Below, in pieces: positions 1 through 24,570 of a DNA stretch of 24,570 nt (the first letter of the stretch is position 1; each line of letters starts with the position of its first letter). Under the pieces are notes generated by a model. The model saw only the letters and a program-made list of their open reading frames with translations, searched no databases and had not been told where the DNA came from. Where the stretch lies: positions 1 to 24,570 of IMG/VR virus record IMGVR_UViG_3300020336_000268; one strand, given 5' to 3'. This stretch comes from a virus (taxonomy: Duplodnaviria > Caudoviricetes). The position numbers were made by a program, and so were the translations under genes.

Positions 1-587
1 TGTCCGTTGTCAAAAGGTATGTTCTTACGTGCAAAGTATTCATCGTTAAATCCACTTACACGATTGAAGTAGTGCATAAAGTCGTGATAGAATTCACTGT
101 TGGTATCATGCCACAGTTTGTAGTTTGTATCTATAACTGCTTTGTGATAATGAAACACTTCCATTTCTTCTGTGTCAATAGCATCTGCTATACAATCAAA
201 TGCACCTGCCGTCCACTCTTCAACACTCTGTGTAGGATTAGGATCAAGTGTAACCCATACCATACCTCCGTGTTTGACTTCACAATGTAGCTGTGTACCT
301 TGATAGTCTGTTATGGTTCCTGAGGGTGATGTTATATGAGGATTGTTGTTTAGGTATGCTACAACACCTTTGCTTTTGTTTATTGCTATTACGTTTACAC
401 CTGCTATCTGTGTGGTGCGATAGTCATCAATGTGATACATCTCACTAGTGTGACACATTGGAACCCAAACCTTTTTAAAGATCTGTTCTTGTTCTTGTGC
501 AAATATTTCTGGACAGTTGTAGGCTGTGCTACTAATTGATTCTACTACTGGCTTCTTTAACCAGTTGGCGTGATTACGTGGTGGCAT
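1..587 (-). CDS. Aromatic-ring-hydroxylating (Rieske-type) oxygenase alpha-subunit homologue lacking the Rieske ligands; truncated by the window edge
   Basis: Not in the ORF track; translated by hand: MPPRNHANWLKKPVVESISSTAYNCPEIFAQEQEQIFKKVWVPMCHTSEM...HKAVIDTNYKLWHDTNSEFYHDFMHYFNR... It has the Y..PEIF..E.E.IF...W....H.SE N-terminus and the N(W/Y)K...(D/N)..E.YH...H mononuclear-iron motif of RHO alpha subunits. RBS AAGGAG upstream; open to position 1. Confidence 0.8.
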   Translation of the reverse strand, partial: MPPRNHANWLKKPVVESISSTAYNCPEIFAQEQEQIFKKVWVPMCHTSEMYHIDDYRTTQIAGVNVIAINKSKGVVAYLNNNPHITSPSGTITDYQGTQLHCEVKHGGMVWVTLDPNPTQSVEEWTAGAFDCIADAIDTEEMEVFHYHKAVIDTNYKLWHDTNSEFYHDFMHYFNRVSGFNDEYFARKNIPFDNG

Positions 588-615
588 CTAGTTCTCCTTA
601 CGATGTATTTAAACT

Positions 616-644
616 AATATAACACGTAAAAAGAGCTTTGTCTA
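616..644 (-). promoter_or_regulatory. sigma70-type promoter TAGACA-N17-TATATT (extended -10 TG) for the oxygenase gene; late box TAAATA follows at 606-611
   Basis: Read directly on the minus strand with 17-nt spacing. Confidence 0.6.
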
Positions 645-669
645 ATAGACTGTAACTATGAAGTAATAG
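645..669. promoter_or_regulatory. Candidate LysR-type (OxyR-like) operator ATAG-N7-CTAT-N6-ATAG
   Basis: T-N11-A dyad directly abutting the -35 element of the oxygenase promoter. Confidence 0.4.
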
Positions 670-671
670 TC

Positions 672-700
672 AAAAGAAAAGGCCCCGAAAGGCCTTTCCT
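672..700 (-). terminator. Rho-independent terminator after the cold-shock gene
   Basis: Minus strand AAAGGCCT-TTCG-GGGCCTTT followed by TCTTTT. Confidence 0.85.
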
Positions 701-714
701 TAAATATTCAAAAC

Positions 715-918
715 TTATGAAGGTCGAATATCTGATGCTTGTGGACCTTTAGGTCCTTCCGCCATTTCGTAAGTAACTGCTTGATTCTCGTTAAGAGATT
801 TATAACCGTCACCTGAAATAGCTGAGAAATGAGCGAATACATCTTTTCCGCCGTCGTCTGGAGTAATAAAGCCAAAACCTTTGTCTGCATTAAACCATTT
901 TACTTTTCCTGTTGCCAT
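715..918 (-). CDS. cspA: Cold-shock domain protein (CspA family)
   Basis: [18 protein letters not shown] (RNP1), VFAHFS (RNP2), GPKGPQA; RBS AAGGA. Confidence 0.97.
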
Positions 919-939
919 TTTTATTTCCTTAGTTATTAA

Positions 940-1257
940 TTATGCCGCCTGTCTTTCTACTTCTTTGTCTTTCACGACATAGGTAGCCGACTTCTTGCCT
1001 GTTTCTGGTCGGATAGGCTCCAACCATGAGTCCGCTATGTATGCTTTAGGTGAATCTCCAAACTGATTTTTCAATCCAGTTGCTTCAATCCACCAGTAAT
1101 GATCTGTCACAGGACACATGCATGAGACACCTCTGAAATCAAAGGTATCATTCTGCTTGTACTTTCCAATGTATTCTTTAACAAGAACAATCTTGCCGAT
1201 ATTTTCAGGTCTTACTGAATGTATCACTTTTGCTAAATCGCCTTGTTCGCACTTCAT
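940..1257 (-). CDS. Hypothetical phage protein (MxCxxGDLA...N.GKIV.V...D.WL.PI type, possibly SH3/KOW-like)
   Basis: 105-aa ORF packed between ybaN and cspA on the same strand. Confidence 0.7.
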   Translation of the reverse strand: MKCEQGDLAKVIHSVRPENIGKIVLVKEYIGKYKQNDTFDFRGVSCMCPVTDHYWWIEATGLKNQFGDSPKAYIADSWLEPIRPETGKKSATYVVKDKEVERQAA

Positions 1258-1258
1258 A

Positions 1259-1678
1259 TTACTTTAACCAAGCTACTCGCTTTCCTTCTTTAACACGTCG
1301 AGCGTGTTCCTCTTCTGAGCCAGGATATCGCCAAGCCCAGATTGCTACTAGCACCATTGCACCACCACTCCACATAATCGCTTTCAGATTCTCTGTAGCA
1401 AACCATGTAAAGATAATAGTTGATGCCATTACCAATACCATTAAGTACTTTCCCTTTGTAGGGAAAACACGTTTTTTGTTCCAATTTGTTAAAAACTTAC
1501 CAAACCACGGGTGATTGTATAACCATTTTTCCATTCTTGGCGAACTTTTAGCAAAGGCCCATGCAGCGATCACTAAAAAGATGCTGAATGGAATACCGGG
1601 CGTTACAATTCCAATGTAGGCTAAACCTACACATAGAAAACCTATACCCATGTATATATATTTTTTAATTTGATTCAT
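1259..1678 (-). CDS. ybaN: YbaN/DUF454 inner-membrane protein
   Basis: G..CVGLAYIGIVTPGIP...F...AAWAFAKSSPR...WL..HPWFG.FL.NW signature; several hydrophobic helices. Confidence 0.9.
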   Translation of the reverse strand: MNQIKKYIYMGIGFLCVGLAYIGIVTPGIPFSIFLVIAAWAFAKSSPRMEKWLYNHPWFGKFLTNWNKKRVFPTKGKYLMVLVMASTIIFTWFATENLKAIMWSGGAMVLVAIWAWRYPGSEEEHARRVKEGKRVAWLK

Positions 1679-1698
1679 TTATGTACCGCCTTTGTTAT

Positions 1699-1727
1699 AT
1701 TATATAGTATGCTGTGCTTTTTGTCAA
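1699..1727 (-). promoter_or_regulatory. Perfect sigma70 consensus promoter TTGACA-N17-TATAAT (early) for ybaN-hypothetical-cspA
   Basis: Exact consensus on the minus strand, 20 nt upstream of the ybaN start. Confidence 0.9.
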
Positions 1728-2762
1728 CTATGATCTGACTGGGCGGAAAATGCCAGATATTCTACCATTACTCGATCTCCAGCCACCTCTCCAACTATTT
1801 GTAATTGAGCCACCTGAAGGGTTGTTGTTTGTTGCACTTGCTTTATCACTTTGATTGCCGCCGACAAAAGTATATACACCTGGCGACGGAACAGTGTATA
1901 TAAAGTTAACGTGACTGTAGTTCCAAACCACAATGTCACCTGGTTGACCATCTGATAGTGGCACAGGAACGCCACCGTATACGCTTGTTTTATCTCTAAA
2001 GTCATATGCTCTAGCACTTTGCATATATTTGTAACCTGTTCTTTTTAATACCCAATTACAGAATCCTGCACACCAAGGTGTTTGATCTGTTTTCCAATAT
2101 GATGTATCTGGAAAGCCTAATTCTTTCCATATGCCTATAATATTTCCGTTACTAGGATCAACAGTTTCGTCCCATGCGTTGGTTGCTGCTTCGTCTAGTA
2201 GCTGAGTTAAGAATCCTGGAATTCCATTTGCTGCTGCTGTTGAATTGGCAGCACTTGCATCAACTAGTGGAGTCGTAGTTCCTAGGTCGTCAACACCAGC
2301 TGCTGGAGCACCTTCATACCTTTGTGGTACTTGGTTCTCTGCAATAGTGCCATTACTTTGTGTACCACCAGTTGCTCCTACATCGGGAGGATTTGATATT
2401 GCTTCTTGTATAACTGCATTAATTGCTGCCGCTGCCGCAGGTGAAATTATAATCGGAGGTACATATCCTTCGTTTGCCCAAACGTTTGGAGAACCACTTT
2501 CTGCTGCATTAGCCACCCAACTTCCGTGTCCGTCTGTTGCATCATTCTTGCGGTGTACTTTTATGTTGTTTGCAAATACTGTAGGTGAACCAGCCGCAGC
2601 AGGATCTCCACACGCAGTAGTATCGCCTACACGTACAGTTTGTTCGTTATTTGTAAACACAGTTGGCGAACCAGATGTGTATGCTTCTTGATGAAATGGA
2701 TTGGGAGTAGGACTTGCATGTCCTTTGTGCTTATCTACATTTGTTCTTACTACTTCTGGCAT
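1728..2762 (-). CDS. PAAR (gp5.4-like spike tip) domain fused to a C-terminal CHAP/NlpC-P60-like (TIGR02594-type) peptidase
   Basis: N-terminal repeats GSPTVF.N...VRVGDTTACG / GSPTVFANN..VHRKND..DGHG / GSPNVWAN; Ala/Thr/Pro linker; C-terminal TPWCAGFCNWVL...SAR...PGDIVV...HVNF...GGNQSD. Confidence 0.85.
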   Translation of the reverse strand: MPEVVRTNVDKHKGHASPTPNPFHQEAYTSGSPTVFTNNEQTVRVGDTTACGDPAAAGSPTVFANNIKVHRKNDATDGHGSWVANAAESGSPNVWANEGYVPPIIISPAAAAAINAVIQEAISNPPDVGATGGTQSNGTIAENQVPQRYEGAPAAGVDDLGTTTPLVDASAANSTAAANGIPGFLTQLLDEAATNAWDETVDPSNGNIIGIWKELGFPDTSYWKTDQTPWCAGFCNWVLKRTGYKYMQSARAYDFRDKTSVYGGVPVPLSDGQPGDIVVWNYSHVNFIYTVPSPGVYTFVGGNQSDKASATNNNPSGGSITNSWRGGWRSSNGRISGIFRPVRS

Positions 2763-2767
2763 ACTAG

Positions 2768-2773
2768 TACTTA
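2768..2773 (-). promoter_or_regulatory. Late-promoter-like box TAAGTA, 5 nt upstream of the PAAR ATG (leaderless)
   Basis: TAAGTA-CTAGT-ATG; no Shine-Dalgarno sequence. Confidence 0.65.
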
Positions 2774-2774
2774 T

Positions 2775-3068
2775 CTACTTTGATAGTGCAATACCTGTAG
2801 TAGTTTCAGTATATTGTTTACTGATGTTATCTTCTGTTTTAGCAACACAACTTACTGCATTTGCTTTAAGCATAAATTTGCCAGCTGGTGATACGCTAAA
2901 CATAAATGGTGCAAGACCTAATCCTTTTTGCTGTGCAATAAGAACCATTGGCTTGTGTAATACATAATGTGTATCAGTTTCTTCTTCTAAACGTCCTACG
3001 ATTTCTTCGCCTGACGCAAGTTTAAAGGAGACATTATCGCCTACTTTGTATGGTGTTTCAATTAACAT
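2775..3068 (-). CDS. Conserved phage hypothetical protein, probable Sm-like beta-barrel
   Basis: V.FKL.SGEEIVGRL...L.KP..L...GL.L.PF pattern common in large myoviruses. Confidence 0.7.
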   Translation of the reverse strand: MLIETPYKVGDNVSFKLASGEEIVGRLEEETDTHYVLHKPMVLIAQQKGLGLAPFMFSVSPAGKFMLKANAVSCVAKTEDNISKQYTETTTGIALSK

Positions 3069-3072
3069 ATTA

Positions 3073-3327
3073 TTATCCTAGTGAGTGTCCAGTACCGTTA
3101 TAACCTGTGTCTTCAACGTACTTGAGTAATTCGTTGTATCCACCGATCTTTTCTTCACGTACTGTAATTTGTGGGAATGTTCGTGCTGTTGGGAATTTTT
3201 CAAAAAGTTGTTCGCGAGTAAAGTCTACGTCTAATTGTTTATAGACAAATTCAAACTGATTCGTTTCACAAAATTTCTTAGCCCTGTCACAGAACGGACA
3301 AGCTGGTTTACCGTATATCTCTATCAT
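3073..3327 (-). CDS. grx: Glutaredoxin (T4 NrdC-like)
   Basis: CPFC active site, ARTFPQI, IGGY; downstream of nrdAB. Confidence 0.95.
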   Translation of the reverse strand: MIEIYGKPACPFCDRAKKFCETNQFEFVYKQLDVDFTREQLFEKFPTARTFPQITVREEKIGGYNELLKYVEDTGYNGTGHSLG

Positions 3328-3330
3328 GTG

Positions 3331-3498
3331 TTATCCTACGTAAATAGTTTCTTTCTTTTTATTAGTTACCTTAACCATGATAGCACCAGCGTTCTTCTTG
3401 GATATTGCCGCATTGATAGCAGTGGCTTCAGTACCGTATGTACCGTACGTTGTCCACGCTTCGAATGGGGAATGTCTTCTAAATTGAACTCTGAACAT
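3331..3498 (-). CDS. Small hypothetical protein, 55 aa (MFRVQFRRHSPFEAWTTYGTYGTEATAINAAISKKNAGAIMVKVTNKKKETIYVG)
   Basis: Below the ORF-track cutoff; fills the nrdB-grx gap; preceded by TAAGTA-ATAGT-ATG (box at 3504-3509). Confidence 0.75.
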   Translation of the reverse strand: MFRVQFRRHSPFEAWTTYGTYGTEATAINAAISKKNAGAIMVKVTNKKKETIYVG

Positions 3499-3510
3499 AC
3501 TATTACTTAT

Positions 3511-4614
3511 CTAAAGTTGGAAACCTTCGAACGTCTTTTCATCAACATCTTGTTTAACTCCGCCGATAATATAACTTTCGATTTCAGTTTCCTGTGGTGC
3601 AACTTGTAGCCCTGAGCTACTTAACCAATGTTGTGTCCACGGTAAAGGATTTGTTGTCAAAGGACGATCATATATTGGATCCATACCTAATGCTTTAAGC
3701 CTTTTGTTAGCAATAAACTCTACATATGCATGTAACAAGTTTGCATTAAGTCCTACAATAGAACCTTTTTCAAACAAGTAGTCTGCCCATTTCTTTTCTT
3801 CCTCAACACAGGTACGCCATAGTTCATAAGATTCTTCTTTGCATTCTTTTGCAATCTTAACAAAGTCTGGATCATCGTCACCTTTGGCCCAATGCTTAAG
3901 AATATGTGTTGATAAGTTCAAGTGCGTTGCTTCATCACGTGCAATTAATGAAATGATCTTTGCAGAGCCTTCCATCTTCTTTAGCTCGCCAAATGCAAAC
4001 GTACATGCAAATGAAACATAAAAACGCAAACCTTCTAAAATATTTACAGTCATCATAGCTTTATACAATTGCTTTTTAACTTCGTACATGCTACCTTTAC
4101 CTTTGTACATGTAATCTGTTACAATTTTATGAAACTTATCGTATTCTGCAGATACACTTTCTGCTCTTGCAATAATTTGCTCATCATCTAAAATAGTATC
4201 AAACACTTCTGCTGGATCAGCATATACATTTTTTACAATGTGTGTATAAGAACGACTATGGATAGTTTCTTGGAAGTCCCATGCTACAATACAACTTTCT
4301 AATTCTGGATTAGAACAGTAAGGTAAAAAGTTTAAACAAGGTCCGCGTCCTTGTACACTATCAAGTAGGGTTTGATATTTTAAGTTTGATGTAAAGATGT
4401 GCTTCTGTGCATCTGTAAATTCTGCATAGTCACCTCTATCTTTCTGTAAGGAAACTTCTTCAGGTCTCCAAAAATAACCTAACATGGTTTGATTAAGTTT
4501 GTCATACTCCGGATAACGAAATACGTCATAACGTTGGGTGTTTTGATCTTCTCCAAAGAACATATACTGCTTTGTGAAGTCTACTTTATTACGATTAAAA
4601 ACTGTCTTTGTCAC
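3511..4614 (-). CDS. nrdB: Ribonucleotide reductase class Ia beta subunit
   Basis: FWRPEE, QTLLDSVQGR, ETIHSRSYTH, LEGLRFYVSFAC, RDEATH, VAPQETEI.SY; GTG start with GAGG RBS. Confidence 0.98.
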   Translation of the reverse strand: MTKTVFNRNKVDFTKQYMFFGEDQNTQRYDVFRYPEYDKLNQTMLGYFWRPEEVSLQKDRGDYAEFTDAQKHIFTSNLKYQTLLDSVQGRGPCLNFLPYCSNPELESCIVAWDFQETIHSRSYTHIVKNVYADPAEVFDTILDDEQIIARAESVSAEYDKFHKIVTDYMYKGKGSMYEVKKQLYKAMMTVNILEGLRFYVSFACTFAFGELKKMEGSAKIISLIARDEATHLNLSTHILKHWAKGDDDPDFVKIAKECKEESYELWRTCVEEEKKWADYLFEKGSIVGLNANLLHAYVEFIANKRLKALGMDPIYDRPLTTNPLPWTQHWLSSSGLQVAPQETEIESYIIGGVKQDVDEKTFEGFQL

Positions 4615-4631
4615 TGTGTGTGGTTCCTCTT

Positions 4632-6956
4632 TTATATATTACACGCTTCGCATTCTTCACCTTCAAGTTCTTCTACTGGTTGTAGATCACCGTTCATGTG
4701 TGAATGTCCATTCATTTCAACTTCTGGTTCTTGTACTTCATCATCACCTTTAAAGTCATAAGTGTTTTGATAATAACTTGTCTTCCAACCTAACTTATAA
4801 GTTGTCAACATGTCTTTCATCATTACGCTCAACGGAACTTCATTGTTCTCGAATTGCGTAGGGTTGTATGACCAATTACCACTAATGGATTGATCAAAGA
4901 ATTTTTGCATAACTGCTACAACATTGATATACCCATCATTGCTTGGCATATCCCAAAGTAAAGTATAGAAATTCTTTAGTTGACTATACTGCGGAACAAC
5001 CTGTTTAAGAGGCCCTTTTTTACTTTTCTTAACGGACAAGTATCCTCTAGGTGGTTCAATTCCATTTGTTGCGTTCGACACAACGGAACTGCTCTCCGAA
5101 GGCATTTGTGCGGACAATGTGCTGTGCCTAAGGCCGTGTAGTTTGATGTCTTTGCGTAAAGAATCCCAATCATACTGTAATTTTGATTTTACAACTCCGT
5201 CTATATCTTTCTTATATGTGTCAATTGGCAATATGCCGTCTGCATATTTAGTACGATTGAAGTAATCACATGCACCACGTTCTTCAGCAAGTTCATTACT
5301 TGCAACTAACAAGTAGTATTGAAACGCTTCTGTAAGCTCGTGTACTAATGTCCATGCTTTAGGATCATCATACTTAACTTTATTCTTTGCAAGATAGTGT
5401 GCAAGTCCAATATAGCCTATGCCTAATGAACGCCTTGCTTTAGTACTAATCTCTGCTGCCTTAACAGGATAACCTTGATAGTCGATAATTTCTTCTAATG
5501 CTCTAACAGCAAGATCACATAAAGGTTCTAGTTCTTCTAGTTTGTTAATTAGCCCTACGTTAATAGCACTAAGAATACATAATGCAATTTCGCCTTCCTC
5601 ATCATCAATGTGTTGAATTGGTTTAGTTGGCAGTGTGATCTCTTGACACAAGTTACTCATGTACACAGGATCTTTGAAAGAACTGTGCGAGTTGCTGTGG
5701 TCAACATTCATAATATAGATACGTCCTGTTTCAGCACGTTCTTTTAACATGTTACCAAACAATTCTTTTGCACTTACTGTTTTCTTTCTAATAGATGTTT
5801 TACGTTCTGCTTTTTCATATACATCTTTAAACAAATCGTTGTCGCCTGAGTAGAAAGCATCATACACTTCTGGGACTTCGTGTGGAGAGAAAAGAGTAAT
5901 GTCTTGACCAGACAATAACCTTTCGTAAAATAATTTATTAATTTGAATAGAATAATCTAATCTACGTACACGGTTGTCTTCAGTACCTTTATTATTTTTT
6001 AATACAAGTATGTCATCAATTTCATAATGCCAAATAGGAAAATGAGTTGTTGCTGACCCGCCACGTACACCGTTCTGTGTACAGCTTCTTACTGTAGATT
6101 CATAAACTTTTAGAAATGGGATAACACCAGTGTGTGCTACTTCGCCGCCCCTGATCTTCGAGTTAATCGCTCTCGTACGACCCGAATTGATTCCGATACC
6201 AGCTCGCTGAGCGATATAATAACCAATAGCGGAGTTGCTACTAAAAATACTAGACAAAGTATCGTCAACATCAACCAATACACAACTAGCAAACTGGCGG
6301 ATTGGAGTACGAACGCCAGCCATGACTGGGGTTGGTATGTTGATTTTAAAAAGAGAGGTCGCGTCATAATATTTTTTTACATAACTTAATCTGGTTTCTT
6401 TAGGATAGTTTGCAAACAACGTTGCCGCAATCATCATATACATGAACTGCGGAGTTTCATAGATGTTGCCATTACTTCTGTCCTGACACAAATACTTATC
6501 CACAACTTGACGAAGACCTGCATACGTAAATTCTTCATTACGATCATGCTTTAACCAAGTATTCATTTTCTTTAATTCTGTATCGGTATATTTTTCTTTA
6601 ACGTTAGCGTCATACACACCACGCTCAATATTACGATCAATTATTGTAGTGAGAGAATCATGTTCATACTTCATGTATACCTTTTTATGCAGTCCATACA
6701 ACAATAATCTTGCTGCTGCATATTGATAATTAGGATTTTCTAACGATATAAGATCGTTTGCACTTTTAATTAATATTTCTTGGATTTCTTCTGATGTCAT
6801 GCCGTCATAAAACTGTAAATCAGCGTTCATCTCGATCTGTGAACTACTCACTCCAGCAAGACCAGCACAAGCTTCTTCAACAACAAAGTGCATTTTATCT
6901 AAATCTAAAATCTCTCTGCTACCGTTTCTTTTTGTGATGTATATATCTTTGCTCAT
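4632..6956 (-). CDS. nrdA: Ribonucleotide reductase class Ia alpha subunit with ATP cone
   Basis: ITKRNG ATP cone, PTPVMAG, QFASCVL, SNLCQEI, MPSESSS, KTSYY, C-terminal CEAC. Confidence 0.98.
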   Translation of the reverse strand: MSKDIYITKRNGSREILDLDKMHFVVEEACAGLAGVSSSQIEMNADLQFYDGMTSEEIQEILIKSANDLISLENPNYQYAAARLLLYGLHKKVYMKYEHDSLTTIIDRNIERGVYDANVKEKYTDTELKKMNTWLKHDRNEEFTYAGLRQVVDKYLCQDRSNGNIYETPQFMYMMIAATLFANYPKETRLSYVKKYYDATSLFKINIPTPVMAGVRTPIRQFASCVLVDVDDTLSSIFSSNSAIGYYIAQRAGIGINSGRTRAINSKIRGGEVAHTGVIPFLKVYESTVRSCTQNGVRGGSATTHFPIWHYEIDDILVLKNNKGTEDNRVRRLDYSIQINKLFYERLLSGQDITLFSPHEVPEVYDAFYSGDNDLFKDVYEKAERKTSIRKKTVSAKELFGNMLKERAETGRIYIMNVDHSNSHSSFKDPVYMSNLCQEITLPTKPIQHIDDEEGEIALCILSAINVGLINKLEELEPLCDLAVRALEEIIDYQGYPVKAAEISTKARRSLGIGYIGLAHYLAKNKVKYDDPKAWTLVHELTEAFQYYLLVASNELAEERGACDYFNRTKYADGILPIDTYKKDIDGVVKSKLQYDWDSLRKDIKLHGLRHSTLSAQMPSESSSVVSNATNGIEPPRGYLSVKKSKKGPLKQVVPQYSQLKNFYTLLWDMPSNDGYINVVAVMQKFFDQSISGNWSYNPTQFENNEVPLSVMMKDMLTTYKLGWKTSYYQNTYDFKGDDEVQEPEVEMNGHSHMNGDLQPVEELEGEECEACNI

Positions 6957-6987
6957 TTCTCTCTCATTTTAATTTTGTGTACAGAGG

Positions 6988-6993
6988 TATTTA
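6988..6993 (-). promoter_or_regulatory. Late-promoter-like TAAATA upstream of nrdA
   Basis: Motif recurs in almost every intergenic gap on the coding strand. Confidence 0.5.
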
Positions 6994-7127
6994 GTTTTAG
7001 TACCTGCGAATGCAGGATCTTAGTGGCTAAAATTTATACCAGTGGACTTATTATAATACTTGTTTAATTGTACAGTCAGAATGCTTGTTGGACAAGAAGA
7101 AAATATATTTTTCTTAGCCATTTCTAA

Positions 7128-8699
7128 CTAGACGCCGTATTGAATGTCGAATGACAGAGATCCTGTAGCACCTGTTGCAATAGGATTCTTATAAGACAAC
7201 ACTACGGTATCAGTGCCACTGTCAGTGTCATTGTCACGTAAAGCGGCTGAGAACTCAAAACCAGTCATTACAACACCGCCCGCCGAAGCAGTAGTAGTGT
7301 CGGAATATTCGTAATTATCTGATAAAGATAATTTTGAGATGTCATCACCGATTGTGATATGAACAGATCCTCTACGAACATGGTTAGCAAGTCTTAGTGT
7401 GTAGTTAATTTTCATAAATGCATTTAGTGCTGAGAAAACAGCAACAGGTCTAAAACTATCAGTTGTATAAATCTCTGAATAGTTTTTGTCTGTGAAACTA
7501 ACAAAGTCACTACCTTGCACTTCTGCAATGGCTGCTACAGTCTCTGTGTTCACGACTCCTGCGTCTTGTTGTCTATCACTTGTACATTCACGGACCACGT
7601 TGTTTCTACTTTCACCAAACTCAACAATAGTTGATGTTGGGTTTGCAGATGATCCTGTGTTGTTTCCACAACTTACAAAATCACATCTACTAATTTTTGT
7701 ACCGTATCCATAGTTTGCATAGAATGCTTGTTTGGCAATTTCAGTAAAGTTACAGTCATTGATGATCCAGTTGTTACCTTGCCCTGTTACTCCTGCAATG
7801 TAAATGGCTGTGTCATTAACGTTGAAGTCACTGTGGATGATTTCAACTTTAGTTGCTGTGTTTACTGTTTGGTTGCACTTTATACTGATGGAGTTATCTT
7901 TGAACTTACAATGTTTAATTTTAACTGCGTCTACTTTGAGACCTGCTAAGTCGTTGTTCCATATTACAGATGCACTCTCTGTAGCATAGTTTGAAACTGG
8001 TGCACCTAAGCTATATTCTCCATCGAATATAATTCCTTCTAGCTCTACATCTTTAGCACCTGTAAGAACAAGTGAGCCCGAAGAACGTTTAATAGTAAGA
8101 TTACTAATGTGTATGTTCGTTGGTCTGTCGCTGCTTGTAAATGATGCAAGTGTAGTTCCTTGTGAACTAATGAGCTGTATGTTTCTTGTATCTAAGTTTA
8201 GTATTGCACCCTCTGCTGTTTCACCTCTAATGATTGCATTGCTAGGAATCTCAAGTTCTCCTGTAAACAAATATTCACCATTAGGTACAGTTAGTACTTT
8301 TTTAAAGTCAGGATCTGCATTTCTAAATAATTGTGTAAAAGCACTTTCAAATGCTGTTACGTTATCAGTTGAACCGTCACCTACTGCTCCAAAGTCTGCA
8401 ACACTAACTTCCATCTCATCAATCTTACCTAATAGTGTACGTGATTGACTTTGTGTAATTGAAGGATTGTCTGATGCAAATTTATAGCTAGATGCTAGTT
8501 CTAAAATATTATCATGTTCGGTTAATACTTTTGTATTACCTACGTAAGGAGCACCTTCTGTAGTTGATCCATTACCAATATACAGTTCTTGTGTGTCTAC
8601 TGCCCATGCTAATTCTGCTGAACTTAATTGTGGTACACCACTAGAAGAGTTCTTTTTACCTCTTCTGATCTGAATCTTTGATATTTGAACTACAGCCAC
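7128..8699 (-). CDS. Virion fibre/spike-like structural protein with an Mtd-like N-terminal domain and a pectate-lyase-like beta-helix
   Basis: IQIRRG...L...ELAWAVDTQELYIGNG N-terminus; VSVADFGAVGDGSTDNVTAF...L.VPNGEY beta-helix cap; I..C.F repeats; GTG start with AGGAG RBS; ATAAATA at 8726-8732. Confidence 0.8.
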   Translation of the reverse strand: MAVVQISKIQIRRGKKNSSSGVPQLSSAELAWAVDTQELYIGNGSTTEGAPYVGNTKVLTEHDNILELASSYKFASDNPSITQSQSRTLLGKIDEMEVSVADFGAVGDGSTDNVTAFESAFTQLFRNADPDFKKVLTVPNGEYLFTGELEIPSNAIIRGETAEGAILNLDTRNIQLISSQGTTLASFTSSDRPTNIHISNLTIKRSSGSLVLTGAKDVELEGIIFDGEYSLGAPVSNYATESASVIWNNDLAGLKVDAVKIKHCKFKDNSISIKCNQTVNTATKVEIIHSDFNVNDTAIYIAGVTGQGNNWIINDCNFTEIAKQAFYANYGYGTKISRCDFVSCGNNTGSSANPTSTIVEFGESRNNVVRECTSDRQQDAGVVNTETVAAIAEVQGSDFVSFTDKNYSEIYTTDSFRPVAVFSALNAFMKINYTLRLANHVRRGSVHITIGDDISKLSLSDNYEYSDTTTASAGGVVMTGFEFSAALRDNDTDSGTDTVVLSYKNPIATGATGSLSFDIQYGV

Positions 8700-8795
8700 T
8701 TATTTGCTCCTGAAATTGTTATTAGTATTTATGTCAATCAGTTCGCAAGTAGGGATAGCTTGTGTAACCTTGCTACAATTGCTTGTATAGCACTA

Positions 8796-9506
8796 TTATG
8801 CTTTTGATGCGTAGTATTCTTCTACTTTAGAAAGCCACTTGTCTTGATATTCGTTCCAAGTATCTGGAGTAAGATCAAACTGTTGATACTGTAAGTCTCT
8901 GCTACACATAAAAATGTGTCCTTCACGGATATCAGTACCATATACTTCATTGTGTGCCATTGCATAGGCTACTAACTGTAGATAGTAATCTTCAACCCAT
9001 TCTGCTTTCTTAGGTTTGTTAGTTTGCTTATGGTCCATAATAGCAGGTTTGCCCTTGAACACACCACATAAGTCTGTTGTACCTGAATATAAACCTGGAA
9101 AGTATAATGCTTGTTCTATTGACCATATTTCATCTACATGTTTTAACCCATTTTCAATAATAACATCTGCCATCTTGTTTGCTTGTACATGCACAGGATT
9201 ATTACCTGGTTGCCTTTGTTCGCCTACAACATATCTTTCTAAGTTGTTGTGCATTGCAGTACCAACTCCGGCTGCTTCAGTAGTGATGCGTTTTGCATTG
9301 GCTTCACCAACTCGTTTGCGCCATTCAATAAGATGAGTCATATCTTTAGTTGAACTAAGGATAGTTGTTACACTTGGTAACTTCTCATCGTCTGGAGTTA
9401 GGTAAACACGTTTGCGTGTTACAGGGTCATTGATCTGTTTTAAAGATTTATATTCAAAACGTTCAACAAAAGGCGGTGGTGTCATTTCTATAGTTTCATG
9501 AGTCAT
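8796..9506 (-). CDS. PD-(D/E)XK exonuclease (Cas4/MGME1-like phage exonuclease)
   Basis: LPSVTTILS, WRKRVGE, GTAMH, EQALY, YSGTTD, DHKQT, QLVAYA. Confidence 0.9.
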   Translation of the reverse strand: MTHETIEMTPPPFVERFEYKSLKQINDPVTRKRVYLTPDDEKLPSVTTILSSTKDMTHLIEWRKRVGEANAKRITTEAAGVGTAMHNNLERYVVGEQRQPGNNPVHVQANKMADVIIENGLKHVDEIWSIEQALYFPGLYSGTTDLCGVFKGKPAIMDHKQTNKPKKAEWVEDYYLQLVAYAMAHNEVYGTDIREGHIFMCSRDLQYQQFDLTPDTWNEYQDKWLSKVEEYYASKA

Positions 9507-9513
9507 ACTGTAT

Positions 9514-9542
9514 ATAGTACTACCTTTCTAGTGTTTTGTCAA
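9514..9542 (-). promoter_or_regulatory. sigma70 promoter TTGACA-N17-TACTAT, 7 nt upstream of the exonuclease ATG
   Basis: Read directly; the spacing implies a leaderless or near-leaderless mRNA. Confidence 0.8.
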
Positions 9543-9549
9543 GTGTGGA

Positions 9550-9918
9550 TTATGTTTCTTGAGATAATTGCTGTGGTGCTGCACTTGCTGCTGTTTGATC
9601 TACAGCGTCTTGACTGCTTTGATCACTTTGTGGGGATTGTGGATCTGCGTCTGGTGCACCTGGTACATCCAATTCAATTCCGTCTGCGTTAAAGTTCTTT
9701 ACAAGACTTTGGATTGCAGGACTACTGTCGTAAATTGCTTTGAACGTTTCGTAGTCTGCTGCTAATTGGATTTTATTTTTTAATGCTAAGTTTGAAAGTC
9801 CTGCCCAATTCATTTTGGCGGGAGACTTTTTCATTTCTGCACGTCCGATAATATTTTTTAACAAGATTACATACTTGTCAATAGTTTCGTCGGTACCTGT
9901 GAATTCAAAGAACCTCAT
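9550..9918 (-). CDS. Hypothetical protein, probably head-associated (N-terminus MRFFEF)
   Basis: 122-aa ORF in a late operon; acidic/Gln-rich tail. Confidence 0.75.
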   Translation of the reverse strand: MRFFEFTGTDETIDKYVILLKNIIGRAEMKKSPAKMNWAGLSNLALKNKIQLAADYETFKAIYDSSPAIQSLVKNFNADGIELDVPGAPDADPQSPQSDQSSQDAVDQTAASAAPQQLSQET

Positions 9919-9920
9919 GG

Positions 9921-10259
9921 TTAAACCTCTGTTTGTGCTTTTCTAAGTTCTCTAACCTGTGCTTCAAGTTCTTGTATTTTGTCTGCAAGTTCTTTTCTTT
10001 CGGCTGCTTTTTGTGCAGGATCTTTTTCTGTTTTTGCTAGAGCGTTTGCTACTGCACCTTTGCCTTTCATAGCGTCTGCAACATCACCAGCACCCATTGC
10101 AGATGCCGCTGCTGCTGTAGCGTTGTATCCTAGTTTGGCTGCACCAACACCGAGCTTGGCTGCACCTTTAACAGCGCCGCCGATACCTCTAGCTACTTTA
10201 CCTATAAGTTCAGTAACTTCTTGGTCGTCTGCATCTTTGATGAACTCATGCAGTCTCAT
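9921..10259 (-). CDS. Hypothetical Ala/Gly-rich protein with coiled-coil tail (N-terminus MRLHEF), probable internal head protein
   Basis: AGGA RBS; low-complexity GAVKGAAKLGVGAAKLG segment. Confidence 0.75.
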   Translation of the reverse strand: MRLHEFIKDADDQEVTELIGKVARGIGGAVKGAAKLGVGAAKLGYNATAAAASAMGAGDVADAMKGKGAVANALAKTEKDPAQKAAERKELADKIQELEAQVRELRKAQTEV

Positions 10260-10262
10260 GTA

Positions 10263-11066
10263 TTATCCTGCTAGTGTCTTAAGTAAGTTTGACTCGTAAT
10301 TAATAGACTCACGTTTTTCACGTCCTGCTGTTTCCATTCCGCCTGCTGCTGGTTCTGCTGTTGCAAAATCATCTGCTGGCTCTTCAGCCGGTGCCTCAGC
10401 GTCTGCTGGTGCAGCCATATCGTCCATTCCACCTTCTTCTGGTTCAGCACCTAACATACCTGTTTGTGCTTCTTCGCCAGTAAGTTGTCTAATAGAACTT
10501 GCTAGTGTTTCACGTGTTGTTTTAAGATTTTCTAATGCTTGTTGGATAGCTGGAGCAGAAGCTTCAATAAATGCTTTTGATTGCTCTTGGCCCATCTCAT
10601 CTCTAATTGAATCGCCTAGTTGAAGAAGTGTTTCGTTTTCCATTCCGGAAAGTTCTTCAATCCAACGTCCAACTCTGTCTACCATAGTTTTAGCAGTTAC
10701 AATTGCACTTGCTTGTTGGATCTCACCTTCGTTTACTTTCATGTCATCTCCTGCGTTTTCTGTTGCTTCAGCTTGGGGAGCCGCTTGTGCAACGTCTAGG
10801 GAATCAATTGCTGCTTCTTCACGTTCTAGTATCTCTGCATTAATAACATCAAGCATTGCTTGTGCTGTTTGCATCGTGTCATCTGTCAAGTCCTCATTAA
10901 ATTTTGAACTTGATTTAGCATCATGGATTTGTGTACGTAACTTATTACGTGCATCTTCTAGTTTCGCCACATCAAATGCTTCAAGATTCAGTTTTTTACC
11001 GAATGTCTTGTGCATCGACTCATTCAGCTTTGCAGCCTTTGTTCTAAATAATTCGTTATGTTTCAT
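10263..11066 (-). CDS. Acidic helical protein, probable prohead core/scaffold-like protein
   Basis: Glu/Ala-rich with many (L/I/V)xE sites (LNE, ILE, VNE); ATAAATA box at 11096-11102. Confidence 0.65.
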   Translation of the reverse strand: MKHNELFRTKAAKLNESMHKTFGKKLNLEAFDVAKLEDARNKLRTQIHDAKSSSKFNEDLTDDTMQTAQAMLDVINAEILEREEAAIDSLDVAQAAPQAEATENAGDDMKVNEGEIQQASAIVTAKTMVDRVGRWIEELSGMENETLLQLGDSIRDEMGQEQSKAFIEASAPAIQQALENLKTTRETLASSIRQLTGEEAQTGMLGAEPEEGGMDDMAAPADAEAPAEEPADDFATAEPAAGGMETAGREKRESINYESNLLKTLAG

Positions 11067-11102
11067 TTTCTACAATCCCCAAAAGTTGTTATATGTATTT
11101 AT

Positions 11103-11543
11103 TCAAAACTCCGCTAATTGCTCTGCTTCCGACTTGGCATTTATTGCTCTAAACTTAGCTTCTTCGTACCTAATCCACATAACGTCAGCTTTTAGCTCGT
11201 CTTTTGCGTTACAAGCTCTATGAAATCTGTCTAAAAATATATTACTATCTACATAATGACGGCTGTAATATAAGTCTGCTGCAAATAACTGGTCTTGTAG
11301 TGCTTTGTTTTCATTCCATGCTAACAAGTTTGCTATGCGTATTGCTACTGCATTCAAACTTATGTTTTCATATACTAATTTATCCTTTTTCAGTATATTT
11401 TTAAAAGGACCATCTGATTGGATCAGAACGTCACCAACATGGATACCCTTATCTGACTTGGTAGGCAGTATGGTTCCTTGTTCGAGAAACTCTCTGTAAG
11501 TCTTAGTTACGAGCTGTTCAAAACGTTTAGAAATATTTGTCAT
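11103..11543 (-). CDS. Hypothetical protein
   Basis: 146-aa ORF, co-oriented and tightly packed. Confidence 0.75.
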   Translation of the reverse strand: MTNISKRFEQLVTKTYREFLEQGTILPTKSDKGIHVGDVLIQSDGPFKNILKKDKLVYENISLNAVAIRIANLLAWNENKALQDQLFAADLYYSRHYVDSNIFLDRFHRACNAKDELKADVMWIRYEEAKFRAINAKSEAEQLAEF

Positions 11544-11565
11544 AAAAAAAAGGACCTTTCGTCCT
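11544..11565 (-). terminator. Rho-independent terminator overlapping a late promoter (TAAATA 11569-11574) and the next translation start
   Basis: AGGAC-GAAAG-GTCCT then a T-run (8 T including the last stem base) directly followed by ATG. Confidence 0.7.
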
Positions 11566-11595
11566 GTGTATTTACAACTTAATTAGTTTGGTAGG

Positions 11596-11823
11596 TTACA
11601 TCTTGAGTAGTATAGTAACTACTATCGAAAGGACTGCTGCAATTATTGTTCCTGCTGTACCAATTATAACTTTGGTTAAGCTCTTTTGACCGTCCGTAAT
11701 ATCTTTGTGAATGTGTTCTACTTTCTTTTCTAAATTTTCGAGGCGGCCTTCTAACTGCTCGTACCTTTCTTGGCACAAGTCAACATGGGCTTCTAAATTT
11801 TTCTTTTCTAGGCTAGTTGCCAT
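11596..11823 (-). CDS. Small coiled-coil protein with one C-terminal transmembrane helix (holin-/XhlA-like architecture)
   Basis: HVDLCQERYEQLEGRLENLEKKV heptads; IIGTAGTIIAAVLSIVVTILL; GGAG RBS. Confidence 0.7.
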   Translation of the reverse strand: MATSLEKKNLEAHVDLCQERYEQLEGRLENLEKKVEHIHKDITDGQKSLTKVIIGTAGTIIAAVLSIVVTILLKM

Positions 11824-11952
11824 TTTACATTCTCTCCGAATACCGTTAATTTAATAACTCTCTAGGTATTGCCTTTTTGAATGTGCCTTGTGTTAGCTGT
11901 TATCTGTCCTATGCTTTTAGTGTTTGCCTTTTACTTTCAACAAAAGTATTTA

Positions 11953-12237
11953 TCATTTTCCTCTAGAAGTTAGGGCTCTAATCATCTTTTTAATGAGTCC
12001 TAATTCCTCTTTAACCACGCCTAAACCGTCCTGTGCTTTAGTTGTACGCAGGAGCATATCTTTTATTACCAACATAACCCAAATCCACCATGTAAAACAT
12101 ACTGTAGACATTATAACTATCCCTATGTATGCATAGGTGTCTAATTTTTGATAGACACCAAACAGTGCCAACAGGAAACCTACAAACATGAAGCAGCTGG
12201 TTCCGAACATAATTATATTCCAATGATGGTCTTTCAT
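11953..12237 (-). CDS. Two-TM membrane protein with coiled-coil tail
   Basis: Two hydrophobic segments; TAAATA-ATAGT-ATG leaderless start (box at 12243-12248). Confidence 0.7.
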   Translation of the reverse strand: MKDHHWNIIMFGTSCFMFVGFLLALFGVYQKLDTYAYIGIVIMSTVCFTWWIWVMLVIKDMLLRTTKAQDGLGVVKEELGLIKKMIRALTSRGK

Positions 12238-12279
12238 ACTATTATTTACTCGCTGTTTGGTAGAGGATTGTGTCTACAC

Positions 12280-12657
12280 TTAATTGGCTGGTTTAAGCCA
12301 TACGTTTGCGTGTTCGCCTCTTGTTATAAAGCACTTCTTGTCAAACGTAACGTTATTATTTAAATTACTAATTATCGGAATACTTTCTAAGTCATCTTTA
12401 AGTAAACCTACTGGGTCGCCGTCTTTTAAAAATACATCTTCACTTTCTACGTAGAATGACCAATACCATTTAGTATCAATATCTTTGTACTCGATCATTT
12501 TAGGTTGTTCGTCCCATGTGCATAATGCTCTAAGTTCTATGCCTTGCACTAACGCATTGAAGTTTGATTGTTGGGCATGTCGTAGGGAACTTGTGTCTTG
12601 CCTATCGGGATTGGACTCTGTTATGTCAACGGTGGTTTCTACTTTGTATCTGATCAT
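12280..12657 (-). CDS. Hypothetical phage protein
   Basis: T.VDIT...QQSNFNALVQ.I.LR pattern; TAAATA box (12664-12669) 6 nt upstream of the ATG. Confidence 0.75.
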   Translation of the reverse strand: MIRYKVETTVDITESNPDRQDTSSLRHAQQSNFNALVQGIELRALCTWDEQPKMIEYKDIDTKWYWSFYVESEDVFLKDGDPVGLLKDDLESIPIISNLNNNVTFDKKCFITRGEHANVWLKPAN

Positions 12658-12677
12658 TACTCATATTTACCAGCCAT

Positions 12678-12712
12678 AAAAAAAGGGTGCCATATAACTG
12701 ACACCCTTTTTC
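12678..12712 (-). terminator. Rho-independent terminator after the two MADL genes
   Basis: AAAAAGGGTGTCA-GTTATA-TGGCACCCTTTTTTT. Confidence 0.9.
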
Positions 12713-12726
12713 GTATTTAGAAACTA

Positions 12727-13143
12727 TTAACTAAATGTTGCTGCTGCAATTGTAAAGTTAGTAGAATTTCCTGAAGCTGCATTTTCAGCTGCTTTGATAG
12801 CTGCTTCTAATACACCATAACCAACAGTAGTACCGTCAGTGTCATAGACGTGTGAAGTATCTAATCCAAGTGTTAGTGCCATCACTGTGTTACTAACTCT
12901 TTCAAAGTGGTATACTTCTGCACCTGCTTGAGCAATACCTTTAATTACTGCGTCTGCAGAACCACCAGCTGTAGTAAACTGGGCTGCTGCAAATGGTGTA
13001 TCACCACCAGCTGTAATTTTTAAGAAAGTAAGCTCACGTGTGCCCAACTGTGACATTGGTTGTGCTGCTTTTTGGTTATTCGCTCCAACAGTATAATCTG
13101 TTGAACCGTCGCCTCTTAAGATTTGTGCGTATAAATCTGCCAT
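12727..13143 (-). CDS. Small Ala/Gly/Thr-rich putative virion (decoration-type) protein
   Basis: AGGAGA RBS, strongly biased codon usage, late operon. Confidence 0.7.
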   Translation of the reverse strand: MADLYAQILRGDGSTDYTVGANNQKAAQPMSQLGTRELTFLKITAGGDTPFAAAQFTTAGGSADAVIKGIAQAGAEVYHFERVSNTVMALTLGLDTSHVYDTDGTTVGYGVLEAAIKAAENAASGNSTNFTIAAATFS

Positions 13144-13164
13144 GTTATTCTCCTATATCCCTAA

Positions 13165-13539
13165 TTAACCTGAAATACCAGGAATAGTAGCTTCAATTGA
13201 CATAGTAACGCCAGTTGAACCTGTTCCGAAGTTTGAACCTGCTGTCATTACGCCTGTACCTTGTACAACTACAAATGCATCGTTAGTGTTTTTGTCTAAG
13301 CCAACAATTGTGTTTGCATCATTAGTACCAGAAACATCACCAGCTTGGATATAAACCAATGCTGCTTCGATTTCTGAATCTGTAATAGATGATTTAGCTA
13401 ATTTAATAACTCTAGTTAAACCTGCAATACCGTTAGTATCACCGTTTGCTGGTAATCTGTTGTCGCCTAATTCTGCAACACCAGTTCCACTGTTATTAAA
13501 AGTTTGGAAGACGCCGCTTCCGTTTGATAGATCTGCCAT
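13165..13539 (-). CDS. Small Gly/Thr/Ser-rich putative virion (decoration-type) protein
   Basis: GAGGAG RBS; ATAAATA late box at 13601-13607. Confidence 0.7.
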   Translation of the reverse strand: MADLSNGSGVFQTFNNSGTGVAELGDNRLPANGDTNGIAGLTRVIKLAKSSITDSEIEAALVYIQAGDVSGTNDANTIVGLDKNTNDAFVVVQGTGVMTAGSNFGTGSTGVTMSIEATIPGISG

Positions 13540-13657
13540 AATATTATCTCCTCGATTATTAAATGATCCCGCTCAGGGACCGGCTTTTTTCTTACACTCT
13601 TATTTATCTTTTGGGTAAAAACTTATGGGTTTTGGGGTGATTTTTGACTAAAAACGC

Positions 13658-14770
13658 TTAATCTGCTCTAAAAGGTGTCCATCTATCACGTGGAACTAAC
13701 TTAACTTTGTCTTTAGTCTTAACAAAGCCTTCACCTCCGGGCTTGCCACCTGTTGTAGCAACTACATCACCTTCTGCTTTATCAAGCTCTGCAATTACTT
13801 CATTCTTAGCTTTCATAAGCTCTGTAACAAGGAAAAATATGTTTGCCGCAGTTTGCTTACTACTGTCTATAATACTTATAATCTTTTGCTGTTTATTGGC
13901 GGAAACCTTTGAATTTTGAAGCCAATTAAGGAAACTGTCTACTCTTAGGTCGTCTAGCTTTTTAGCTCTACTCATTTGATTTACAAATGTGTACATGATA
14001 TCGCTGATATCACTTAGTCCAGGACGCTTCTCAAAAAACTTAGCAATGTTTGCCTGTTCTTTGTTTGCTACCTTTTCTATGTTGCCTAAGTTATCTGCAT
14101 TCACTGGCGGTGCTTTGCTTACGTACTGTTGTCCTAATACTAAAAGATCTGCTGTGCCATTAAATTGTTTTACATCTTCGATGGGTGTGCCTGACTTATC
14201 GCCAAAGTATTCATATGCTGAATGTGCTGCAACACCAACTTTACTTTTGCCTACCTTACGTCCAATATCACTTTGTGCCTTAACATTGTAAGTAGTTTGA
14301 TTAGGAGTAAAACTAATTGCTCCGTCACTGCCTTGATAAGGTTTACCTGGATGGTATAGTAAGTCACCATACATGTAACCTCTGAAGTCCGGTGGAGTCG
14401 CTGCTTCGAATATCGGCCATAGGCTTGCCATATCTTTTGCAAACTTAGGTCTCCAATCTTCGCCCTTGCCTCTGCTGTTGATAAACTTTTCTAAGTCATC
14501 AGCTGAGTTAGACTTACCTTCTTCCTTACCCCAATTATTTTTTCCAACTAATCTAAACTGTCCGTCATCTTCACGCCCCCAGTACACTGTTGGATTACCA
14601 TCCCATTTAACTGCAACATCACTAGCATCTTGCTCCATGCTTTTAAGAATTTCAACTGCACGTTTAGCACCGTCACTAGGATTAGTAAACACTAGGTCTT
14701 CTAAGTGATTAAACTCTCTACCTACTGCTTCTGTTAATACTGCTTCTGTTAAAAACTCAAAAGCTCTCAT
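13658..14770 (-). CDS. Ligase-superfamily (KxDG) nucleotidyltransferase-like phage protein
   Basis: HLEDL, motif I VKWDG, YGDLLY, motif IV GEGFV, motif V KLV.R. Confidence 0.65.
   Translation of the reverse strand: MRAFEFLTEAVLTEAVGREFNHLEDLVFTNPSDGAKRAVEILKSMEQDASDVAVKWDGNPTVYWGREDDGQFRLVGKNNWGKEEGKSNSADDLEKFINSRGKGEDWRPKFAKDMASLWPIFEAATPPDFRGYMYGDLLYHPGKPYQGSDGAISFTPNQTTYNVKAQSDIGRKVGKSKVGVAAHSAYEYFGDKSGTPIEDVKQFNGTADLLVLGQQYVSKAPPVNADNLGNIEKVANKEQANIAKFFEKRPGLSDISDIMYTFVNQMSRAKKLDDLRVDSFLNWLQNSKVSANKQQKIISIIDSSKQTAANIFFLVTELMKAKNEVIAELDKAEGDVVATTGGKPGGEGFVKTKDKVKLVPRDRWTPFRAD
14723..14752. repeat. Perfect 15-nt tandem duplication encoding LTEAV-LTEAV
   Basis: tactgcttctgttaa twice (14723-14737, 14738-14752). 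Confidence 0.95.
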
Positions 14771-15909
14771 TTCTTAATCCTTTGTAATAGTTCATCTTTC
14801 GTAAGTTTAAACCTACTGTTCTTCCAGTCTGCTTTTAGAGTATTTAGTGTATTTCCTATCTCTGGTCCAGGTTTCATTCCCATGCGTATTAGGTCCTGTC
14901 CGTCTACAGGAAATGCAGGAATGTCTGAGTCTATATCTAAATTGTCCTTGCCTTGCATTTTTGCTAGTGCTGTAATTAGGTTACGGCTTATACCGTCAGC
15001 TAACATATCTTCTACTTTGTTTTGATCAAGTGCGTTGTCTTTGTGTTTAACTAGAAACTTAATTATTTGTGCTTCTGGATTAGACATCTTCCAACGACTT
15101 GCAATATCACCTTCGTTACCTAATTGTACTAGTGCTATTAACGGATCTTTTGTATCCTTTACTGCATTTACATTGTTTACGTTTAATCCTATAGCTTTGG
15201 CTACACCTGTTTTACTCATTGCTGTTAAAGTATCTACAACATTTTGTCCTGTAAGAAGTTTAGATACTTCTTGCCAAACACGTTCTACACTTATCTTTTT
15301 CAATCCACTTGCAGTCTTTTTAATAGCAGCGAGTGTATCTTTATCAAAACTTGGTTTGTCTAATCTACTTTGAAATCTAAAATATCTAAGAATACGTAGG
15401 TAGTCTTCTTTAATTCTTTCTTCAGGATCTCCAACAAACTTTGAAACTTTATTTTGTAAATCGTCCATGCCATTATAGTAATCATGAACTTCACCGTCCA
15501 TGCTCATACTCATAGCATTGTAAGTTAAATCTCTGCGCTTTGCGTCTTGTTCCCAAGAACGTACAAATTCAACGTCAGCATGTCTGCCATCTGTTTCTTT
15601 ATCTGCTCTTAGTGTGGTAATCTCGTATGGTTCGTTATTATACACGGCTGTGATAGTTCCGTGTTCAACTCCTGTTGGTACGACTTTGATTTTAGACTTT
15701 TCTAAAAACTTTGTCATTTCATCTGGAGTAGCGTCGGTAGCAAAGTCAATGTCTTTAGGCTGTTTACCTAGTACAACATCTCTAACTGCTCCGCCAACAA
15801 GTCTAAGTTCATGCCCGTGTTTTTTAAACAAATTACCTAAAAATTTTATGTCTTTGGTAATTATGTCTTTGTGCTTTTTATCTTCTATTAAGAATTCAAA
15901 AGCTCTCAT
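14767..15909 (-). CDS. cca: Class II tRNA nucleotidyltransferase (CCA-adding enzyme)
   Basis: VGGAVRD, DIDFAT, EITTLR..TDGRHA.VEF, DAKRRDLTYNAM, EDYLRILRYFRF, SVERVWQE. Confidence 0.93.
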   Translation of the reverse strand: MRAFEFLIEDKKHKDIITKDIKFLGNLFKKHGHELRLVGGAVRDVVLGKQPKDIDFATDATPDEMTKFLEKSKIKVVPTGVEHGTITAVYNNEPYEITTLRADKETDGRHADVEFVRSWEQDAKRRDLTYNAMSMSMDGEVHDYYNGMDDLQNKVSKFVGDPEERIKEDYLRILRYFRFQSRLDKPSFDKDTLAAIKKTASGLKKISVERVWQEVSKLLTGQNVVDTLTAMSKTGVAKAIGLNVNNVNAVKDTKDPLIALVQLGNEGDIASRWKMSNPEAQIIKFLVKHKDNALDQNKVEDMLADGISRNLITALAKMQGKDNLDIDSDIPAFPVDGQDLIRMGMKPGPEIGNTLNTLKADWKNSRFKLTKDELLQRIKK

Positions 15910-16055
15910 TTTCTTTTCTTCTTCTTAGTCTTGTCTACGTATGTTGCATGTGGCACGTTTAAATCCTTCTTGCCATACACGGGTCCTACTTTATGCATCT
16001 TTGAAAGTTTGTCAGCTATAGAATAGCGTATGTCTACAACCTCGCTTATTCTCAT
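15906..16055 (-). CDS. Small basic protein, 49 aa (MRISEVVDIRYSIADKLSKMHKVGPVYGKKDLNVPHATYVDKTKKKKRK)
   Basis: Below the ORF-track cutoff; ATGA overlaps with both neighbours. Confidence 0.75.
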   Translation of the reverse strand: MRISEVVDIRYSIADKLSKMHKVGPVYGKKDLNVPHATYVDKTKKKKRK

Positions 16056-16828
16056 TTTACAATATCTATCATCTTACGCATCCAAGCATTGTGATCCGCT
16101 TGATACGTTTCGACTTGTTTATTGTCCGGTAATTCTAAACCGTCTCTTGCGAAAGACTCTACAGCGTCAGCAACAAGTTCATCGTAGTTTGGTAACTTCT
16201 TAATGTAGTTAACAATCGACTCTACTGATTCAAGTGTTGATGGTGTTGCTGTCTGTCCTAATAGGACCTTAGCGATCTGGTTTGGATCTTGTGATACCAG
16301 TTCGTTGGTTTCTCTATCTTTCAGTCCTTCATTTGCTGACCATTTCATACCCTTGGTTTTTGCTATGCTGGAAAGTAAGATGTGTCGATGCATACCTTTA
16401 TAAGGTGAGTTTGGTCCACTTCCCTGCAGGCTGAACTTCATCCAATCTGGATCACCAAACATAAAGTCTGTTTGCACAAAGCCGTTTGAATCATCCCCTT
16501 TGATTGGAGTTTTAAAGTGTACGTTGATGCCTGACTTACGTATCCACTCTTTACCGTTAGCCTCGCCACCGATTTTATCTTGTACCCAAGCAAGAAGCGT
16601 AGCTTCTAAATCTGCTTTTGTTGTACTCGAAACATCGACTGCGAGATCTAAGTCACCACTGGTATCTTTCTTACCAGTTGTTCCTAACATATTGTCTGTG
16701 AGTTCTAAGTTAGTAATTCCTTCCAACCATTGGACAGTAGGTAATACATCGCTCTTTGCAATCCTAATGGTTGCTGGCTTACCTTCCGCGTCCTTAAATA
16801 TGTTACCGCCTTCTAAAAGTAGGGTCAT
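16052..16828 (-). CDS. Pol-beta-superfamily nucleotidyltransferase-like protein
   Basis: LGTTGKK..SGDLDLAV (G-T/S...DxD) and third Asp in FVQTDFM. The ATG at 16828 (MTLLLEGGNIF) is preferred because it follows the upstream stop codon. Confidence 0.7.
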   Translation of the reverse strand: MTLLLEGGNIFKDAEGKPATIRIAKSDVLPTVQWLEGITNLELTDNMLGTTGKKDTSGDLDLAVDVSSTTKADLEATLLAWVQDKIGGEANGKEWIRKSGINVHFKTPIKGDDSNGFVQTDFMFGDPDWMKFSLQGSGPNSPYKGMHRHILLSSIAKTKGMKWSANEGLKDRETNELVSQDPNQIAKVLLGQTATPSTLESVESIVNYIKKLPNYDELVADAVESFARDGLELPDNKQVETYQADHNAWMRKMIDIVK

Positions 16829-16829
16829 G

Positions 16830-17090
16830 TTAGCGTTCTCGTTTCTTTGATTCAACGACTCGTTTAATACCTCTATCAAATTTAGAGGAATCTGAGCCTT
16901 TTATAGAATTTATAAATCTACGCTCCAGCTCAATGGCTGTTGTTTGATCGTAATGCTTATGCATAGATTCTATTAAATTAATAGCTGAGTTAATAATATT
17001 GGTTGCACGACTTTGGATCAGAGATTCCGTATCTCTACGATCTGCAATTTCATTCAATTCTTGTAAAATCGACCTTGTTTTAATTTTCAT
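16830..17090 (-). CDS. Conserved phage hypothetical protein
   Basis: 86 aa, AGGA RBS, downstream of tandem early and late promoters. Confidence 0.75.
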   Translation of the reverse strand: MKIKTRSILQELNEIADRRDTESLIQSRATNIINSAINLIESMHKHYDQTTAIELERRFINSIKGSDSSKFDRGIKRVVESKKRER

Positions 17091-17116
17091 CGTGTTTTCC
17101 TAAATATTACTAAGTG

Positions 17117-17167
17117 TATTTACCCTTTTGTGTAACAAATTATACAACATTGATTTGTGGATGTCAA
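17117..17167 (-). promoter_or_regulatory. Perfect sigma70 promoter TTGACA-N17-TATAAT (17139-17167) followed by a late box TAAATA (17117-17122)
   Basis: Exact consensus on the minus strand; heads the nucleotidyltransferase operon. Confidence 0.88.
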
Positions 17168-17270
17168 GAACATTGGTGTGCCAACATTCTTGCGGCACAC
17201 TGTTGCAAAAATAGCATGACAGTCTTGCAGTAAAATACGCTCTATTTAGGGCAGTAATACTGTACTATTT

Positions 17271-17278
17271 TATAAATA
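17271..17278 (+). promoter_or_regulatory. T4-type late promoter TATAAATA
   Basis: Exact T4 gp55 consensus at the start of the plus-strand island. Confidence 0.75.
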
Positions 17279-17283
17279 CAGGT

Positions 17284-17470
17284 GACAAAGACGCAGGGAG
17301 ACGTTCGGAACCCTCAGGAAGTGTCAAATATACAGAGACACTGGGATAGACCAGGGCATTGTCCATGCCTTAAAAGTGATTGACGGCTGCCAAAGGCAGT
17401 TGCACCGCCGGGGAAGTTCCGGGGTATTGCTTTCCTCAAGCATCCACACAACTTAATCAAGGAGAAAAAA
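17284..17470 (+). ncRNA. Structured GC-rich RNA leader (riboswitch or sRNA candidate, family unassigned)
   Basis: Consecutive hairpins: AGTGTC/GACACT, CTGG/CCAG, GGCAT/ATGCC, GGCTGCC/GGCAGTT, CCGGGG/TTCCGG, TGCTT/AAGCA with a TCCTC loop; no credible plus-strand ORF. Confidence 0.6.
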
Positions 17471-17653
17471 ATGGCTACTATGCTATTCAACGGCCTTGTG
17501 AGTTTGCTTGGATCCTTTCGCACACCTAGAAGTGCGTTTGAAAAAGAGATGCTCACTTACGCCAAAACTGAGTACGGAAAAGATTGGCAATATGCCTATC
17601 AATACATGATCGCCCACAAGGGTCAAGGCCCAAGAATGGGGGTGAACGCATAA
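17471..17653 (+). CDS. Small hypothetical protein (YAKTEYGKDWQYAY motif)
   Basis: AAGGAG RBS; TAATG coupling to the next gene. Confidence 0.8.
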   Translation: MATMLFNGLVSLLGSFRTPRSAFEKEMLTYAKTEYGKDWQYAYQYMIAHKGQGPRMGVNA

Positions 17654-17874
17654 TGACTGCAATTGAATTAAAACAAACTACATGGAACTTCACATGTAAA
17701 GCATGTACTATAATTCGTAACACTTTGTTTACGTTATGGGTAGGTACAATTGCTTTCGGTGAAACAGCAGGTCGTGCTAGAGCTGCTAATGAACTTGCTC
17801 GTATGGGATATTACGATCAAGCTAAAAAACTAATGACGGAGAGAGATAATGTTACTGCTAAAGAAACTGTATAA
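17653..17874 (+). CDS. Small hypothetical protein, 73 aa (AGRARAANELARMGY..QAK.LM motif)
   Basis: ATG at 17653 overlaps the upstream TAA; GGGGGTG upstream. Confidence 0.78.
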   Translation: MTAIELKQTTWNFTCKACTIIRNTLFTLWVGTIAFGETAGRARAANELARMGYYDQAKKLMTERDNVTAKETV

Positions 17875-18097
17875 CAATTTAGAAATTGCTGGATACGGTA
17901 GAGCAGCAAACTTAATGCGTCTACAAGGAAGACCGGATCTATCAGCGGACTTACTTAAAGAGCAAAAACGTCTACAAACTGTCAAGCGTAAAGCAATCGA
18001 AAGACTAGAAAGGATAAGAAAAGCCAAATCAAATTACGAGCCTGGCGATCATTACTTTAAAGGTAAGACTGTAGCATTTTGGAAGGGGCATGCATAA
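17849..18097 (+). CDS. Small basic hypothetical protein (AGYGRAANLMRLQG motif), probable paralogue of the preceding gene
   Basis: GGAG RBS; shares the AGxxRAANxxxxxG pattern. Confidence 0.75.
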   Translation: MLLLKKLYNNLEIAGYGRAANLMRLQGRPDLSADLLKEQKRLQTVKRKAIERLERIRKAKSNYEPGDHYFKGKTVAFWKGHA

Positions 18098-18141
18098 TGT
18101 GGCCGTACACCGAAGACGAAGCCGATTGGTTGAATAGATAA
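18097..18141 (+). CDS. 14-aa peptide MWPYTEDEADWLNR
   Basis: TAATG coupling, AAGGGG RBS; ends just before a hairpin. Confidence 0.55.
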   Translation: MWPYTEDEADWLNR

Positions 18142-18147
18142 AATTAA

Positions 18148-18174
18148 ATGACAGAGCTGTAACGGCTCTGTCAT
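18148..18174 (+). terminator. Strong hairpin closing the small-gene operon (terminator or processing stem)
   Basis: ATGACAGAGCTG-TAA-CGGCTCTGTCAT; no clear U-tract. Confidence 0.6.
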
Positions 18175-18204
18175 AACATTGGCTCAGAAAAATTATTAAA
18201 TGCG

Positions 18205-18233
18205 TTGACAGAGATAAATAATAGTGTTACATT
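18205..18233 (+). promoter_or_regulatory. sigma70 promoter TTGACA-N17-TACATT (extended -10) with a late box ATAAATA nested in its spacer
   Basis: Read directly; TAAATA at 18215-18220. Confidence 0.75.
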
Positions 18234-18275
18234 ACTAATGTAGCATAACACACAAACACACAAAGGAGAAAGAAA

Positions 18276-18545
18276 ATGTCACTCGACAAAATCAAGGACG
18301 CACTACCTAAAGTGCAATTCAATAAAAACGGTTACGAAATTCGCACAGAAGTTTTAGAAATGGCTAAACACTTCACAGAGTTTGAATACTCAAACAAATG
18401 GATGGGTTGGGAAGTATCTGCAAAACGTGATAAAGAAACTGGTCAAATCATTAACAAAGTTGATATGCCAGAAATTCCAGGTTCTAAAGAAGTTTTAGAA
18501 ACAGCCGAGGAGTTTTACAAGTTCGTAACAGGAACATCAAAGTAG
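18276..18545 (+). CDS. Conserved phage hypothetical protein (NKNGYEIR..VLEMAK...P...EVL..A..FY.FV)
   Basis: AAGGAG RBS after a CA-rich leader; biased codon usage. Confidence 0.85.
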   Translation: MSLDKIKDALPKVQFNKNGYEIRTEVLEMAKHFTEFEYSNKWMGWEVSAKRDKETGQIINKVDMPEIPGSKEVLETAEEFYKFVTGTSK

Positions 18546-18644
18546 AATAGTAATGCACATGATAATAGTTTCCTAACAGCAGGATGAAGATTATATATAG
18601 AACGGCATAGCCTCAGATAATAGGAACATTACATTTAAATTGGA

Positions 18645-18676
18645 GAAAGGGTAGCCAGGTTGCTACCTTTTCTTTT
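18645..18676 (+). terminator. Rho-independent terminator
   Basis: GAAAGGGTAGC-CAGGTT-GCTACCTTTTC followed by TTTT. Confidence 0.85.
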
Positions 18677-18686
18677 GGGTGCAACT

Positions 18687-18692
18687 TAAATA
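18687..18692 (+). promoter_or_regulatory. Late box TAAATA, 5 nt upstream of the hemF ATG (leaderless)
   Basis: TAAATA-CTGCC-ATG immediately after a terminator; no Shine-Dalgarno sequence. Confidence 0.65.
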
Positions 18693-18697
18693 CTGCC

Positions 18698-19516
18698 ATG
18701 AACACATTGTATACTGAATGGTTTGCACAACTTGCGCAAATTATAGAAGATAACATCAATGAAGTAGAAGCTAGATTTACACCCAAAGATCCTATTAAAA
18801 TGGACCAAGGTGGACATTCAAGCAGAGAGGGATGGACTCAAACACACAAAGTTATACGTGGAAATGTATTTGAAAAAGGTACAGTAAATTACTCGTGTGT
18901 TACTGGAGAGTTTGATCCAAAATTTGCAAAAGAAATTCCAGGCACAACTGATGAGAATAGAGAGTACTATGCCACAGGTATAAGTGTAGTATTGCACCCT
19001 ACTAATCCTTGGGTACCAGCAATGCACTTCAACACAAGATACCTTAAGACACACGACAAAGAATGGTTTGGTGGTGGTATGGATCTAACTCCTTGCTTAG
19101 ATGATGAGAAGTTTAAAGTAAAGTATCACCAAGAGCTTAAAAAGATTTGTGATTTATATGATACAACTTGGTACGATAAGTTTAGTAAAGCATGTGATGA
19201 ATACTTTTACTTGCCACACAGAAAAGAAACAAGAGGTATCGGAGGTTTGTTCTTTGAATACTATTCACCAGAGGACATGGACTTTAAATTTGTAGAACGT
19301 ATGGGCATTAAGTTTGCAGATGTAATGAGAACAACTGCAATTAACTATATGAACAACAACTACACAGACGAGCATAAAGATATACAAAAGATCAAACGTG
19401 GACGATATGTAGAGTTCAACTTATTATATGATCGTGGAACTAAGTTTGGTTTTAAAACAGGTGGTAACATGGAAGCAATCTTAATGAGCTTACCGCCAGA
19501 TGTGAGTTGGCCGTGA
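18698..19516 (+). CDS. hemF: Oxygen-dependent coproporphyrinogen III oxidase
   Basis: VFEK..VNYS, ATGISVVLHP.NP.VPAMHFNTRY, WFGGGMDLTP, CDEYFYLPHR.ETRGIGGLF, RGRYVEFNLLYDRGTKFG, ILMSLPP...W. Confidence 0.96.
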   Translation: MNTLYTEWFAQLAQIIEDNINEVEARFTPKDPIKMDQGGHSSREGWTQTHKVIRGNVFEKGTVNYSCVTGEFDPKFAKEIPGTTDENREYYATGISVVLHPTNPWVPAMHFNTRYLKTHDKEWFGGGMDLTPCLDDEKFKVKYHQELKKICDLYDTTWYDKFSKACDEYFYLPHRKETRGIGGLFFEYYSPEDMDFKFVERMGIKFADVMRTTAINYMNNNYTDEHKDIQKIKRGRYVEFNLLYDRGTKFGFKTGGNMEAILMSLPPDVSWP

Positions 19517-19602
19517 ACATTGGGATAGGTGCATTAACTGCTGCTATCTTAGCATTCATTGCTTGGGTCATAAGGAAGGTTAGAAATGAAGATAGGCGTT
19601 AG
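19513..19602 (+). CDS. 29-aa single-pass membrane peptide (MNIGIGALTAAILAFIAWVIRKVRNEDRR)
   Basis: GTG overlaps the hemF TGA (GTGA); spans the gap and overlaps the hemC start; hydrophobic helix followed by a basic tail. Confidence 0.6.
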   Translation: MNIGIGALTAAILAFIAWVIRKVRNEDRR

Positions 19603-20407
19603 AGGAAGTAAACTAGCATTGCAGTATGCAAGTAGAGCAGCGGCTCTAATAAGTGACCCAGAGATTGTTACGATAAAAACAGAAGCAGAAATTAATCCAG
19701 ACACGCCTATATTAGAAATGGGCGGCAAGGGAGTATTTTGTAAGGCCATTGAGCAGAAGTTATTAGATAACGAAATTGATATTGCTGTTCATAGTTTAAA
19801 AGATTTACCAAGAGACTCAGATGATGTTCTTGAGATATCAGCAGTACTAGATCGAAGCGACCCTAGAGATTGTGTAATAGGTGATCCTACAAAATTAGGT
19901 GCAAAGATAGGAACAGGTAGTCCTCGCAGAATTGCACAACTAAAAAGATTATATCCAGATGCAGAGATAGTTTCTATTAGAGGAAATATTGACACACGTA
20001 TTTCTAAAGTAGAAAGCGGACAGTATGATGCTATTGTACTTGCTGTTGCAGGACTAGAAGCATTAGGATTAGAACACAAGATAACAAAGATATTTAACTT
20101 TGACGAAATGTTACCAGCAGTTGGTCAAGGTGTTATTGCATTACAAACAAGAAAGAAAAGTTCCGCAAGTTATTTGTTAAGCAGTTCGTCTGATCCAGAC
20201 ACATATAAAGGAGCAATGGCTGAACGCAAGATGCTTGAAGTTATAGATGGTGACTGCCATACTGCTGTTGGTTGTATATCTAGTGTTGTTGGAGACTGTC
20301 TAATGATTAGAGCCTACAACTTTGAAACAGATAAGTATAGTGAAGTAATAGGTAAGAAAGAAAACTATCTAGAACTTGGCGAACAACTAGGAACGAAACT
20401 TATATGA
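19586..20407 (+). CDS. hemC: Hydroxymethylbilane synthase (porphobilinogen deaminase)
   Basis: IG.RGSKLAL, GGKGVF, AVHSLKDLP, R.DPRD, GTGSPRR, RGNIDTR, LPAVGQG, AER, cofactor Cys in GDCHTAVG. Confidence 0.95.
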   Translation: MKIGVRGSKLALQYASRAAALISDPEIVTIKTEAEINPDTPILEMGGKGVFCKAIEQKLLDNEIDIAVHSLKDLPRDSDDVLEISAVLDRSDPRDCVIGDPTKLGAKIGTGSPRRIAQLKRLYPDAEIVSIRGNIDTRISKVESGQYDAIVLAVAGLEALGLEHKITKIFNFDEMLPAVGQGVIALQTRKKSSASYLLSSSSDPDTYKGAMAERKMLEVIDGDCHTAVGCISSVVGDCLMIRAYNFETDKYSEVIGKKENYLELGEQLGTKLI

Positions 20408-21381
20408 ATGAAAAATTTACTAATGCCTGCAATAGGGTAGAACAGTCTTGCCCTCCGATATGGATGATGAGACAAGCTGGAAGATACCAGCAACCTTATA
20501 TGGAGATGAAAGAGAAGTTTACCTTTGAACAAATGTGTAAGTTACCTAGGGTGGCTGCCGATGTAGCAATGCTACCAATTGATCAATTTGATTTTGATAT
20601 TGCAATACTGTTTAGCGACATACTATTTCCTATTGAAGGACTAGGTGTGCCTTTAAAGTTTGCACCAGGTCCACAGTTTGAATGGTACATCAACGAAGAC
20701 AACTATAAAGATCATAAGAACGTTTCACGTGCAGTAGAACACATGCACTTTCAGAAAGCTGCTGTTTCTGCAACTAGAGAGAAACTACATAAATCAAAAA
20801 GCCTAATAGGATTTGTAGGCGGCCCATGGACATTGTTAAATTATGCTACAGGTAAAAAACCTAACATGGATTTAAAATGGAAAGCAGCGTACATGGAAGA
20901 AGTAATTGTTCCTGTGCTATCACGTAACATACATTTACAACTAGAAGCAGGTGCAGAGAAAGTTATGATACTTGATAGTGGTGTAGCCAACATGAGTGAG
21001 TCTTTCTTTAAAACACATTACGTTAATCTATTACAACCACTAATAGATTCTGATACAGGATACTATACACAACATCTAAATCATAAGTGTTTACCTACAC
21101 TGTATAGAATGGGCTGGGCAGGATTAGGTATTGATAGTGGAGTTGATATACATAGAACGTTTAAGAAATATCAAGATGGATTTATACAAGGCAACTTCGA
21201 TGAGAAGTTAATGATGACACCTGGACTATACCTAAAGAAAGAAATATCGGAATGGCTTGACAGCATGGAGCGTATTGATAGAACTGGTTGGATATGCGGA
21301 CTAGGACATGGCATACATAAAGAGACACCAGAGGACAACGTAAAACTATTTGTAGACATGGTTAGGGAAAGATTTGAATGA
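20404..21381 (+). CDS. hemE: Uroporphyrinogen decarboxylase
   Basis: PIWMMRQAGRY, AILFSDIL, LIGFVGGPWTL..Y, QGNFD, LGHGI...TP; ATGA overlap. Confidence 0.95.
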   Translation: MNEKFTNACNRVEQSCPPIWMMRQAGRYQQPYMEMKEKFTFEQMCKLPRVAADVAMLPIDQFDFDIAILFSDILFPIEGLGVPLKFAPGPQFEWYINEDNYKDHKNVSRAVEHMHFQKAAVSATREKLHKSKSLIGFVGGPWTLLNYATGKKPNMDLKWKAAYMEEVIVPVLSRNIHLQLEAGAEKVMILDSGVANMSESFFKTHYVNLLQPLIDSDTGYYTQHLNHKCLPTLYRMGWAGLGIDSGVDIHRTFKKYQDGFIQGNFDEKLMMTPGLYLKKEISEWLDSMERIDRTGWICGLGHGIHKETPEDNVKLFVDMVRERFE

Positions 21382-22229
21382 GGCTGATACAACCGTATTT
21401 TATTAGTAATCAAAATAACGGTGATGATTGGATCAATTCATCTAAGCAATCTGTACTTGGTAACGACAATCATACTTGGTCAGTTAAAGGTGCAGTAGAT
21501 ACTATTGGTAGAGATATTATACTAGGTGTCCAAGACATTTTAGTATTTGTTATACCAGACAAGACGGAATCCCCAGATTGGGAATTAAACAAGCGTGTTG
21601 TCAGCGAAATTAAAGCAGCACACGGAGATAAAGTAAACTTACATGTTGATATATGTTTGTGTTCTACTACGCTAGATGGGCATTGTTGCTATCCTGAGGA
21701 CATGAATAAAACGTACGATCAACTACTTCAACAAGCAACTGCTGTACACGAAGCAGGAGCAGATGTATTAGCACCTAGTGACTGTCAAGACCAAACTGTG
21801 TTAGTACTTAAAGAAAATCTAAAAGCAAAAGTAATGAGCTATTCAACAAAGTTTAGGTCAGCATTCTATGATGGGTTTAGACAAACTATTGGTGTTGAAA
21901 AAGGAATACACAGAGGTTATCAATTAGATGTAAATGATAGAGAACTTGCAATTTGCCGTAGTCAAAAATATCACAGAGACGGTGCTGATATGTTAATGGT
22001 AAAGCCTGGCATGACTAGTATTGATCTTATTATTCCTATTAAAGAAGCAACAGGATATTCTGTTCCTGTAGGTGTTTATCAAACAAGTGGCGAGTATATT
22101 GGTTTACAACGTAATGGTTGGTTGGTTTATGAAATGTTAAAAGAAACACATGATGTTTTTAAACGTGCAGGTGCTTCTTATATGATTACTTACGGTGCTA
22201 GGGAATTACTTAAACAAAAAGACTGCTAA
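21378..22229 (+). CDS. hemB: Porphobilinogen synthase (ALA dehydratase), Zn-type, N-terminally shortened
   Basis: DICLCSTT.DGHC Zn site, AGAD.LAPSD, MSYSTKF.SAFY..FR, YQLD, GADMLMVKP, YQTSGEY, KRAGA..ITY; ATGA overlap. Confidence 0.93.
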   Translation: MRLIQPYFISNQNNGDDWINSSKQSVLGNDNHTWSVKGAVDTIGRDIILGVQDILVFVIPDKTESPDWELNKRVVSEIKAAHGDKVNLHVDICLCSTTLDGHCCYPEDMNKTYDQLLQQATAVHEAGADVLAPSDCQDQTVLVLKENLKAKVMSYSTKFRSAFYDGFRQTIGVEKGIHRGYQLDVNDRELAICRSQKYHRDGADMLMVKPGMTSIDLIIPIKEATGYSVPVGVYQTSGEYIGLQRNGWLVYEMLKETHDVFKRAGASYMITYGARELLKQKDC

Positions 22230-23169
22230 CTGATTCTTCATTGGTTATTCTACGCATTGCTTCACCGAACAAAGGTGCTACACTTACCTGACGTGTTTTC
22301 TTACAACCCTTAGGACAACGACTTGAAATAGTATCTGTAATAACTAATTCATCTAATACTGACTTCTCAATCTTTTGACATGCATCGTTACTTAATACAC
22401 CATGTGTGATATATGCACGTACACTAAGAGCACCTGCATCCATAATTGATTTGGCTGCACTGCAAAGTGTTCCGCCACTATCAATAATGTCATCTACTAG
22501 AATAGCATGACGACCTTTAACATTACCAATCAAGTTCATTACTTCTGACTTTCCTGCTTCAGGACGCATTTTATCTACAATAGCAATGTCACCTGTAAAC
22601 ATATCAGCAAACTTACGAGCCCTTACTGCACCACCTGCATCTGGAGATACAAATACTGTACCTGCTTGATTAACTTCTGGGTCATCAATAATACCAATAG
22701 TGCGTTTGATGTCTTTTGCAAATATTACACGACTTGTTAAATCATCTACAGGAATATCAAAGAAGCCCTGTATCTGTCCTGCGTGTAAATCCATAGTTAA
22801 GATTCTATCTGCACCAGATGTTGTTAATAGGTTAGCAACTAGTTTTGCCGTAATAGGTGTTCGACTTGCACTCTTACGATCCTGTCTAGCATAACCATAG
22901 TAAGGAATAACTGCTGTAATACGACTAGCACTTGATCTACGTGCTGCATCAATCATTACCATTAGTTCCATAAGACTATTGTTGACGGGCTGACTTGTGC
23001 TTTGAATAATAAAAACATCTTCGCCTCTAACGTTTTCTAAAAACTCTACGCTAGATTCTCCGTCTGCAAATGTTGAAACTTTGGCTGGTACAAGATCACT
23101 AAAACAATGTTCAGCGATCTCTTGTGCTAATTTAGGATTAGCATTTCCGGTAATGATTTTCATTTTCAA
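22210..23169 (-). CDS. prs: Ribose-phosphate pyrophosphokinase (PRPP synthetase)
   Basis: FADGE, PYYGYARQDRK, DLHAGQIQGFFDIP, VSPDAG...RA, VDDIIDSGGTL, THGVLS; 3' end overlaps hemB by 20 nt. Confidence 0.97.
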   Translation of the reverse strand: MKMKIITGNANPKLAQEIAEHCFSDLVPAKVSTFADGESSVEFLENVRGEDVFIIQSTSQPVNNSLMELMVMIDAARRSSASRITAVIPYYGYARQDRKSASRTPITAKLVANLLTTSGADRILTMDLHAGQIQGFFDIPVDDLTSRVIFAKDIKRTIGIIDDPEVNQAGTVFVSPDAGGAVRARKFADMFTGDIAIVDKMRPEAGKSEVMNLIGNVKGRHAILVDDIIDSGGTLCSAAKSIMDAGALSVRAYITHGVLSNDACQKIEKSVLDELVITDTISSRCPKGCKKTRQVSVAPLFGEAMRRITNEESVSSLFV

Positions 23170-23196
23170 ATGTAGTCCTTTCTTGGTGTGATGTTG

Positions 23197-23232
23197 TACT
23201 TATATAATAACATGTATTTTCTCAAAGATCAA
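23197..23232 (-). promoter_or_regulatory. sigma70-type promoter TTGATC-N17-TATTAT (extended -10) plus late box TATAAGTA upstream of prs
   Basis: Read directly on the minus strand. Confidence 0.55.
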
Positions 23233-23819
23233 GAAAAATTAAAATGAACTCGTGATCTTTTTCCTCCACTTGGATTGAAGTTGTGGATAACTTTTACGTC
23301 TTGGCTTTGTTGATTAAGTAGTGTCTTTGTTCTAAAATCAAAGATAACTTTACTATCACTGGTTGTATGTTTTTCTACCAAACTCTTATAAGTCTTAGCA
23401 GGATAGTGAAAGCCACAACTTAGCCAACTACTAACTAGATCAAATGTTATACCTTTGGGTATGTTTATATTGTTAGCATCAACAAAGTTATATTTGATTC
23501 CACGCGAATCCCAATATTCTTGTAAGTCTGCAACTGGCAGATAAAACTTAAAGTCTCCTACTTCACCCCATGTTGCTTTTCGTGGTCTATCGATAGTAGT
23601 CTGAAAGTCTCCTTCAAGCAACCATAGTTCAGTTCCGTACTTCTTTTGAAACTGCTCACTAACATATGCATAGCCGCAACCGATATCTAATATACGTTTA
23701 GGAGGATGGAAACCAAGATACGAATCTATCTCATTGAAGCAGTCTTGTGCTGATTGTTGGTATTTAGGTTTTATCCAAGTGTATGGGTAAAACTCTTTTA
23801 TTTGATTATTGTTTTCCAT
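23229..23819 (-). CDS. Class I SAM-dependent methyltransferase
   Basis: RILDIGCGY motif I; FDLV.S.LS.GFHYP post-II motif. Confidence 0.8.
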   Translation of the reverse strand: MENNNQIKEFYPYTWIKPKYQQSAQDCFNEIDSYLGFHPPKRILDIGCGYAYVSEQFQKKYGTELWLLEGDFQTTIDRPRKATWGEVGDFKFYLPVADLQEYWDSRGIKYNFVDANNINIPKGITFDLVSSWLSCGFHYPAKTYKSLVEKHTTSDSKVIFDFRTKTLLNQQSQDVKVIHNFNPSGGKRSRVHFNFS

Positions 23820-24015
23820 TAATATCCGTTTTCTTGGTTACGCTGTTCTTTAAACTTTTAAAGACACATCCAAAAAACCATATTTGGCAAATTATTAGGT
23901 ATTCATCAAACATGTTCTTGCCAGGCATAAAGTATGCAACCTGGTCACCGATTGTTGCTGCCCAAAGTAACATAAGGAAAAATGCAACAAATGGTGTTAA
24001 CAAAAACTTGGTCAT
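23806..24015 (-). CDS. Small membrane protein
   Basis: Two hydrophobic stretches; ATGA overlap with the glycosyltransferase. Confidence 0.6.
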   Translation of the reverse strand: MTKFLLTPFVAFFLMLLWAATIGDQVAYFMPGKNMFDEYLIICQIWFFGCVFKSLKNSVTKKTDINGKQ

Positions 24016-24570
24016 GCTTTCACTAAACTTTCTCTAAATATTTCCCAGGCTCGTTCCCAAGACCATAGCTTACTTTCATTGTATACTTGTTTTCTATCTA
24101 AGTCAAGAGCGTTTGTTACAGAAGTGTTAAGATTTTTATCCATAATGCCTGTGACTCCTTGTTCGATTACATCTAAAGGACCTTGTACCGGATAGGCAGC
24201 AACAGGAGTACCACAAGCCATAGCTTCTATCATTACCAGTCCAAAAGTATCCCAACAACTAGGAAACACAAACACATCTGCCTGTTGATAATAATCCGCA
24301 AGTTCCTGTCCTCGCTTTGCGCCTACAAACATAACATCTGGATATTTCTTTTTGTATTCTTCAAGTTTAGGTCCATCGCCTACTTGTATCTTTGTGCCTG
24401 GAACTTCAAGTTCATAAAACTTTTCAAGATTCTTTTCAGTACTAACACGGCTGACATTGAGTAGTACAGGCATTGCAGAACGAGTTGTCCTCGCGGCAGG
24501 TTTGAATAGTTCTCTATCAACACCTCGTGTCCACGGCTTTACATTATCTCCAAACCCGTGTCTTTTTAAT
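24012..24570 (-). CDS. GT4 glycosyltransferase (Agt/MgtA-like), C-terminal part; start lies outside the window
   Basis: Frame open to the window edge (...KPWTRGVDRELFKP...); VSRVSTEKN, VGDGP, ADVFVFPS..DTFGLV.IEAMACGTPVAAYPV.GP.DV. Confidence 0.9.
   Translation of the reverse strand, partial: LKRHGFGDNVKPWTRGVDRELFKPAARTTRSAMPVLLNVSRVSTEKNLEKFYELEVPGTKIQVGDGPKLEEYKKKYPDVMFVGAKRGQELADYYQQADVFVFPSCWDTFGLVMIEAMACGTPVAAYPVQGPLDVIEQGVTGIMDKNLNTSVTNALDLDRKQVYNESKLWSWERAWEIFRESLVKA

What the first reader, a model, noticed from the sequence alone, without database searches (positions are those of the whole stretch)
18687..22229. Phage-encoded tetrapyrrole/haem operon hemF-hemC-hemE-hemB under an apparent phage late promoter
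Seen: four recognisable enzymes with intact catalytic motifs, overlapping start/stop codons, phage-like base composition, and TAAATA-N5-ATG directly after a terminator. Established: these enzymes cover ALA to protoporphyrinogen IX except for HemD. The tetrapyrrole genes I know from phages are mostly downstream bilin enzymes (ho1, pcyA, pebS), and this gene order is not a usual bacterial operon. Inference: a domesticated viral porphyrin module that raises haem, corrin or bacteriochlorophyll precursor flux late in infection, or produces porphyrins for another purpose such as photo-oxidative lysis or iron handling.
Basis: partly seen in the sequence, partly recalled or inferred. Interest (0 to 1): 0.92.

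Follow-up and report, generated by a model that had tools for sequence, protein, structure and literature searches.

The report
Jumbo phage four-enzyme haem operon
A very large marine bacterial virus carries intact genes for four consecutive-pathway haem-building enzymes in one tightly packed block, including a trimmed enzyme whose sampled relatives form a virus-only group, and likely uses them to keep haem production running in the infected cell while the host would supply the steps not found in the virus.

Summary
hemF, hemC, hemE and hemB are intact, keep their catalytic residues, and are under purifying selection. The same order sits in 15 other contigs, and contigs from four studies bridge both borders, so it is no chimera. 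A close relative (G001; predicted genome about 340 kb) also encodes ALA synthase, haem oxygenase and a bilin reductase. HemD was found in 0 of 38 related records. TAAATA-N5-ATG is a recurrent phage motif, likely a late promoter giving leaderless mRNA; more distant kin lack it at hemF. Additions: a conserved 25-29 aa hydrophobic ORF joins hemF to hemC; HemB lacks the N-terminal arm; the block is a mosaic (HemC SAR11-related; HemB and HemE closest to an atypical bacterial hem operon). Best reading: an auxiliary module feeding haem and bilin synthesis with host HemD, HemJ and HemH. Corrin and photolysis readings are not supported. Phage hemA, hemC, hemF and hemH are already in print; I found no paper on this operon or on armless HemB. 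This scan noted similar phage haem sets several times on other DNA. No enzyme activity or infection timing was tested.

The parts
18205..18233 (+). Sigma-70-like promoter (TTGACA-17-TACATT) with a TAAATA (18215-18220) inside its spacer, upstream of the 89-aa gene
   Evidence: (10 of 12 match); same nested layout in distant relative L250; RNA contigs of two studies begin at 18240 (weak hint)
18276..18545 (+). 89-aa conserved phage protein of unknown function, always directly upstream of hemF in this lineage and in L250-type kin
   Evidence: atlas look-alikes are 95-100% viral, no Pfam
18642..18675 (+). 14-bp hairpin with U-rich 3' side, likely terminator of the upstream gene
   Evidence: z -3.8; conserved with G-U changes in 11 relatives; two RNA contigs of one study end at 18644 and 18650; not listed by the scanner
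18687..18692 (+). TAAATA motif 5 nt before the hemF ATG; likely phage late promoter giving a leaderless mRNA
   Evidence: (kept in 11 of 11 close relatives); absent in L250; resembles ATAAATA/TATAAATA motifs (PMC5259590)
18698..19516 (+). hemF, oxygen-dependent coproporphyrinogen III oxidase, 272 aa
   Evidence: motifs MHFNTR, GGGMDLTP, RGRYVEFN; dN/dS 0-0.14
19513..19602 (+). Small hydrophobic ORF (29 aa here, 25 aa in 6 of 11 relatives), start overlapping the hemF stop and end overlapping the hemC start; predicted single transmembrane peptide or translational coupler
   Evidence: frame open in 11 of 11 relatives, GTG or ATG start, synonymous and conservative changes; mean hydropathy 2.1 over 19 aa; absent in L250
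19586..20407 (+). hemC, hydroxymethylbilane synthase, 273 aa
   Evidence: D73, C224 and the Arg set kept, one Arg (position 159) replaced as in 51 of 51 SAR11 HemC; dN/dS 0.06-0.15
20404..21381 (+). hemE, uroporphyrinogen decarboxylase, 325 aa
   Evidence: R23, R27, D72, Y147, S192, H302 invariant in 36 sequences; dN/dS 0.07-0.11
21378..22229 (+). hemB, zinc-type porphobilinogen synthase lacking the N-terminal arm, 283 aa
   Evidence: C93/C95/C103, K158, K209, R168, R179 invariant in 58 of 58 viral-locus sequences; pLDDT 91; TM 0.87 to solved PBGS; dN/dS 0.18-0.24
22210..23169 (-). prs, ribose-phosphate pyrophosphokinase, convergent with hemB and overlapping it by 20 nt; marks the right border

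Best explanation
This is a four-gene haem-pathway block of a marine T4-related jumbo phage that likely acts as an auxiliary metabolic operon: it would be transcribed from the TAAATA motif as one translationally coupled, leaderless message and, with the phage's separate ALA synthase, would keep haem synthesis running after host shut-off. Shown: the genes, their catalytic residues, purifying selection, conserved order, and ALA synthase, haem oxygenase and bilin reductase in a close relative. Inferred: phage HemA makes ALA, phage HemB and HemC make the bilane, host HemD closes the ring, phage HemE and HemF carry it to protoporphyrinogen IX (also pulling flux away from the sirohaem and corrin branch), and host HemJ and HemH finish haem for respiratory cytochromes; part is opened by the phage haem oxygenase and bilin reductase. 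Predicted: the armless HemB is a zinc enzyme freed from magnesium and octamer-hexamer control. The block was assembled inside phage genomes from separately acquired genes. The host is likely an alphaproteobacterium, not identified.
For: Families and residues. Same order in 11 IMG/VR contigs at 81-100% identity and 4 metagenome contigs. dN/dS 0-0.24 against five close relatives. G001 carries ALA synthase (above the TIGR01821 cut-off), haem oxygenase and a bilin reductase; L303, L250, L252, L264 also have ALA synthase nearby. The one complete related genome (G002, 177 kb) has hemA, hemF-hemB-hemC and haem oxygenase but no HemD, HemE, HemH or HemJ match, which fits supplementing a host pathway. 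5 of 5 alphaproteobacterial genomes tested, four of them SAR11-type, have HemD. Metatranscriptome contigs from three studies cover parts of all four genes and bridge hemC/hemE and hemE/hemB. Motif placement p 1.7e-8. A phage ALA synthase is shown active in PMC11480375.
Against: No activity, timing or haem level was measured. RNA evidence is assembled contigs only; DNA carry-over is not excluded and no single transcript is shown. HemB and HemE fall below their NCBIfam equivalog cut-offs. PMC7729013 states that secure closing of the PBGS lid needs octamer contacts that involve the arm, so an armless enzyme could be weak. HemB has the highest dN/dS of the four. L250-type kin have hemF-hemC-hemE without TAAATA, the small ORF or hemB, and 56 of 80 viral hemB loci show no other hem gene nearby, so late co-expression of all four is not general. 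About two thirds of the phage genome was not seen, and HemD is poorly conserved (PMC7242693), so reliance on host HemD is unproven.
Confidence: 0.68

Rival explanations
1. The module mainly feeds the phage's haem oxygenase and bilin reductase: the end product that matters is a bilin (or recycled iron), not haem for respiration.
For: G001 and the complete G002 both carry haem oxygenase with ALA synthase; G001 has the adjacent bilin reductase. PMC11480375 calls the purpose of hemO/FDBR in such phages enigmatic.
Against: Haem oxygenase was found in only 2 of 5 large records tested (three are fragments); in G001 it lies about 30 kb from the block; making haem to release its iron yields no net iron (pathway logic).
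Confidence: 0.14
2. The phage encodes a self-sufficient ALA-to-haem pathway, with HemD, HemJ and HemH (possibly unrecognisably divergent) in the unseen part of the genome.
For: Related phages carry HemH (1 of 38 records) and HemJ (2 of 38). A HemD-like extension on a bacterial HemC escapes PF02602, so profile misses occur.
Against: HemD 0 of 38 records, 2.16 Mb; none in 6,131 six-frame ORFs with a 62-sequence HemD profile or the extension profile; none in an IMG/VR scan with SAR11 HemD patterns or in 50,697 GenBank phage records with one SAR11 HemD; complete G002 lacks D, E, H and J.
Confidence: 0.09
3. The armless HemB is weak or acts as a regulator (for example by mixing into host PBGS), or the HemD-less set overflows into type I porphyrins or photosensitisers that harm the host or aid lysis.
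For: Arm loss in 57 of 58 viral-locus HemB sequences removes contacts needed for lid closure (PMC7729013). Unclosed bilane cyclises to the type I isomer (recalled).
Against: Every catalytic residue is invariant in 58 of 58. HemF accepts only the type III isomer (recalled), so keeping hemF under dN/dS below 0.15 argues for type III flux. No lysis gene lies next to the block.
Confidence: 0.07
4. Host contamination, chimeric assembly or a recently captured bacterial operon.
For: GenBank phage records that match these genes look like host fragments, so such artefacts exist.
Against: best cellular identities 42-55%; phage structural genes flank the block.
Confidence: 0.01

Closest known systems
Haem-biosynthesis genes of pelagimyophages (Zaragoza-Solas et al. 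2020, PMC7029224; one main-text passage and a supplement search seen)
   Same: Marine T4-related phage with coproporphyrinogen oxidase and porphobilinogen deaminase; ferrochelatase in its AMG tables.
   Different: Mentioned in passing; no hemB, hemE, operon or promoter in the passages or supplement hits seen. Pelagimyophage-like HemC (L029-type) nests inside Pelagibacter, whereas the window's HemC belongs to a separate phage clade sister to SAR11.
Viral ALA synthase and hemO-pcyA/X-alaS cassettes (Wegner et al. 2024, PMC11480375; abstract, introduction, discussion, passages and supplement search seen)
   Same: Phage tetrapyrrole AMGs; the window's close relative G001 has all three gene types; same proposed purpose (maintain haem for respiration).
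   Different: Covers only the first and last steps; hemB, hemC, hemF have 0 main-text hits and six search terms had 0 hits in 11 supplement files.
Zinc-type porphobilinogen synthase (E. coli 1i8j, human 5hms; morpheein model, PMC7729013 passages seen)
   Same: TIM barrel (TM 0.87), Cys3 zinc site, two Schiff-base lysines, two lid arginines.
   Different: No N-terminal arm (5 residues before the first strand against a median of 30), and Arg194 where canonical bacterial sequences have the Glu recalled as the allosteric magnesium ligand.
Bacterial hem operons seen here: L165 (hemA-hemL-HK-RR-hemC-hemD-hemB-hemE-hemF) and L307-L312 (divergent hemA; extended hemC-hemB-hemE-hemF-hemJ)
   Same: Same four enzyme types clustered with overlapping frames; L307-type HemB and HemE are the nearest cellular relatives found (38-42%) and share STKF, YQLD, PGMTSIDL and YGAR signatures.
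   Different: Different order, include HemD or a HemD-like extension, and their HemC (29-32%) is not the source of the phage HemC.
ATAAATA/TATAAATA late promoters of phage CBB, GAP32 and T4 (PMC5259590 passages seen)
   Same: Same core hexamer before structural genes of this phage.
   Different: Here often 5 nt before the ATG, implying leaderless mRNA; no gp55 gene was seen in the available sequence; the CBB motif is itself only predicted.

Membership tests
Phage auxiliary metabolic gene cassette | Lies in a bona fide viral genome flanked by viral genes | tested here: met
   (virus record)
Phage auxiliary metabolic gene cassette | Intact and under purifying selection | tested here: met
   dN/dS 0-0.24 against five close relatives
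Phage auxiliary metabolic gene cassette | Expressed during infection | tested here: inconclusive
   RNA-run contigs from three studies, DNA carry-over not excluded
Phage auxiliary metabolic gene cassette | Alters host metabolism to benefit the phage | not testable with these tools
   needs a cultured phage-host pair
HemF (PF01218, NF003727) | Equivalog score and active-site motifs | tested here: met
HemC (TIGR00212) | Equivalog score, catalytic Asp, cofactor Cys | tested here: met
HemC (TIGR00212) | Full set of active-site arginines | tested here: not met
   position 159 is Ala; Arg in 28 of 28 non-SAR11 cells, 0 of 51 SAR11, so the loss is shared with SAR11's own HemC
HemE (PF01208, TIGR01464) | Catalytic Arg/Asp/Tyr/His residues | tested here: met
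HemE (PF01208, TIGR01464) | Equivalog cut-off 302.95 bits | tested here: not met
   210.4 bits
Zinc-type porphobilinogen synthase | DxCxCx7C zinc site, two lysines, lid arginines, TIM barrel | tested here: met
Zinc-type porphobilinogen synthase | N-terminal arm for octamer assembly | tested here: not met
Zinc-type porphobilinogen synthase | Oligomeric state and activity | not tested
   the complex-prediction queue was full; no job ran
Complete protoporphyrin haem pathway | HemD, HemG/J/Y and HemH present | tested here: inconclusive
   HemD, HemJ, HemH not found in G001 (31% complete); HemG and HemY not searched by family, no such Pfam hit among 118 G001 ORFs
T4-type late promoter | TAAATA-type motif placed before late genes | tested here: met
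T4-type late promoter | gp55-dependent start site at late times | not testable with these tools
   no raw RNA reads or time course; gp55 not in the sequence seen

The most novel reading that the evidence does not exclude
A widespread clade of ocean jumbo phages has built its own deregulated tetrapyrrole line from ALA to bilin out of parts from several donors, centred on a new arm-less class of porphobilinogen synthase that is fully active outside the octamer, with ring closure done by an unrecognised phage protein; this would overturn the rule that PBGS needs the octamer and show phages running haem synthesis largely on their own.
Probability: 0.17. Interest if true: 0.82.

Novelty: new variant of a known kind. 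Interest (0 to 1): 0.52.

Why it matters
It extends phage tetrapyrrole genes from single first or last steps to a coupled block of middle steps, in a virus whose DNA is held by at least 14 marine runs of 10 studies. It gives two cheap tests: whether an arm-less PBGS works (a natural test of the morpheein model), and whether marine phages maintain haem and divert uroporphyrinogen away from sirohaem and B12 in infected cells, which bears on iron use in the ocean.

Tried and rejected
Self-association of HemB: the complex-prediction queue was full, no job ran, no verdict. Cellular near-copy: direct HemC scan of genome contigs found none; the alignment scan covered only 15 of 64 parts of the collection. 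PHROGs has no family for any of the four enzymes. GenBank phage hits at 25-38% look like host fragments. HemD searches were all negative; best profile hit E 0.009 was a 502-aa non-HemD protein. Host naming: the genome search gave no taxon names; a strict PRPP-synthetase search returned nothing in 201 genomes; atlas hits for two small upstream proteins were unnamed viral clusters. My recalled idea that hemF-hemC-hemE came as one piece from a Rhodobacterales-type locus was not supported: 1 of 25 short alphaproteobacterial hemF loci had hemE and none hemC (flanks only 1.5 kb). RNA gaps (for example 21660-22079) prove nothing, and depth was not used to rank genes. The careful HemC tree did not finish; quick and FastTree trees were used, and long-branch warnings apply to the HemB and HemE joins. 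Corrin and photolysis readings rejected as above.
Full report
OBSERVATION. The window is the whole of a 24,570-base virus record. HemF and HemC pass their NCBIfam equivalog cut-offs; HemE and HemB do not. None has a PHROG. hemC/hemE and hemE/hemB overlap by ATGA. hemF and hemC are 69 nt apart; the gap holds a small hydrophobic ORF, 19513-19602, whose frame is open in 11 of 11 relatives, with GTG or ATG start on the hemF stop and, in 6 of 11, a stop on the hemC ATG. GC and GC3 match the phage's core genes.

IS IT VIRAL AND CONTIGUOUS. Flanking genes include nrdA/nrdB, a tail-spike-like gene, a PAAR protein, virion proteins and a CCA-adding enzyme; one flanking protein matches PA5oct- and Atu_ph07-like jumbo phages at about 28-32%. 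The order hemF-hemC-hemE-hemB, with the same neighbours, is in 11 IMG/VR contigs at 81-100% identity (two are identical to the window) and 4 metagenome contigs. Contigs from 4 of 4 DNA runs laid, from four studies, bridge both borders at even depth; any one may be the window's source. G001 is 107 kb and 31% complete by CheckV, and the HemB cluster occurs on contigs up to 338.5 kb, so the genome is about 340 kb. No near-identical cellular copy was found: HemC 46% at best among 80 kept loci from a partial scan, HemF 55% at best among the 150 listed matches in 251 alphaproteobacterial genomes, HemB 45% and HemE 42%.

ARE THE ENZYMES INTACT. HemF keeps its motifs. HemC keeps D73, C224 and the arginines except position 159, which is Arg in 28 of 28 non-SAR11 cells and 0 of 51 SAR11 sequences; the residue roles are recalled from E. 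coli work. HemE keeps R23, R27, D72, Y147, S192, H302. HemB keeps the Cys3 zinc site, both lysines and both lid arginines in 58 of 58 distinct viral-locus sequences, folds with pLDDT 91 and matches solved PBGS at TM 0.87. dN/dS against five close relatives: hemF 0-0.14, hemC 0.06-0.15, hemE 0.07-0.11, hemB 0.18-0.24.

ARMLESS HEMB. 57 of 58 viral-locus sequences have fewer than 20 residues before the first strand (median 5); 46 of 47 long homologues have 20 or more. The window has Arg194 where canonical bacterial sequences have Glu, the position I recall as the allosteric magnesium ligand. PMC7729013 (passages) says lid closure depends on octamer contacts that involve the arm and the magnesium or an equivalent Arg. 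So the phage enzyme is predicted either to be free of that control or to be a high-KM enzyme. The oligomer could not be modelled because the queue was full. One short HemB is labelled Pelagibacteraceae MAG on a 2.6-kb contig but nests among viral sequences.

MOSAIC ORIGIN. In the sampled trees each enzyme falls in a phage-only clade. HemC: 12 viral rows plus the window, sister to SAR11 (support 97-98), separate from pelagimyophage-like HemC nested in Pelagibacter; shared low GC could inflate this join, but the shared Arg loss agrees. HemB and HemE: nearest cellular relatives are in an atypical operon of unnamed low-GC marine bacteria (L307-L312: extended hemC-hemB-hemE-hemF-hemJ with divergent hemA), with shared signatures (long-branch warnings apply). 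HemF donor unresolved. Of 80 kept viral hemB loci (153 found): hemB alone 56, F-C-E-B 11, F-B-C 8, F-B 4, E-B-C 1; of 69 further hemE loci: E alone 40, E-F-C 10, E-C 8, C-E 5, F-C-E 4, two truncated (loci reach at most 10 kb and many are short). Distant kin have F-C-E then prs with no hemB (L250, L252, L264; PF00490 absent in 4 of 4 such fragments), and L021 has hemB then prs with no F-C-E. The four-gene block is thus a lineage-specific join of two modules. Among 80 cellular hemC loci only L165 had all four genes, in the order C-D-B-E-F.

REST OF THE PATHWAY. G001 has ALA synthase about 8 kb past hemB and adjacent haem oxygenase and bilin reductase (118 of its 158 called ORFs scanned, the rest being window homologues or very short or doubtful). 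HemD: 0 of 38 records, 2.16 Mb, only one complete; also negative. HemH 1 of 38 and HemJ 2 of 38, none in the window's lineage. The complete 177-kb G002 has A, F, B, C and haem oxygenase but no D, E, H or J. Against certainty: HemD is poorly conserved (PMC7242693 passages), a HemD-like extension escaped Pfam, an unchecked note reports a phage HemD-like gene (e1-5903408), and a coral virome paper lists hemD among annotated vAMGs (PMC13065750 passages).

PROMOTER. TAAATA is not over-represented overall but sits 4-8 nt before start codons in 16 of 97 cases in G001 against 18 of 866 control hexamers (p 1.7e-8), and precedes structural genes and nrdA in the window. It resembles predicted late motifs of CBB/GAP32 and T4 (PMC5259590 passages). 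The 5-nt gap leaves no room for a ribosome-binding site, so a leaderless mRNA is inferred. It is kept in 11 of 11 close relatives and absent before hemF in L250. RNA-run contigs from three studies cover parts of all four genes; two begin at 18240 and two end in the hairpin; these are hints only.

MECHANISM. Most likely (0.68) an auxiliary operon that, with phage ALA synthase and host HemD, HemJ and HemH, sustains haem for respiration late in infection, with some flow to bilin. HemE and HemF commit uroporphyrinogen III to protoporphyrin and away from precorrin, so the corrin idea fails. Host likely alphaproteobacterial: Shemin-type ALA synthase, alphaproteobacterial best plasmid hits for ALA synthase and prs at 54-57%, a DUF1127 gene and SAR11-related HemC; not identified.

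PRIOR KNOWLEDGE. Wegner 2024 covers valaS, hemO and FDBRs only. Zaragoza-Solas 2020 names coproporphyrinogen oxidase, porphobilinogen deaminase and ferrochelatase in pelagimyophages. A 2026 preprint lists hemF in a temperate phage (passages). Ten full-text searches ('hemE' is read as 'heme' by the tool) found no paper on a phage hemF-hemC-hemE-hemB operon or an armless PBGS; the library is open-access only. This scan recorded similar phage haem sets on other genomes.

VERDICT. Real, conserved and very likely functional; a new variant of a known kind of phage auxiliary gene set. The armless HemB and the missing HemD are the testable points. Interest 0.52.

Noticed in passing
L307:2794-8941; L312:7009-13159 (also L306, L308-L311): Cellular-looking marine contigs with hemA divergent from hemC-hemB-hemE-hemF-hemJ; HemC is about 505 aa with a 200-aa C-terminal extension that PF02602 misses and may be a fused HemD. 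Nearest cellular kin of the phage HemB and HemE.
   Followed up: partly
SAR11 hemC loci L099-L176: 0 of 51 SAR11 HemC sequences keep an active-site Arg present in 28 of 28 other cellular HemC (window position 159).
   Followed up: partly
window 17471-18097 (+): Run of small genes (60, 96, 82 aa) divergent from the structural region; in G001 a DUF1127 gene lies among them; variable gene content between strains.
   Followed up: partly
window 18205-18545: Nested sigma-70-like and TAAATA promoters before an 89-aa conserved phage protein; same layout in distant L250; RNA contigs start at 18240.
   Followed up: partly
window 14767-15909 (-): CCA-adding enzyme gene present in the window, L001, L002, L011 and absent at this site in L003-L006, L010, L012-L014: a mobile insert.
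   Followed up: no
G001:C1:7009-32951 (L093, L094): Dense cluster of at least nine radical-SAM genes with 2OG-Fe(II) oxygenases, an aminotransferase and an AMP-binding enzyme; with NifU elsewhere, a heavy iron demand.
   Followed up: no
G001:C1:43843-51761 (L095): CHASE2-adenylate/guanylate cyclase, FecR, two curlin-repeat proteins, CsgG and CsgF: a curli-like secretion set in a phage.
   Followed up: no
G001:C1:36301-36651 and 57292-57624: Phage-encoded RNA polymerase omega subunit and ribosomal protein S21; also ClpP (two), ClpS, Hsp20, AlgH-like and an AlkB-like desaturase.
   Followed up: no
L016 and L229-L259: In 20 or more related contigs hemE sits alone between kdsA and kdsB; one such record (G272) also has a ferrochelatase.
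   Followed up: partly
L029:3451-4284 and 12 other loci: Uncharacterised 277-aa gene (no Pfam hit) repeatedly placed directly before hemB in pelagimyophage-like contigs.
   Followed up: no
G004:C1:40649-41815: ALA synthase match with one in-frame TAG; broken gene or sequencing error.
   Followed up: no
G001-wide: TAAATA exactly 5 nt before ATG/GTG recurs about a dozen times, suggesting widespread leaderless late transcripts in this phage.
   Followed up: partly
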